Virus record (IMG/VR): IMGVR_UViG_3300033141_004958
Origin: an uncultured virus (IMG/VR IMGVR_UViG_3300033141_004958)
Taxonomy: Duplodnaviria; Heunggongvirae; Uroviricota; Caudoviricetes
Direction: 5' to 3' (one strand)
DNA: 64,000 nt
This document shows, piece by piece, positions 1 to 64,000 of the stretch; the stretch's first letter is position 1; every line of letters starts with the position of its first letter. The notes under the pieces were generated by a model. It worked only from the letters and a program-made list of their open reading frames with translations, was not told the DNA's origin and did no database searches. Both the position numbers and the translations under genes were made by a program.

Positions 1-12
1 ACTATGGATCTA

Positions 13-1395
13 TTAACCAATAGCAGTTGATCCTTCAGTGATATTGCTACCGCTGCTAACGTAAGGAACGGTTGTGCTACCACCAGTTGTCGTCCAAGTA
101 CCCATGCTACCACCAAGGTCAACTGAAATGTAACGATAATAATTTTCAGCACCAAATAGGTTGGTTGCAAGAGCGTATCTTGACATTACGCCCATGCGTG
201 GGTTGAACGAATCTTGAGAAGTTGCACGACTAAGCATTATTGGTACGTATGGGCAGAAAACTAAGCCGGAGTCGGCACCGCCGGCGCCCTTATAACCAAC
301 AATTGCATAGTCATTAGTGTTCTCATACATATCGCGATAGACGGTAAAGCGGCCGCAGCGGCCAACTTTCGACACGCCTACCTGAGCAGTATTAATATCT
401 TCATCCACTACTGATGAAACGAATTCTGACATACTTTCCAGCATTGCGCAAACCCTCGGCGATGCAATAACCCAATTGCCGGCACCCCGACGGGTTGACC
501 GTGCAATATCATTACTTGCAGCAAGAAGTTTGGTGTAGAAAGTACGATAGATTTCTTGTTCCCAACGTCCATCGGCTCCCGGACCACCACCAGTGGTGTA
601 AGTCCAGGTATATGCGCCACCTGCTTGTGCTAATTGCTTGAGATAGTAAAGAACTTCTCTATCTATCTCAGCACCAATCTCATATTGGAGAGCATCAGCA
701 ATTTGGTCGCCAACACTTAGATTATGCATGGTTTCCAGGTCTTGATCTGTTTCAAGTGTCCAAAGTGCTCTGAGTTTGCGGCTCTTTGCGTAGATAACGC
801 TTGACTGTACCGTAACGGTTAAGTCATTCATTTGTGCGCCCGAAGCACCGGCGATTTCAGTAGCACTTTCACCAAGACGCTCTGCTTCGTACGTCCAATA
901 TGGGCCAGAATAGCCAGAAACAGGTGCGGTTGATGGGGCCCCAATCTCATTACCAGCTGTCGCGCCATCTGCCGTTGTGCCATAGTGGAACCGTAATGCA
1001 TATGCAAGTCCCACTGGGCCAGCCATTGGCTGAACAGCAACGAGTTCGTTGGTAATAAGAGCTGGGAAGATACGCCTTAGCATAGGCAGGACTATTTGCT
1101 TGTATCTTTCAATACCCGATATATCGGTGTCACCAACAGGAAAGCCGCCGGTTCCAACGGAACCAAATCCAGCTTCCTGAATCATTTTACGACCCGATTG
1201 GCTATTGAAGAAGCGATCGGTCGTATCAAGAATCTTCATGGTGTTCTCGCGAACATCCTTGTCCTTGATAGCCAACTCACCTTGTACAAGCTTGCCCCAC
1301 TTTTCGTATAGCCGATGGAGATCGTTTTGAGTCCATTGAGGAATATTTTGGATTTCCTCTTGGACCCGTCTACGACGCGATAGTCTCCGATTCAT
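13..1395 (-). CDS. gp23: Major capsid protein, T4 gp23 family
   Basis: Motifs VQPMAGPVGLAYALRF, AKSRKLRALWT, AEIDREV, TRRGAGNW, GYKG..DSGLVFCPYVP, SFNPRMGVMSRY; GAGGAGG RBS upstream. Confidence 0.97.
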   Translation of the reverse strand: MNRRLSRRRRVQEEIQNIPQWTQNDLHRLYEKWGKLVQGELAIKDKDVRENTMKILDTTDRFFNSQSGRKMIQEAGFGSVGTGGFPVGDTDISGIERYKQIVLPMLRRIFPALITNELVAVQPMAGPVGLAYALRFHYGTTADGATAGNEIGAPSTAPVSGYSGPYWTYEAERLGESATEIAGASGAQMNDLTVTVQSSVIYAKSRKLRALWTLETDQDLETMHNLSVGDQIADALQYEIGAEIDREVLYYLKQLAQAGGAYTWTYTTGGGPGADGRWEQEIYRTFYTKLLAASNDIARSTRRGAGNWVIASPRVCAMLESMSEFVSSVVDEDINTAQVGVSKVGRCGRFTVYRDMYENTNDYAIVGYKGAGGADSGLVFCPYVPIMLSRATSQDSFNPRMGVMSRYALATNLFGAENYYRYISVDLGGSMGTWTTTGGSTTVPYVSSGSNITEGSTAIG

Positions 1396-1509
1396 AGACG
1401 ACCTCCTCGTTACAAAAAGTTATCCTTATCTATTTTACTCCTTGTTAACGACCTCTCTGCCCCATTCAAATAGCAAAGATAGTAATTTCTGTATTTTTAT
1501 AATATCAAT

Positions 1510-2679
1510 TTATTTTGACATTACTGCATCAGCTACGACATCCCAATTAATAGCATCTGCACGCCAAAGATTTGACATTGTGTTCTTTACATATTGCCTG
1601 GCGTCCTTGATAAGCGTTTCCTTTGTCATTTCATCATCGACGAGATGACGTTCAAGATAGCTCGCAAGTCTCTCTGCTTCCGTTCTCCCGGATGTTAAGA
1701 ATTTAAGAAATTTCTTAGTATAACTATCGCGGGACTCTTTTATTTCAACATCTCGTAATTTTTTGTCATCTGGGCCATTGCCCGTTAAGCGTGCGGCATA
1801 TATCTCAACCGGATCTGGTTTTTGGTTCTCTCTAATAGCTTGTCTTGAATTTCGACGTATTCTATCGCGATCGACTGTTAAAGTGCCATCTGATAAGCTG
1901 CGACGTAGGCTACGTCTACCTGATCTCGATTCTCTTAGTGACCGACGACGAGTAGTTTTAGATCCGGTGGAATGCTGGATCAATGCATCAAAAAGAGACT
2001 CCCAAGAATTTTTTACCTCTTCGGCACTTTCCTTGGTTTCCAAAAGCTCCCGCATTTGGTCTCTATACTTAACGGGCAATTCACTAACAATCGTACTAAT
2101 TGCCTCGTTCTTTTGTGCCTCTTTTAGACGAGTAGCAAAATCTAGTTTTTCTTCAATCAGCTTTGATCGCTTTGCTTCGCTTTCTTCAAGAGCCATCTTT
2201 AGCTCTTCAACATATGATGCTGCTTCCGAATCAAGTCCAAGTGCGCTTTCAGCAAATGCGGTCCTAATTGAATCTATAATTGGCTCAAATGTTGCTACCT
2301 TAGCTTCGGCTATAAGTAGATCTTCAGGAATAGCATTATCAATGTAAAACTCAAGATATTTCGAAATGTTCTCGACCAGTTTTGCTATCTCTGATTCATA
2401 TTTCCTCTCTGTCTTTTGCTTATATGCTGCTAGCTCTTCGTCAAGAATTTTCATTACTTCTTCAACGTTTTCTTCGAAAATCTCCGTTGCTGCATCAGCT
2501 GCTTTGTCGGCAATTTCGGCCTCCGCCACTTCAACGGCTGCAGCAACTTTATCATCAACCTTTTCATTGAGTACTTCACCGATAAAGGCTGTTATCTCAT
2601 CGACAATCTTATCAGATACTGCATCCTTATCAAAGGCGGCTATAAGCATGGCCCGAACTTGCGTTTTAATTTTATCCAT
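1510..2679 (-). CDS. gp22: Prohead core scaffold protein (gp22-like)
   Basis: Acidic coiled-coil N-terminal half; lies between prohead protease and major capsid genes. Confidence 0.75.
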   Translation of the reverse strand: MDKIKTQVRAMLIAAFDKDAVSDKIVDEITAFIGEVLNEKVDDKVAAAVEVAEAEIADKAADAATEIFEENVEEVMKILDEELAAYKQKTERKYESEIAKLVENISKYLEFYIDNAIPEDLLIAEAKVATFEPIIDSIRTAFAESALGLDSEAASYVEELKMALEESEAKRSKLIEEKLDFATRLKEAQKNEAISTIVSELPVKYRDQMRELLETKESAEEVKNSWESLFDALIQHSTGSKTTRRRSLRESRSGRRSLRRSLSDGTLTVDRDRIRRNSRQAIRENQKPDPVEIYAARLTGNGPDDKKLRDVEIKESRDSYTKKFLKFLTSGRTEAERLASYLERHLVDDEMTKETLIKDARQYVKNTMSNLWRADAINWDVVADAVMSK

Positions 2680-2881
2680 CGCTCACCTCATTGTTTGGTT
2701 CCGTGTCGGGTTTACTATCTGCTTGTTCTGAATCTATATCAAACATAAACCGTGCAGTATCTGCAACTCTGTCAACAATACGATCTTCGATCTCTCTGGT
2801 CAGAAAACTTTCTGCCCCGGCATAATCCCCCGACTGAATGGCATTCACAAAATTTTTCAAATTTTTTTGATCTGCACACAT
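2672..2881 (-). CDS. Small acidic prohead core protein (gp67/gp68-like)
   Basis: 69 aa, GAGGAG RBS, sits between gp21 and gp22. Confidence 0.45.
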   Translation of the reverse strand: MCADQKNLKNFVNAIQSGDYAGAESFLTREIEDRIVDRVADTARFMFDIDSEQADSKPDTEPNNEVSDG

Positions 2882-2912
2882 ATAGCATTCTCCTCAATAG
2901 ATATATATAGCG

Positions 2913-3611
2913 TTACTTAGTAATTTTCTGTAAAAATTCTGAAAAAGTAGTAAGTTTTGTTTGATTTATATTAGATTTAGGTAGGTTTGCCAGTGCTTCC
3001 TCAAACCAATCATATGCTTCCTCTATAACTCGAATTCTTCCATCCTTGCTTTCTTGAATAATATACTCTTTATTTTCTCTCACTGCATCAATTAGCGCAT
3101 CCGGTTGAGATGGCGTGCCCACCAAATCATAAGCTATAATATCATAATCAGAGACAAAATCTACATTATTTCCAGTATTTTCATTCTTCCTCTCATTCAC
3201 AACACCAAGACCACGAGAACTAATACCAATAACAACATCGTCATTTATTAGAGTAGCTCCAATTTTTCCAAGAGGAGTGTTTAATAATCTTGCTTCTCCA
3301 ATGACAACATTGTCTTTCCAAAACAAGCGCTCAACGATATGAGATGCTCGTTCCAGATTAATCGATACACTTTCTGGGTGGTCTAATTCACCAAGTGATT
3401 GTTTCTTTGCAATCTTATTGACAGTATATGCCTCTACTGAAACATCTAAAACCGATTTGGGATATACGCGACCATTCTGATTCTCTATATCCGCAAAGTG
3501 AAATGGCCCCCTGAATCGCATTATGGGGGCGCCATTGCGTTTTTCGTTGATAACCTCAAAATCGCTAAAAGATAGCATTTCTGTTAAAAGCGTTCCTTTT
3601 TTTAGTGTCAT
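2913..3611 (-). CDS. gp21: Prohead protease gp21
   Basis: NQNGRVYP, LGELDHP, SH, TPLGKI, IGISSRGLG, YDLVGTPSQPDA motifs. Confidence 0.96.
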   Translation of the reverse strand: MTLKKGTLLTEMLSFSDFEVINEKRNGAPIMRFRGPFHFADIENQNGRVYPKSVLDVSVEAYTVNKIAKKQSLGELDHPESVSINLERASHIVERLFWKDNVVIGEARLLNTPLGKIGATLINDDVVIGISSRGLGVVNERKNENTGNNVDFVSDYDIIAYDLVGTPSQPDALIDAVRENKEYIIQESKDGRIRVIEEAYDWFEEALANLPKSNINQTKLTTFSEFLQKITK

Positions 3612-3623
3612 GGTGTCCTCCTA

Positions 3624-4019
3624 CTAACCACCAGCAAATATTTTTAGCGCGGCCAATATTAATGAAATTATGCTGGCTGAAATCGAAGATATTAATGCCA
3701 ACATGACTTTTCTATTTTTGCTTGAGCCGCGTAGCTCCGAAAGTTGTATTTGTATTGATTGTATTCGTTCATCTATGGCATTAAGCCATTGATATATTTT
3801 TTCCACATCCTCTTGAGTTAATGGGAAAAATTCCTTGTGTTTAGACATATATAATTGCAGTACATTAGTAACCAATGCCGAAATTTGATCGATTTCCTTC
3901 TTTGATAAATCTCGCTCTTTGTAAAATTCAGAAATTATATCGCGAACATAAAGTTTAAAATAATTCTCATCAAAATTAGCCAGAAATCCTATATGCGATG
4001 ATCTATTACCTTCGACCAT
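3624..4019 (-). CDS. Hypothetical membrane protein (coiled coil plus C-terminal TM; holin-like)
   Basis: C-terminal hydrophobic stretch VMLALISSISASIISLILAAL after a heptad-like segment. Confidence 0.5.
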   Translation of the reverse strand: MVEGNRSSHIGFLANFDENYFKLYVRDIISEFYKERDLSKKEIDQISALVTNVLQLYMSKHKEFFPLTQEDVEKIYQWLNAIDERIQSIQIQLSELRGSSKNRKVMLALISSISASIISLILAALKIFAGG

Positions 4020-4030
4020 AATTTTCTATC

Positions 4031-4462
4031 TTACCTCGTTGAAGAAAAGGCAGTAGCAAATATCCCACCCAGTAATACCAATCGTACAAGGGTGGATATT
4101 TCCCCAGGGCCATCTAGTTTTCCATTCTCCGGATTTTTGATTCGATTAAGTATTTCATCGTCATTCATATCCGATGTTAGTATTTCACATAGATTATTAA
4201 AATCTGAATCAATAATGATAGTATTGTTCGGAATATACAATAGAATTCGTCGCGCGATTCGCTTCGAATAAATATTGCGTATAAGGTCTTCACATAGTAG
4301 CGCATCGGCCCCAACATCAATAATAATGGTATCATATGTAAGCGATTCCAATGGAAAATCTAATACAAATTCTGGAGTCGCTTTATGAAAATATTGGGTT
4401 TCCTCGCGCATACGCTTAGAACGTTCTAAAAATGCACCATTACGAGTTATTATAAGGTTCAT
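4031..4462 (-). CDS. Hypothetical protein with C-terminal hydrophobic helix; weak receiver-like alpha/beta pattern
   Basis: In operon order; YDTIIIDV strand; C-terminal LVRLVLLGGIFATAF. Confidence 0.45.
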   Translation of the reverse strand: MNLIITRNGAFLERSKRMREETQYFHKATPEFVLDFPLESLTYDTIIIDVGADALLCEDLIRNIYSKRIARRILLYIPNNTIIIDSDFNNLCEILTSDMNDDEILNRIKNPENGKLDGPGEISTLVRLVLLGGIFATAFSSTR

Positions 4463-4482
4463 CTACTATAAACCCCCAGTTT

Positions 4483-6315
4483 TTAAAACTCCCTTGATGG
4501 AATTTCTGATATAATAAGTGTTGGAATGGCATCATAGCGAACATTCGGGATAGTATCATTATAGTGATAATTACTGCACATCGATACCCCATTAGTGCTT
4601 AAATCGCCACAAATAGCACAATTCCCACCCGAATTATTTATATAAGCATTAAATGTTACCTTAATAGTATGACTACCAGCTGCTAAATTATCTAAAACAT
4701 ATGTAAAATCACATATTCGAGGTAAACGCCCACTGGCAGGTCCCGCTACACGCGTCCTAAATACTACTACATCATCGACATATAGAAAAAATGCTTTACG
4801 GGTACCTTCAGACATTCTCGCTATTGCATGAAAGGCAACTTCTATCGGGCGACCATGTGTTGTTATAGTTTCTTCAAATATTGTTTCTTCGCCGCTTGCC
4901 CCAACTACAATATCTTCGAAGTTTGTCTTTTCAAACTTTTCTATTAATATCTTTTGCTCTAAGAAGCCTGCTTGTGTATCATCCTTATCCGCTAATACCA
5001 TACCTGGCTTTCTTGTTGAAAAACTTACATTTTTGTGGCCGCCAGGAGTTACACTCAATCCATTTATATAAAGGTCGGCATTAGTGACATTTGAAAAATC
5101 TAAAATAACCGTAATGCCCTCATTATCCGCATCAAGTGCTTGGACAAATAATGGTTCAGTAAAATATGCAACCCAACGACCCAATGGAATCGTCGATAAT
5201 GAAATTTTTTTCGATACCTCAAATACATCACTGTCCGAAGAATCCGCCGCGGATGAACTTGATGTTATTAATTTTAATGTCAATGTACCGGTTGTCGTTG
5301 CCGCCTTATATAACCATACACCCGCAGTCAAAGTTTTTCCAACAAATGCTTTTTGATTATCCATTGTTAGGGTTTGATAAATCGAAGGAGATGCACCGGC
5401 GGCCCCTGCGACATTTACCCATAAGGCATCGGTTGTTATTGCATTATCTAAAACGGGTGAAGTCATTGTTTCTATGCCAAATTCAGCTGATGAAAGTGTG
5501 CCGCGGTCTATATTATAATACAATGGATCGTCACCAGATGCTACAGTAGGAATTGATAGGGTTGGGTTTGCTACATAATTAATAGCATCATCTCTAATAA
5601 TATGTTTATATGCCGCCGAACCAAGACCGCAATCGTTGGTAAAATCATATAAGTCATCGATTGAAAAGTTATCATTCGTATAAGTATCGCTTAAGCAAGC
5701 ACCGGCAAATACCTTATTAATATATACATCATGTGTACTATTATTTTGAATTCGTAGTAATGCACTACCGGTGTCTTCATCAAATTGTCCCAGTGCAAAT
5801 AAGGTATAATAGCCATTATTATCGGGATTTGAACCAAACGCCGATGCCTGCGAAATTGTGGTAGTGGTCGATGATGATACCGAACCAATCTCTAAGACTA
5901 CATCTGCACTTTGGCCGCTTTCAGCCTGACAAGATACCGCAAATATTAATTGTTGCCCATTTAAAACACTTGGTATAACAACTGTTTGCTCAACACTATA
6001 TCCTGTATCATGTGCCGGATCGGATGCATTATATGTGGGACAGCCATATAGCACCATACGACCATTACTATACGAAAAAACAGAGTTGTCTATCTCCGAC
6101 TCATCATTCCGGCCCGTCCATAAATTAACGTTATCTTCTATAGATAGATTTCCCTCTACAATATTTTGGAAAAATTGAGAGTCGAGGCCGCTTAAACGTC
6201 TATATAGCCACAATACGTCTTTTAGTAAATCTACATGTGGCTGATTTGCTTCTTTCTCATGAACAAGGGTGTTTTCTGTTAACTTTGTAATATTTGTTAA
6301 AAAATTGTTAGGCAT
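4483..6315 (-). CDS. Probable virion structural / tail-fibre-like beta-rich protein
   Basis: 610 aa rich in S/T/G/N beta-strand segments; ADKDDTQAGFLEQKI motif of a type seen in phage tail proteins. Confidence 0.55.
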   Translation of the reverse strand: MPNNFLTNITKLTENTLVHEKEANQPHVDLLKDVLWLYRRLSGLDSQFFQNIVEGNLSIEDNVNLWTGRNDESEIDNSVFSYSNGRMVLYGCPTYNASDPAHDTGYSVEQTVVIPSVLNGQQLIFAVSCQAESGQSADVVLEIGSVSSSTTTTISQASAFGSNPDNNGYYTLFALGQFDEDTGSALLRIQNNSTHDVYINKVFAGACLSDTYTNDNFSIDDLYDFTNDCGLGSAAYKHIIRDDAINYVANPTLSIPTVASGDDPLYYNIDRGTLSSAEFGIETMTSPVLDNAITTDALWVNVAGAAGASPSIYQTLTMDNQKAFVGKTLTAGVWLYKAATTTGTLTLKLITSSSSAADSSDSDVFEVSKKISLSTIPLGRWVAYFTEPLFVQALDADNEGITVILDFSNVTNADLYINGLSVTPGGHKNVSFSTRKPGMVLADKDDTQAGFLEQKILIEKFEKTNFEDIVVGASGEETIFEETITTHGRPIEVAFHAIARMSEGTRKAFFLYVDDVVVFRTRVAGPASGRLPRICDFTYVLDNLAAGSHTIKVTFNAYINNSGGNCAICGDLSTNGVSMCSNYHYNDTIPNVRYDAIPTLIISEIPSREF

Positions 6316-6389
6316 CTATAACATTCCTCATAACACAGTTATATTATTAGTTTTACATCAATAGTATATATATAACAGTTTAATCAGAT

Positions 6390-6998
6390 TTACTCTTTTT
6401 TTATACGAGTTATCTCATTTCTTGACCGCATTGGTTCATAACATACCTTATCACCCAATAATTTTCTAATTTTTTCCTCAAATGCGCGCTCTTCGTCGGT
6501 TTTTGCGGATTCAGGAATAACAACATAGCGAAACTTTACTGAAATTGGCAAGGCGCGCGCTTGATTTATAACAGCATCGACATGAATTTGTTTACCTGCA
6601 ATAGGCGGCGACTTGAGACCAATTTCTATAGCATCTACTAAATTCGCATTTACAAATTCAACCATAGTTGCAAAATTAGTTCCATTGGTAAATATTTTTA
6701 TTGGTAGCCCATATTTATCTTTTACTGACTCGCATAGCAAACGTATGGTATTGGGATAGATAAGTGGCTCACCACCATTTATCACAAAACCATCATATAT
6801 ACAAGAGTCGGTAGACCCAAGATATTCAACAATTTCTGAAATATGCATTTGTTTGCGATAATCAATATTACATATTATATCTTTGTTGAAACAAAACCAA
6901 CAATTTAAGTTACATCCCCATACAAAAACCTCTAAAGAAAAATGACCGGAATAATCAATTGTTGTATCGATTATCTGTGCTACCGGCAATAACATCAC
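6390..6998 (-). CDS. nrdG: Anaerobic ribonucleotide reductase activating enzyme (radical SAM)
   Basis: GCNLNCWFCFN (CX3CX2C), NGGEPL, FTNG; immediately downstream of nrdD. Confidence 0.92.
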   Translation of the reverse strand: MMLLPVAQIIDTTIDYSGHFSLEVFVWGCNLNCWFCFNKDIICNIDYRKQMHISEIVEYLGSTDSCIYDGFVINGGEPLIYPNTIRLLCESVKDKYGLPIKIFTNGTNFATMVEFVNANLVDAIEIGLKSPPIAGKQIHVDAVINQARALPISVKFRYVVIPESAKTDEERAFEEKIRKLLGDKVCYEPMRSRNEITRIKKE

Positions 6999-8980
6999 AC
7001 CTTACTCCTCTCCTCATCATCATATTGTTTTCTACGTGGAGATTCATAGTCGCGCCGAGTTATATTCCAGCTTGATATAGGTGTTATGAAACCAACAACC
7101 CGTTCATATCGCTCCATATCAGCATTTCCACATTGTGGGCATGCTTCGTTATGCCCCATAGAAAAATGTCCGTTGCTACACACCCTAAAACTATAATTGA
7201 TAGCAAAATATACACATCCAGACTCAATTGCAGCGCGCGTTATTCGTTCCATTTGTTTTGGATTTAACGCATCCGTATCTGGAATATTTATATGTAAAAT
7301 ACTTCCACCGTCGGTATGTGAATCAAAATACCCCTGCATCTTTATTCTTTCGGAAAGTGGAACATCATGTATAAGCGGATAATATTGATTACTATATAAT
7401 TTTGGAGCATCGTCCCCAAGATTGAATACTATTTTATCTTTCTTAGCCAATCGGACTGCCATAGACTCGCCTGGAATTTGTTCCATGTTATACATATTCC
7501 CAGTTGCCCGTGCACGCTCATTATTTCTTTTTCCTATATACTCCAATATTCCACGAATGAGTCCCTTATATCGTCTTTTATCATCGAATTTTCCAAGTAT
7601 ACGTGCCATTTCAGGCACCCCTATAAAACCAACTGTACTATACTGACGGCGCAACGACATCCAATTATTACTATATAGTGGTAGATGGCCAGATTTGGCT
7701 CGCTCCTCGATGACACCACGATGAATGTCTAAGATGAGATATATATCATCGAGATTTTCCTTTATGCCATCAAGATACTTATCTCCATATTTATATGCAA
7801 TGTGCGGAAGATTTAGGCCGGCAACTCTATGGCTACCCACACTAATTCCACCTGAACCAAATGTATTCATATATCCCAGTGCAGGGCCGGCGGTATCGAT
7901 ATCAGATCTAAGTCTACAACAACTACTAAGGCTGCTTGTGGGTCCTACATAAATATTAAACAATCCCTTTTTTGAATTAACCCGCATTGCCCAATGAAAA
8001 AACTCTTCATCTAAAATCTTTTTATTATCATCCAGAGCAATTGCAAGCGTATGTACCGGAAAGGTAAATATTCCCTCTTTACCAAATATATCATTGAAAA
8101 ATTCTGCATATTGTTTTTGTAAAAACATTACACTATCAAAATCAGGCGTTGTACCATCAGGATATGTATAATCAGAAAATAAGGTCTTTAAGAACTCTCT
8201 ATCAAATATCGATACGTTCGCGAAGGGACTTTGGGCATTTCTAAACGGCCAATTAACGGAAAAAACAAAATTCTGTAATCTATTTTTTACCCATTTACCA
8301 AGAGTGCTATCTTGTGCATTTCCAGAAGAAAATATTGATGCATCCCATCTATCCCTATATTTCTCTCCAAACTCTTTACGTAGAAAATAATCCAAATCAA
8401 TAAGAAATGTTGGCAGTGCAACAGCTCCGGCAATCTGATTTGAGATATATGCTACCATTTGGATTACGATATTAATATATGAGTCTGGGTGTTGTGCAGG
8501 TTTAACATCAAACATTCCTACAGCAAACGACACGCCCTCATATAACAGTGGTTGAAGTGAAAAGGCATAGCAATATGGACGGGTTGGATAAGTCCAAAAA
8601 TCATTAACGAATATTTCCCCAGTTATAAGTTTTTCTATAATACGCTTTGCTCGCTCGGAGCCTTCTGCCTTCATAATTTGCTTATAGAGATAAAAATATG
8701 CATTAATATTTTGATGTGCTTTTGATATTTCGGTAGAAAATTGATCTACCGTCTTCTCTTTAACATTTGCATTAGGATCTACAGAGATATCAGCAACCGC
8801 ACCGCTGTTATTAAAAAAGTCTTTCGAAAACGACACAATATCAAGTTGCGATTCAGATATTCCACTTATTTTTAATAGTTCTTCTCCATGTTGTCTTCCT
8901 ATTTTTGCAATATATTCTAAGAATGATTGCATTCCGCGGCGAAGAACTTCATCAGAATGTATATTGATATTTTTATACAT
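6995..8980 (-). CDS. nrdD: Class III anaerobic ribonucleoside-triphosphate reductase
   Basis: PYCYA, QIAGAVA, QSPFANVS, FTFPV, SSCCRL, EQIPGES, CSNGH..CPQCG Zn site, RVVGF glycyl-radical loop. Confidence 0.96.
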   Translation of the reverse strand: MYKNINIHSDEVLRRGMQSFLEYIAKIGRQHGEELLKISGISESQLDIVSFSKDFFNNSGAVADISVDPNANVKEKTVDQFSTEISKAHQNINAYFYLYKQIMKAEGSERAKRIIEKLITGEIFVNDFWTYPTRPYCYAFSLQPLLYEGVSFAVGMFDVKPAQHPDSYINIVIQMVAYISNQIAGAVALPTFLIDLDYFLRKEFGEKYRDRWDASIFSSGNAQDSTLGKWVKNRLQNFVFSVNWPFRNAQSPFANVSIFDREFLKTLFSDYTYPDGTTPDFDSVMFLQKQYAEFFNDIFGKEGIFTFPVHTLAIALDDNKKILDEEFFHWAMRVNSKKGLFNIYVGPTSSLSSCCRLRSDIDTAGPALGYMNTFGSGGISVGSHRVAGLNLPHIAYKYGDKYLDGIKENLDDIYLILDIHRGVIEERAKSGHLPLYSNNWMSLRRQYSTVGFIGVPEMARILGKFDDKRRYKGLIRGILEYIGKRNNERARATGNMYNMEQIPGESMAVRLAKKDKIVFNLGDDAPKLYSNQYYPLIHDVPLSERIKMQGYFDSHTDGGSILHINIPDTDALNPKQMERITRAAIESGCVYFAINYSFRVCSNGHFSMGHNEACPQCGNADMERYERVVGFITPISSWNITRRDYESPRRKQYDDEERSKV

Positions 8981-10091
8981 CAATATCTCCTACTCTATGC
9001 CTTGCCTCTGGCCGAAAGCGCCATATATCTTCCAGTAATGTAGGCAATTGAAAAATCCCACACCTACCTTCTAAATGTATAAAATCAATCTCATCAATTC
9101 TATGTGCTGGTATATCTTCTATATTATTATAAGACTTTATTATTTCTTCTTTAAATTTCGCTGGTATCTTTCTAAAATCTATCAATGTTGTATTTGCTTC
9201 TACTTTTGTTTTGATTTCTGGAGATTTGAGCATATCATTTATTTCACCGCTTTCTATTAGTTTTTCTGCGCGTTTCGGCCCCACCCCCTTTGCAATGGAA
9301 GATATATTATCTGTTTTATCCCCTATCAATATATGCTGAAGGAGCAAATGCTCCACTGTTATATTTAATTCATCTCGTGTACCGGCTGCTACGATATTAC
9401 ATTTATTAGGATATATTTTATGTAGTAAAGTTGATCCACATCGCCGCGCATATAAGTTATTTGTAGTTGGAAGTAGTATTCGAAATTTATTATGAAGCGG
9501 ATCTTTTATGATAACATCATCATATCGTAATAATTGATTGTAATCTTTGTCACCCGCAATGATTATAGCTATGCGTACTGTATTATGCTCTTCTATGGAA
9601 AGATCCATATGGCGGGTTTGTATCCCGACAGCTATAATATCATCTGCTTCGCATTCTGGAACTATTAGTGGTTGAAGTGGGGTTGAAGTATTCACCAAGT
9701 CCTTAAAATCATCAAACCATTTATATAGTGCATTCCAAGCAATAGGAAAACTCTTACTCTTACTTCGACGATTATATTTATATGGTTTAAGGAAATCCTT
9801 TCTCCAGCAATTTGGCGAATCAAAAGCCAGAAAGATGTTTTGGATACTACATCCAACCCCCAACCTGGAGAATATATTATTAGGATTATGATTATCAAAT
9901 AAAGTTACAATATCCCGTAATTCTTTTATGAGCGATGTTAATATTAATTTTCCAAGAAATCCAAAATCATCTATAGGCCCAGTATTATCCCAGGATTTCT
10001 TGAGCACATTAACATGCACAAATAAATTCCGAAATGCCATATGATTAAAATCGATATATACATCAATTGGTATTAACATCTTTTTCATCAT
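8973..10091 (-). CDS. rnh: T4 RNase H / 5'-3' exonuclease
   Basis: FDSPNCWRK..YKYNR, EADDIIA, GDKDYNQL, GDKTDNI..GVGPKRA (H3TH). Confidence 0.93.
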   Translation of the reverse strand: MMKKMLIPIDVYIDFNHMAFRNLFVHVNVLKKSWDNTGPIDDFGFLGKLILTSLIKELRDIVTLFDNHNPNNIFSRLGVGCSIQNIFLAFDSPNCWRKDFLKPYKYNRRSKSKSFPIAWNALYKWFDDFKDLVNTSTPLQPLIVPECEADDIIAVGIQTRHMDLSIEEHNTVRIAIIIAGDKDYNQLLRYDDVIIKDPLHNKFRILLPTTNNLYARRCGSTLLHKIYPNKCNIVAAGTRDELNITVEHLLLQHILIGDKTDNISSIAKGVGPKRAEKLIESGEINDMLKSPEIKTKVEANTTLIDFRKIPAKFKEEIIKSYNNIEDIPAHRIDEIDFIHLEGRCGIFQLPTLLEDIWRFRPEARHRVGDIDV

Positions 10092-10602
10092 TTCCACCAG
10101 TATAAAACCCAGAACGTTTAACCAAATCTATCAACACATCCAATGCCACTAAAACAAAATCACCAATGCGCATATATGCTAAATTATCATTTTCATTGAT
10201 TAGTGTTATAAAATGGTTATATGCGGTAGCCGCCATAATGGGCGTCCTATTAAACTTAAATATCAATAAATAATGTTTATTGGCAAATTTAGCATCAGAT
10301 TTAACTTGTCCAAGCCAATTTAACAATAATTTACTATTTGATTTAAATAATGAAAATGGTTTAATACCATCCTTATAATACTTACATTCTATAACATATG
10401 GAAACTCTGGTGGACATATTATATCGCCTACAACCTGATTTTTTAATCGGTCCGGCAAATCATTTCGAATTTTCTGGTTTTTACCACCTGTATATGCTCC
10501 AGAATTTGGTACTCGTATAAATTTCTCATTGAATGCGGTTTCGAGAATATTTGCCACCCTACGCTCGAATGCTTTTCCTTTTTGCTTTGAATACTTAGGC
10601 AT
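10063..10602 (-). CDS. Holliday junction resolvase, Hjc-like PD-(D/E)XK nuclease
   Basis: SKQKGKAFERRVA, RVPNSGA, GDII, IECK. Confidence 0.85.
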   Translation of the reverse strand: MPKYSKQKGKAFERRVANILETAFNEKFIRVPNSGAYTGGKNQKIRNDLPDRLKNQVVGDIICPPEFPYVIECKYYKDGIKPFSLFKSNSKLLLNWLGQVKSDAKFANKHYLLIFKFNRTPIMAATAYNHFITLINENDNLAYMRIGDFVLVALDVLIDLVKRSGFYTGGNDEKDVNTN

Positions 10603-11029
10603 TATAGCGCAGCTCCTTTATTAATATATCGACAAACTCATCCTCGGTGATGCCTGCCTCTTCAAGCCGATTCCTAAACTCAACATAAATTTGCTTAGCC
10701 GCAACAAGTTTCTTTGTTCGCTCTATTAATTCGGCGTCACTCATTGGTATTAGTTGTGTTTCGCGTAGCAAATACCCCACGGTCAATAATTTAAGCTTAG
10801 GGCCGCCGATAAGTCGCTTTATCTTAAAAATTAATCGTTTATACAGCGAAACCGCGCGTTTTTCTTCTCTTGTCTTCGGCTCTCTTAATATTACGCCGTC
10901 CTTATCTACTAAACCCAAATTATATGCCTCTGTTTTTCTAATCGGCTTAAGCAAATCTGCTACAAATTTTGCCAAGAAAAGTCCATCAAAAACTCTACCT
11001 TCAATTACAATTTCTTTTTGACTACTCAT
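10595..11029 (-). CDS. Conserved T4-like phage hypothetical protein
   Basis: TEAYNLGLVDKDG..RLIFKIKRL motif recurrent near uvsW in T4-like phages. Confidence 0.6.
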   Translation of the reverse strand: MSSQKEIVIEGRVFDGLFLAKFVADLLKPIRKTEAYNLGLVDKDGVILREPKTREEKRAVSLYKRLIFKIKRLIGGPKLKLLTVGYLLRETQLIPMSDAELIERTKKLVAAKQIYVEFRNRLEEAGITEDEFVDILIKELRYNA

Positions 11030-11471
11030 TGAAAATCTCCTCTACAACTCGAGCCACCGATTTATTTTGCATAAGTTCATTCCGCATCTCAGGCGTCATT
11101 AGAAATTGCTTAACTCTGGCGCCCTTTTTATATACCGTTTCGAACCGTGACGGTGGATTTTTACCAAATCCATATAATGAGAATATTTCTTTTAGTATAA
11201 TCCGTACTTCCGCAAACATTTTTCTATCATATAAAATAAGACATACATGCTTAAATCGCTCAAGAAAATCTTGACCGCTGCGGTCTCGCTCAATGACACG
11301 GTCAATAGCATTAGCAATATCGGAAAATGATAATGGGTCGGTTACCTCGGCAATGGGCTCTTTAACTTTTATAGGATGTATTATCCGAGGCCGATATGAT
11401 TTCTTCGCTTTTTGTATTTTGATAACATTATCGATATTTGCCAGTAACGCCTTTATATCTCTATGTGCCAT
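11022..11471 (-). CDS. Hypothetical protein
   Basis: Start overlaps uvsW stop (TAATG coupling). Confidence 0.6.
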   Translation of the reverse strand: MAHRDIKALLANIDNVIKIQKAKKSYRPRIIHPIKVKEPIAEVTDPLSFSDIANAIDRVIERDRSGQDFLERFKHVCLILYDRKMFAEVRIILKEIFSLYGFGKNPPSRFETVYKKGARVKQFLMTPEMRNELMQNKSVARVVEEIFNE

Positions 11472-12955
11472 TATAACGTGACCTCCGAATTAGTAATGTC
11501 AAAATCATTCTGTATGTAATATTCAACTCGCGCTGTTATTCTTTTTTGGGCATATGGCAAAAGATCGGCGAGGTCATAAATAATAACCTGTTTTTTTGAT
11601 TTATGCGTCCTCAAACCCCTGCCTATACTCTGAAGAGTACGGATTTTACTTTTTCCCGCCATAGCAAAAAGTATAACATGTAGTTTTCTAATGTTTATGC
11701 CTAATTGATAAACACCATATGTTGCAACGATAACTCTACCCGTCGATGATTCCATCCCCAATCGTATCTTTTCTCGTGTACTTACTGGCATTGCACCATG
11801 CACAAAGTCACACTCAATCCCAGCCTCTGTCAATGATTCCATTAATTTGCGACCATGGTCGAGTTTTTCTACCAATATTAATGAATTTTCCCCACGAGAA
11901 CAATGTGGAACTATTAGTTTCTTTATTAATTTATTTCGAATCGGATGCTCCTCAATAAACTTTTGCTCTAAAGCATATGCTTTATTACCTGGGGCATCTT
12001 TCTTAATCTTCTTTAGATTTAAACTATCGTTTGAGGAATATTTAATATTTACTACTATGACTTTAACATCGCTTAAGTAACCCTCATTAATCAATGAGGC
12101 CGTCTTTTCAATATCAATTATCGGGCCCGTTAATCCTAAAATTAAATATTTATCCGCCTCGACATCCGGTAGAGTACCAGTAACACCATATCTAAACTTA
12201 GCAGCTGAGATGCTCTCTAATACACCACGTAATACCTTAGCCTTAACTTGATGTGCTTCATCAACAAAAACGCATTCCTTTTCTTTGAGCCATTTATTTT
12301 TTCGACCATTAAGCGATTGCCAGGTCGAAACTAATATCGGCCGCGTCTCTTGATGAATCCCGCCATAAAACATACCAATGTCATTGCTATCAAACCCAGC
12401 GGCTATGAGCTCTTGCCTAAATTGTTCTACGAGCTGAATTCGAGGTACAATAATAATAGAATTTTGTACGTCATGTAAACGACGTAAACAGCTCAAAATC
12501 AACGATATCAAATATGACTTGCCCGACCCCGTCGCATGAATGATATTGCCACGCCGATGTTGTAATGCTGCAAAGGCCGCACGCAATTGATACTTCCTTG
12601 GTTTCATTGTAGTTAGATCAAGCCCTCGTATACCATAAACAAACTCTTCCCTGGTTATTGGCTGTTGCCCTAATACATCCTCTCGCAAAATATGGTCGAT
12701 ATTAAAAACTATATCACCATCATACTCCGTATTAAGTTTATCTACAACCTCCGGAACCAAACCAGTATATATCGTCCCGTTTGATCTAAAGAATCGGATA
12801 TGCCCATCCCAAATCCCCCTTCGATATGATGGCATATACCAATATCCATCCACCGGAACACCAAATGCATCATATAGAAAACCGAGAATATGCGGCTCGG
12901 CCGTTACTTTACTATAAATAGTGTTTACGGGTGTTATATCTACATATTGTGTCAT
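11471..12955 (-). CDS. uvsW: UvsW SF2 RNA-DNA/DNA helicase
   Basis: WDGHIRFF, PRKYQ, ATGSGKS, DEAH, GVTGT, LQSIGRGLR. Confidence 0.96.
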   Translation of the reverse strand: MTQYVDITPVNTIYSKVTAEPHILGFLYDAFGVPVDGYWYMPSYRRGIWDGHIRFFRSNGTIYTGLVPEVVDKLNTEYDGDIVFNIDHILREDVLGQQPITREEFVYGIRGLDLTTMKPRKYQLRAAFAALQHRRGNIIHATGSGKSYLISLILSCLRRLHDVQNSIIIVPRIQLVEQFRQELIAAGFDSNDIGMFYGGIHQETRPILVSTWQSLNGRKNKWLKEKECVFVDEAHQVKAKVLRGVLESISAAKFRYGVTGTLPDVEADKYLILGLTGPIIDIEKTASLINEGYLSDVKVIVVNIKYSSNDSLNLKKIKKDAPGNKAYALEQKFIEEHPIRNKLIKKLIVPHCSRGENSLILVEKLDHGRKLMESLTEAGIECDFVHGAMPVSTREKIRLGMESSTGRVIVATYGVYQLGINIRKLHVILFAMAGKSKIRTLQSIGRGLRTHKSKKQVIIYDLADLLPYAQKRITARVEYYIQNDFDITNSEVTL

Positions 12956-12964
12956 AACAACCTA

Positions 12965-13447
12965 CTATATAAGATCGTGTTTTTTCATATCAATAGCATT
13001 TCGTATAGCAAAACTGCGTTGTTGAAATAATTTAACAGTTCGCTCCAAAAATGCCACAAGTGATTCCTGTTGATCAATGGCATTCTGTAGCCGCATATAT
13101 GGCCCATATTTTTCTATCGCAGCATCTATATCTCTTTCCGACAGTAGTCTCTCACTGTTTATCCGCAAAAATATTCGCAACTGAGATTTTAATCTACGCA
13201 TAAGTAGCTTAAGTTTCTTGCACTCTTCCTCTGCAGTCATCAACAGCGTAGAGTATCTGTGGGTCTTACTAATATTATTTATATTTTCAGAAGCAAGGTT
13301 CACATCATTAATTTCAACAATATCGGCTAAAACCCGGTCTTTCAGCTTTTCGAGGGTCGGCGCATCAATTTTAATTTGATTGATAATATCGACCGTCGTA
13401 GCAATGTCTTCTTTAGACACCCGAAATCCTATACTTTGAACTGCCAT
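12965..13447 (-). CDS. uvsY: UvsY recombination mediator
   Basis: C-terminal RSFAIRNAIDMKK; helical; adjacent to uvsW. Confidence 0.85.
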   Translation of the reverse strand: MAVQSIGFRVSKEDIATTVDIINQIKIDAPTLEKLKDRVLADIVEINDVNLASENINNISKTHRYSTLLMTAEEECKKLKLLMRRLKSQLRIFLRINSERLLSERDIDAAIEKYGPYMRLQNAIDQQESLVAFLERTVKLFQQRSFAIRNAIDMKKHDLI

Positions 13448-13622
13448 GATGTTCCTTTCAAACTTTTTTAAAAAAGTAGAACTTTTTTCAATTTTTTGGG
13501 CAATTTTGCTTCAAAACTCATATATCTATTTATGAGCTTTCGAGCTAAAATACTATTATGGACAAATGCCCGTAACACAATTTTTATTCCTGTTTGTATA
13601 CAAATTGTGATAAAAAATGATT

Positions 13623-15425
13623 TTAATTTAATTTTGGGTTTGAAGATAGTTCGACAAACTGTAGGTTACTGAACCCATTCCTCTTCTCAACAGTATATAT
13701 TCTATCAAAACGAGCATCTGTACTAAGTTCATCCCTATGTGTAATTAGAAATATAGCAATATTTGGATCATCTAATGTACGGTGGTGAAGAATATCTAGA
13801 AACCGGGAAATGCCATCGTAGTCAAGGCTTGAATCTAACACTTCGTCTAAAACCAACACATTTGAGTTTAGGCTATTTTCCATCTTAACTAAATCAATAA
13901 ATGTTAGTAGTAACGCTAAATCAACGCGGCGCTTTTGACCGCCACTTAAGTTATGATATTTGTACTGATGTTGTTTTCTATACCTTATCGTAGCATCAAA
14001 AGTAGTGTTGAATTCTAAATCAAATTCCAAACCAAGCTTGCGTAGATATGCTTTTAGTCTCATATTAATAATAGGTAATACCTTCCGAAAAACATACGAG
14101 CGTACGCCAGAATCAGATAATATCTGAGTTATGAATTCGTAATATACATTCTCTTCACTAGTGATTTTTAATTGTTCTTTTGCTACATTCAATTCTGTTT
14201 GTAATTGGTGATATTCTTGCATATCGACGATCTCATAGCTGCTGCGACGCTGTTTTTCTTCCTTGAATCGACTTATATTGACTTGGATGCTATCATCGAT
14301 GGTTTCAATTTGTGATTCCAAAATTTTTAGTTGTTGTTTTTGAGTATCGAGATTTGACCGCTTAGTCACAATATCTTGTAGTTGTTTCTTCAATATTTCT
14401 TCTTTTTTCTTGTAGAAATCTAATTTTTGCGTTAAATTTTCAATCATGGCACGATATTTTTTAATTTGTGCCTCAAGTCGATTTTCTTCTTTCAAATTTA
14501 TACCACATTGAGGGCATCTTTCATTGGAAAGTAGATTTCGTAGATATTCCTTAAAAGTAGTAATATTGTGTTTAAGTAATTTACACTCAGTTGTACATGC
14601 AGCTAATTGTTTTGACCGGCGGCGCTCTTGTCCGACAATGGTATCATAATTCTCGAGGTTATTTTTAATATTGCTTATTTTTCTTAGTGTAGCGGCTCTC
14701 TCGGCCCTGAGTTCCTTAACTCGGTTCTTTATTTCTTTCAATGAATCTCTGATACGTTGCAATTGTTCTGCTTCTTTGCTCGTTTGGTATTTAATATTAT
14801 TACGCAATGATGTTATGTGTCTATTGAGATGAGCGATATCAGATTCCAATATTTTCATTTTATCGGCTTGTTCTTTTTTAATGCTACGTACCAAGATCCA
14901 CATATCACTATAAATGGTTATACCTAATAAATTCTCAATGACGGTGCGTTTATCGTTAAGAGATAGGTCTAAAAAGGGTTTATTGTAATTTAATGATAAT
15001 ATATTAGTATTTTTATAGATACCTGGGCCGCAGCGAAGAATGTCTCGTATCCTTCGCTCGAGTTCGCGTTTATTGCTATAATCTTGCTCTTCACCATCAA
15101 TATATAGGGCTACTGTATTTGGATTTAATGTTCTAACTATTTGATATTGTGTGCCTTTAATATTGAATTTTATGGAGCTTTCGCAATTTCTACCATTTAC
15201 CTTGTTTATTATGTCATCCAAGTTAATTTTCCGTAGCATTGTTCCAAACAACGCAAACATTAAACCATCACATAGAATAGCAGATTTACCACAACCATTT
15301 GCACAATCATCATCGTAATTATATCCGGTTACTAGATGAACCCCCGGGGGAAATTCTACAACCTTTTCCCGATTACCTATAGATAGAAAATTTCTGAGCC
15401 TCAATTCTTCAAATTGTATTTTCAT
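13623..15425 (-). CDS. gp46: gp46 recombination endonuclease ATPase subunit (SbcC/Rad50-like)
   Basis: NFLSIGN, NGCGKS Walker A, CPQC hook, LSGGQKRR signature, LDEVLD Walker B, ITH. Confidence 0.96.
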   Translation of the reverse strand: MKIQFEELRLRNFLSIGNREKVVEFPPGVHLVTGYNYDDDCANGCGKSAILCDGLMFALFGTMLRKINLDDIINKVNGRNCESSIKFNIKGTQYQIVRTLNPNTVALYIDGEEQDYSNKRELERRIRDILRCGPGIYKNTNILSLNYNKPFLDLSLNDKRTVIENLLGITIYSDMWILVRSIKKEQADKMKILESDIAHLNRHITSLRNNIKYQTSKEAEQLQRIRDSLKEIKNRVKELRAERAATLRKISNIKNNLENYDTIVGQERRRSKQLAACTTECKLLKHNITTFKEYLRNLLSNERCPQCGINLKEENRLEAQIKKYRAMIENLTQKLDFYKKKEEILKKQLQDIVTKRSNLDTQKQQLKILESQIETIDDSIQVNISRFKEEKQRRSSYEIVDMQEYHQLQTELNVAKEQLKITSEENVYYEFITQILSDSGVRSYVFRKVLPIINMRLKAYLRKLGLEFDLEFNTTFDATIRYRKQHQYKYHNLSGGQKRRVDLALLLTFIDLVKMENSLNSNVLVLDEVLDSSLDYDGISRFLDILHHRTLDDPNIAIFLITHRDELSTDARFDRIYTVEKRNGFSNLQFVELSSNPKLN

Positions 15426-16522
15426 TTATTAAAATCCTCTACGTAGTTATATTGATATGATCCGGGTTCTGATGCTTTCTCATGTATATATTCTATCATA
15501 CTTACTAGTTTATTTAAGTCTATGTGTTTCGGAAGCTGTATTGTTTTTATAAATTCAATCAATAGTTCACGTGGACCCTCGGTAATTTCAAAACCATCTG
15601 CCAATTGGGGTATATTTTCAAACTCCGATTCAATCGAGCATGACATAATATCACAGGACTCAATCTTTGTTTTTAACTTTAGGAGATCGGCTTCGCTTAT
15701 ATCATTATCGATGATTATTTTAATAAAGTGCCCGGTTAAGGTTGAAAAGTCTTGTTCTGCCTGGCTGGTGTAAATCTTAATGTGTTTGGGTGAAATTTCA
15801 TTCGGAATAAACTTTTCTTCCATATTTCTAAGATTAACAATATACACTCCCTTTTGATTGCCGGCGTCATTCCATGTAATTTCATATGGCGATCCCACAT
15901 ATGTAACATTTCCTTTGGTATCACGCAGATGAAAATGGCCCGCAAATGTCCGTACTGGAAAAATCTCTTGTAGTAATCCGTTACGTTCTTGGTAATGTCT
16001 AACCATTTCAAAATTGTTGATTGAGTTGTGTGTTAGAATTAAGTCGATATCATTCTCTTTTGCCGATTTGATTGCTGATATTGCAGCTTCTCTATCCTCT
16101 GCCGTTTGGATCCATGGAATTAATAGTATTTTTCGATTATCGATGGCAATGGTAGAAATATCTGAGTAAACCGCAACGGTATCAAAGATATTGAATATAT
16201 CTAAGGAGTGGATCTTTTTGGACTTGGTATAGTATACGTCGTGGTTGCCAAGTAAACAATGAATTCTTACTCTTTCGGAAAGATGTTGGAAAATCCTCAG
16301 GGCCAAATTGATGGTTTTGACGTTTAGTATGTTTCTATTGTCAAAGACATCGCCGAGAATAAACAAATCTGATATTTCAGGATTTTTTTCTAGAATTTTG
16401 TATAGAAAAATATTAAAATATACATCCTGGATGTTTTGATAAAGCTGTTTGTTACTATGATGTCCGAAGTGAACATCACCTATTATAGCTATTTTTCGTA
16501 TGGGATTTGGATTATTTGACAT
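15422..16522 (-). CDS. gp47: gp47 recombination endonuclease nuclease subunit (SbcD/Mre11-like)
   Basis: GDVHFG, LGDVFDNR, GNHD, GHFH, YVGSPYEITWND. Confidence 0.96.
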   Translation of the reverse strand: MSNNPNPIRKIAIIGDVHFGHHSNKQLYQNIQDVYFNIFLYKILEKNPEISDLFILGDVFDNRNILNVKTINLALRIFQHLSERVRIHCLLGNHDVYYTKSKKIHSLDIFNIFDTVAVYSDISTIAIDNRKILLIPWIQTAEDREAAISAIKSAKENDIDLILTHNSINNFEMVRHYQERNGLLQEIFPVRTFAGHFHLRDTKGNVTYVGSPYEITWNDAGNQKGVYIVNLRNMEEKFIPNEISPKHIKIYTSQAEQDFSTLTGHFIKIIIDNDISEADLLKLKTKIESCDIMSCSIESEFENIPQLADGFEITEGPRELLIEFIKTIQLPKHIDLNKLVSMIEYIHEKASEPGSYQYNYVEDFNK

Positions 16523-16525
16523 TAA

Positions 16526-16939
16526 TTATGCTACTCCTTCGGACCCATGTTTACTTTTCTTATCATACAACTCTTTACGAAGATTTTTAAGTTTTGTTTC
16601 GGACTTAATTACTTGAAAAAAGGCATTTTTGGCGATTTGTGTACAATAAGCAAATGCATTTGCGTGTTTATAAGATGGGTCGAAGTTATGCGCATATTGT
16701 ATAAGTAGCATTAGTGCGTGTTCTTTCATTTCATCCACAAACGGATAGTTTCGGAAACACGCTTTCGCACCCAATTCATCAACGAGTAATCTAAACATGT
16801 TATATAATTTTTCGGATATATCGGCAACTTGGCCACCTGCGGCCCTCCAAGCAATTAGCTCTGCGCGTAAATTGCTACGATTTAGATAGTTTCGTTGTTT
16901 CTTTTTGTGAGGAAGCACGTTATAATCTCCGGAGTTCAA
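16526..16939 (-). CDS. gp55: Late-transcription sigma factor gp55
   Basis: NYLN, FRNYPFVDEM, NFDP..NAFAYCTQIAKNAF; next to gp47; start codon uncertain (TTG). Confidence 0.9.
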   Translation of the reverse strand: MNSGDYNVLPHKKKQRNYLNRSNLRAELIAWRAAGGQVADISEKLYNMFRLLVDELGAKACFRNYPFVDEMKEHALMLLIQYAHNFDPSYKHANAFAYCTQIAKNAFFQVIKSETKLKNLRKELYDKKSKHGSEGVA

Positions 16940-17012
16940 AATATTTCAAAAAATGACTTACATTATTATATAATTAAGTACAGTAAGTTTTTGGTGTTAG
17001 GAAGGAGAAAAA

Positions 17013-17453
17013 ATGTTTAGGATTCGAAAGCGCTTTAGGATAGAATATGCGCATGTTTTGGAGAGCTCTTATACTGAAAAATGCCAATCTATCCATGGCC
17101 ATTCTGGAATAATTGATGTATATTTAACGTCAGCACAATGCAATAAAGATGGTATGGTTGTGGATTTCGGTAAAGTTAAGGAGGTTATTAGTAGTATAAT
17201 AGATAAATATGATCATGCACTTTTGCTTCACGAAGATAAGGTTGATAAGTACAAAAGCCAACTATCAGATAGCAAAAAGATTGTTTCTGTGCCTGGAAAC
17301 CCAACGGCAGAATTATTGGCATGCCTTTTGTTTATGGAAATAAAAACAGAATTGTTACGCATGGAAACATTGGATCCAGATGTAAATAATGTTCGGTTGG
17401 AGCGAGTTCGATTCCATGAGACCGAAAGTGGCTGGGCAGAATACTGGCAATAG
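17013..17453 (+). CDS. queD: 6-carboxy-5,6,7,8-tetrahydropterin synthase
   Basis: AH, CQSIHGHS, MVVDFG, DHALL, NPTAE, HET motifs; AAGGAG RBS. Confidence 0.93.
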   Translation: MFRIRKRFRIEYAHVLESSYTEKCQSIHGHSGIIDVYLTSAQCNKDGMVVDFGKVKEVISSIIDKYDHALLLHEDKVDKYKSQLSDSKKIVSVPGNPTAELLACLLFMEIKTELLRMETLDPDVNNVRLERVRFHETESGWAEYWQ

Positions 17454-17468
17454 AAAGCGAGATAGAAT

Positions 17469-18059
17469 ATGATAAATCCCGCACATGAAAAGACGACGTC
17501 AATAAATAAAAGTCGCATAGCAGGGCTAATGCGGCAGATTATCGAAACTGGACTTGGTTTGGATATAAAAGACCCTAATCTTAGGGAAACTCCTGAACGT
17601 ATAGCAAAGATGTATATTGATGAATGGTTTAGATCGTTATATGAGGATCCACCCAAAATAACTGTTTTTCCGAACGAAGATAATTATAATCAAATGATTG
17701 TATCTGGGCCCATCCATGTCAAATCAGTTTGCTCGCATCATTTTGTTCCATTTACGGGAATTTGTTATGTTGGATATATTCCAAAGAATTTTTATATTGG
17801 ACTTAGCAAATTAAGTAGAATTGTGCATTACTTTATGCGCATGCCACAGCTCCAGGAGCGAATGACAGACCAAATAGCTACATTTTTAGATACTACAGTG
17901 TCGCCTCTTGGCTGTGGAGTTTATATCAAAGCCCAACATGCTTGCATGACTACACGTGGTGTAGAAGAGCCAGATGCGTTTATGATTACTACGGCACTCA
18001 AAGGTATTTTTCTTGAAAATCCCGCAGTAAAGCAAGAATTTTTATCATACACCAAATAA
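17469..18059 (+). CDS. folE: GTP cyclohydrolase I
   Basis: ETPERIAK, SVCSHHFVPF, GLSKLSR, QLQER, HACMTTRGV. Confidence 0.97.
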   Translation: MINPAHEKTTSINKSRIAGLMRQIIETGLGLDIKDPNLRETPERIAKMYIDEWFRSLYEDPPKITVFPNEDNYNQMIVSGPIHVKSVCSHHFVPFTGICYVGYIPKNFYIGLSKLSRIVHYFMRMPQLQERMTDQIATFLDTTVSPLGCGVYIKAQHACMTTRGVEEPDAFMITTALKGIFLENPAVKQEFLSYTK

Positions 18060-18074
18060 TACAAGGGGAATTGA

Positions 18075-19319
18075 ATGAAAAATCTCATTTATGTGCCATC
18101 TATAAGTGTTGGAACAATGGTTCTGTGTATACGTGGAGACCGTAGGTTTGCCAATGAACGATTTCGTTTTTATAATAAAGGATCCAGTCCAATTTATCAT
18201 CCGCACATAATGATTTCCATGGCTTATTGTTTCGATCTTCATGGAAAAAATCTTAGAGATGTTTATAAAATGGATGAGGATGTTGTAGTATATGGAGATA
18301 GTGGTGGATTTCAAGTAATCTCATCATCCAAAGATACATTAAAAAATTTAACACCAGAAAATATATTAAATATGCTTGAGACGCATTGTAATATTGGATT
18401 GATATTGGATATTCCCCCAAAACGACCATGGAGTCATGATAGCAGTGAGATTGAATATTATAATTATGCACTACAAACGACATATAATAATGCTAAGTAC
18501 TTTTATGAAAATAGACAAGGTAAATGTAAATTATTGAATGTTCTCCAAGGCCGACCTGGAGCCGGACTTAAAAAGTGGTATCATACCATGAAGAATTTTG
18601 ATTTTGATGGATGGGCAGTAGCAGCAAATGAGACCTTGTCCGTAAAATCTATTCAGAAACCACAAACGGCGGCATTAACAGGAACTCAGAAAACGGACGG
18701 CCACGTACTTGCAGATATATTTTATCTAATGCAAAATGGAGAGTTTGAAAAGTCAAATAACAAATACTTGCATATTCTCGGCGTTGGATCAATGTATCAT
18801 ATTGTGACTTTTATATTTTTCCAACATATGTTAAACCGAATGGGATATGATATACAAGTCACGGTTGACGCATCTAATGTAAGTTTGATATCCGGATATG
18901 GTAGGGCAATTATTGCCGATGCTGTGGTTAATATGATTCGATATGATAGTTGTATCGATTATAGTTCAGTATATGACATGCCGTTGCCTTGCGATTGCCC
19001 TGTATGCCGCGACCTCTTAATAAGTGATATATCAGATTTTGGAACTCATCAATATGCGTACATCACACTTCATAATCTGTATGTCCAGCTCCGGCGCATC
19101 GAATTCTTTAATAGATTTTTTGATATAACAACGCGCCTTGGAGAGTCGGGATTTGGTATGCTTACGAATATATCGAATAAGACAGTAAAGAAACTTAGGC
19201 TGATCTCAGAGGCAATACAATCGAAAACACCATATGATACCTTTATAGCCAATGCGTCTGAAGTATTTAGGACCACAGAATCTGTGCAAACCAACATTGA
19301 TACGAGTAGTTTGTTTTAA
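18075..19319 (+). CDS. TGT-fold 7-deazaguanine transglycosylase (tRNA-guanine transglycosylase / DpdA-like)
   Basis: GDSGGFQ, LDIPP, LQG, HILGVG, DASN and CDCPVC...HN zinc site; downstream of queD-folE. Confidence 0.88.
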   Translation: MKNLIYVPSISVGTMVLCIRGDRRFANERFRFYNKGSSPIYHPHIMISMAYCFDLHGKNLRDVYKMDEDVVVYGDSGGFQVISSSKDTLKNLTPENILNMLETHCNIGLILDIPPKRPWSHDSSEIEYYNYALQTTYNNAKYFYENRQGKCKLLNVLQGRPGAGLKKWYHTMKNFDFDGWAVAANETLSVKSIQKPQTAALTGTQKTDGHVLADIFYLMQNGEFEKSNNKYLHILGVGSMYHIVTFIFFQHMLNRMGYDIQVTVDASNVSLISGYGRAIIADAVVNMIRYDSCIDYSSVYDMPLPCDCPVCRDLLISDISDFGTHQYAYITLHNLYVQLRRIEFFNRFFDITTRLGESGFGMLTNISNKTVKKLRLISEAIQSKTPYDTFIANASEVFRTTESVQTNIDTSSLF

Positions 19320-19332
19320 GGAAATAAAGTAT

Positions 19333-21993
19333 ATGTATGCTGACGTTTATTATGATCGACATAGTAGTTCCATAATGTATGTCGATAAATCAAAGGGTGG
19401 TTCTGAATATAAAGTAGAAGCATTTGTGCCAGATTTCTATGTCCCAACACATAGAGAGCCCTGCGCGTATGGGATATACGGTCAACCACTTGAACGCATA
19501 GCACCGCGCACATATCATGAATTTTTTGACCTAAAACAAAATTACGTGGATAAGAATATTTCGACGTTTGAAGCTACCATAGATCCAAGAACAAAATTTA
19601 TTCAGAAAACATATCCTGATAATAATGTAGAAAATCTTAAATTAAATTTGAATATTTGTTATTTGGATATTGAAACTGAGCAAGAAAAGGAATATGGATT
19701 CCCCAACCCCACCATTCCTCATGAGCGTGTATTATCAATATCGTTATTAATAGTAGAAGATAATATAGAACATGCTTATGTCTTGGGGTTGGATAGAGAG
19801 TATACGGGGCCCGGTAAGTTTAGCTACCAGCGATGCTCAACAGAAGTAGAGTTGTTTGAAAAATTAATAGCATTGCTTAACAGACACCAAGTTGATATAA
19901 TTACGGGATGGTATATAGAACTATTTGACATTCCGTATATTATTAATAGGATGGAGGTCTTAGAAAGCGGATTTTCGAAGAAATTATCACCGTTTGGTCG
20001 AATTAGTAAGCGAACCCGGAGTCTAAAATATAAAAAGGTTGTAAGTTATGAAATTGTAGGCCGTGTAGATCTGGATTATCTGCAAATATATAAAGTGTTT
20101 TGCCAGAGGGATCGTGAAAATTATACTCTCGATTATGTAGCGCAATATGAGTTGGATGAAAAGAAGGTACAGCATTCTTCATTGAAATCATTATACAGGA
20201 ATAATTGGAATAAGTTTATTGAATATAACTTTAGAGATGTGGAGCTTGTTAGGCATCTTGATGAAAAACTTGGATATATTAGTATTGTCGTACTTCTTGC
20301 ATATCTTTGTGGTATTCCCTTTAAATCAACGCTAACTACTATAGCAAAAGTAGATGGAGCATTATTAAAACATATTAAAACTAACTTTGATGAGAAAATA
20401 CGGCTTCCCGATGTCTATGATGCTGAAAATTTCAATGTATATGAGGGCGCCTTTGTTATGGAGCCGCAGCGTGGTATCTATGATTGGATGGCGGTTCTAG
20501 ATGTTGTTAGTCTGTATCCAAGCTTGATAATGCAATTTAATATATCTCCAGAGACGCATTTGCTCACAATCAAATCTCAGCATATTGTAGATGCAATTTT
20601 CAATAATAATTGGGATTTGTCATCATTAGAAAATACGGAGATAAAAGTAGAAGCCGCGAGAACCGGGGCGACATATACCACAGAGGCATTGCCTTTATTG
20701 CAGAAGATTAAAGAAAATTCAAATTATATTCTTCTCTCAAATGGTGCGGTATTTGAGCGAGATACCGATACCAATATTGGTATAGTTCCTTCGATGCTAA
20801 AAAGCTTTTTCGATTTACGCAGGCAAATAAAGGCAAAAGCCACTATTGCGCGAAGTAAAGAGGGCCCGGATAGCCCCGAATATATTCGGAATGATAAGTT
20901 ACAATATGCGTTAAAGATTTTTATTAATTCCGTTTATGGCGCTCTTGGTTCCTCATATTTTAGATTATATGACAGGGACGGGGCAGAGGCAGTTACAACG
21001 ACAGGTAAGTTTTTCCTACAACATTCAATACAATCAATTAATACATTTTATACACAAAAATGGCCCAATGTTGCGCGCAAACATACACAGACGGATGTCA
21101 CTATATCACCAAAAGAAAAAATCGTTAAATATGCTGATACGGATGGAGTATGTATCCATATAGGGGCATTACTAAAGTCCTTGGTTGGAGACATAACGCT
21201 AAGTACTCAAGCGCAATTTAACTATGTATCAAAATTAGTGCCCCTTATAGAATCCGTTATAAACACAAGCGTTAAGACATGTTTATTTAACCAATTTGGT
21301 ATAAACCAAGATGATTGTCATATTAAATTTGAGTATGATATATTAGCCAAAAGAATGCTTTTAATTCAAAAGAAGCGGTATGTTTTTATAGAAGTTGATA
21401 AAAACACTGGTAAAGAATTTGGTGATATAAAGCATTCTCTACGAGCAAAAGGAGTGGAAATTGTTCGCAGCTCTACTCCACATATTATTAGAGATGTCTT
21501 AAGGCAAATTTTCTATAAGCTTTTGGAAACACAAGACAGCAATGTTATTAATGATATGCTACTTGAAGTATATAAAAATTTTATGGCTATGTCTATAGAT
21601 GAGATCGCTTTTCCCAGAACGGTTAGTAATATTAATAAATTTTTGAGGAAATCGGATAAAATATATGGATGGAGAAAGGGCACGCCCATCCATGTTAAAG
21701 CAGCTATAGCATATAATAAGTTATTGTCATATTTTAGACTTGATACTAAATATGAAAAACTTTATGATGGTGACAAGATGAAATTTGTTTATCTTACGCC
21801 AAACAACCCATTTCGAATATCAGTATTGGGGTTCAAAGATAATTTTCCATCCGAATTTGGTTTAGATGCATATGTTGATTATAAAACAATGTTTGATAAA
21901 ATTATAATTTCACCACTAGAGCATGTATATTCAATATTACATTGGGGAGCGGTTCCCAGGTTTGATGAAGTTCGATTGGATAACTTATTCTAA
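19333..21993 (+). CDS. gp43: DNA polymerase, family B (gp43)
   Basis: ExoI DIETE, ExoII GWYIELFDIPY, ExoIII YNFRDV, DVVSLYPS, KIFINSVYG, YADTDG, KKRY; start moved to the ATG after AAGGA. Confidence 0.97.
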   Translation: MYADVYYDRHSSSIMYVDKSKGGSEYKVEAFVPDFYVPTHREPCAYGIYGQPLERIAPRTYHEFFDLKQNYVDKNISTFEATIDPRTKFIQKTYPDNNVENLKLNLNICYLDIETEQEKEYGFPNPTIPHERVLSISLLIVEDNIEHAYVLGLDREYTGPGKFSYQRCSTEVELFEKLIALLNRHQVDIITGWYIELFDIPYIINRMEVLESGFSKKLSPFGRISKRTRSLKYKKVVSYEIVGRVDLDYLQIYKVFCQRDRENYTLDYVAQYELDEKKVQHSSLKSLYRNNWNKFIEYNFRDVELVRHLDEKLGYISIVVLLAYLCGIPFKSTLTTIAKVDGALLKHIKTNFDEKIRLPDVYDAENFNVYEGAFVMEPQRGIYDWMAVLDVVSLYPSLIMQFNISPETHLLTIKSQHIVDAIFNNNWDLSSLENTEIKVEAARTGATYTTEALPLLQKIKENSNYILLSNGAVFERDTDTNIGIVPSMLKSFFDLRRQIKAKATIARSKEGPDSPEYIRNDKLQYALKIFINSVYGALGSSYFRLYDRDGAEAVTTTGKFFLQHSIQSINTFYTQKWPNVARKHTQTDVTISPKEKIVKYADTDGVCIHIGALLKSLVGDITLSTQAQFNYVSKLVPLIESVINTSVKTCLFNQFGINQDDCHIKFEYDILAKRMLLIQKKRYVFIEVDKNTGKEFGDIKHSLRAKGVEIVRSSTPHIIRDVLRQIFYKLLETQDSNVINDMLLEVYKNFMAMSIDEIAFPRTVSNINKFLRKSDKIYGWRKGTPIHVKAAIAYNKLLSYFRLDTKYEKLYDGDKMKFVYLTPNNPFRISVLGFKDNFPSEFGLDAYVDYKTMFDKIIISPLEHVYSILHWGAVPRFDEVRLDNLF

Positions 21994-22006
21994 GGAGAAT
22001 ATCTAC

Positions 22007-23005
22007 ATGGAGGATATATTTGATACCTTAAATAGTCTTGGCTATGGTGAGAAAGTTACAAAAGAGCAAGTTCCTCGTATTTCTACAGGAATATATGCGC
22101 TCAATAAAATAATTTCGGGGTCGATTTATGCCGGCATCCGCGGCGATAAAATGCTGGCGTTAGCTGGGCCAAGCAATTCAGGTAAGAGCTATGTGCTTGC
22201 TAACTTAGTTCGAGAAGCCCAGGCATCTGGCCTTCTTCCAATATTATTCGACTCTGAAAGTGCTGTAGATGGTGAGTATTATGAGCGGATTGGTGTAGAT
22301 CTGGATAAATTATATCGAGTCCCCGTTATGACAGTGGAAGAGATAAAGTTTCGATTTGTGGAAATAGTTGATGCAATAATGGAAAAGCATCCTGGGGTTA
22401 AGCTATTTGTGGGACTTGATAGCCTTGGTAACATGCCATCAAGCAAAGAGATATCTGACTCTGTTAGCGGCAATCCTGCAGGAGATATGGGTACACGTGC
22501 TAAGGCAATAAATAGTTTATTTAGAGTAATTGGGGCATATATGGGAAAGTATAAATTTCCGTTTGTATTTATAAATCATGTCTATATGGATCCATCATCG
22601 ATGTCATCTCGGGGCATAATGTCAGGGGGCATGCGACCGATATATAATAGTTGGGTGATATTATATTTTACGCGCAAAAATTTAAAGCGGGGATCGGATA
22701 GAGTTGGGTTGACAATGAAAATAGTCGCAACAAAAAATCGTGATGTACCGGAAGAGCAACCAGTCGAAATTGAAGTAAACTTTAAAAATGGTATAAGTCC
22801 ATATTCGGGATTACTCGACGATGCTAAGCGATTTGGATTAATAAAAGCGCATGGAGCATGGTACACAAATATTAAAGAAGAAAAGAAGTATAGACGCGAT
22901 GATCCGGAATTGTGGTTGCCTATTATAGATGAGTTAGATAAAAAGCTCCGAGCGGAAAACCAATATAGTATTACGAATATTGATAATATAACGGATGGTG
23001 AATGA
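22007..23005 (+). CDS. uvsX: UvsX RecA-like recombinase
   Basis: ALNKIISG, AGPSNSGKS, FDSE, LDSLGN, DMGTRAK, INHVY; AAGGAG RBS before ATG 22007. Confidence 0.95.
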   Translation: MEDIFDTLNSLGYGEKVTKEQVPRISTGIYALNKIISGSIYAGIRGDKMLALAGPSNSGKSYVLANLVREAQASGLLPILFDSESAVDGEYYERIGVDLDKLYRVPVMTVEEIKFRFVEIVDAIMEKHPGVKLFVGLDSLGNMPSSKEISDSVSGNPAGDMGTRAKAINSLFRVIGAYMGKYKFPFVFINHVYMDPSSMSSRGIMSGGMRPIYNSWVILYFTRKNLKRGSDRVGLTMKIVATKNRDVPEEQPVEIEVNFKNGISPYSGLLDDAKRFGLIKAHGAWYTNIKEEKKYRRDDPELWLPIIDELDKKLRAENQYSITNIDNITDGE

Positions 23006-24384
23006 TGCCAGATTCCCTTGAGGAATTTGAATTTGATACTGATTTTGAAATTTTAATATTGGCTGGGGTGCTAAGGCATTCCAGATACTCTAAGCGTGTT
23101 ATTTCGAAGTTAAAAAATACATACTTCGAAAATGTTAATATTGGTAGATTGGTAGAAATAATTCGAGATTACGTCGATGAATATAGCAAGCTACCACAAG
23201 CTAAAATGTTAGTAGTAATGCTGAAGAATGCCTTTGATAATGAGCAACTTCTCAAGGAGCATTTTCAAGTCTTACATGAAGCAATGACCGTGGATTTTAA
23301 TTTTGATAATGGATTTGATTGGCTCTTAAATAAAACAGAAAAATTTATACAGCTATCCGCACTAAAATTGGCTATTATCAAAAGCTTTGATTATATAGAA
23401 AAGGGCAAATTAACTGCCATAGAACCCGAGATTAGAGATGCACTCTCGATAACATTTGATGAGAATATCGGAATACATTATTTCAATGATGTAGTGACTC
23501 GGTATGAAAAGAAGCATGAAACAGAGCGAGTTATTCCGACGGGTTTGATAAATCTTGATAAGATAATCCGAGGCGGTTGGCATGAAAAAAGTTTGGCTGT
23601 TATTACTGGGGCGACAAGTGCAGGGAAAACTTTGATTATGCATAATTTTGCAACTGCTGTTGCATTGAAAGGATTTGATGTAGTGTATCTTTCCCTGGAG
23701 TTATCGGAAGATGAACTAAGCCAGAGAATCGATGGTCGAGTCGCGAATATTGCTATCAAAAATTTAATAGATTGCGAGGAACAGGTTATACAGCGCATTA
23801 TGTCTCGTGGAAAACATGCTGGTAATTTTGTCATAAAGGAATTTCCACCAGGATGCCTGACAACAACTGATATCGATGGTTATTTAGCGGACTTGGAACT
23901 TAAGGCTGGTTTTAGGCCGGATTTAATTTTTGTGGATTATATTGGTTTGATGTTGCCTTCACGACCCACAAAATATTCTAATAGTTATTTTGATATGAAG
24001 CGAGTAGCGGAAGAGTTACGTGGGTTATCGGTCCGATATAAAGTGCCAATAATAACGGCAAATCAAGTTAATCGTGGTGGTTATGGTGGAGATATCCGCC
24101 TCGAGCATGCAAGTGATAGCATGGGAATTCCAATGACTGCGGATATTGTAATTTCGGTATTTGAAGATGATGACAATGATGATATAATTATAGGCAATGT
24201 TAATAAAAATCGTTTTGGTAGAAAGGGGAAGCATTTCAAAATGTTAGTAGACTGGGATACGTTAACAATTGTTGATGCTGATGACGATATTTCGGTGTCG
24301 GAAAAGCAGATTACTGATAAGGTGCATAAGTTACTAAGCACCGGGACGCCATCGAGAAAAACTATTGATGAGGAAATTATATAA
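23002..24384 (+). CDS. gp41: Replicative DNA helicase gp41 (DnaB-like)
   Basis: IPTG, GATSAGKT, LELSE, KEFPP, VDYIGLM, TANQVNRGG, SDSMG, KNRFG. Confidence 0.95.
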   Translation: MMPDSLEEFEFDTDFEILILAGVLRHSRYSKRVISKLKNTYFENVNIGRLVEIIRDYVDEYSKLPQAKMLVVMLKNAFDNEQLLKEHFQVLHEAMTVDFNFDNGFDWLLNKTEKFIQLSALKLAIIKSFDYIEKGKLTAIEPEIRDALSITFDENIGIHYFNDVVTRYEKKHETERVIPTGLINLDKIIRGGWHEKSLAVITGATSAGKTLIMHNFATAVALKGFDVVYLSLELSEDELSQRIDGRVANIAIKNLIDCEEQVIQRIMSRGKHAGNFVIKEFPPGCLTTTDIDGYLADLELKAGFRPDLIFVDYIGLMLPSRPTKYSNSYFDMKRVAEELRGLSVRYKVPIITANQVNRGGYGGDIRLEHASDSMGIPMTADIVISVFEDDDNDDIIIGNVNKNRFGRKGKHFKMLVDWDTLTIVDADDDISVSEKQITDKVHKLLSTGTPSRKTIDEEII

Positions 24385-24680
24385 TGACTAATGAAAGAAG
24401 TCCATTGAAAAAAATGGTGATAAGCGAAATCGCAGAGAGATTTAATACGACACCATCAACGGTATCGCTAACAATTTCGGCTGGTATAAATCATATGGTT
24501 GAAAAATTAATGTCGGAGTTTGATATTTTCGATATTGTAATTGCGTTGGCGTTATATTTAGGAACCGACGTCGAAAAGATATATAAGAAGTTAGATAATG
24601 AAAAGAAACGTTTACTTCGAATAGAAGCAACGAAAATCTTTGGACTCGATGATGATGCGGGAGATGGAGATCTATTTTAA
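24384..24680 (+). CDS. gp33: Probable late-transcription coactivator gp33
   Basis: Small helical protein with L..E.K..LRIEA pattern; gp33-gp59-gp32 order as in T4. Confidence 0.55.
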   Translation: MTNERSPLKKMVISEIAERFNTTPSTVSLTISAGINHMVEKLMSEFDIFDIVIALALYLGTDVEKIYKKLDNEKKRLLRIEATKIFGLDDDAGDGDLF

Positions 24681-25312
24681 TGACGGTTTACGATGTATAT
24701 GTTGCTTATTATCAGGCTCGGTGGCAAACTGGCCGAGTTCCATCTGTTGATGCGTTCAATAATAGAGCGGATAGGTCAATATTTAGTCGATTATATTATA
24801 AATGTTTAAAAAACAACATAAATACACCAGAAAAACTTCGAAGATTTTTTGGGCGAATTGCTAATGATATAAGATCGGATGAGACTGCTAATTGGTATCC
24901 AAGAAAGTTCTTATCAGATGAATACTTTAAGAAGCAAAATGAACATACATCGCTCCAAACCCTCAACAAAAAATATTATAATCTCCTTAGAAAATCGCAA
25001 AGATTTATCAATGAATATATTATAATTAATAACATATCTATACGAGAATATTTTGCCCCACCATCGCGGGTGAGGTTGCCGGATTTTGTTTATCACTATA
25101 AGCAAGGGCATATAATGGAAGAATTTATAGTGTGGTATGGCGGGTTAGATACTGCACGCAGTATTCCTATAGCAAAGCAATTATTAAAACCACTTTTTAA
25201 AAAGGAGTCTATTATTATTGACCGGATAGAGACCGATCCTCAAATAAAAGATATAGTAGATAGCTTTAATAAAAGCAGAGTACATATCGTACAGGAGGTG
25301 CAAAATGGTTAA
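24680..25312 (+). CDS. gp59: Probable helicase loader gp59
   Basis: N-terminal MTVYDVYVAY...AFNNRADRSIFSRL resembles gp59; directly before gp32. Confidence 0.6.
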   Translation: MTVYDVYVAYYQARWQTGRVPSVDAFNNRADRSIFSRLYYKCLKNNINTPEKLRRFFGRIANDIRSDETANWYPRKFLSDEYFKKQNEHTSLQTLNKKYYNLLRKSQRFINEYIIINNISIREYFAPPSRVRLPDFVYHYKQGHIMEEFIVWYGGLDTARSIPIAKQLLKPLFKKESIIIDRIETDPQIKDIVDSFNKSRVHIVQEVQNG

Positions 25313-26333
25313 GTCGTTTTTGGATAACTTTGATGTTCTTAAGGCCGACCTGAAAAAGCAAGCCGAAAAGAAGCAAGGGGCAACTGATGACCGAATGTGG
25401 AAGCCGGTTTTGCCTAAAGGCGAATCTCAAGTCGAATATCTAATACGGTTTTTGCCATATGACACTGGTATTGGAGGCTTTGAAAGCGGGCAACCATGGA
25501 TTCGCAGATTTGTGCATTTTATTCGAGCAAATCCATTGGATAAGCAAGGCCCGGTGATGTTTCAACTTTGTCCTAATACTTTTGACATGGAATGCCCAAT
25601 TTGCAATTATGCGCGGCGGCTGTATAATACTGGAAATCCCGTCGATGAGAAAAAAGCAGGGGCTTGGTATCGAAAACGTCGGTACGCTGCGAATATACTA
25701 ATTATAGATGATCCGGTTAACCCGGAAAATAATGGTAAGGTATTTATATATGAATTTGGCACAAAGATACACGACATATTAGTTGCTGCTATAAAAGATG
25801 ACTTGTGCTTCTTTGATTGGCTGGAAGGCCGCAATATGAAGTTGGTATTAGCAGAGGTTGGTGGGTTCAATAATTATGGCTCATCTCGGTTTGCTGTTAA
25901 TAATAGTGCGGTTGCGGATGGCGATGAGGAAGATATAGCAAAAATTGCGGATCAGCGCTATGATCTTATGAAGATTTTCTGTGATATTAACTCTCTTGAA
26001 GATTACTCTACCATTGAGCAAGCCTTTAATGCATTTATTGGAATATCTTCCGCGGAGGCCAATGTACAAAGGAAGCAAGATAAGCAAAACCAAAAAGATG
26101 ATGATGTGGTAGAAATACTTGAAAATGAGTTAGAGTCTCTGTTAACTAGAACGGGTGATAACACCGATGATAATAAAGCCACAGAAGGAATATCATCAGA
26201 GGTAGAGTCTGATGAGTTTGATAATAATGATGATAATGATGATAATGATGATGATAATGATAATGATGATGCATTTTCCATGGATATTGACGCCCTTGCC
26301 GCGGAAATTGAAAATATTGACCTAGATGATTAG
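25305..26333 (+). CDS. gp32: Single-stranded DNA-binding protein gp32
   Basis: DDRMWKP, IRFLP, CP..CPIC zinc site, DPVNPENNGKVF, NYGSSRF, acidic tail. Confidence 0.95.
   Translation: MVKSFLDNFDVLKADLKKQAEKKQGATDDRMWKPVLPKGESQVEYLIRFLPYDTGIGGFESGQPWIRRFVHFIRANPLDKQGPVMFQLCPNTFDMECPICNYARRLYNTGNPVDEKKAGAWYRKRRYAANILIIDDPVNPENNGKVFIYEFGTKIHDILVAAIKDDLCFFDWLEGRNMKLVLAEVGGFNNYGSSRFAVNNSAVADGDEEDIAKIADQRYDLMKIFCDINSLEDYSTIEQAFNAFIGISSAEANVQRKQDKQNQKDDDVVEILENELESLLTRTGDNTDDNKATEGISSEVESDEFDNNDDNDDNDDDNDNDDAFSMDIDALAAEIENIDLDD
26211..26270 (+). repeat. GAT/AAT low-complexity repeat encoding the Asp/Asn tail of gp32
   Basis: gataataatgatgataatgatgataatgatgatgataatgataatgatgat. Confidence 0.7.
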
Positions 26334-26345
26334 GATGGTTATATA

Positions 26346-27044
26346 ATGTCTGGTAACACTAAATGGAAATCTTTGCATGAAAAAATATTTAAGGCGGCAT
26401 GCAAATGTAGAGCATGTGACCTTTGCAAATTTCGCGCGCAAGTTGTACCGGGGACATATAATACATCTACGAATTCCAAACCCACTATAATGTTTATAGG
26501 GGAGGCCCCGGGGAAAAACGAAGATGCTCAGGGTCAACCTTTTTGTGGTCGCGCAGGTGAAATCCTCACAACCGTTCTTAAGGATGTAGATTTAATACCT
26601 AAGAGCGCAAGCAATTGGGCGGCCGCCACTAATTCTTCTATTTATATTACTAATGCTGTTAAATGCCGCCCTCCAAAAAATCGTACGCCACGAGATGAGG
26701 AAATTTTGCAGTGCTCTGCGTTTTTGCGAATGGAGTTCCAATTAATACGACCTAAGCTTGTTGTTTTGCTTGGAACAACGGCAGTGACCGCCATTAAATT
26801 AGCGTTTAATGCAGTAGGTAAATTTAAGCGGGATATACTTTACCGACATATAGACCTATCTTATAATGGAAAGAAAATAGGAAGATTTCCCATAATACAT
26901 ATTTATCATCCAGCATATGTATTGCGCAAAGGTGGTGCCTCAGAGGTCTTGTCGGTACCTTTAAACCAAGCACTCGTTGACTTAAACTTAAAACCCAATG
27001 ATATGAAGGGAGATGTTGAATGTCTACTGGAAAATCTGTTTTAG
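26346..27044 (+). CDS. Uracil-DNA glycosylase family 4 (Fe-S type)
   Basis: CRACDLC, IGEAPG, GQPFCGRAG, TNAVKCRPPKNRTP, YHPAY. Confidence 0.93.
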   Translation: MSGNTKWKSLHEKIFKAACKCRACDLCKFRAQVVPGTYNTSTNSKPTIMFIGEAPGKNEDAQGQPFCGRAGEILTTVLKDVDLIPKSASNWAAATNSSIYITNAVKCRPPKNRTPRDEEILQCSAFLRMEFQLIRPKLVVLLGTTAVTAIKLAFNAVGKFKRDILYRHIDLSYNGKKIGRFPIIHIYHPAYVLRKGGASEVLSVPLNQALVDLNLKPNDMKGDVECLLENLF

Positions 27045-27805
27045 ATTGGAAGGCTATATTTAAAGATGACAAAGCAATACAGAACTTTACTTATGCGCTT
27101 AGTTGGTTAGATAGTATTATAAGGGGCGCCGGTATAATCTTAAATATTACTAAGGATAAAATTTTCATAAATGCCAAAGATATAACCGGGACTGTATGGT
27201 GTCATGTTGGATTTGATCCTTCATTAATATTTGATATATACGAACTTAGCGGCAACGACATTTTGAAAATAGGGATTTATAAGCTTGGTGAATTTGCTAA
27301 TTTATTGCGGCTATTTGGAGGCAAAACTACTATTAGCTTTAAAGGAAATATGTTCTTGGTATCTGATAATAATAATGGTAGTGCGCTTAAATATCTTGCA
27401 TCGCATAAAAATATTATTGATGAAGGCAGAGATCCAGCCGATGTAAATCCTAAAAAAATTGGATGGTGGAGCGAACAATTTGTACTTGAAGATTCCATAA
27501 AATCTAAAATTGCGAGTAGTATGAATGCTATGGCATCAGATACGATAAATATTTGTTCCGAAGATGGAAATAGTGTAATATATGAAATTACCAGTGCGGG
27601 GGCCATGTCCAATATAATGCGAATCAACTCAGATACTCAATGTGGTGGCACTGGGCAAACGTGCTTTAAGACGTTGTCCATCCAAGATGTATTGAAAGCC
27701 GCATCTCACATGGAAGTTAGATTGGGAAGCAAGGGCGGTATGTTTGTAATAGAGTTATCGGAAATTTGCCATGTTAGAGTTCTAATTCCGGCGAGTATCC
27801 AATAG
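27020..27805 (+). CDS. gp45: Sliding clamp gp45
   Basis: GIYKLGEFANLL motif; directly upstream of gp44/gp62. Confidence 0.75.
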   Translation: MSTGKSVLDWKAIFKDDKAIQNFTYALSWLDSIIRGAGIILNITKDKIFINAKDITGTVWCHVGFDPSLIFDIYELSGNDILKIGIYKLGEFANLLRLFGGKTTISFKGNMFLVSDNNNGSALKYLASHKNIIDEGRDPADVNPKKIGWWSEQFVLEDSIKSKIASSMNAMASDTINICSEDGNSVIYEITSAGAMSNIMRINSDTQCGGTGQTCFKTLSIQDVLKAASHMEVRLGSKGGMFVIELSEICHVRVLIPASIQ

Positions 27806-27819
27806 AGATAGGAGCGACA

Positions 27820-28740
27820 ATGCAATCGATTGGAATATGGAATGAGAAATATCGGCCGATGTGTATAGATGATGTTGTGTGTAATGAAGCCCACAAGGCT
27901 CAATTTAAATCTTATATTCAATCGAGGACATTACCACATTTGCTATTCTCTGGAATCCAGGGGGCTGGGAAATCAACAACAGCAAAAATATTGGCAAATA
28001 ATATTACAAATGCCAGTCTCTATATTAATGCATCAGATGAGACAGGCATAGATGTTGTGCGAAATAAGATTAAAGACTTTGTCACGACCCAATCTCTTGA
28101 CGATATCCAGATTGTAATTCTAGATGAATTTGATTATTTTACCGTCCATGCACAAGCCGCGCTTAGAGATGTCATGGAGCGGTTTCATGGTAATTCTAGA
28201 TTCATATTAACTTGTAATTATATTCAGCGTGTCTTAGACCCGATAATATCGAGATGCCAGGTATATGAGTTTACTGGTGGAAGCAAACGTGATGTAGCCA
28301 AGCGATGTTTGCAAATTTTGAAATCTGAAAAGGTAGAGTATGAGGCTGCCAACGTTGCGGATATAATTTCGGCATATTTTCCAGATATTAGAAGCATTAT
28401 TAATGCATTACAGCAATTATCGGTACCAGATAAAACTGGGCGGCTTATTTTGCATCCACATAAAGAGATGCATGAGAAAACGGATAGGTTTATAGCATGG
28501 ATTAAAGGAAAAAATCTAACAGCAATTCGAACAGAATTGGCAAGCCGCAATTATAGTTATCCCGAGTTATATCGGTATATCTTTGACCACGTTTCTGATA
28601 TTGTTAGCGATAGACATAAGCAACTTGATATGTATGTGGTCATAGCCGAGTATATGTTTAGAAATTCTCAAGTAGTTGATCCGGAAATTAACTTTTCCGC
28701 GTGTATGATAGAAATCATGAGGATATTAGGTAATGAGTAA
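27820..28740 (+). CDS. gp44: Clamp loader large subunit gp44 (RFC-like AAA+)
   Basis: WNEKYRP, GIQGAGKST, NASDE, ILDEFD, FILTCN, ISRC, FPDIR. Confidence 0.96.
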   Translation: MQSIGIWNEKYRPMCIDDVVCNEAHKAQFKSYIQSRTLPHLLFSGIQGAGKSTTAKILANNITNASLYINASDETGIDVVRNKIKDFVTTQSLDDIQIVILDEFDYFTVHAQAALRDVMERFHGNSRFILTCNYIQRVLDPIISRCQVYEFTGGSKRDVAKRCLQILKSEKVEYEAANVADIISAYFPDIRSIINALQQLSVPDKTGRLILHPHKEMHEKTDRFIAWIKGKNLTAIRTELASRNYSYPELYRYIFDHVSDIVSDRHKQLDMYVVIAEYMFRNSQVVDPEINFSACMIEIMRILGNE

Positions 28741-29140
28741 GAAAAAAAATCCATTATTTGAGGTTTTGGATGATATAACGCGCCATAAGCGAGGCGATAA
28801 GGTAGAAGAAGTATCTTCAAACGCTGTTAGCCAATATATGTTGCTACGTTTTTTATCTATGGATGCGTCGTTGTTGAGTGTAGTATCGTTCCTTAATAAA
28901 TATCAGGGGCTTTTAACCGATGTCCAAATGTATCGGTTGTTGTTGGCTATAATCCCAAAATATCGACAGAAGAAGTATTTTAAGTACATTCGCCGATTTC
29001 ATGCCAAAGATGATAAATTGATAGAATTGTTGGCGAAGCATTTGCGAATATCGAATAGTAAGGCGCGAGAATATATGGATTTATTATCTACGGCTAAAAA
29101 AGAGGAAATTAGGCAGTGGTTTGGTGGAAAAATAGATTAA
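28733..29140 (+). CDS. gp62: Clamp loader small subunit gp62
   Basis: YMLLRFLSM, KYFKYI, AREYMDLL, C-terminal GG; follows gp44. Confidence 0.9.
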   Translation: MSKKKNPLFEVLDDITRHKRGDKVEEVSSNAVSQYMLLRFLSMDASLLSVVSFLNKYQGLLTDVQMYRLLLAIIPKYRQKKYFKYIRRFHAKDDKLIELLAKHLRISNSKAREYMDLLSTAKKEEIRQWFGGKID

Positions 29141-29145
29141 TTGAT

Positions 29146-29200
29146 ATGGAAAAATACCGCGGATATGGAATTATACGAAAGTAAAGTAAGAGGGGATTGA
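29146..29200 (+). pseudogene. Frameshifted remnant of the regA 5' end
   Basis: Removing one G gives MKNTADMELYESKVRG versus intact RegA MKNTEDIKLFESKARG at 30244. Confidence 0.75.
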
Positions 29201-30027
29201 ATTTGTGCATTGACGAAATCTATTTGGGAGATTGCGTAGAGGGCATGAAAAAACTTCGCGCAGAAACTGTATCGCTGATTATTGCCGATCCCCCCTTCGG
29301 TATTGATTTTAAGGCGAAGCGACGTACTTATAGTCGTACGGAATCACACGTACTCAAGGGATATAGGGAGATAGCACCTACAGATTATTTCACCTTTACG
29401 AAGAAGTGGATGAAGGAGGCGTTTAGGCTCCTTAAGGAATCAGGTAGTATGTTTGTATTCTCGGGGTGGAACCGCCTCCGAGATATTCTAAATGCCCTTC
29501 ATGAAACCGACTTCATTACAATCAATCATATTATCTGGAAATACCAGTTTGGTGTAGCGACACGCCGGAGATTTGTTACATCACACTACCATTGTTTGTA
29601 CGTTTGTAAAAACGATAAGAAACGTAAGTTCTTTCCTTATGTAAGATTCGGCAAAGAAGAGCGTGACGCCAATGGTAAAAGTCTCCACTATCGCGACAAA
29701 GAGGACGTTTGGCAAATAAAGCGCGAATATTGGCATGGGAGTTTGACGACCCCGACTAAACTTCCCTTAGAGCTTATTAAGAAAATTATACTCTACACCA
29801 GTGAGGAGGGGGATTTGGTTTTGGATCCATTTTTGGGTTCCGGCCAGGTTGCCGTAGTGAGTAAGATGCTGAAAAGGCACTACCTGGGCTTTGAAATAGT
29901 AAAGGAATATTATGATTTCGCAAGGGCGAGGTTGGAATCGGACGCATACCGCATAGCATCGATTCCAGAGGGGCAAACATGTGTGAAGACTTCCGACCTC
30001 TTTGGTACTACAGAAAACGCATTATGA
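29197..30027 (+). CDS. DNA N6-adenine/N4-cytosine methyltransferase, beta class
   Basis: GDCVEGM, ADPPF catalytic motif before LDPFLGSG SAM-binding motif, PTKLP. Confidence 0.93.
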   Translation: MNLCIDEIYLGDCVEGMKKLRAETVSLIIADPPFGIDFKAKRRTYSRTESHVLKGYREIAPTDYFTFTKKWMKEAFRLLKESGSMFVFSGWNRLRDILNALHETDFITINHIIWKYQFGVATRRRFVTSHYHCLYVCKNDKKRKFFPYVRFGKEERDANGKSLHYRDKEDVWQIKREYWHGSLTTPTKLPLELIKKIILYTSEEGDLVLDPFLGSGQVAVVSKMLKRHYLGFEIVKEYYDFARARLESDAYRIASIPEGQTCVKTSDLFGTTENAL

Positions 30028-30099
30028 TAGAGGAGATAAGCAAGTTCTAATATTCGAACATCACTATCTTGCTATGGACTTGTACTTTGAATTATTATT

Positions 30100-30190
30100 G
30101 CGCACGAATATATGAATTTACTATATACATAATACGTCTACGTCTAAAAAAAACAGGAAATTAGGCAGTAGTTTGGTGGAAAAGTAGGTC
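30100..30190 (+). pseudogene. Degraded second copy of the gp62 3' end
   Basis: aggaaattaggcagtagtttggtggaaaa matches gp62 aggaaattaggcagtggtttggtggaaaa (TGG>TAG); upstream AHEYMNLL versus AREYMDLL. Confidence 0.8.
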
Positions 30191-30243
30191 AGATAAAACA
30201 TATATAATATTAGTATGTGGTATTAATAATGTAAGGGGATGAT

Positions 30244-30690
30244 ATGAAAAACACTGAGGATATAAAACTATTTGAGAGCAAAGCAAGAGGAATTGAGGTT
30301 AATCTTTTGGCTGATTTTTCTATAGTTCGTGAAACTCTTGAAAGAGTGGGCATAAAGAATGAGAATAAGAAAACCTTATATCCATCATGTTATATTATTT
30401 CTGAAATCGATGATGAGGGTGAGACCCGATATTTTGTAGTACATTTTAAGCAGTTATTTATACGAGATGGAAAAGAGGATACTCTTAGCGAGCATGACAT
30501 TCTACGGCTAAAGACCATCGTTTATTTGCTTGTCCAATGGGGTCTTGTAGAAGTTGTTGACCCTAATAGTATTGACGTTATTCTTAGGGATAAGATAGAC
30601 GTTATTTCGCATAAAGAAAGAAATGAATATAATATCGTGCACAAATATGTATTTACAAGAAAAGTGGATGCGTCTGAGATAGAACAATAA
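30244..30690 (+). CDS. regA: Translational repressor RegA
   Basis: DFSIVRETLERVGI, LYPSCYI, YFVVHFKQLF, LLVQWGLV. Confidence 0.92.
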   Translation: MKNTEDIKLFESKARGIEVNLLADFSIVRETLERVGIKNENKKTLYPSCYIISEIDDEGETRYFVVHFKQLFIRDGKEDTLSEHDILRLKTIVYLLVQWGLVEVVDPNSIDVILRDKIDVISHKERNEYNIVHKYVFTRKVDASEIEQ

Positions 30691-30713
30691 CATCATATAT
30701 TGTTGGTACACAA

Positions 30714-31799
30714 ATGAAAATTCTACAAATATGTCCTGTAAATCTTAGTAAGGCATTCTTTAAGCAAGTAGTTCCGGATGCAATAGGTAATCCCTCTCAT
30801 GGGCGCTGCCCCATTTGCGGCGATAGCCGGTATAATAAGAAAAAGCGTAGAATGTATTTATTAGTAGATCGGCAGAAGAATTTGGTTACTGTTTTCTGCC
30901 ATAATTGTGGTTATTCTCGACGCTTCGACTTATTTCTGAAAGAGAATTTTCCACAACACTATGATAGATATATTAGAGACGTTCGCGCGATACATCTCAG
31001 TTCGGCGATAGGAAATTATACAACTCCTCGATCCAAACAACAGCCTTTTGAAGTATCAGAAATAAAAAAATTACAGAAGACGTTTACGGCGGAAAAACAT
31101 TTAGCGCAATTTGGGCATCCATTAACACAATCTCCCACGACACCCCAAGCAAAAAAAATTCATGATCTCGCGATTAAAATGCTTAAGTCTCGCAATTACC
31201 CTAAAGAGGTATTTGAAGAGGCAAAATTAAAGTTTAAGTATTGTATAGATGGCCAATATGCAGGTAGATTGATATTACCATATTTCACATCTGATGCTCA
31301 GATTTATTATTTTCAAGCTCGAGATGTGACAGGGACTAAATGTGTTCGATACCTATCTTGGCATCGAACCGATGCCGAAAAGAAAATAATTCCGCCTTAT
31401 ATTCCATATAATTGGTTTAATATTGATAGAAATAAGGTAGTTTATGTCCTGGAGGGAATATTGGACGCCCTTTATTTTCCAAATGCTATAGCAACCGCAG
31501 GTGTACCGATCGGTCGGTTACAATATAATTTTATTACCCAAAACTTAGATCGAAAGAAGGTAGTATATATATTTGATAACGATAAAGCTGGCCATCGCGA
31601 AGCAGAGGTACACGCAAAACGTGGGGATTTTGTTTTTATTTGGCCCAAAAAATGGAAAGACTTTAAGGATATGGGCGAGGTCTTTTCATCAAATGAATTT
31701 GATAAAGAAATATTTACCACGGCGATATCTATGGGTGATGTTGCACTAACAAAACTTAAAATGAATAAAACTCTAAAAACTATATTGAGCTGCCCGTAA
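30714..31799 (+). CDS. gp61: DNA primase gp61
   Basis: RCPICGDS, FCHNCG zinc finger, FQAR, TOPRIM EGILDA / FDND, KDM. Confidence 0.94.
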   Translation: MKILQICPVNLSKAFFKQVVPDAIGNPSHGRCPICGDSRYNKKKRRMYLLVDRQKNLVTVFCHNCGYSRRFDLFLKENFPQHYDRYIRDVRAIHLSSAIGNYTTPRSKQQPFEVSEIKKLQKTFTAEKHLAQFGHPLTQSPTTPQAKKIHDLAIKMLKSRNYPKEVFEEAKLKFKYCIDGQYAGRLILPYFTSDAQIYYFQARDVTGTKCVRYLSWHRTDAEKKIIPPYIPYNWFNIDRNKVVYVLEGILDALYFPNAIATAGVPIGRLQYNFITQNLDRKKVVYIFDNDKAGHREAEVHAKRGDFVFIWPKKWKDFKDMGEVFSSNEFDKEIFTTAISMGDVALTKLKMNKTLKTILSCP

Positions 31800-31810
31800 A
31801 GGAGAACGAA

Positions 31811-32200
31811 ATGAAATATTTTTTGACTGCATTCTTAGTATTGGCCCTGGTTCTAGGCGCAGGATGCGCCAATTGCCCACAAACAGCCGAAGATACTATT
31901 ACACAATGGCAAAAATTACCAATTGGTAAAAAGCTGGCAGTAATTCAAGAGCAAATAGTACGAACGGCAGGCTTGATTGATGAAATCCATGCAGCTGGGG
32001 TACTTGATGCGGAAAAATATGAAGAAGCCAAGGATAGATTAGTCGAGGCCGTACGAATATATAATGTGGCCGTTTCATTGTATGAATTAGACCAACCCGA
32101 TCTGTCCAGTGAGCAGGCCGACGCCGCGGAAGAGGCATTGGATATATTAACAGATCTACTGGCTACATATTTAGCAAATACAAACACTAACGATTCTTAG
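31811..32200 (+). CDS. Predicted lipoprotein
   Basis: MKYF + hydrophobic core + LGAGC lipobox; AAGGAG RBS. Confidence 0.7.
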   Translation: MKYFLTAFLVLALVLGAGCANCPQTAEDTITQWQKLPIGKKLAVIQEQIVRTAGLIDEIHAAGVLDAEKYEEAKDRLVEAVRIYNVAVSLYELDQPDLSSEQADAAEEALDILTDLLATYLANTNTNDS

Positions 32201-32207
32201 GAGTTAA

Positions 32208-32405
32208 ATGATGTCAAATACAAGTAAAGATATTAGCGAACTTCTATATGTTATATTATTATTAGTCCGAGAACTTCATAATATCGGAGATCTAATATCT
32301 AAAGCTTATGAGCTACCGGAGCCTGCGCGGCTACCAGAAGATTTTGATGCTATTCTGGAAATGCATAAATCCCAAAAAGCATCAAAGGATGACGTGGAGC
32401 AATAA
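32208..32405 (+). CDS. Hypothetical protein
   Basis: AGGAG RBS; fills gap between lipoprotein and DHH gene. Confidence 0.55.
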   Translation: MMSNTSKDISELLYVILLLVRELHNIGDLISKAYELPEPARLPEDFDAILEMHKSQKASKDDVEQ

Positions 32406-32406
32406 A

Positions 32407-33369
32407 ATGGACCCGTCTATTGTTAATTTTACACATTATGATTTGGATGGCGTGGGGGCATCACTTGCCATTCGTGCAGCATTTCCCCAATCGCAAATAC
32501 TCTCAATTATACCCTGCGCTTATGGAGTGGGTTCAACGAATTTAAACACTCGTATTGATAAATTTATATCCGCGGGTCTTTATAAAAAGTATAATTTAAT
32601 TTTTGTTACCGATCTATCTCTATGTGATGATGTGTATGCCAGATTAAAGGATGTCGATTCCCCATCTACACGGATCTACTATATCGATCATCATTTAAAT
32701 GAAAACCGACCATCTATTAAAAGTAAGAATTTTATGTCTGTTATTTCATCTGAAAATAAAGCGAGTGCTGCGTTATTAACATTCAACCTATTAAGGTCCA
32801 TCATACTAAAAAATAATGATATTGATATTTCGAAGGTGTCGCGATTTATACAAATTATTGATGATTATGACCGGTGGGTGATGTCCGAGCCGGCGTCGAT
32901 TCCTCTAAATATACTATTTTTTCATTATGGTTTTTGGACATTCTATGCCCGTTTTTGTAACTTTGACCTGAATCTTATGCAAAAAGAGATTGATCTGGTT
33001 AAACATGAACTTAAATTGATAGAACAATACAAACGGCAATCTCTTGAAAATTGTTATTTAATTGAGCCTACGAATATTGTATTGGTACCTCATATGAAGA
33101 AGTATGCAAACGAAGTAGGCGATTATATAATGAAAAATGGATATGACGCAGTTATTATGCTCGTAGACCAAGATGACACATCTACACGTTTATCTATTAG
33201 AACATCGCAGCGACTTTCGTGGAGAGACGATCTCGATTTGGGTTGTTTTCTTCAAACGCTCGGAGGCGGTGGAGCAAAAAGCGTTGGCGGAGTAATATGC
33301 AAAACAGAAGAATTAAAGGATGTGGTAGAGAATATAGCCCTATATTTGGATAAGATGAAAGAAGGATGA
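32407..33369 (+). CDS. DHH/DHHA1 phosphoesterase
   Basis: THYDLDGVG, FVTDL, IDHH, SAA, DDYDRW, SIR, GGGG. Confidence 0.88.
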   Translation: MDPSIVNFTHYDLDGVGASLAIRAAFPQSQILSIIPCAYGVGSTNLNTRIDKFISAGLYKKYNLIFVTDLSLCDDVYARLKDVDSPSTRIYYIDHHLNENRPSIKSKNFMSVISSENKASAALLTFNLLRSIILKNNDIDISKVSRFIQIIDDYDRWVMSEPASIPLNILFFHYGFWTFYARFCNFDLNLMQKEIDLVKHELKLIEQYKRQSLENCYLIEPTNIVLVPHMKKYANEVGDYIMKNGYDAVIMLVDQDDTSTRLSIRTSQRLSWRDDLDLGCFLQTLGGGGAKSVGGVICKTEELKDVVENIALYLDKMKEG

Positions 33370-33370
33370 C

Positions 33371-33880
33371 ATGATTGGTGAAAGGGCTTTAATTAAAGTG
33401 ACGTGGCAAGAAGTTCAGGCAGCAGTGCATGATATTGTCAAAAAACTCTTAGTGTTGGAAGGTTATTCAAAAATAGATTTTGATGATATTCATGCAATTG
33501 TATACATTCCCCGGGGAGGAGCAATTCCAGCGGCTATGTTAGCGCGGGATCTGTATGCACGTCACCGGCTCGCTGGGGAAATGTTACCGATTATGGATAT
33601 AAATACTTATGAGCAACTAATAGCAGTCGGTAACAACGGAAAGTGTTTGTTAGTTGACGATATTATAGAGCGCGGCGATGCTTTCACCCGGGCATTGCAG
33701 AGTTGTACAGATGCAATTCCGGTGGCACTGTATAAGAAATGCTGTAAAGACGCTAAAGAAATTCCAGATGTAATTGTAGGACGACAATTACCAAGTGGAA
33801 AATATTGGTTGGTTTTCCCTTGGGAAAATATAAGTGAAGAGGAGATTCGCTCTAATGTCTACTACGAGACGGATGAGTAA
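33371..33880 (+). CDS. Type I phosphoribosyltransferase (xanthine-guanine PRT-like)
   Basis: IPRGGAIPA, LLVDDIIERGDA PRPP loop, WLVFPWE. Confidence 0.88.
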   Translation: MIGERALIKVTWQEVQAAVHDIVKKLLVLEGYSKIDFDDIHAIVYIPRGGAIPAAMLARDLYARHRLAGEMLPIMDINTYEQLIAVGNNGKCLLVDDIIERGDAFTRALQSCTDAIPVALYKKCCKDAKEIPDVIVGRQLPSGKYWLVFPWENISEEEIRSNVYYETDE

Positions 33881-34856
33881 AACACTTATCTATCCTTCGA
33901 AAATATTAAAGGGGTCTAGAAACGTTGGAAATATAAAAGAATATTTGAATATAGATATTCCCCGCGCACCGTTATGCGTGCAAGTCAAAACTATACGGTT
34001 TGCTGACGTATCTCATCGGTTCGAATCTAATCTGGATCTTCAATCTGTTTTGCCGGATGATAAATGTATAGTTTTCATATCGGATCTTCACCTAAACAGT
34101 AATACTGGTAAAGATGACTTTACGCCACAGAAGCTATTATTTCTTGATTTTCTTAGGGCCTTGGATATAGATAGTGTAGAGTTAATTGTATTGTTGGGGG
34201 ATATTTTTGACATATGGGAAGAGCCAAATGTACTACAAATTTTAATCAATAATGCATATACTATAAAACAATTATTGGCATTTAATTGGGTGTATGTATA
34301 TGGAAACCACGACGACACCATGGATTTAGTATGTAAATCTGATATTTTATCGATATATGGTAAAATTTTTGCATATCATGGCCACCAGGAAGATCCATCA
34401 TGTTGTAAAAATAGTCTCCTTGGTAGATGTGCGTCGTGGTTATGGGCAGGGCTCCAATGTATGGGGATAGAAAAGTGGGGATTTATAAAAGAGATTAAAC
34501 GTAGAGTAATTCTTTGGAATTCAAGACGATTATCATCGGGGCGGACATATAGTAGCAGCCCCACGATGCAAAAAATTCCAGATGCCTATTATAATCGCTT
34601 TAGGCAAATAGCAGAGCCTATAGCAATATTCGGGCATACACATGTACCTGCCCTTGAAGTGAAATATTATCCGTTTGCCAGCTGTACCGCTGGGGATACA
34701 AATATCTTTGGTCGAACTAAAGTTATAGCAAATTGTGGAAGTTGGACGACCAACCATCAAGGATCGGCGATTTTTCTATGGAATGATAGAATTGAGTTGA
34801 GAATATATAAAGAAAGGATTTATGGTGAGACGGCCGTTCAAAAATCCGCCGATTAG
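33873..34856 (+). CDS. Calcineurin-like metallophosphoesterase (LpxH-like)
   Basis: ISDLHL, LGDIFDIW, GNHD, YHGH, FGHTH, NCGSW. Confidence 0.88.
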   Translation: MSKTLIYPSKILKGSRNVGNIKEYLNIDIPRAPLCVQVKTIRFADVSHRFESNLDLQSVLPDDKCIVFISDLHLNSNTGKDDFTPQKLLFLDFLRALDIDSVELIVLLGDIFDIWEEPNVLQILINNAYTIKQLLAFNWVYVYGNHDDTMDLVCKSDILSIYGKIFAYHGHQEDPSCCKNSLLGRCASWLWAGLQCMGIEKWGFIKEIKRRVILWNSRRLSSGRTYSSSPTMQKIPDAYYNRFRQIAEPIAIFGHTHVPALEVKYYPFASCTAGDTNIFGRTKVIANCGSWTTNHQGSAIFLWNDRIELRIYKERIYGETAVQKSAD

Positions 34857-35949
34857 AACAGACATTAAAAATCCTGGAGATATATATCCAATAGTAGCGT
34901 TTCCTGCAGATACTGGCGGCTGCGGGTTCTATAGAATTAGATTTCCACTATCTATAATAACGGCTCTTAGATATGCGTCTGTTACGCTAAGCGATTATTT
35001 TTACAGAGATATTCGTGACTTAGCAAAATTTAATACAGTCGCATTTCAAAGGCAATGTTCTCGACTAAATGTTTTACAATTGGAGAAACTTTTAGAGTAT
35101 CGAAGCTCTATAAAAAAGAAGATACTAGTAACTTATGAATTAGATGATAATGTTCATGTTATACACCCAGCAAATCAATCATCTAAGTTTTACGGCCCCG
35201 TCGAAAGACAAAATATCATTACTATGATGAGTATGGTTGATCGTGTTTCATTTTCCACTGAGCCATTGCGGCAATTCTACTATGCTGCTGGTATTAAAAA
35301 TTCAGTTGTTATACCTAATTACTTGCCCTTTTCTATGTGGGGTGGGTTTGAACGAAGGACATCTTTACCGCCAACTAAAAATTCGCGTAAAAAGCCCCGT
35401 ATATTATGGACAGGTAGTTCTACTCATCATGGAAATAAAAATGATACTATGGTATTAAGGCATTTAGTGAATGAAACTAAACATAAATATATCTGGATAT
35501 TTCAAGGGTCAATTGACCCAGAGATTCGAAGCATCCCGGGAGTTGAATTAGAATTATATCCATGGGTGGGCATACATTTGTATCCATCATATATGTATAA
35601 TATATTACCGGATTTAGCGGTCGTGCCGCTGATTAAATCGGATTTTAACTATGCAAAATCCGATCTAAAACTCTTAGAGTTGGGGGCATGTTATATTCCT
35701 GGTGTTTTTTCAGATATTGGGCCCATGGGGCCATATAAATTAGCTCCATATAAGATTCCACATGATGCAGATGTAAAAACTTGGGAAAAATATATCAAAG
35801 ATCTTATAAATAATATAGAGAAATATAAAGAGGTTCGTAGGAAACAAATTGGTATTGTCAATGAGCGTTGGTTGGAAGATCCTAAAAATATTTTTAAATG
35901 GTGCAAGTTCTATGGAATTGATTTAAAAATGGGAGGAACGAATACATGA
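34822..35949 (+). CDS. GT-B glycosyltransferase
   Basis: DTGGCGFYR, FQRQ, ELDD, STEPL, IPNYL, WTGSSTH, PL..SDFNYAKSDLKLLE. Confidence 0.85.
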   Translation: MVRRPFKNPPIRTDIKNPGDIYPIVAFPADTGGCGFYRIRFPLSIITALRYASVTLSDYFYRDIRDLAKFNTVAFQRQCSRLNVLQLEKLLEYRSSIKKKILVTYELDDNVHVIHPANQSSKFYGPVERQNIITMMSMVDRVSFSTEPLRQFYYAAGIKNSVVIPNYLPFSMWGGFERRTSLPPTKNSRKKPRILWTGSSTHHGNKNDTMVLRHLVNETKHKYIWIFQGSIDPEIRSIPGVELELYPWVGIHLYPSYMYNILPDLAVVPLIKSDFNYAKSDLKLLELGACYIPGVFSDIGPMGPYKLAPYKIPHDADVKTWEKYIKDLINNIEKYKEVRRKQIGIVNERWLEDPKNIFKWCKFYGIDLKMGGTNT

Positions 35950-36449
35950 AGGGAGTTTTCGAAAATAAAACATCAAGGCCAATTCGTTTGATGGTAGAAC
36001 CAAATGGCGCCACTTTGATTAAGCCTGGAGGTGTTGTGGTTGGACCTATAAATTTACTAAAACACATGCCAAGCTTGGAGTTCATAGGATATCCTATGAA
36101 AGAGTCTATAGAAGGGGTTCCGGATGACGTTATCCAACTATATAATTCCGCGGAAAATATACCAATGGACGATTTGCCAGATATTGACGATACTATAGAA
36201 CTGAAAAAAGCAAAAACGACATCTACAGGAATGACAATTCTACGTGAAGAATTAGTAACCTCACCACGTAGATTGGTTGAATGGGGTGTATTTGACCCAC
36301 TGGAAAGAACAATAAATACTAAAAAACTTAAGCTACGTAAGGTGACGGTTAACGAACTGCGCTTTCTATTAGATATTTTAGATATAGATTATAGTGATGA
36401 TGAGAACAAATGGGATCTTAAGAAGAAGTTGTTTGCCGCTACTACATAG
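35946..36449 (+). CDS. Hypothetical protein
   Basis: GGAGG RBS; ATGA overlap with upstream gene. Confidence 0.6.
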   Translation: MKGVFENKTSRPIRLMVEPNGATLIKPGGVVVGPINLLKHMPSLEFIGYPMKESIEGVPDDVIQLYNSAENIPMDDLPDIDDTIELKKAKTTSTGMTILREELVTSPRRLVEWGVFDPLERTINTKKLKLRKVTVNELRFLLDILDIDYSDDENKWDLKKKLFAATT

Positions 36450-36494
36450 GAGTAATTGTTAGGTAAACAGAACTAATTTACGAGGATTTCGATA

Positions 36495-37217
36495 ATGGCA
36501 TCAATGACAAAATCCGAATTAAGAGACTATATAAAGCGGCAATTAGGGTGCCCGCCACTCGAATGTGAACTTACTGATGACCAATTGAATGATGCTATAG
36601 ATGAAGCCGTTGATTGGTATGCGGATTATGGGTTTGATGGAAGCGAACGAAAAATTTTACTTATAAACGTTAAGAGTGGCGCAACTAATTATGATGTAAG
36701 TGAAGATGTTCTATCTGCAATTCGCCCAGTTGCCAGTACTATTGTAACGGGGCATGGTATAAATACATTATTTACCGCGGCGAACGCATTTTGGTATAAT
36801 GGTACAATGGCGGGACGGAGTGTTGCAGATGTTGACTTAGTTAGTTATTCGATGATGCGAGATTATATTGAGTTGCTTGACCAAAAAATGATTGGTGATA
36901 TGATAATAGAATTACTTGAAGAAGATAGTCAAATACGAATATATCCAACACCAATATCTTCCGGTACCGTGGCAGCGGAAGTGTATATGAAAGCAGCAGA
37001 TACCTATTTATATACGGTGAATTGGGTACGTCGATATGCAACTGCAGCGGCCAAAATGATATGGGGTGCCATCGGCTCTAAATTTGATGGAGAGTTGCCA
37101 ACAGGGGCAACTCTTACAATAAGAGAATATTATGACCGCGGCAAGGAAGAAAAACAAGAATTACTAGAGGAATTGACCGAACGATGGTCCGCACCAGTTC
37201 CATGGTTAATGGGATAG
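36495..37217 (+). CDS. gp13: Neck protein gp13
   Basis: ELRDYIKRQLGCP..ELTDDQL, WVRRYATA..K..WG..SKF..LPTG. Confidence 0.92.
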   Translation: MASMTKSELRDYIKRQLGCPPLECELTDDQLNDAIDEAVDWYADYGFDGSERKILLINVKSGATNYDVSEDVLSAIRPVASTIVTGHGINTLFTAANAFWYNGTMAGRSVADVDLVSYSMMRDYIELLDQKMIGDMIIELLEEDSQIRIYPTPISSGTVAAEVYMKAADTYLYTVNWVRRYATAAAKMIWGAIGSKFDGELPTGATLTIREYYDRGKEEKQELLEELTERWSAPVPWLMG

Positions 37218-37227
37218 GAGAAGTAAG

Positions 37228-37470
37228 ATGCCATCTAATATAGTAGTATCTTTTGCAAAGAAAACCGGGAAATCCGTGGCTGAAGTCGAAAAGCTCTGGG
37301 ATAAAGCAAAAGAAGCGGCAAAGAAAGAATATCCAAATGTTAAAGAAGATAGCGAACAATTTTATAAGATAGTCGTTGCTATACTTAAAAAGATGTTAGG
37401 AATCGAGGAATCATTATCAATTCAATCATTTGCAGACTTCTTTTGGACACAAACTAAAAAGGAAAAATAA
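37228..37470 (+). CDS. Small basic hypothetical protein
   Basis: AGGAG RBS; AKKTGKS..EVEKLWDKAK. Confidence 0.65.
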   Translation: MPSNIVVSFAKKTGKSVAEVEKLWDKAKEAAKKEYPNVKEDSEQFYKIVVAILKKMLGIEESLSIQSFADFFWTQTKKEK

Positions 37471-38115
37471 ATGGCATTTTCATTTGCCGATAATATTAGC
37501 AGCGAAGAGAATATGACAACGAACTTGTCTGCGGAAGCCATAAATTTGTTTAGCCATGAAGTTTGGTATTTTCCACTAGTTGACTTTGATATAGAGGCCG
37601 GCGATTTCCTGGGGGAAGATACAACACCTGGATATGCTAAGGGGTTTGTTATTAGGGCGTGGTCAACGTATGCGGATGCAGAGGATGAAATCTTTGATTT
37701 GATGGGTTTACACTTGGAACCAAGTATTGTTATGTATGTAGCGGTAAAGACATTTAATGATATCATTAAAGCAGAATTGGAAGATACGTTTGGCGTTAGC
37801 GTATCACAGCCCAAAGAAGGAGATATTATACGAGCTCCTGGATATGAACAATCATCATGGCAAGTTAGTCATGTTCAACCACAACCTTGGTTAACCGGCC
37901 AGGATACAGTATATGTATTAACATTGACGCCGTGGTTCCAAGCTCATGAATCCTTAAATATAGATACCGGTGCTACAAGTGCTACTCAATCATTAACAGC
38001 TGGATTGACTATGATAGAAGATGTAACATCGGCGGTACAATCGGCAATATCTGAATACTCGATAGAAGAAGAAGAAAGTACAGTATTAGATGGTTTCTGG
38101 AATTTGGATATATAA
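37471..38115 (+). CDS. gp14: Neck protein gp14
   Basis: EAINLF..VWYFP, FLGED, PKEGDII; follows gp13. Confidence 0.8.
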   Translation: MAFSFADNISSEENMTTNLSAEAINLFSHEVWYFPLVDFDIEAGDFLGEDTTPGYAKGFVIRAWSTYADAEDEIFDLMGLHLEPSIVMYVAVKTFNDIIKAELEDTFGVSVSQPKEGDIIRAPGYEQSSWQVSHVQPQPWLTGQDTVYVLTLTPWFQAHESLNIDTGATSATQSLTAGLTMIEDVTSAVQSAISEYSIEEEESTVLDGFWNLDI

Positions 38116-38684
38116 TGGCGAACGAAATAATAAGCACAAATGATCTTCTGGCAACGACAGATAATCCCGATATTGCCATCGGTGAAATGGAAGAGGCGCT
38201 AAGAAAAAAATGGCAAGCGCGAGTAGAAGAAGTCCGAGATTCACTAAAGCGGGTTTTACAATATAATGATGAAGAGTTTGTGAAAGATACTCTACGCACA
38301 GTGGCTAATGAGGGAAGAGTATTATTACATTTGGTGATGGAAAATATATTTGACCTGACACCCAGACAGGTTGAAACGGCGAGTACATTAGTTAATAGTA
38401 TAGTAACCGCAGTTGGTAAACTATCAGAGATAAATCAAAAGGAACGTGCACTTGATCTTAAAGCATCGGAAATAGAAAGTCGTCAACAGATAGAGGGTAC
38501 AGGAAATGACGGTGGCATAATGATACAAACGTCTCAACTTGTTGAGATGATTCGGACAGCAACTGGATTTAAAAACAATGAGAATGATGCCGAAGTAGTA
38601 GATGCCCGATATACAGTAGTGGATAACTTAGTATCCTCTTCCTCTGACAAAGGGAAACATATAGATGAGTCCGAGACGTCGTAG
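38115..38684 (+). CDS. gp16: Terminase small subunit gp16
   Basis: Helical protein with PRQVE..LV..I motif, immediately before gp17. Confidence 0.7.
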   Translation: MANEIISTNDLLATTDNPDIAIGEMEEALRKKWQARVEEVRDSLKRVLQYNDEEFVKDTLRTVANEGRVLLHLVMENIFDLTPRQVETASTLVNSIVTAVGKLSEINQKERALDLKASEIESRQQIEGTGNDGGIMIQTSQLVEMIRTATGFKNNENDAEVVDARYTVVDNLVSSSSDKGKHIDESETS

Positions 38685-40233
38685 TGGAGTAAAAATTGAG
38701 GGAGAATTATCCAAGTTCACGGACGATCGTATAGCTGAAGTACGAAAATGCATGGATGATATTATCTACTTTGCGGAAAATTACGTTAAAATACTTCATC
38801 CTACAAAGGGATTTGGTTTAGTAAAGCTTTACGATTGTGAGAAGCGTATCATACGGGCACTTTGTAATGAACGATTTATCCTTCTAAATGCAAGCCGCCA
38901 AATTGGAAAAACTACATCAGCCAAAATCTACATCTTGTGGTTAGTGACATTTCATAAAGATGTTAGTTGTGCTATATTGGCTAATAATCAACGCAGAGCA
39001 GCGACGATATTAGCAGAGATAAAGCAAATGTATGAAATCTTGCCGGATTGGATGAAGCCTGGCGTTAGATATGATGCATATAATCGACTTCAGGTTAAAT
39101 TTGATAATAATTGTAAAATTATAGTAGGGGCTACAAGCCTTGGCGCAATAAGAGGAGAGGGCATTACTGTTTTATTCTTAGATGAGTTCGCATGGGTACC
39201 ATCTCAAATTGCCGACGAGTTCTGGAGTGCTAATTATCCTACCATTTCGGAAGGTGGCCAAATAGCAATAGCATCAACACACTCTGGGCCGTCTGGCAAA
39301 TTTTATGAATTATGTGAAGCCGCAAAAATAGGGGCAAACAACTTTACCTACATAGAGATACCATGGTACGAACATCCAGAACGCGATAATAAATGGCGCG
39401 AGATGGTAATAGACGATATTGGACCCATTGTTTTCGAGAGAGAATATAATTGTCAGGCATTAGGTTCGACAACAACATTAATTAGTGCTACCACATTGGC
39501 TAATATGGTTCCGGAAACACCTATATGGGAATCTTCTGTAAGTGATAGATTTACGGAACGAGTTTTTGCAGACCCTATACCAAATCGACTATATTTAATG
39601 GCTCTTGACCCCGCCGCCGGCACCGGGCGAAGCGAATCAGTAATTAAAATCTTTGATTATACAGAAATACCAATAGTTGAAGTATATTCTTTTGCTGATA
39701 GCCTAATTAATACATCCGATTTCAAGGCCCAAGTTTTACAAATGGGGCGAATGTATAATAACGCATACATTTTTTGTGAAAATAATGGGCTTGGTCAAGC
39801 TATAGTAACTCCGCTGTGGAATGAAGATGGCTATGAAAATATGTATATAAATAAGGCGGGAAATCCGGGAATTGCATCTACGGTTGCCAGAAAGCGCGAA
39901 GCGTGTATTCGTCTGAAAGATGCTCTAGAGCATAACAAAATGTTGATTCGAGATTCCGATACCATAGCACAGCTTGGTAAATTTGTCGAACACGATGGAA
40001 CGTTTAGAGCCCAACATAAAAGCGATAGAGATGATCTGGTAATGGCATCTGCTTGGGCTGCATGGGCAATGAAAGAAGAACAATGGCAACAAATTGTAAT
40101 GCGAGCAAAGGAACAAATGAAAAAGGTTAAAATGGATCCACTTCACCAAGTAATAGCCGGCGTTAAAAATAAATCGTTTGCTGAGAGGATGCGGGATGAA
40201 CACGAAGAACTTACACGCTGGTTGCTATCGTGA
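38665..40233 (+). CDS. gp17: Terminase large subunit gp17
   Basis: YFAENYVKI, SRQIGKTT, LDEFAW, AST, FEREYNC, LDPAAG, ENNGLG, DDLVMA. Confidence 0.96.
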   Translation: MSPRRRSGVKIEGELSKFTDDRIAEVRKCMDDIIYFAENYVKILHPTKGFGLVKLYDCEKRIIRALCNERFILLNASRQIGKTTSAKIYILWLVTFHKDVSCAILANNQRRAATILAEIKQMYEILPDWMKPGVRYDAYNRLQVKFDNNCKIIVGATSLGAIRGEGITVLFLDEFAWVPSQIADEFWSANYPTISEGGQIAIASTHSGPSGKFYELCEAAKIGANNFTYIEIPWYEHPERDNKWREMVIDDIGPIVFEREYNCQALGSTTTLISATTLANMVPETPIWESSVSDRFTERVFADPIPNRLYLMALDPAAGTGRSESVIKIFDYTEIPIVEVYSFADSLINTSDFKAQVLQMGRMYNNAYIFCENNGLGQAIVTPLWNEDGYENMYINKAGNPGIASTVARKREACIRLKDALEHNKMLIRDSDTIAQLGKFVEHDGTFRAQHKSDRDDLVMASAWAAWAMKEEQWQQIVMRAKEQMKKVKMDPLHQVIAGVKNKSFAERMRDEHEELTRWLLS

Positions 40234-40766
40234 CCTACAAAGATCTTTTAATATTGGCAAGAAGGGCGAAATTTGCCCCACATAATGGTGTTATTGAACG
40301 GGGCAGATGCTCTCCCATATATTATGCTGGTATTGATAGAGATGGCATAATATATGCCGTTTCCGGCCATAAGAAAAAATACATAATAGAATTGTATATA
40401 GATGGTATGAAAGAGTGTATTGATTTAGTAAATGCCAATGTCATACGCTCTCATCGTGATGTTATTGGCCGTATGAAAAATGCAATTGCAACGGGAGATG
40501 TAGAAGTCTTTTGTTCTTGTCCGGCATTTTTGTATTGGGGTTATAGGTACATATGCTCTAAACTACATATTGGACATGATATTCGAGAATTTCGATATCC
40601 ACGCATTAGAAACCCAAAGCTCGAAGGAAGTATTTGTAGACATTTAGCACAATTTCTAATATATATACCAAAGATAACTAATAAAATAGCCAGCGATATA
40701 TGGATAAAGAAGTATTGTAAGCATTCGCTAAGCGAACGCATTAGATGGAGGAAACAATATGAATGA
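40230..40766 (+). CDS. SWIM-type zinc-finger protein
   Basis: FCSCPAFLYWG...PRIRNP..GSICRHL. Confidence 0.7.
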   Translation: MTYKDLLILARRAKFAPHNGVIERGRCSPIYYAGIDRDGIIYAVSGHKKKYIIELYIDGMKECIDLVNANVIRSHRDVIGRMKNAIATGDVEVFCSCPAFLYWGYRYICSKLHIGHDIREFRYPRIRNPKLEGSICRHLAQFLIYIPKITNKIASDIWIKKYCKHSLSERIRWRKQYE

Positions 40767-41256
40767 TTCTATAAAAATAACTGGTAGAGTTACTCTTAAG
40801 GTTACCAGTGAAGGCAAGGTTCGCAGGTTACGAACATATAAAAACGTTATAACCACCGATTTACTTGAAAATATTGTTCGAACATTTAATATGCAATCCA
40901 ATGCCATTTCGGCTTATGATTATATTGCGCTTGGTTCTGGGGATACAGAGGCATCGGCCTCTGATGTTGGTTTAGATAATGAATTTTCGGCATCCTCTTG
41001 GGGCGCCACCGGAGCATATGGTGATAGCGGAAGAATTAATGGTACAACAGGCATAGATCTAACATCACTGACATACACAGTGTCGGGAAATATTACTAAT
41101 AATTCCGGTTCTACAATTACGGTCAAAGAAGCTGGATTATTTAGTACTGACACTATAGGTTCTACCGGTGATATGGGGTCTCGTCGAGTTACTTCTCCAA
41201 CCCCTGTGGAAGATGGCGAAAAACTATATTGCATATGGACGTATACGATATCATAA
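40759..41256 (+). CDS. Probable tail/baseplate-associated beta protein
   Basis: NVIT, YIALGSGDT..SDVGL, KEAGLF pattern typical of tail-collar-like proteins. Confidence 0.6.
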   Translation: MNDSIKITGRVTLKVTSEGKVRRLRTYKNVITTDLLENIVRTFNMQSNAISAYDYIALGSGDTEASASDVGLDNEFSASSWGATGAYGDSGRINGTTGIDLTSLTYTVSGNITNNSGSTITVKEAGLFSTDTIGSTGDMGSRRVTSPTPVEDGEKLYCIWTYTIS

Positions 41257-41270
41257 TAGGAAATTAGCAA

Positions 41271-41825
41271 ATGAGTCAACAATTTGCGGTCGCCAATCCA
41301 ACGCAAGGCCAAAACTTTAAGCTTGAATTTGTCGAGATGTCTGTTGCCAACATACTATCGGATGGCGAGGAAAATAATATTCGACATTTTTTGCTTACTG
41401 TATTTAATGTGGCATTGCCAGGTGTATCATTGCCGGCAGAGCGACTTGGTAATACATTTGCCGCTGTTAATTCCCGCGGCCTACGTTTAGAGTTTGATCC
41501 GCTACAAGTATCATTTATTGTAGATGAAAATTTTATGAATTATAATTTTATGTTACTGTGGTTGTTTGCCCAAAAGTCTCCGGAAGAATTTGCCGGAATA
41601 ATTGATGATGCAAACTATGCGGATTATGACTGGCATAGTGATTTGATTCTACATATTTATGATAATAATGGAATTGAGCGAGGCTCTTACACATTCTATA
41701 ATGCGCATCCAACCGCTCTTGATACCATAGATCTAAATTATCAGGAATCTGCGCATCGCATATGCACCGTAGAATTTACATATCATTTTTTCAAACCAAC
41801 CGGCGGATTTGAATTTAGTTACTAA
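41271..41825 (+). CDS. gp3: Tail tube terminator gp3 (tail-tube fold)
   Basis: VALPGVSL, FDPLQVSFIVDENFMNY, FYNAHPTAL, VEFTY. Confidence 0.85.
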   Translation: MSQQFAVANPTQGQNFKLEFVEMSVANILSDGEENNIRHFLLTVFNVALPGVSLPAERLGNTFAAVNSRGLRLEFDPLQVSFIVDENFMNYNFMLLWLFAQKSPEEFAGIIDDANYADYDWHSDLILHIYDNNGIERGSYTFYNAHPTALDTIDLNYQESAHRICTVEFTYHFFKPTGGFEFSY

Positions 41826-41843
41826 AAAAAGAAGAGGTAAAAT

Positions 41844-42965
41844 ATGCTGACATTTAAGAGCTTTCTTGAAAAAAATAAATTAGTGGAACGCCCCGAATAC
41901 ATTGTATTAACACCAAAGAAAACAGGGCATGTACTGGGTATAGTAGATACTGATTCCCCAAACTATAGTGCTGTTGTTTCGCGAGTTCAAAATGTGACTG
42001 TAGAAGATTATATTTCAGAGCAAGTAGATCGGTGGCTTGAAGAACGTAATCTAAATATACCTACTATAAAATCACAATTGCTATTGTGGATACAACGGTA
42101 TTTTAGCGCGACGGCAGAGATGATGGCCGAATTTTTCGATATGGTAATTAATTCACCGGTTAATATACCATACAAAAAAGAGGCCATAATTGAATTATCA
42201 TCGATATTTGATCCATACAAAAAATATTTTAATGAGGCATTTTTCACGAAACTACTAGATTATAAACCGGCTATACCAGGACAAACAAACATTGGCCGCG
42301 GCGAAATAGCATTAGCACTTTTAACACAACTTAAAAAATCTCCACATGCCGGTGACCTTGTTGATGGAAATAATGTTATTGAACTTAAAGGCTATCATGG
42401 TGCTTTCTGCGGGGCATGGCAGGAAAAAATAGGTGGCGTGATCGCAAAACGTAATGTCATAGAATATATTATAGAGTGGGTTAGGGAAATTGAGCAAAAT
42501 AATTCAAAATCAAAAGATCCTAAATTTAACGCCGAAATAATATATAATATGTTAGAAGATCTTAACAAAAGAAAAGAATTTGGTAAGCAGGACCTGACAC
42601 TATTACATGAACTATTAAATACTACAGATCTTCTCAAAAACAACTCGGCATTTCTTGAAGGGTTGCTTGAGAATATGGCAAATATTAGAGGTATTAGTAT
42701 TACAAATGCTATGCTAACTGAATTCAAAAAGGTTCTTAATGGTCGCCCAATTGATATGCAACCATTTGTTCTGGCATTTCATTTTACTTTATATAAAACG
42801 ATTGAGGCTTTTTCATATATATTCTTCTTTACTCGTGATAACTCTAAGTTTATACCATACTCGGCATCTAAATCATTTGCAGCCGATATTGCGTTTTTTA
42901 GAAAATACGCAACTGTAGGAACATGGGGCATGCGCGGGGCATTTAGGGTTATGGTAAAGTTCTAA
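41844..42965 (+). CDS. Hypothetical protein with PD-(D/E)XK-like motif; possible head-packaged protein
   Basis: N-terminal MLTFKSFLE; GRGEIAL...GDL....IELKG. Confidence 0.55.
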   Translation: MLTFKSFLEKNKLVERPEYIVLTPKKTGHVLGIVDTDSPNYSAVVSRVQNVTVEDYISEQVDRWLEERNLNIPTIKSQLLLWIQRYFSATAEMMAEFFDMVINSPVNIPYKKEAIIELSSIFDPYKKYFNEAFFTKLLDYKPAIPGQTNIGRGEIALALLTQLKKSPHAGDLVDGNNVIELKGYHGAFCGAWQEKIGGVIAKRNVIEYIIEWVREIEQNNSKSKDPKFNAEIIYNMLEDLNKRKEFGKQDLTLLHELLNTTDLLKNNSAFLEGLLENMANIRGISITNAMLTEFKKVLNGRPIDMQPFVLAFHFTLYKTIEAFSYIFFFTRDNSKFIPYSASKSFAADIAFFRKYATVGTWGMRGAFRVMVKF

Positions 42966-42981
42966 TCCGGAGGTTTATGTG

Positions 42982-43137
42982 ATGAGTAGAAGCATAAGAA
43001 ATGGCGATGGTACATTAAAGCCAAAGAAAAAGTACAATAGGTCATCGTTTAAGAATGACGCACAAGCGATAATAGAAACGGAGTTAAGTCAAATTGATGT
43101 AGTTAAAAAGGATAGTGATTATGACAAAAATAAATAG
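42982..43137 (+). CDS. Small hypothetical protein (51 aa; not in the ORF track)
   Basis: GGAGG RBS then MSRSIRNGDGTLKPKKKYNRSSFK...; fills intergenic gap. Confidence 0.45.
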   Translation: MSRSIRNGDGTLKPKKKYNRSSFKNDAQAIIETELSQIDVVKKDSDYDKNK

Positions 43138-44026
43138 TGATTATATTGAGGAATTTGAACAACAAATGGATAGGTTGTTCGAAGATAATCGATGGGCAAT
43201 GATTGTTCTACAAGGCAATCCGGATCAAACCATTTTAGGTATTGTCGATTTACCTGATACCCTTGCTCCAGATGCATTGTTGCGAGTTATGTCGGTACAT
43301 CCGGCACTAAAAGAAATACATAATAATAGTAAAATCCTTGTGATATCTAACGCAGCTATAGTTTCACATGCGGCACGTGCGGCAATGGAAGATGGATATG
43401 TGGATATTAGGAACTTCGAGTTGAGTTCAGCTATTACACCATTGATTGATATGCCATTGGGGGCCGCGCCGAAAAATAGTGGTATAATTGCAATTCCCAT
43501 AGACAAGATTAAGATGTTTATTCCGGTAGATATGATTAAGACTATTCAAAGCGCGCCTCAGATTAAGGAGTATTTATTTAATGTAGTAATGGCAGAGGAA
43601 AATGGCCGGGTATCTAAGGAGATGCGTCGTATAGACCGAGAGACAGAGCGTCGAATTCGCGGACCGGTGATTGCTGCAGGAAAAAGTGTGTATCGAGCTG
43701 CGAGGGACCTTTGTCCGATAACAGAGGATATGTCGATGCTGGATGGGTCTACTATGATATTAACTATAGCAGGAGATGAACCACCAGAAAAAATTGCCAA
43801 CCTTATTTTACTGGATGCCGCCATTGATGTATCAGAAAACAATCAGGAATTTGTCGCAAAATGTCAAGCATCTGCACAAGGACGGACAATAAATACCCTG
43901 GGTGATATAATTTCAATAATAGCAAATCAAATATTGGAGGCATCAGGTGCGGAACTCACAGAATCATATGACACTACTGACGGAGGTCTCAACCAACAAA
44001 GCAATTCAGCATCTGGAGCATCTTGA
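43115..44026 (+). CDS. Hypothetical protein
   Basis: 303-aa ORF in operon order. Confidence 0.6.
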   Translation: MIMTKINSDYIEEFEQQMDRLFEDNRWAMIVLQGNPDQTILGIVDLPDTLAPDALLRVMSVHPALKEIHNNSKILVISNAAIVSHAARAAMEDGYVDIRNFELSSAITPLIDMPLGAAPKNSGIIAIPIDKIKMFIPVDMIKTIQSAPQIKEYLFNVVMAEENGRVSKEMRRIDRETERRIRGPVIAAGKSVYRAARDLCPITEDMSMLDGSTMILTIAGDEPPEKIANLILLDAAIDVSENNQEFVAKCQASAQGRTINTLGDIISIIANQILEASGAELTESYDTTDGGLNQQSNSASGAS

Positions 44027-45797
44027 AGACCTGGTTATTAATAATGGCCGAGAAGGCGCTGCGCTCATATCAGATATTTTACAAGAACTTATTCAGATCA
44101 TTTTGGGCATTAGTTCTGATGGTAGTATAAGTATTAAAATAGACGGCTCGCCTGCTTTAGTATTTGGTATAGATCCCAGAAAAAATGTCAAAGAGTATGG
44201 CACATTCTTTATAGGCACCAAATCGGCATTCAATAAGACCGAGCCGAAATTGGCGCACTCTAAGAAAGAGATTAGTATTCTTTACAGTAAGTCGCCAGCA
44301 GCAGTACAGGCGATACTACTGGAATGCTTCGATCCACTAAAGAAGATAATTAAAGATGGAATATATCAGGCAGATTTTCTGTTTGGACCAAATGATAAGC
44401 GCAGGTATGAAATCGATGGCCAAAAGTATATTGTATTTACTCCAAATACAATAACATATGCTATACCCGTTGATAAAAAATCCAATTTATATAATAAAGT
44501 TAATGCTGCTAAAATAGGCTTAGTTATCCATACGCGCTATAGATGTATAGACGAAAATTCAACTCAATTAATTGTTAGCCCCATCAATTTGGGAGATATA
44601 AATGATATTGAATCTTCAGCATCCTCAGTAAAGGCTTTTATAATAACACCAAGCGTAGATTCTCAGATAATTCGAGACACGATAGATGTCTCATTCCTCG
44701 AGATGGCACAGAAAGAACTTAAATCAAGGGCAATAAAGATTCCGGGCGTCATTGATAAAATATGGGATGCTAAAGTAAAGGCAGAAGCCAAAAAGTTTAT
44801 AAATAAGCTGATTAGACAAGGCCCCTCGCAAATACGGTCTATAATTTCTACCAATGATGCCACAACTCTTACTGAATTGTTCTTTGAATATCTACGCTCT
44901 CCCGATAAAATTAGGGGGTTCGGTAAGTATGAAAATCGAATTGAATATGTAAATTCCGTATTAGTACCACAAACGACTGCTGTTGCCCGATTATTCGATA
45001 TATTTTTAGTAGCGTTGCATATTAAAGAAAGAGTACTTGAGCAATTACAACATCTGGGAAACGTGCTGGGAAAGCATTTCATAATGAAAGGAGATGGGTT
45101 TGAGGCAACCGGACCGGAAGGGTTTGTTTTGACTACCGATAAAGGCATTATTAAGTTTGTTGACCGGCTAAATTTTTCTCGATTTAACTTCTTAATGGGC
45201 GTGGGCGAATCCATGAACGTTACTATAGATACCATACTATCTGAGGCCGGCATATCTATTAATAGAGTATCTCGTCGTATAGGTAATAAAACGGCAGCCG
45301 TTGTACTGGGTAGATTTTCGGTACTAACAAAGGCACATCTTGAACTATTCAAAGATGCATCACGTTATCCAGTGGATTTAGTAGTTATTTGTATAGTAAT
45401 GGGTAAAAAAAGCTCGAGGGATAAAGATAAAAACCCAACCACGTTTCAATTGAGAAAGGAAATGATAGATGCTGCATTTTTATTTCCGCATAAAGTAATT
45501 AAAGCAGATACTGGCTTTATAGGTGATTTCATAAACACCTTGCGAAATTTAAACATTGAGCCAAAATATCTTATCGTTGGCCCCGATCGGGCAAAGGGCA
45601 TGCAAGCACAGGTTGATAGATATTCTGATGAACTTAATTTAGATTTAACCGTCGTTCCCGCAGGAACAAAGGTTGGACAGGATGTCAGGGCAACATTTGC
45701 ACGATTGGCTATACGTAATGGTGATAAAAAGGAATTTATGCGAATAACACCACGAAGTATATGGTCATTTTGGGACAAACTTAGAAAAATAGTATAA
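43968..45797 (+). CDS. Fusion of a conserved T4-like ligase-like domain and a C-terminal cytidylyltransferase-like domain
   Basis: HLEHLEDL, KIDGSPALVFG, EGFV..KFVDRLNFSRFNF; then VLGRFSVLTKAH, VGPDR, RATFAR. Confidence 0.7.
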   Translation: MTLLTEVSTNKAIQHLEHLEDLVINNGREGAALISDILQELIQIILGISSDGSISIKIDGSPALVFGIDPRKNVKEYGTFFIGTKSAFNKTEPKLAHSKKEISILYSKSPAAVQAILLECFDPLKKIIKDGIYQADFLFGPNDKRRYEIDGQKYIVFTPNTITYAIPVDKKSNLYNKVNAAKIGLVIHTRYRCIDENSTQLIVSPINLGDINDIESSASSVKAFIITPSVDSQIIRDTIDVSFLEMAQKELKSRAIKIPGVIDKIWDAKVKAEAKKFINKLIRQGPSQIRSIISTNDATTLTELFFEYLRSPDKIRGFGKYENRIEYVNSVLVPQTTAVARLFDIFLVALHIKERVLEQLQHLGNVLGKHFIMKGDGFEATGPEGFVLTTDKGIIKFVDRLNFSRFNFLMGVGESMNVTIDTILSEAGISINRVSRRIGNKTAAVVLGRFSVLTKAHLELFKDASRYPVDLVVICIVMGKKSSRDKDKNPTTFQLRKEMIDAAFLFPHKVIKADTGFIGDFINTLRNLNIEPKYLIVGPDRAKGMQAQVDRYSDELNLDLTVVPAGTKVGQDVRATFARLAIRNGDKKEFMRITPRSIWSFWDKLRKIV

Positions 45798-46255
45798 TGC
45801 GATATAATGGCAATAGATATTCTGTTATACCAAAGCATCAAAATCGATGTCGAAATAAACTTCCATTATCAGTTAAATCATCTCTGGAGCGAAAGTTTAT
45901 AGAAATTTTAGATTTATCTGATAACGTAGTTATGTGGAAATATGAACCATTTGTAATACCCTACTACTCTATAGTAACTCGATGTAGATGTAACTATATA
46001 CCAGATTTTATAGTCAAGGTCAGAGACGACGATGGTAATTACCAACACTATCTTATCGAAATAAAACCATCTGCATTCGCGAAACCCCCAAGAAGGACGA
46101 AGAATAAAAGCCGAAAGCAGCATATGCAAGAATATCTGGAATACCTAAAGAATGTTTCAAAATGGGAGGCGGCAAAGCAATTTTGTACGCGAACAACACC
46201 ACCCCTTAAATTTCGTGTTGTTACAAAAAGCATGATGTCCAACAATTTTTTCTAA
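45797..46255 (+). CDS. gp4: Head completion nuclease gp4 (TnsA-like)
   Basis: SSLERKF, W.YEP..IPY, YIPDF, IEIKP, N.SKWEAA. Confidence 0.88.
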   Translation: MRYNGNRYSVIPKHQNRCRNKLPLSVKSSLERKFIEILDLSDNVVMWKYEPFVIPYYSIVTRCRCNYIPDFIVKVRDDDGNYQHYLIEIKPSAFAKPPRRTKNKSRKQHMQEYLEYLKNVSKWEAAKQFCTRTTPPLKFRVVTKSMMSNNFF

Positions 46256-46272
46256 ATAATCAAAAAAAATTC

Positions 46273-46300
46273 TTGACGTGCCGTTATTTCAATATATAAT
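46273..46300 (+). promoter_or_regulatory. Sigma70-type promoter
   Basis: TTGACG-16 bp-TATAAT with upstream A-tract, before tRNA-Ala. Confidence 0.75.
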
Positions 46301-46320
46301 ATCGTTCATTGAAAAAGAGT

Positions 46321-46397
46321 GGGGCCGTAGCCAAAACTGGAAAGGCACTGCTTTTGCACTGCAGCTATTGTGGGTTCGAATCCCACCGGCTCCACCA
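46321..46397 (+). tRNA. tRNA-Ala(TGC)
   Basis: Cloverleaf, G3:U70, loop TTTGCAC, encoded CCA. Confidence 0.93.
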
Positions 46398-46439
46398 ATA
46401 ATTTTTTATGGGGATAATATAGGGAATGGGGAATAGTTT

Positions 46440-47042
46440 ATGCGGCAAATAAATAATGTAAGCATGAAGGCGTTTATTTTGGGCTTCATCCTTGGGTGGT
46501 GGCTTGTTATCATTCTGGTGAGCATTATAGAAGATTCTAATGCCCGGCCAGATGAGCCCTCAATGGAAAAGTCGATATCAGTTGCACATAATAATATACA
46601 CACTGTAAATAGTGCATCACCAATGTCAGATGTCCTATATTTTGGTACTGCTGCAAATGGTATGATTGATTTAGAAGTGATAGCAATTATTGAATCCAAT
46701 AAACGCGCGGATGCAGTTTCGCCAGTTGGAGCAAGGGGCATATGCCAAATTATGGAGCCCACCTGGCGAGAATTTTGCGATGCGCCATTTTCCGAAGCAT
46801 TTAATCCACAACTTAACATAGAGGTTTCGCGGCGATATTACAATTGGCTATACAAATATTTTAGTACGCGAGTGCCGGATTGGCATAATCTTACTTCGTC
46901 AATAAAGATTAGGCTTTTGTTGGCTGGTTATAATTGGGGCATTGGTAATCTACGTAAGAATAATTGGGATTGGCGATGTGCTCCTGCTGAAACGCAGGCT
47001 TATATAGTTCGTTATTTTACGGAGGTTAGCAATGTTAACTGA
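46440..47042 (+). CDS. Lytic transglycosylase (SLT domain) with N-terminal membrane anchor
   Basis: IIES, AVSPVGARGICQIMEPTW, AGYNWGIG, ETQAY. Confidence 0.88.
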   Translation: MRQINNVSMKAFILGFILGWWLVIILVSIIEDSNARPDEPSMEKSISVAHNNIHTVNSASPMSDVLYFGTAANGMIDLEVIAIIESNKRADAVSPVGARGICQIMEPTWREFCDAPFSEAFNPQLNIEVSRRYYNWLYKYFSTRVPDWHNLTSSIKIRLLLAGYNWGIGNLRKNNWDWRCAPAETQAYIVRYFTEVSNVN

Positions 47043-47402
47043 TGTTGATATAGCCGAAGTAACCGGGGCGTCATAGCCAAATATCTACGAACAGCCAGAG
47101 AGCACCTCCAATTATGGAAACAATTCGCTTCCTACGGAACTGCGTCGATGCTGCTGAGAATGCAATATTTAGTATTACGCTTGTCGCCAATTCATTAATG
47201 AATTGGCTGTGAAGATCTGCAACAGACAATAAAAAGGGTTGGCAAACTACAAAAAAGATTATTGAAGTGAACTATAAGAAGAATGTTATGGCTGGTATGA
47301 AGCGGACAAATGAGTGGGCGCGGGAAGCTGATAAGCCCTACCATGAGTTCTTGTTTTTGATCAAGAAGAGATGACTCGCGTTAGCGCTTGTGTCGTCTAT
47401 TT

Positions 47403-47591
47403 TTATGGAGATAATTTTCCTATACTTTCGCTGCCCGCCGCGGCGGGAAGGAGTGAGAGGAAGGTCTTCCGCTCGTCGAGATGGCGTTTCCTGGCGCAGT
47501 TCGTGATCCCCCAGCAGTCCCCGACGACGATCGCGATCGTCGTCTCCTTGGCCCGGGTCACGCCAGTGTAGAAGAGGTTGCGGTAGAGCAT
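47403..47591 (-). pseudogene. GC-rich fragment of a RecD2/SF1B helicase C-terminus
   Basis: MLYRNLFYTGVTRAK...IVVGD...R.TFL is helicase motif VI and tail; composition sharply GC-richer than flanks. Confidence 0.75.
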
Positions 47592-47639
47592 TCGGCTGAT
47601 AACCGAATAATGGGAGTTCGTTTCTCTCCTGGCCAACCA
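47582..47639 (+). pseudogene. 5'-truncated tRNA-Ile(GAT)
   Basis: GGTAGAGCA-TTCGG-CTGATAA-CCGAA, T-arm and CTGGCCA-A-CCA present; 5' acceptor strand and D-stem 5' half missing. Confidence 0.8.
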
Positions 47640-47658
47640 AAATATTTTAATTTTTTTC

Positions 47659-47686
47659 TTGACCGTGTTGCCATATTATATATAAT
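47659..47686 (+). promoter_or_regulatory. Sigma70-type promoter
   Basis: TTGACC-16 bp-TATAAT with T-tract upstream. Confidence 0.75.
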
Positions 47687-47713
47687 TTATGCACGAATGG
47701 TAAAGGAATAGAT

Positions 47714-47869
47714 ATGAAGGCCGAACGATTTAAGATAGATCTTCGAGCCATACTTATTGACATGGTAAAAAATGGAGAGGGTATTCGACCTACGGTTGAT
47801 CCCCGTTGGGCGAATCGACCAACAATGCCAATTCGCTTCTTAACCAAGAAACAGGATGCAGCAGAGTAG
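47714..47869 (+). CDS. Small hypothetical ORF (possibly frameshifted 5' half of the next ORF)
   Basis: AAGGA RBS, 51 codons, downstream of promoter. Confidence 0.4.
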   Translation: MKAERFKIDLRAILIDMVKNGEGIRPTVDPRWANRPTMPIRFLTKKQDAAE

Positions 47870-47871
47870 AC

Positions 47872-48102
47872 ATGATGTTGTTTTCTGAATTGAAAGCAAA
47901 TTGGCCGGATGTTGAATTCAAACAGTATCCTGAAGAAATACGCAACGACACTTATACGGTTTGTATTCGCGCATATATTAATCCGTCCATGAATTTGCCG
48001 GTTAATGAAAAAATTGAATATGATGTAATTCGCGGCAACCTCGAAAGTGCCATCGATGCTATGCATAACTTTCTCTCTCGACGGTATGGGCGGAAATCAT
48101 AG
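47872..48102 (+). CDS. Hypothetical protein
   Basis: ORF between promoter and tRNA-Pro; start uncertain. Confidence 0.4.
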   Translation: MMLFSELKANWPDVEFKQYPEEIRNDTYTVCIRAYINPSMNLPVNEKIEYDVIRGNLESAIDAMHNFLSRRYGRKS

Positions 48103-48138
48103 GAAGAAGATTTTTAGTTTAGTTCATTGACATTATAT

Positions 48139-48213
48139 CTGGGTGTAGCTCAGTAGCAGAGCACTGGTTTTGGGCACCAGGGGCCGTGGGTGCGAGTCCC
48201 ACCACCCAGACCA
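48139..48213 (+). tRNA. tRNA-Pro(TGG)
   Basis: Cloverleaf, loop TTTGGGC, CCA; T-loop TGCGAGT. Confidence 0.92.
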
Positions 48214-48226
48214 TTAAAAAAAGAAT

Positions 48227-48302
48227 GCCCGGTTAACTCAATTAGAAGAGTGCCACTCTTACAAAGTGGAAGTTGTAGGTGCAAGTCCTACACTGGGCAC
48301 CA
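48227..48302 (+). tRNA. tRNA-Val(TAC)
   Basis: Cloverleaf, loop CTTACAA, CCA. Confidence 0.93.
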
Positions 48303-48311
48303 TAACATTGT

Positions 48312-48398
48312 GCCGTTGTACCCAAGTCTGGTTAAAGGGGCGTGACTGTAAATTACGCGACGTTGTCTTCGTAGGTTCGAATCCTACCAACGGCACCA
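48312..48398 (+). tRNA. tRNA-Tyr(GTA)
   Basis: Cloverleaf with long variable arm, loop CTGTAAA, CCA. Confidence 0.93.
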
Positions 48399-48402
48399 TT
48401 GA

Positions 48403-48587
48403 TTTAAGCGGCCAAAGTGGCAATGTAATAGAATTTGAGAAAGGGATGTGGAGGGTCGAGCGTGGCAGTACTGCCAGGCCATAGGTCCAGTGACTTAAAT
48501 AACTATAAGTATGCATTGGGTGTATCTCAAATTCGTACAGTGTGGGGCCCATATTGCATTAATGCATTATGGGGCGGCCGCCTTAAA
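48403..48587 (+). ncRNA. Candidate structured ncRNA A (about 185 nt)
   Basis: Terminal stem TTTAAGCGGCC/GGCCG(C)CTTAAA; perfect 10-bp GAATTTGAGA/TCTCAAATTC; internal hairpins; no credible ORF. Confidence 0.65.
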
Positions 48588-48605
48588 ATTTATTGGAATT
48601 TTTTC

Positions 48606-48633
48606 TTACCTGGAAGAAGTTGTACTATATAAT
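48606..48633 (+). promoter_or_regulatory. Possible sigma70-type promoter
   Basis: TTACCT-16 bp-TATAAT. Confidence 0.5.
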
Positions 48634-48659
48634 ATATGATAATATATGACAATTGACAA

Positions 48660-48800
48660 TGTGGCGGCTAAGCTCTTTGGTAAGAGCACGCTTATCACCC
48701 TAATTATCTTGATAAGCGGAGGTTGGGAGGCACCGAGTTTATTATTCGTGAGGGCGATGGTAAATTCGACGCGCCTTAAGGGTTCGATTCCCCCCATTAT
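48660..48800 (+). ncRNA. tRNA-like RNA with extra arms, no anticodon loop or CCA
   Basis: D-arm-like GCTCTT-TGGT-AAGAGC, 9-bp CGCTTATCA/TGATAAGCG stem, two more hairpins, GGG-TTCGATT-CCC T-arm. Confidence 0.55.
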
Positions 48801-48808
48801 AATAAGAT

Positions 48809-48897
48809 TTATGGGGCGCGGCAAATTGGAACGGAATAAAGCGGATCGAGGAAGAAAAACATAGCAAAAGAGGTAGTATATATCCCGCGCCCCATAA
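48809..48897 (+). ncRNA. Candidate small RNA: 13-bp perfect stem closing a purine-rich, GGA-rich loop
   Basis: TTATGGGGCGCGG (48809-48821) / CCGCGCCCCATAA (48885-48897). Confidence 0.55.
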
Positions 48898-48916
48898 TTT
48901 ATCAAAATTTGATAGA

Positions 48917-48984
48917 GCGGATATGGTGAAATGGTATCATCTTTGGCGCCAAAGGTTGCGGGTTCGAATCCGCTATTCGCTCCA
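48917..48984 (+). pseudogene. tRNA-Gly-like gene lacking an anticodon loop
   Basis: GCGGATA/TATTCGC acceptor, U73, CCA; anticodon arm collapsed to CTTTGG-CG-CCAAAG. Confidence 0.75.
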
Positions 48985-49028
48985 AATTTTCTTAAGAGTG
49001 CTGAGTGTAGAAGTAGAATATGAATGGC

Positions 49029-49103
49029 GGTGGACGTAGCTTAATAGGAAAGCATGCGGCTGTGACCCGCAGGATAGGGGTGCAAATCCCCTCGTTCACC
49101 CCA
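49029..49103 (+). tRNA. tRNA-His(GTG)
   Basis: G-1:C73, loop CTGTGAC, CCA. Confidence 0.93.
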
Positions 49104-49122
49104 AGATCTTTAAAAAATAAAC

Positions 49123-49316
49123 TTCTGAGTGGTAATGGTTGCGTTAAGATATGTTGGCTGATCATGTAGCCCGAGTATCAGCAGGTCAAAAGGCGACACC
49201 GTTTCCACCGACCTACAATAGTACCCGCACAATGGCGGTCTTAACGCGGCAATCCTCATCGCCTCCGCGCTTATGACTCGATGACGATTGAGATTTATAG
49301 ATGTCACCACTCAGAA
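49123..49316 (+). ncRNA. Candidate structured ncRNA B (about 194 nt)
   Basis: Terminal stem TTCTGAGTGGT/ACCACTCAGAA; 12-bp GTTGCGTTAAGA/TCTTAACGCGGC; three enclosed hairpins; 3' side hairpin. Confidence 0.7.
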
Positions 49317-49326
49317 TAATAATATT

Positions 49327-49402
49327 GGCCTGGTAGTATCAATAGTAAGAACGCTGTCCTGTCAAGGCAGTAGTGCGAGTGCAAGTCTCGTCCGGGCCGC
49401 CA
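49327..49402 (+). tRNA. tRNA-Asp(GTC)
   Basis: Cloverleaf, loop CTGTCAA, G73, CCA. Confidence 0.9.
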
Positions 49403-49426
49403 GTATTATGGTGATATTGGACGCGC

Positions 49427-49500
49427 GAGTCGGTCGGTTAATGGTAAACTTCCGGTCTCCAAAACCGGCACTGAAGGTTCAAGTCCTTCCCGGCTCGCCA
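49427..49500 (+). tRNA. tRNA-Trp(CCA)
   Basis: Loop CTCCAAA, G73, CCA. Confidence 0.92.
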
Positions 49501-49536
49501 ATGTTTTTATGTAATGGAGGTATTAAAAATAACTAT

Positions 49537-49624
49537 TCCGAAGTCGCCTAATGGTATGGCAGCAGACTGTTAATCTGCCGTGGATTAATCCACATTGTAG
49601 GTTCGAATCCTACCTTCGGAGCCA
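49537..49624 (+). tRNA. tRNA-Asn(GTT) with long variable arm
   Basis: TCCGAAG/CTTCGGA, loop CTGTTAA, V-arm GTGGA-TTAA-TCCAC, G73, CCA. Confidence 0.9.
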
Positions 49625-49631
49625 ATTTTTT

Positions 49632-49705
49632 AGCCCCGTAGCCTAATGGAAAGGCGCAAGATTCTGGCTCTTGTGATGTGCGTTCGACTCGCACCGGGGC
49701 TTCCA
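49632..49705 (+). tRNA. tRNA-Gln(CTG)
   Basis: Loop TTCTGGC, CCA. Confidence 0.9.
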
Positions 49706-49727
49706 AATATCTATTCATCCTAATATT

Positions 49728-49819
49728 GGCGGGGTGCCAGAGTGGGTTATTGGAGCGGTCTTGAAAACCGTCGGTGTTCTACCAAACATCCGTGGGTTCG
49801 AATCCCACCCCCGCCGCCA
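49728..49819 (+). tRNA. tRNA-Ser(TGA)
   Basis: Long V-arm, loop CTTGAAA, G73, CCA. Confidence 0.93.
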
Positions 49820-49846
49820 CCTTATTAATATATAATAGGAGTAAGC

Positions 49847-50494
49847 ATGGCACTTGCTATATTCAACGGCCCCCGCTTCGATCCTTCACGCATTTACTCA
49901 AAAGCCGAGGCAGCGGTTATTGTAGATGCTGGTGCGTGTTGTGGGGAATATTCCAGGTGGCTTCGAGACGTACAAGCATATTGCGGTAAACTGTATATGT
50001 TCGAACCCGCACATAATAATCTAAGCGATCTTGCATCCATAGTAGACGATAGAACATTTCTAATCCCCTATGCTCTTATTGGCCGCGGCGGGTGGGTCGT
50101 TAACGATTTTGCCGAATACAAAGAGTCTCGGGAAATGGAAAGCGTCGGGAATTTATGGGGCCGAATCGACTCTATTTCGATAGAAGAGCCCACAATATAT
50201 TCTGTTCCCGCGGTACCAATAAACGAAATATTTCAATTTCTACGCATACCGCAAATAGATTATCTTAAAATGGATATCGAGGGCCTTGAAGGAGACGTAA
50301 TAAATGCAATGAGTCACAATACGGCAAAGCGTATAAAGCAAATGTCAATTGAGATTCACCCAAAAGTATCCCCGGACCAAATCATGGAAACGTTGAAGAG
50401 TCTTGGATATACTACAGCAATGTTTGTGCAGGATGAAATTGGTATAGTAGAAGGAGACTCTGAAATTTTAGAATGTTATGCATATATGTCATAA
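49847..50494 (+). CDS. FkbM-family SAM-dependent methyltransferase
   Basis: IVDAGACCGEYS, FEP, IDYLKMDIEGLE, IEIH; AGGAG RBS. Confidence 0.88.
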   Translation: MALAIFNGPRFDPSRIYSKAEAAVIVDAGACCGEYSRWLRDVQAYCGKLYMFEPAHNNLSDLASIVDDRTFLIPYALIGRGGWVVNDFAEYKESREMESVGNLWGRIDSISIEEPTIYSVPAVPINEIFQFLRIPQIDYLKMDIEGLEGDVINAMSHNTAKRIKQMSIEIHPKVSPDQIMETLKSLGYTTAMFVQDEIGIVEGDSEILECYAYMS

Positions 50495-50534
50495 AATTAT
50501 TTTATGATATCTTATAATATTAGTGGAGGTGTAT

Positions 50535-51548
50535 ATGTCAAAACAACAATTGGAAAAAGTCGAACTTCTGTGGTCACGCGCATGCCCGTTCAATTGTGCG
50601 GGGTGTGCTATGAAGAAAGCGGTTAATTATAATGACTCGGGTACGATAGAAGAGTGGAAACGGGGATTTGAAAATATTAAGGCTCTTGGATGTGAATTTG
50701 TGGCCATATATGGTGCAGAGCCCCTTGTTAGATTTAATTCGCTCGTAGATATCATACGACTAATACATACCGTTGGCATGGAATGTACTGTTATAACGGC
50801 ACTATATGCTAAAGATAAAGTGCAAGAGTTGATAGATAAATCTGGGCTTAACTCCATTACGATATCTTATGATGGGATTGCCGAAGATGACAGAACTACT
50901 AAGGGGATGAATGGACTTAAGTTGCTCAAAGACATAGAGGTAGATGATAAAGCAGTTTGTTGTACAATATCCAAATTAAATCAAACGCGACTCATCCAAA
51001 CGATGGATGAAGTATTGGATACGGGTTACTGGTTTCTATTTGATATTGCGCACAAGGCGAACCAACCCGCGCAAGTTAGTAAATGTTCTGATACACTAGA
51101 ACCCGTAGAAGCGAATTGGCTTAAGCAATTTTTAACTGCGGCTATTGAGCGAAAAGAAGATGGGGCAAAAATACATCCCAGCATACATTGGATGACCTAT
51201 CTTAAAGAGCATTATGCTGATGGCCCAGGTGATGTTGCCAGAAACGTGTGGCATTGCTATGATGAGAATACGGCAACACTTGGATGGATAACGGTGGAAT
51301 TTAATGGATTGGTGTACCCGTGTGACGACTATCAAATCCCGATAGTAAATCCGGCAACATCTCACGCGCTGCGAATATGGACGCTTAATGAAATAGATGT
51401 TGAGACACTGGTGAAAGAACGAAATCGAATTGTTCGTCCTTGCCGCGGCTGCGCTTGGAATACACATGCAGATGCGATGAGCATAACGTCTGGCGAAATT
51501 GATAGAGGTACTTATGTCCATAATCTTTTTGGAGAAGACCATGCATAA
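50535..51548 (+). CDS. Radical SAM enzyme with SPASM/twitch-like C-terminus
   Basis: CPFNCAGC, YGAEPL, ISYDG, C...TVEFNGLVYPC...CRGC; GGAGG RBS. Confidence 0.88.
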   Translation: MSKQQLEKVELLWSRACPFNCAGCAMKKAVNYNDSGTIEEWKRGFENIKALGCEFVAIYGAEPLVRFNSLVDIIRLIHTVGMECTVITALYAKDKVQELIDKSGLNSITISYDGIAEDDRTTKGMNGLKLLKDIEVDDKAVCCTISKLNQTRLIQTMDEVLDTGYWFLFDIAHKANQPAQVSKCSDTLEPVEANWLKQFLTAAIERKEDGAKIHPSIHWMTYLKEHYADGPGDVARNVWHCYDENTATLGWITVEFNGLVYPCDDYQIPIVNPATSHALRIWTLNEIDVETLVKERNRIVRPCRGCAWNTHADAMSITSGEIDRGTYVHNLFGEDHA

Positions 51549-52518
51549 AGTCATTTTATGCTCCGGTGGGATTGATAGTTTTATAATGTACGAATGGCTG
51601 TTGTCGAATAAACAGCTATTTGATATATTTACGCCGTTGTATATTGATTATGGGCAAAAGTATGTAAAGGCGGAATTAGAAGCATTAAATAGGTTGATAC
51701 CAAATATAGAAGTAATTAGGGTACAAGGGACGCCATATGAAGAAATAAACAGTGGCTTTACGCCGGCACGAAATTTATTTTTGGCGTCGATCGCCGTGAT
51801 GTATGCAAATGCTGACATTGTTTATATGGCCGGATTGAAAGACGATAATGTATCCGACAAAAATCCGGAAGCATTTGAGCAGATGGGGTATATGCTTTCT
51901 AAGTTTAGTAGAAAGAAAATAATTGTAGATAGTCCGTTTTTTGACGTAACAAAGGCACAAATAGTAAGCAAATATCTTGCTGCTGGTGGAAGCCCAGACA
52001 AATTACGCGAGACCTTTTCGTGTTATGCGCCCATTCGAGAAAAAGATCCTTGCTATAATTGCCCTGCATGTTTTCGTAGATGGGTCGCGTTAACAGCCAA
52101 TGGTATTTCAATGCCACCAATAAACCGCGATATTGTATTAAAATACCTAAAGAAACTTAACAATTATTGCCCGGAGCGAGTTAACGCAACACTTGCTGCC
52201 CTTAATGTACATTTTCGCGACGGGATATATTTGATAGATATAGATAATATACTAACTGCGGAGACAAGTACATCAGGAGTTCCCAATTATAAGGATTATC
52301 ATGTACATGCTCATAACGCCGCGGCAGTTAGGGCAATATATCATGAGCATAAGGATGTGGCAATAATCCTTTATACCAGCAGATGGGGCATAGACCGATA
52401 TATTACCGAGCAATGGCTTGCAGAAAACCAAATACCATATCATGCACTATTGATGGATAAACCATTTGCAACTAAATATATCGATGATAAAGCAGTAAAT
52501 AGTCTTGATTTTACATAG
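51541..52518 (+). CDS. queC: QueC-family PP-loop ATPase (7-cyano-7-deazaguanine synthase-like) fused to a C-terminal HAD-like phosphatase domain
   Basis: SGGIDS, DYGQ, PARNLFL, TFSCY, CYNCPACFRR; then IDIDNIL, YTSR, KP, YIDDKA. Confidence 0.85.
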   Translation: MHKVILCSGGIDSFIMYEWLLSNKQLFDIFTPLYIDYGQKYVKAELEALNRLIPNIEVIRVQGTPYEEINSGFTPARNLFLASIAVMYANADIVYMAGLKDDNVSDKNPEAFEQMGYMLSKFSRKKIIVDSPFFDVTKAQIVSKYLAAGGSPDKLRETFSCYAPIREKDPCYNCPACFRRWVALTANGISMPPINRDIVLKYLKKLNNYCPERVNATLAALNVHFRDGIYLIDIDNILTAETSTSGVPNYKDYHVHAHNAAAVRAIYHEHKDVAIILYTSRWGIDRYITEQWLAENQIPYHALLMDKPFATKYIDDKAVNSLDFT

Positions 52519-52532
52519 CGTAAATATATAAT
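52505..52532 (+). promoter_or_regulatory. Sigma70-type promoter
   Basis: TTGATT-16 bp-TATAAT before tRNA-Lys. Confidence 0.65.
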
Positions 52533-52548
52533 ATATGCAAATTAATAA

Positions 52549-52623
52549 GGGCCTGTAGTTCAATAGAAGAACAACCGGCTTTTAACCGGTTGGATGCGGG
52601 TGCAATTCCCGCCGGGCCCACCA
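52549..52623 (+). tRNA. tRNA-Lys(TTT)
   Basis: Loop CTTTTAA, CCA. Confidence 0.93.
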
Positions 52624-52667
52624 AATAATTAGGCAATGACAGCTGATTTTGATTAGGGCTTTAATGG

Positions 52668-52753
52668 GGCCAAGTGGCGGAATTGGCATACGCGCTGGTC
52701 TTAGGAACCAGTGCCCCCGGGGCATGTGGGTTCGACTCCCACCTTGGCCACCA
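52668..52753 (+). tRNA. tRNA-Leu(TAG)
   Basis: Long V-arm, loop CTTAGGA, A73, CCA. Confidence 0.94.
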
Positions 52754-52768
52754 TTGATTTATAATAGT

Positions 52769-52843
52769 GCCCCCGTAGCCTAATGGATAAGGCACCTGAC
52801 TTCTAATCAGAAAATGTGGGTTCGATTCCCACCGGGGGTTCCA
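52769..52843 (+). tRNA. tRNA-Arg(TCT)
   Basis: A20, loop CTTCTAA, CCA. Confidence 0.9.
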
Positions 52844-52942
52844 TTACATATACAAAATTTACTGGAGTGCCAATTGGGCCACATGTATTTAGCAATAATG
52901 GCTTATATAGTCTTTGATATGTAGGTTGGGCGTAAAAAGTAT

Positions 52943-52970
52943 TTGACATTTGAAATCTTATATATATAAT
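52943..52970 (+). promoter_or_regulatory. Consensus sigma70 promoter
   Basis: TTGACA-16 bp-TATAAT before tRNA-Thr. Confidence 0.82.
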
Positions 52971-52979
52971 TTATGAAAA

Positions 52980-53054
52980 GCCGGTGTAGTATAATAGAAT
53001 TACGGCCGCCTTGTAAGCGGTACGATGCAGGTGCAAATCCTGTCACCGGCTCCA
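52980..53054 (+). tRNA. tRNA-Thr(TGT)
   Basis: Loop CTTGTAA, CCA. Confidence 0.9.
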
Positions 53055-53062
53055 AATATTAA

Positions 53063-53138
53063 GCCCGAGTAGCTCAGGTAGTAGAGCGCGTCCTTGGTAA
53101 GGACGAGGTCGTGGGTGCAAATCCCACTACGGGCTCCA
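53063..53138 (+). tRNA. tRNA-Thr(GGT)
   Basis: Loop TTGGTAA, CCA; one acceptor mismatch. Confidence 0.9.
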
Positions 53139-53148
53139 TTGATAATAT

Positions 53149-53222
53149 AGCCCCGTAGCCCAATGGTAAGGCGCGCGGCCTTGGACCGCGTAATGTGGGT
53201 TCGATTCCCACCGGGGCTTCCA
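53149..53222 (+). tRNA. tRNA-Gln(TTG), C33 variant
   Basis: Loop CCTTGGA; same acceptor stem as Gln(CTG); CCA. Confidence 0.88.
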
Positions 53223-53234
53223 AAAAATAATATT

Positions 53235-53321
53235 GGCCGAGTGGTGGAATTGGCAGACACAACGGTTTTAAGCACCGTTGCCTGTAGAGGCGTGTGGGTT
53301 CGACTCCCACCTCGGCCACCA
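53235..53321 (+). tRNA. tRNA-Leu(TAA)
   Basis: Long V-arm, loop TTTAAGC, CCA. Confidence 0.93.
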
Positions 53322-53329
53322 AAAAATAA

Positions 53330-53345
53330 ACCCCGAGCTCGGGGT
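53330..53345. terminator. GC-rich hairpin after tRNA block (possible terminator or processing site)
   Basis: Palindrome ACCCCGAGCTCGGGGT; no clear U-tract on the + strand. Confidence 0.35.
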
Positions 53346-53388
53346 ATCAAAATTAAAACTTATAAACCAAAGAAGCACGTGAGTACGA

Positions 53389-53691
53389 ATGCGAACGAAG
53401 AAAAACATAAAACGATACTTACTTGAATTGCCATATATTAGCACATCACAATTTACTTTTGATCTAGAATTTGAAAAACTTAAGACACAAAGAGACTTAG
53501 AGGAATATCTACGTAGATTATTTGCTGGTGAGATATTTGTCGATAAATATGGCAATGAAATACAATTAAACTCTCGATTGCGTCGTAATTTGTTTAAGAA
53601 CTTTCTTGAGACTGATCCAATAGTTGCATATTTTTTGCTTGCATTTCCTAAGTTCGATTTGCAAAAATTTTTATCCACTATTAAATTCTAA
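53389..53691 (+). CDS. Hypothetical protein
   Basis: 100-aa ORF filling gap between tRNAs. Confidence 0.5.
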   Translation: MRTKKNIKRYLLELPYISTSQFTFDLEFEKLKTQRDLEEYLRRLFAGEIFVDKYGNEIQLNSRLRRNLFKNFLETDPIVAYFLLAFPKFDLQKFLSTIKF

Positions 53692-53701
53692 GATAGAGAA
53701 C

Positions 53702-53777
53702 GCGGGTGTAGCTCAGCTGGTAGAGCACAACGTTGCCAGCGTTGTTGTCGTGGGTTCGAGTCCCATCACCCGCTCCA
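53702..53777 (+). tRNA. tRNA-Gly(GCC)
   Basis: Canonical cloverleaf, loop TTGCCAG, U73, CCA. Confidence 0.95.
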
Positions 53778-53825
53778 TTTTATATTTAGGCTATATATGG
53801 AAATGATAAGATACCTCCATTATAG

Positions 53826-53903
53826 GGGCCCGTAGCTCAAATTAGTCAGAGCAGTGCACTCATAATGCACCGGTTGCGGGTGCAAATCCCATCGGGCCCC
53901 CCA
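53826..53903 (+). tRNA. tRNA-CAT (Ile2-like or elongator Met)
   Basis: GGGCCCG acceptor, loop CTCATAA, unusual C73, one T-stem mismatch. Confidence 0.8.
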
Positions 53904-53920
53904 AATTTTCAGGTGTTGAT

Positions 53921-54511
53921 GTGACCGCTACAAACAGACCAGTATTAGAGCTTAATAAATTATGGCAACCTATTGGTGTTGTAAATGCGATATCGGCCAT
54001 ATCAAAAGTCTTTGTTGACCGAGCCTTGGTTATCGATACTGAGACATATCAATTATATTCATTCGATGAATGGATAGCCAGAAAAAATCAAAGCAAATTC
54101 AGGCTTCGAACGCCAAGTATAGAAATTGATGTACCAGAAGTAATTCGACTAAACTATTATGCGGAGTATCCAAAAAACAGAGAAGTTTTGTTTACTCGGC
54201 GCAATCTTTACATCCGTGATAATTACCAATGCCAATATTGTGGTTGTCGACCAGGTACCAAGGAATTGTCCATAGATCATGTGGTCCCCATTTCACGCGG
54301 CGGTAAAAGCTCTTGGACAAATTGTGTATTAGCATGTACTAATTGTAACTTCCTCAAGGCGGATCAGACTTTGGCTGAAGCGAGACTTAAGCTACGGCGA
54401 CAACCCAAAAAGCCGGTATGGAATGTAAAGTATGCAATACGAAGGCGGCATATACCGGTATCATGGCAATCATTTATAGATGAGGCATATTGGGATATTG
54501 AATTGGAGTAA
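53921..54511 (+). CDS. HNH endonuclease
   Basis: RDNYQCQYCG, IDHVVPISRGG, WTNCVLACTNCN.LK. Confidence 0.92.
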   Translation: MTATNRPVLELNKLWQPIGVVNAISAISKVFVDRALVIDTETYQLYSFDEWIARKNQSKFRLRTPSIEIDVPEVIRLNYYAEYPKNREVLFTRRNLYIRDNYQCQYCGCRPGTKELSIDHVVPISRGGKSSWTNCVLACTNCNFLKADQTLAEARLKLRRQPKKPVWNVKYAIRRRHIPVSWQSFIDEAYWDIELE

Positions 54512-54514
54512 CAT

Positions 54515-54829
54515 ATGGCAAAACCGCGTCGATGTTCATTGGTACGATTTATTGATAATACTATAGACGAGTCGCGTCTATCAAACAATCGCCCTGTTGT
54601 ATATGTGCCATTTATACCTGGCCATATATATGTATTTCTTGGCGAAATCCCCAATATGGACGGGCATTGTATTATTGCCGATTATGTTACTGGGAATATA
54701 TATTGTGGTTATCCTACGGATATCTTCAAAGAAATTCCCGAGGAAGAAATGATGATAGATGACAATATAAATATGGTACAAATAAAATCAACTTTTGCTG
54801 AGATAGATGTTGAATCTAAGGACAAATAA
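54515..54829 (+). CDS. Hypothetical protein
   Basis: YVFLGEIPNMDGHCI; GGAG RBS. Confidence 0.6.
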   Translation: MAKPRRCSLVRFIDNTIDESRLSNNRPVVYVPFIPGHIYVFLGEIPNMDGHCIIADYVTGNIYCGYPTDIFKEIPEEEMMIDDNINMVQIKSTFAEIDVESKDK

Positions 54830-54837
54830 TTTATAAT
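54810..54837 (+). promoter_or_regulatory. Possible sigma70 promoter
   Basis: TTGAAT-16 bp-TATAAT before tRNA-Phe. Confidence 0.6.
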
Positions 54838-54843
54838 ATTACA

Positions 54844-54918
54844 GGTAACGTAGCTCAGGAGTAGAGCACTTGTCTGAAGAACAAGGTGTCGGTGGTGCGA
54901 TTCCACCCGTTACCACCA
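54844..54918 (+). tRNA. tRNA-Phe(GAA)
   Basis: Loop CTGAAGA, CCA. Confidence 0.92.
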
Positions 54919-54926
54919 TAAATTTA

Positions 54927-55001
54927 GCCGGGCGTCGTATAATAGAATTATGACCGCCTCGTAAGCGGTAGACGCGGGTGCGATTCCCGCCCCCGGCTCC
55001 A
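54927..55001 (+). tRNA. tRNA-Thr(CGT)
   Basis: Loop CTCGTAA, CCA; one extra nt in acceptor 5' strand. Confidence 0.8.
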
Positions 55002-55011
55002 TTGATAATAT

Positions 55012-55085
55012 GACGTCATGGCCGATTAGTTAGGCGGCGGGTTGCAAATCCGTTTAAAACGGTGCAATTTCGGATGGCGTCTCCA
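55012..55085 (+). tRNA. tRNA-Cys(GCA), weak T-stem
   Basis: Loop TTGCAAA, U73, CCA; two T-stem mismatches. Confidence 0.75.
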
Positions 55086-55091
55086 TATTAT

Positions 55092-55183
55092 GGAGGGATG
55101 ACTGAGCGGTTTAAAGTGGCGGTTTGCTAAATCGTTGTAGGTGATAACACCTACCGCGGGTTCGAATCCCGCTCCCTCCGCCA
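55092..55183 (+). tRNA. tRNA-Ser(GCT)
   Basis: Long V-arm, loop TTGCTAA, G73, CCA. Confidence 0.94.
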
Positions 55184-55193
55184 TTGAATATTT

Positions 55194-55273
55194 AATGGGG
55201 TAGCCAGTAGTCGGGATGGGCCGGCCTCATAAGTCGGTATTTGGTGTGGGTGCAATTCTCATCCCCGCCACCA
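55194..55273 (+). tRNA. Degenerate tRNA-Met(CAT)
   Basis: Loop CTCATAA, T-arm and CCA present; first two acceptor pairs mismatched, irregular D-arm. Confidence 0.6.
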
Positions 55274-55291
55274 ATATTGAACATGGGTAAT

Positions 55292-55366
55292 GCCCTCGTA
55301 GCTCAATGGCTAGAGTATCTGACCTTCAATCAGAAGATGCCCGTTCGATTCGGGCCGAGGGTACCA
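55292..55366 (+). tRNA. tRNA-Glu(TTC), C33 variant on an Arg-like body
   Basis: TCTGA-CCTTCAA-TCAGA anticodon arm; CCA. Confidence 0.8.
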
Positions 55367-55377
55367 ATTTTTAAATT

Positions 55378-55453
55378 GAACCCGTAGCTCAGTGGATAGA
55401 GCGCAAGTCTACGGAACTTGAGGTCGCAGGTTCGAATCCTGCCGGGTTCACCA
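55378..55453 (+). tRNA. tRNA-Arg(ACG)
   Basis: A20, loop CTACGGA, CCA. Confidence 0.94.
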
Positions 55454-55496
55454 ATTATTGGAAGACATTATTTTTTATATAATGAAAGGATGAAAA

Positions 55497-55712
55497 ATGT
55501 CTTATAATCCACATCATGGTATATGTCGAGTGAAATGTGCTAATTGTGGTATGATCTATGATACCCCCATGATACCAACAATACATATGAATTTTCTGTC
55601 TGCGAGGTGTCCAAAATGTGGATCAAATGCCTGCGACCCAATAAAGGATGTGGCATCCACAACACATACACTACATAAGACGTATATAGAAGAGAAGATA
55701 AATGACCATTGA
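55497..55712 (+). CDS. Small zinc-ribbon protein
   Basis: CANCG...CPKCGS; AAGGA RBS. Confidence 0.65.
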   Translation: MSYNPHHGICRVKCANCGMIYDTPMIPTIHMNFLSARCPKCGSNACDPIKDVASTTHTLHKTYIEEKINDH

Positions 55713-56014
55713 CATATTCACGGAGAAGACTTATGGATAACAAAGATATTGGGACTGGGCATTGGAATTACCGGGTAGAACGGTATTCGGTTAAGTTAAA
55801 CAATAAACCAATAATCGGATATCGAATAGTAGAGGCATATTATGAAAATGGAGAAACAATTCCAGATAGTATTACAACGCGTCCAGTATGTTTATCTTAC
55901 GATGCCGATGTGGGAGTAGATGGCATTGCTAACGATTTAGATCGTATATATGAGGCACTTTCAAAGCCCATTATTGAACAGGTCGATGGTAAAATAATAG
56001 AACTTCCCCAGTAA
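55709..56014 (+). CDS. Hypothetical phage protein
   Basis: WNYRV...IVEAYYE...ALSKPI; start uncertain. Confidence 0.6.
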   Translation: MTYSRRRLMDNKDIGTGHWNYRVERYSVKLNNKPIIGYRIVEAYYENGETIPDSITTRPVCLSYDADVGVDGIANDLDRIYEALSKPIIEQVDGKIIELPQ

Positions 56015-56099
56015 TTAAACTTCAATATATACATATGCCCATATCTATTATTCCGAGATATCAATGATGAAAATAAAGCTATCTGCTTTTAATAAATGT

Positions 56100-56443
56100 A
56101 AGTTTGCATGATATCCTGTCTTTACTAATGCATGACGCAAAGGAAACTGCGGAAATTGTTCGTAAACTCGAGAATGATGGCTGGGATATTCATTGACCAT
56201 TTTGCGACACCAACCAAGACAACCCCATAGGATTAGATAAATGTATACAAAATAGAGCGGCTATTCGAAAAGCAGAACGCATATTCATAATTTGGGATGG
56301 AAAATCGCAGGGCAGTCTTTTTCGATGCTGATATGGCATTTATGGCAGAAAGGCCAGTGACATGCAGTTCTCTACCAAACATCGATGAAGATAGCGGCAA
56401 AAGTTTTCAAAAGATGCTACGCGAATGGAAAAAGATTTCATGA
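56100..56443 (+). pseudogene. Nucleoside 2-deoxyribosyltransferase-like pseudogene
   Basis: LENDGWDIH*PFCDTNQD..NRAAIRKAE..WDGKSQGSLF/DADMAFMAERP; in-frame TGA at 56194 and +1 frameshift in the T-run near 56320; 5' end approximate. Confidence 0.65.
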
Positions 56444-56455
56444 GGAGAAAATGAT

Positions 56456-57028
56456 ATGACATGCATTGTTGGTTGGGTGGAGAATGAAACTGTTTGGATT
56501 GGAGGAGACAGTGCCGCTGTCGCCGATTCTACTATACAATGTCGTGTCGATACAAAAGTTTGGTCTAGAGACGATTGGGTATATGGATTCACTGATAGCT
56601 TTCGATTCGGGCAGCTTTTACGCTACTCGTTTAAGGAACCGCCGCGCAAAAAAAGCAGAGATCTCTTAGAATATATGGTAACCGATTATATTGATGCTGT
56701 ACGAAGATGTCTAAAGTCTGGTGGTTATGCAGAAGCAAATAATGGAGTTGAAACTGGTGGAACCTTTCTCGTTGGCCATTGTGGCCGATTGTTTGCAATT
56801 TATGAAGATTATCAGGTTGGAGAGTATATTAATAATTATGCCGCTATCGGGTGTGGAGAATCATATGCGTTAGGAGCATTGCATGTGCTTAAGAATATTA
56901 ATAGTAATCTTTCTGGTGAAGAAATTATAACGGCAGCACTAAACGCAGTGGCGGAACACTGCACTGGCGTTAGAAAACCATTTCATATTGTACATACTAC
57001 TCCGTTACACCAAGGGAAAAATATCTAA
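56456..57028 (+). CDS. HslV/proteasome-beta-like Ntn hydrolase
   Basis: N-terminal M-T-C-I-V-G, GDS, K at DTKV, AIGCGESYALGAL; GAGGAG RBS. Confidence 0.82.
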   Translation: MTCIVGWVENETVWIGGDSAAVADSTIQCRVDTKVWSRDDWVYGFTDSFRFGQLLRYSFKEPPRKKSRDLLEYMVTDYIDAVRRCLKSGGYAEANNGVETGGTFLVGHCGRLFAIYEDYQVGEYINNYAAIGCGESYALGALHVLKNINSNLSGEEIITAALNAVAEHCTGVRKPFHIVHTTPLHQGKNI

Positions 57029-57067
57029 ATACTCTTATATATATGTTGGTAATGGTGTTAATATATC

Positions 57068-57095
57068 TTGACCTTATCAACTGGGCCCTTATAAT
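57068..57095 (+). promoter_or_regulatory. Sigma70-type promoter for the glycosylation cluster
   Basis: TTGACC-16 bp-TATAAT. Confidence 0.7.
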
Positions 57096-57145
57096 ATACA
57101 TATCATATATGACCAGTGTATGTATAGTATAGGAGTCGAAGAATT

Positions 57146-57388
57146 ATGATTATGGCCGCGGCGGAGAAGACAATTTGTAAAATGTGTCGGTATTATAAGC
57201 GAGTATCTTTGGGTTATGGATTTCAAGACATGGCATGCCACGTGGCGCGATGCACCAACGCATTAAATACATACTTTGGTCCAAATGATGACAAAGACAT
57301 GCTAAAAGATGAGCATGGCAACATGATAGGCTGCCTGCGCTTTGAGGCGGATTTTGAGGGGGCCGTTAAAGCGATTATAGAAAAATAG
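57146..57388 (+). CDS. Small Cys-rich hypothetical protein
   Basis: CKMCRYY...C...C...C; AGGAG RBS. Confidence 0.55.
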   Translation: MIMAAAEKTICKMCRYYKRVSLGYGFQDMACHVARCTNALNTYFGPNDDKDMLKDEHGNMIGCLRFEADFEGAVKAIIEK

Positions 57389-57410
57389 AGTAGGGAAGGC
57401 AGGCCAATAG

Positions 57411-58898
57411 TTGAAATCGTCGAGCAAATATTTATCCGCATTTCTAAATATTGCATCGCCAAAAGTATCTATCATAATTTTGTCTAAAGACCGCCCGGAG
57501 CTTATCAAGCGATGTATTAAAAGCATTGAAGAACATGTCCGATACGAATCGTTAGAAATAATTATTGGTGATACGGGCAGCACAGATCGCCGCGTCATCA
57601 AATTCTATGACACACTTAAGAGCCCCAAATATAAAGTCATAAAGAATCTAGAATACCACTTCTCCAAAGCAAATAACGAACTTGCAGATATAGCATCAGG
57701 TGAGTTTTTATTATTTATGAACAACGATGTTTTTCTATCATGGGATGTTGTCTCCCGCGCCATGGAATATGCTGTTTGTTATAATATTGGCTCTATTGGT
57801 TGTCGATTGGTATTCCCAGAGACTGGGCTCATTGAGCATGATGGCCAAGTATTATTTAATTCAAAAGGAATTGTTACACCTGGACATTTGAATTTATTCA
57901 AAGATCCGGATCCACTGGATACCACCCCCATTAAGGTACATGGCGTAACCGGAGCATTTCTTCTTACACCTAAATGTTTATTCAAACATATCGGCGGTTT
58001 TAATCCAAAATATCGAGATTTATACCAAGACTGCGATTATTCCATGAAAGTCCTATCTTCGGGGCTTAGGAATATTGTAATTAGAGATCTGCCAACCTTT
58101 CATATGGGAAGTGCAACAAGGGGCAAAACACATAGCCGCGACCCCATTATGAAGCAAGATAAAGCTTTATTTCAAAGGACATGGAACGAGGCAGTTCCAG
58201 GAATAATTAAACGACCCAAACCATACCTAACAGTAATTACTGCAGTAACAAATCCAAAACTATACAGCAATATGCTTGGTTCATTGCTAATTGGTGGCGG
58301 ATCTTCTGATATAGAAGTAATTCCTATCAATAATAGAGACCTTCGATATAATATTCCACAAGCTCTTAATCGAGCGCACACTTTTGCTTCTGGTAAATAT
58401 ATAATGTATTGTCACCAAGACGTGCTGTTTTCGCCAGGGTGGTATAGAAATGTTAAAGCAGTGATAAAAGCCATAAAGAATTTCGGTGTATTGGGATTTG
58501 AGGGGATAGACAAAAATGGGCATCCCCATAGCTGTAAACAAATGTCTGAAACCCAATTTAAACAAATACTAACTCTTGATGAATTAGCTATAATAGTTCC
58601 TAATGATGATATTCGATTTTCAGAAAAATTGACTTGGCACTTCTATGGTGCTGATATATGCTTTAAGTATGATACCAGGGGCATTAAGAATTTTATATGT
58701 GGTTGTAGGGTAAATCACCTATCTAACGGCAGAGTTAATATAATTAATAGCCCCGAAATAATGAAACGAGATGCAAGAATATTATGGAAGATGTGGAGCA
58801 ATGCCTACGATATGGTAAGGACAACCACAACAACCTTTAGACAAGGCGAAATCGAATTTCAAATTTGTTCAGACCTTTTAGGAACCATATCGGCATAG
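57411..58898 (+). CDS. Two-domain GT2-type glycosyltransferase
   Basis: VSIIILSKD, DTGSTD, FMNND, VTGAFL, QDCDY; second domain YCHQDV, TLDE, HFYGADIC. Confidence 0.88.
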   Translation: MKSSSKYLSAFLNIASPKVSIIILSKDRPELIKRCIKSIEEHVRYESLEIIIGDTGSTDRRVIKFYDTLKSPKYKVIKNLEYHFSKANNELADIASGEFLLFMNNDVFLSWDVVSRAMEYAVCYNIGSIGCRLVFPETGLIEHDGQVLFNSKGIVTPGHLNLFKDPDPLDTTPIKVHGVTGAFLLTPKCLFKHIGGFNPKYRDLYQDCDYSMKVLSSGLRNIVIRDLPTFHMGSATRGKTHSRDPIMKQDKALFQRTWNEAVPGIIKRPKPYLTVITAVTNPKLYSNMLGSLLIGGGSSDIEVIPINNRDLRYNIPQALNRAHTFASGKYIMYCHQDVLFSPGWYRNVKAVIKAIKNFGVLGFEGIDKNGHPHSCKQMSETQFKQILTLDELAIIVPNDDIRFSEKLTWHFYGADICFKYDTRGIKNFICGCRVNHLSNGRVNIINSPEIMKRDARILWKMWSNAYDMVRTTTTTFRQGEIEFQICSDLLGTISA

Positions 58899-58908
58899 GG
58901 GGAGATGT

Positions 58909-59679
58909 ATGGAAAGAGTGAATATATTTGTACCTATATATTTCAGAGAGCCTGTAGTAAAAGAGTGTGTCACTTCTCTAATCAAATTATGTCAATCCGA
59001 CTCTCCTAAATATGCAACAAAAATAATTCTGATAGACAATCGTAGCAATGATGAACTTAGAGATTGGTTATTACAACAATCATATGATAATGAAGTTGTA
59101 GAAACCGAGCTCTTAGATTATAATATGGGCAAGGGTTGCGCTATAAATAAAATGGCCGAGAAATATAGTGATTTCGATTACCTAATAAGTTGTGACTCAG
59201 ATATAAAACATCTTACACAGGGATGGGCAGATAAGCTTGTTAATGCATATGTCAGGCTACCCAATTTTGGTATGGTGTCGCCCAAATATCATGGGAGGCA
59301 TAACCCAATGCCACCTCAACCCAGAAAAATAACTATACCACTCAATTCAGATGGCCCAGAAATTATTTGTCATTTTGGCGGCGAGGTGGCTGGGGGATGT
59401 TTCGTAACGGATGCTATTAGTTGGTCTACCTTAGGTGGTTATATAGATAGGAAGTATGGCGGATTAGATGGTCTATATCGCATCAGAATAACAAAGGAGC
59501 TAGGGAAACAATGCGGATATGTAGACCACATAACCGTTGAACACCACGATGGCCGCGAGTATTATCCCAATTATTTTCAATGGAAGATAGAAATTCAACG
59601 ACATCTGAGTAGAATGGGCATAAGAGCAGACCCAGATATGGCAGATTTTGCAGATGCGAATGTAAAGGATTTGTCATGA
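58909..59679 (+). CDS. GT2-family glycosyltransferase
   Basis: IDNRSND, NMGKG.AIN, CDSDI, GGCF, YGGLDG. Confidence 0.82.
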   Translation: MERVNIFVPIYFREPVVKECVTSLIKLCQSDSPKYATKIILIDNRSNDELRDWLLQQSYDNEVVETELLDYNMGKGCAINKMAEKYSDFDYLISCDSDIKHLTQGWADKLVNAYVRLPNFGMVSPKYHGRHNPMPPQPRKITIPLNSDGPEIICHFGGEVAGGCFVTDAISWSTLGGYIDRKYGGLDGLYRIRITKELGKQCGYVDHITVEHHDGREYYPNYFQWKIEIQRHLSRMGIRADPDMADFADANVKDLS

Positions 59680-60617
59680 CAAGGCCCAAACTTCTTCTGA
59701 CAATTGGGGAAGGTATAGGAAATATTATCGAGGCGCTGCCGCTAATAGCAACCCTCGAGGGGCATGGGTTCGATGTTGATATATTTATAACGCATGCTAA
59801 TATACCAATTCCAAATAATTTGTTTAAGTTTAATACTGTCTTTCAGGAAGGGGACGATGATAATATAGATATAGCGAAATATGATGGACGCATAGATACG
59901 ATATGGGGAGCCATCCATACCAAAGAAAATTCACCAATAAAAAAATTAAAACGGCTAAACAATCTAAGGTCTCAGAAAATAACAAATGGTAGATCTGATA
60001 TAAAAACATATCTAACTGCGGCCAGTGATTTGGGAATTCCCCAAAATCAATTCATTTATTACGTTCGTCATCTTCTTACAATACCACCAACAACATCTCA
60101 TAAAGAATCACCAGATGTCGTAATATGTAATGGCTATAATCGTACTAATATCAGGGCGAAGTGGGTAGCCAAAAGTTACCCTTACTGGGAAGAGGTTGCA
60201 AAGAGATTAAAGGAATGCGGGTATAGAGTATGCTCTACCGGTCTTCCTGACGATTATGTGCCCGGGACTATAAACAAAACAGGAATTTCGTTAGATGAAT
60301 CTATACAATTATTGGTACAAGCAAATATACTATTAGCCAATGATACTGGATTATATCATTTGGCCTGCGCATTGGAAGTCCCAGTCGTTGTTGTCTTTAC
60401 GTTTACAGATCTTGCAAGATTATATGATGTAGATTTTCACCGTACGGCGACTGTTATTCAAAAATCAGATATAGAATGTCGCAATACATGCCAACAACAA
60501 ATGCGATGGATAAATTGCAATGATTGGAAATGCCGACAGATTCATCCTGATGTGATCTTTTCCGCCACGCGAAGATTATTAATAAATAATAATATAGAAG
60601 GGGAACAACATGGATAA
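59676..60617 (+). CDS. GT9 (heptosyltransferase-like) glycosyltransferase
   Basis: EGIGNII..LP, KSYPYW, ANDTGLYHLACAL..P.V. Confidence 0.85.
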   Translation: MTRPKLLLTIGEGIGNIIEALPLIATLEGHGFDVDIFITHANIPIPNNLFKFNTVFQEGDDDNIDIAKYDGRIDTIWGAIHTKENSPIKKLKRLNNLRSQKITNGRSDIKTYLTAASDLGIPQNQFIYYVRHLLTIPPTTSHKESPDVVICNGYNRTNIRAKWVAKSYPYWEEVAKRLKECGYRVCSTGLPDDYVPGTINKTGISLDESIQLLVQANILLANDTGLYHLACALEVPVVVVFTFTDLARLYDVDFHRTATVIQKSDIECRNTCQQQMRWINCNDWKCRQIHPDVIFSATRRLLINNNIEGEQHG

Positions 60618-61569
60618 AGGCTTTACAGTTTGGATGACCGGATTACCAGCCGCAGGCAAAACTACTATCGGTACGTTAATAGCAGATAAATTTAATGCGC
60701 AATTGCTCGATGGTGATAATCTACGAAATAGCTATATTAGTGGTGACGCAGACTTCTCGCGAGAAGGTAGGAGAAAACATCTACTCAAAGTTGCCGAGAT
60801 AGCAAAACTATTAAATGATAATGGAATTCCGGTAGTAGTTAGTTGTATATCGCCTTTTGGATCCGTTAGAGACGAAGCCAGAAAAATTATTGGAGTAGAG
60901 CAATTTACATTGGTCTTTGTTGATACTCCAAAAGAGTTATGCGAAATTAGAGATCCGAAGGGGATGTGGGCCAAAGCAAGAAACGGTAAAATTAAAAATT
61001 TCACAGGCGTGGATAGTGAATATGAAATTCCTACGAATGCCGATTTCACTCTAACAACCTATGATATAAATCAGTCTAATGGCGATATAATTGAATATGA
61101 AAACGCGAATATTTATACGACGGTGGCATTGCTCGAAGATCATATTAGAACCAAGTTTAAATTAACCCAACACCCTCGCACAGTTTTCATAGGTAGGTGG
61201 TCACCATTCCATTATGGTCATAAAGCACTTATCGATAAGCACATTGACAATGGAGAATATATAGCTATTTTCATTCGCGATACTAAAGTGGATGCCAATA
61301 ATCCATGGCTTGCTACCGATCGGTACGAAATGATACGCTCTGTTTATCCGGACCAAGAAGTTGTGCAAATTCAAATAATTCCAGATGTTTCCGCAATTGC
61401 TATAGGTCGAAATGTTGGCTATGATGTTATAGCTGAAGACCTGCCCGATGATATTGAAATGATAAGCGGCACCGAAATTAGGAAAGCAATACGTGAGGGA
61501 CGAGATATATGGAAAAAATATGTTCCAGAAGAGGTTATATCATATATAAGTTCAAAAAGAAATATATGA
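60610..61569 (+). CDS. cysC: Adenylyl-sulfate kinase fused to an HxGH nucleotidyltransferase-like domain
   Basis: WMTGLPAAGKTT, LDGDNLR, ISPF, RDPKG, FTGVDSEYEIP; then IGRWSPFHYGH, GRNVGY, ISGTEIR. Confidence 0.9.
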   Translation: MDKGFTVWMTGLPAAGKTTIGTLIADKFNAQLLDGDNLRNSYISGDADFSREGRRKHLLKVAEIAKLLNDNGIPVVVSCISPFGSVRDEARKIIGVEQFTLVFVDTPKELCEIRDPKGMWAKARNGKIKNFTGVDSEYEIPTNADFTLTTYDINQSNGDIIEYENANIYTTVALLEDHIRTKFKLTQHPRTVFIGRWSPFHYGHKALIDKHIDNGEYIAIFIRDTKVDANNPWLATDRYEMIRSVYPDQEVVQIQIIPDVSAIAIGRNVGYDVIAEDLPDDIEMISGTEIRKAIREGRDIWKKYVPEEVISYISSKRNI

Positions 61570-61651
61570 TGGTACTATCGAGATAATCCCAAATGACGAT
61601 AGCCATAACTTCTTTGAGCTCGTTATCAATAATTTATCCAAAGGCGAAAAA

Positions 61652-62581
61652 ATGAAAGTATTATTAATATTTCCACAAAAAGATGGCCAAACTGGGGTTG
61701 CTATACGAACTGCTCTAGAGAAAGAGCATGACGTAGTTACCATAGACCCCAATATCAATCCAACTAATATAACCACGATAGCAACCAAAACGAAACCACG
61801 GTTGATTATATGTTCTCGCACAATTTCACTCGCAACGCCAGTTTATCAAATAAAACAACAACTGCCAGGTACTACCATTTGCGTTTGGAATACCGATGTC
61901 CGGCCATCGCTTAAAGACTGGGCGGCTTGGTTGCCATTATTCAAACAAGTGCATTATTACTTTGGATCATCTCCATATGACGCGGATATGATGCGCCAAA
62001 TCAACCCAAGTTCATATTATTTACCACAGGGGCTACAGGATGATGTATATGGCATACCAAAGACAGCCATAACAAGAAAGGATATAGATAAATATGCATG
62101 CGATGTGTCATTTATAGGGGATATACATCAGCCCATTCATGCATTTAGACAGCCCTATATTACTGCACTTATTAAATCGAATTTAAAATTTAAAATATGG
62201 GGCTCTGAAAACCAACCACAAATATACGGTGAAGATCATAATAAGGCTGTTATACTAAGCACAATTAATTTAGGATTATCTACAACTTTTAATGGTAAAG
62301 CGACAGGTAGTTGTAGTGTTAGAAATTATAAGATTATGGGGACTGGTGGATTTCTACTTGAACACTACTCTAAAGCTTTAGAACAATGGTTTCCATTGGA
62401 TGCGAAACATTGCATATTTGGAACCTTTACATCTCCCGCTAATATGATTAAAAAAATTGAAAGGTATATAAACAATGATGGTTTGCGACGGCAAATTGCT
62501 TTGCGTGGATTGCGGTGGGCTCGACGCAATACATATACACATCGAATACAACAAATGCTGGATATAATGGGGTTGAAATGA
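61652..62581 (+). CDS. CgeB-like GT-B glycosyltransferase
   Basis: DVSFIG, R..Y, WG, INLG, SVRNYKIMGTGGFLL, TYTHRI. Confidence 0.82.
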   Translation: MKVLLIFPQKDGQTGVAIRTALEKEHDVVTIDPNINPTNITTIATKTKPRLIICSRTISLATPVYQIKQQLPGTTICVWNTDVRPSLKDWAAWLPLFKQVHYYFGSSPYDADMMRQINPSSYYLPQGLQDDVYGIPKTAITRKDIDKYACDVSFIGDIHQPIHAFRQPYITALIKSNLKFKIWGSENQPQIYGEDHNKAVILSTINLGLSTTFNGKATGSCSVRNYKIMGTGGFLLEHYSKALEQWFPLDAKHCIFGTFTSPANMIKKIERYINNDGLRRQIALRGLRWARRNTYTHRIQQMLDIMGLK

Positions 62582-63312
62582 AAAACGCTATAGTAACATT
62601 GGCTATCGGTGAATCAGAGATTTGGGATTATACGTTTCCTATTTTCAAGATGGTTTGTTGTCGACGGGGTTGGGATTTTTGTGTTATCAACAAAAGAAAA
62701 TTGAACTTATTCCCTGATGCCGAAGCATATAATATTATGTTCGAAAAATTTCAGGTTGTTGACTACTTTAAAGATTATGATAGGGTGCTATTGATAGATG
62801 GGGATATTTTACTCTCTCCCAAATATCCTGATATATTTGATGCTACTCCTATTGATGCGATAGGTTGCGTCTATGAAGATAAGGGCAGTAGACAGTTAAA
62901 TCGCCGCGCGCGAATACAACAGATAAAATTAATTACTAACGATAGTCGCCTTAATGACTGGAACACTGGTTATATGAATGCAGGCATGTTAGTATATTCT
63001 CGAAGCCATGCAAATGCCCTAAAGATAACATCACTCGATGACATCATAAAAACCCATATATCCAGCGACCAAAACACAGTAAACTATCTATGTCATCGCT
63101 CCAATCACCCAATTTGTGACTTAGGATATAAATGGAACCATATGTCAATGTTCTCGGAAGTATGGAATGGGGCCCCAAGTCGATATGATTCATATGCAAT
63201 ACATTATGCAGGTGGGGCAAGGTTCCCTGGAACAACATCCCCAAATAGAAATGCAGAAGAACAGCGCATGTACCTACTTAGAAAAGATTATGCATATTGG
63301 TGGGGTCTATAG
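62578..63312 (+). CDS. GT-A glycosyltransferase (GT8-like)
   Basis: YDRVLLIDGDIL, YMNAGML, DQNTVN, KWN, IHYAG. Confidence 0.8.
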   Translation: MKNAIVTLAIGESEIWDYTFPIFKMVCCRRGWDFCVINKRKLNLFPDAEAYNIMFEKFQVVDYFKDYDRVLLIDGDILLSPKYPDIFDATPIDAIGCVYEDKGSRQLNRRARIQQIKLITNDSRLNDWNTGYMNAGMLVYSRSHANALKITSLDDIIKTHISSDQNTVNYLCHRSNHPICDLGYKWNHMSMFSEVWNGAPSRYDSYAIHYAGGARFPGTTSPNRNAEEQRMYLLRKDYAYWWGL

Positions 63313-63926
63313 CATTGAAACGAGATAGCATAACTATAACGGCCGTTCCCAAGCCAGTTCTAAAACATCAACATATTATTATGGAATTTCCACCTGAATT
63401 TAATAGCATAATAAACATTGGCTGTGGTGAATGTGCATTCGATTTATTTCTTAAGCATGACGTACCGGAAATAAACTTAATTAGTATTGATATACAACAA
63501 CCTGCCACACTTTCCATGGAACAGATATCTTACTTGGATTTTAGAGTGGGTGATATACTTGATATATCAACAATACCAGTTAGAGGTGATGTCGTTATCG
63601 CCTCAGAAGTACTAGAACATATTGCGGACTGGAAATCTGCATTTAGAAACTTACTAGAACTATTCAATAAAACTCTCATACTAACAATACCTTGGCGGAA
63701 ATCATACAATTCTCCTGGGCATATTAATTTTTGGGATGATACATGTAGCGATGGTATTATGGCAATAGATACGTTTGTGATTGTGATGAAACAATATTTA
63801 TCCAGTGCTTCAAACGTAACCCTGAAATGGAAATTCAAAAAGATATTGACTAAAGAAGAAGACCGAGAAATGCAGCAACGATGTTATTTAATAACCATAA
63901 CAAAGGAACATATATGTGACAAATAA
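63297..63926 (+). CDS. Class I SAM-dependent methyltransferase
   Basis: INIGCGE, IDI, GDI, SEVLEHI, LTIP, GHINF; start uncertain. Confidence 0.82.
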   Translation: MVGSIALKRDSITITAVPKPVLKHQHIIMEFPPEFNSIINIGCGECAFDLFLKHDVPEINLISIDIQQPATLSMEQISYLDFRVGDILDISTIPVRGDVVIASEVLEHIADWKSAFRNLLELFNKTLILTIPWRKSYNSPGHINFWDDTCSDGIMAIDTFVIVMKQYLSSASNVTLKWKFKKILTKEEDREMQQRCYLITITKEHICDK

Positions 63927-64000
63927 AAAAGATATTTACCGACATAGAATAGATATAGATTTAATTTCTGATGATTCTATTATACTTGATGTTGGAGTTT
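63916..64000 (+). CDS. Partial ORF, probable methyltransferase (FkbM-like) N-terminus
   Basis: VTNKKDIYRHRIDIDLISDDSIILDVGV runs off the window; AAGGA RBS. Confidence 0.45.
   Translation, partial: MTNKKDIYRHRIDIDLISDDSIILDVGV

Follow-up and report, generated by a model that had tools for sequence, protein, structure and literature searches.

Element T, a stretch of 194 nt between the tRNA-His and tRNA-Asp genes in the tRNA island of an uncultured T4-like phage, is probably a stable RNA of the tRNA operon that represents an uncatalogued family. Phage tRNA-operon stable RNAs of the T4/T5 type form a class by context and not a sequence family, and T lies as a unit of a tRNA operon between short AT-rich spacers, is non-coding and has a stable predicted fold. 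In our preferred reading, T would be a stand-alone noncoding RNA gene of the operon that is freed by tRNA processing and acts as a protein-binding RNA, to which we assign a probability of about 0.5. That T is a real RNA gene we consider quite likely, and a protein-binding role, granted such a gene, is a tentative proposal by analogy that falls somewhat below even odds. The initial annotation had proposed a stable noncoding RNA released through tRNA processing; this is the best reading of T and is partly supported.

The window analyzed here is the first 64,000 nucleotides of a virus record of 126,449 bp, and all of the tRNAs that ARAGORN predicted in it (24/24) lie on the plus strand. The edges of T fall at AT-rich spacers sized like those between the tRNAs of the island (Table 1). 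The element had been described as a GC-rich unit among AT-rich spacers, and its GC content is indeed 49%, compared with 39.6% for the genome and 16% for the upstream spacer, with 0% G/C in the downstream spacer. The plus strand also has the three top-scoring promoter-like sites of the island, all of the form TTGAC-16-TATAAT; the island promoters at window positions 46273, 47659, 52505, 52943, and 54810 have in common an extended TATATAAT box and a spacer of 16 nt. No terminator-like site on the plus strand was listed within 48586-49830, and no plus-strand ORF of at least 60 aa lies over T, bar one that begins in its last 29 nt. Elsewhere on the plus strand, ARAGORN overlooked a tRNA-like gene with anticodon CGU (54928-55001; Rfam, 39.4 bits) and another with anticodon CAU (~55197-55272; below the Rfam gathering score).

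Table 1. Features of element T, the neighboring island units and the T5 units used for comparison
Feature	Position	Strand	Basis
Promoter-like site TTGACC-16-TATAAT, 11/12, precedes tRNA group	47659..47686	+	Motif scan
Unit A, 185-nt fold, z -3.7	48403..48587	+	Fold
TATATAAT box resembling island promoters, without good -35; possible start of T transcript	48626..48633	+	Motif scan
Unit B, tRNA-like, long inserts	~48659-48800	+	Fold
Unit C, strong 11-bp closing stem, A-rich interior	48811..48897	+	Fold
Unit D, tRNA-shaped, 40.7 bits, overlooked by ARAGORN	48917..48985	+	Rfam
tRNA-His(GUG), upstream neighbor of T	49030..49103	+	ARAGORN, Rfam
19-nt AT-rich spacer following encoded CCA of tRNA-His; likely processing site	49104..49122	+	Sequence
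Element T, candidate stable noncoding RNA, 194 nt, ends closed by terminal helix	49123..49316	+	Fold, no Rfam match
P1, 5' strand, 11 bp with 49306-49316, no G-U	49123..49133	+	Pairing model
P2 domain, helix 49138-49149/49239-49250 (12 bp) around P3, P4 and P5	49138..49250	+	Fold
P3 hairpin, GCTGAT/ATCAGC (49157-62/49177-82), 6 bp, 14-nt loop	49157..49182	+	Pair probability ~0.6
P4 hairpin, AGGTC/GACCT (49183-87/49210-14), 5-bp base, weak inner stem	49183..49214	+	Probability 0.84-0.99
P5 hairpin, CCGC/GCGG (49225-28/49235-38), 4 G-C pairs, 6-nt loop	49225..49238	+	Probability 0.84-0.99
P6 hairpin, 49251-61/49279-89, 4+6 bp, 17-nt loop	49251..49289	+	Probability ~0.85
16-nt linker, P6 to P1, unpaired or weakly so	49290..49305	+	Pairing model
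P1, 3' strand, not followed by CCA	49306..49316	+	Sequence
10-nt spacer, A/T throughout, ahead of tRNA-Asp; likely processing site	49317..49326	+	Sequence
tRNA-Asp(GUC), downstream neighbor of T	49327..49402	+	ARAGORN, Rfam
T5 non-tRNA units: RNA2H (172 nt); RNA I, III, IV; tRNA-like RNA1, RNA2, RNA3			AY543070.1

The helices annotated initially in T were confirmed. The 11-bp terminal helix (P1) is present where it had been placed, contains no mismatch and no G-U pair, and has pair probabilities of 0.75-1.0; a 4-nt linker separates it from the 12-bp helix P2, which includes two U-G pairs (pair probabilities, 0.69-1.0). The three hairpins described inside P2 were all recovered at their positions, and so was the hairpin on the 3' side (P6), with one small correction: C49250 can close P2 or the 3' hairpin, never both, and the pairing model assigns it to P2. 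The 17-nt loop of P6 opens with CCUCC at 49262, which we take to be anti-Shine-Dalgarno-like. The minimum free energy of T is -63.7 kcal/mol (z = -3.40), and 0 of 200 shuffles were equally stable. Among 110 random 194-nt windows from the same phage outside 46-56 kb (12 shuffles each), one had a z value of -3.4 or lower and none reached -63.7, although this control is lenient because the background windows are mostly coding and have lower GC.

The only homologue of T that we found is carried by one IMG/VR contig (the twin), which is 99.83% identical across 18.8 kb. The twin differs from T by 1 change in 194 (A49222G), which lies in an unpaired junction and is compatible with the fold but carries no statistical weight. 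Beyond the twin, blastn against phages gave four chance matches of 25-30 nt (E, 2-8), and blastn against plasmids gave no homologue of T. Pattern scans of IMG/VR yielded 0, 17, 47, and 7 hits, with the twin as 1 hit in each of the last three; a further IMG/VR scan yielded at least 120 hits, with the twin's sequence in 1 among the matches listed, and a metagenome scan yielded 0. A covariance model of T, rough and of low sensitivity, found no new homologue in loci from 92 sources (1.0 Mb), 89 sources (0.4 Mb; these include 80 of the at least 120 IMG/VR pattern loci, the remainder having been scored separately), and 54 sources, nor in whole records (0/24, 1/22 [the twin], and 0/23), and distant homologues may be missed, since only two near-identical sequences underlie the model and the first filter of the record search was loose. 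Searches with nhmmer, using T and four adjacent units (A to D) on 247 and 121 loci, gave the twin or chance matches only. BLAST against two samples of 401 bacterial genomes yielded 8 matches in one and 4 in the other, all chance fragments 19-31 nt long; the best T-model score among them was 13.2 bits, on a fragment. Within the phage genome itself, no paralogue of T was found and no exact copy or complement longer than 11 nt exists elsewhere. Judged by these searches, T is so far a singleton, probably of an uncatalogued family; that it should be a singleton is expected because the phage has no close relatives.

The genome encodes a T4-like set of morphogenesis and replication proteins (gp23, portal, sheath, gp32, polB, UvsW, and RegA by Pfam). 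The closest non-self relative of the terminase is 39% identical, that of the radical SAM protein 43%, and the closest cultured-phage relative of the capsid protein ~31%. The twin aside, identity to relatives of the head-completion protein, the terminase, and the radical SAM gene does not exceed 47%, and tRNAs were present at 3 of the 27 loci checked around them. By sequence comparison, the phage appears to be an isolated, very divergent T4-like lineage with no close relatives save the twin contig. Pfam additionally identified an anaerobic ribonucleotide reductase, FolE/QueD/QueC/TGT-like genes, and an RNA ligase gene, and it gave no match to a reverse transcriptase or Ro60 among the 127 phage proteins scanned. 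Genes for PTPS/QueD, GTP cyclohydrolase I, TGT-like, QueC-like, and radical SAM proteins (window 17013-19316 and 51499-52518; genome 65378-66759) likely constitute a 7-deazaguanine DNA modification pathway. A glycosyltransferase cluster (GT2, GT8, GT9, and GT1-like) with APS kinase, sulfotransferase, and FkbM methyltransferases extends from window 57411-64000 on to genome position 65281, an unusual glycan-building capacity for a phage. About seven paralogous repetitive ORFs with a common N-terminal motif and no Pfam match were also observed at genome 82691-89469.

Comparison with known RNA families gave T no assignment. At gathering scores, Rfam detected tRNAs only in the whole window and nothing on T, and across 48380-49440 at an E value of ≤10 the only match touching T was permuted tmRNA, at 14.4 bits versus a cut-off of 47, which rests mostly on the T-arm of tRNA-His. 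The earlier statement that T matches no tmRNA, RNase P, signal recognition particle (SRP) RNA, or riboswitch was borne out by the Rfam covariance search. ARAGORN detected no tmRNA in the window, and T has no tRNA-like domain; a T-loop pattern, a tRNA-like T-arm, an anticodon arm, and a terminal CCA are all absent from it. The CR-I and CR-V patterns of RNase P RNA, the helix 8 pattern of SRP RNA, and a tmRNA pattern were absent from the plus strand of T, and Rfam gave no RNase P or SRP match. Nor did the plus strand of T contain motifs of hammerhead, twister, pistol, or hatchet ribozymes or of group I or group II introns, and an unvalidated HDV-like descriptor found nothing in T. For GOLLD and ROOL there was no Rfam match to T even at an E value of ≤10; these phage RNAs often lie close to tRNA islands and have no known function (10.1101/2024.12.08.627333), but they are far larger than T, GOLLD often exceeding 800 nt. 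Self-cleaving theta (HDV-like) ribozymes have been found beside phage tRNAs (PMC10879173), and, like T, they are structured RNAs directly 3' of a phage tRNA. However, theta ribozymes are minimal and their cleavage site adjoins the tRNA, whereas T is a 194-nt closed fold that begins 19 nt off. A literature search found no published description of T, and five 12-mers of T and the sample number of the twin had no match in those supplementary files of Fremin 2023 (PMC10690425) that were covered.

A loose analogy had been drawn between T and the T4 species 1/2 RNAs (rnaC/rnaD; NC_000866.4, 70908-71171). The analogy holds for the tRNA-operon context, since these too are small structured RNAs in a tRNA cluster of a T4-like phage, but it does not extend to a T-arm, a 3' CCA, or homology with rnaD. 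The T4 RNAs are 139 and 119 nt versus 194 nt for T, and rnaC has a T-arm while T does not. T4 RNAC and RNAD are described as products of the tRNA region with unknown roles (PMC3014915; PMC9697503; PMC12685909). Among 45 pairwise comparisons (five island units by nine T4/T5 RNAs), T versus T4 rnaD stood out, with a score equalled in 5 of 5,000 shuffles, and a hand alignment of the P3 region of T with the rnaD core looked suggestive. Nevertheless, T was rejected as an rnaD homologue: a covariance model of 8 rnaD sequences produced 0 hits in the window at an E value of ≤5 with filters off, an HMM of 9 rnaD sequences had no match on T, only T4 of 8 sequences was borderline with cheap long gaps (19/1,500 shuffles), and 23 of 2,604 genome windows scored equally well. 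The conserved rnaD words of 9 aligned sequences are absent from T. In the course of this comparison, unannotated rnaD relatives turned up in records of Karamvirus and Jiaodavirus phages and in one Vequintavirinae phage; they share a short conserved core, and their middle hairpin is freely variable.

The tRNA region of T5 (AY543070.1) contains seven annotated misc RNAs of unknown function, of which RNA1, RNA I, and RNA III sit just upstream of tRNA-His. Similarly, the island studied here mixes tRNA-like and closed-helix units near tRNA-His. T5 RNA2H is a multibranch RNA of T-like size within a tRNA operon and has a 10-bp terminal helix, but its branching order is unlike that of T and there is no sequence similarity. 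An HMM of 6 RNA2H sequences found nothing in T or the genome (pairwise P = 0.26), and T was rejected as an RNA2H homologue; it was also rejected as a T4 rnaC or T5 RNA1/RNA2 type, having no T-arm and no CCA (pairwise P = 0.72-0.82). As modeled, the closed multibranch layout of T appears closer to that of T5 RNA2H than to the T4 species 1/2 RNAs.

Together with T, units A to D make five noncanonical units between tRNA-Tyr and tRNA-Asp. Unit A repeats the helix order of T, in which a terminal helix and a 4-nt linker lead into a long stem that carries three hairpins, followed by a 3' hairpin; this unit had no Rfam match, was not matched by the T model, and had no homologue among the loci searched. 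Unit B, which recalls T5 RNA1/RNA2, combines a D-arm and an anticodon arm extended to 9 bp with a long hairpin insertion and a 3-bp T-stem, and the twin carries a change at 48697 that turns an A-U pair into G-U. Unit C has four GGA words (48828, 48833, 48843, and 48850) and could, by analogy, be a CsrA/RsmA-binding sponge. The anticodon loop of unit D is collapsed to ~2 nt, and unit D is, as modeled, a putative anticodon-less tRNA mimic.

Several other explanations of T have to be weighed against the protein-binding RNA gene. T could be a decayed or neutral relic, i.e., an rnaD-like or RNase P-like remnant or an insertion that folds without function. The absence of T from every distant phage searched and its pairwise score with T4 rnaD (5/5,000 shuffles) are consistent with this, as is a helix order (terminal helix, branched domain, hairpin, and single strand) that by eye resembles RNase P RNA; we take the likeness to the bacterial RNA to be rough and confined to helix order. 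However, the long helices of T are intact, including a P1 without mismatch, and a singleton is expected in a phage that has no close relatives. The rnaD covariance model and HMM both miss T, just 1 of 8 rnaD sequences gave an unusual score, which other genome windows equalled, and the conserved regions of RNase P are absent; overall, we consider a relic unlikely. Alternatively, T might be a base-pairing small RNA whose P6 loop covers host or phage Shine-Dalgarno sequences and damps translation. Some bacterial small RNAs pair through C-rich loop motifs, and CCTCC at 49262 lies within the 17-nt loop, but a single 5-mer among ~100 unpaired bases arises easily by chance and the longest exact complement or copy elsewhere in the phage genome is at most 11 nt, leaving this explanation quite improbable.

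T could also be compact and pseudoknotted, a new ribozyme or a new ligand-binding fold in which the tip of P6 docks on the P3 and P4 loops. Two perfect complements, one of 6 bp (49191-96/49259-64) and one of 5 bp (49172-76/49276-80), speak for this, as do the self-cleaving ribozymes reported beside phage tRNAs (PMC10879173). Yet a 6-bp plus 5-bp loop-loop match appeared in 20% of 3,000 loop shuffles, strand release would cost 12.5 kcal/mol against 13.0 gained, and the ribozyme and intron motifs are absent, the unvalidated HDV-like descriptor also being empty; such a fold is therefore very unlikely. A bolder version, only slightly less doubtful, would make T the founding member of a class of phage RNAs that are compact and doubly pseudoknotted, with the P6 tip docked on the P3/P4 loops, and T and units A to D an RNA-only toolkit, catalytic or protein trapping, for takeover of host translation or for disarming RNA-targeting immunity. 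The least probable alternative places the function on the minus strand, as an antisense RNA or a 66-codon ORF (49110-49310) that covers almost the same interval as T. The G-U pairs had been said to favor the plus strand, and those in P2 do, but they do not settle the strand: the minus-strand sequence reaches -70.6 (z = -4.36), a fold at least as stable as that of the plus strand, because the interior of P4 pairs better on the minus strand. A weak promoter-like site (9/12) is also present on that strand at 49342-49313, but 9/12 sites are at chance level (46 found versus 29 expected). For the ORF, neither PHROG nor a 5.8-billion set, in which proteins of 36-116 aa were considered, provided a match; its GTG start is not preceded by a Shine-Dalgarno-like sequence, and the single change in the twin is nonsynonymous in its frame. 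The minus strand also opposes the plus-strand operon. Since the fold does not fix the strand, T is assigned to the plus strand because of the orientation of that operon.

Returning to the protein-binding RNA gene, T would be cotranscribed with tRNA-His and tRNA-Asp. RNase P cleaves at the 5' ends of tRNAs during tRNA maturation, and a cut by the host enzyme at the 5' end of tRNA-Asp, combined with cleavage or trimming within the AT-rich spacers, would release T. P1 would then join the ends of T and shield them from exonucleases, and the RNA would act in trans as a folded protein-binding decoy or scaffold. The weakest step is the proposal, by analogy, that abundant T may titrate a host RNA-binding protein or an RNA-targeting defense nuclease. 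A protein-binding role is our best guess because T lacks tRNA identity elements and a ribozyme core and has no long complementary stretch in the phage genome. Protein titration would also fit the role of the island in supporting translation, and the phage encodes an RNA ligase. One tRNA of T5 counteracts a tRNA-cutting defense (PMC11464382). Against a decoy role, T lacks the T-arm, the anticodon arm, and the CCA by which a tRNA-directed protein would recognize it.

The stable RNAs of phage tRNA operons, such as T4 RNAC/RNAD and the T5 RNAs, have long been described and are still catalogued without a known function. T adds to them an uncatalogued predicted fold, found in a T4-like lineage that is very divergent, and the presence of a T5-like cassette layout in an unrelated phage suggests that such RNAs may answer a recurring need.
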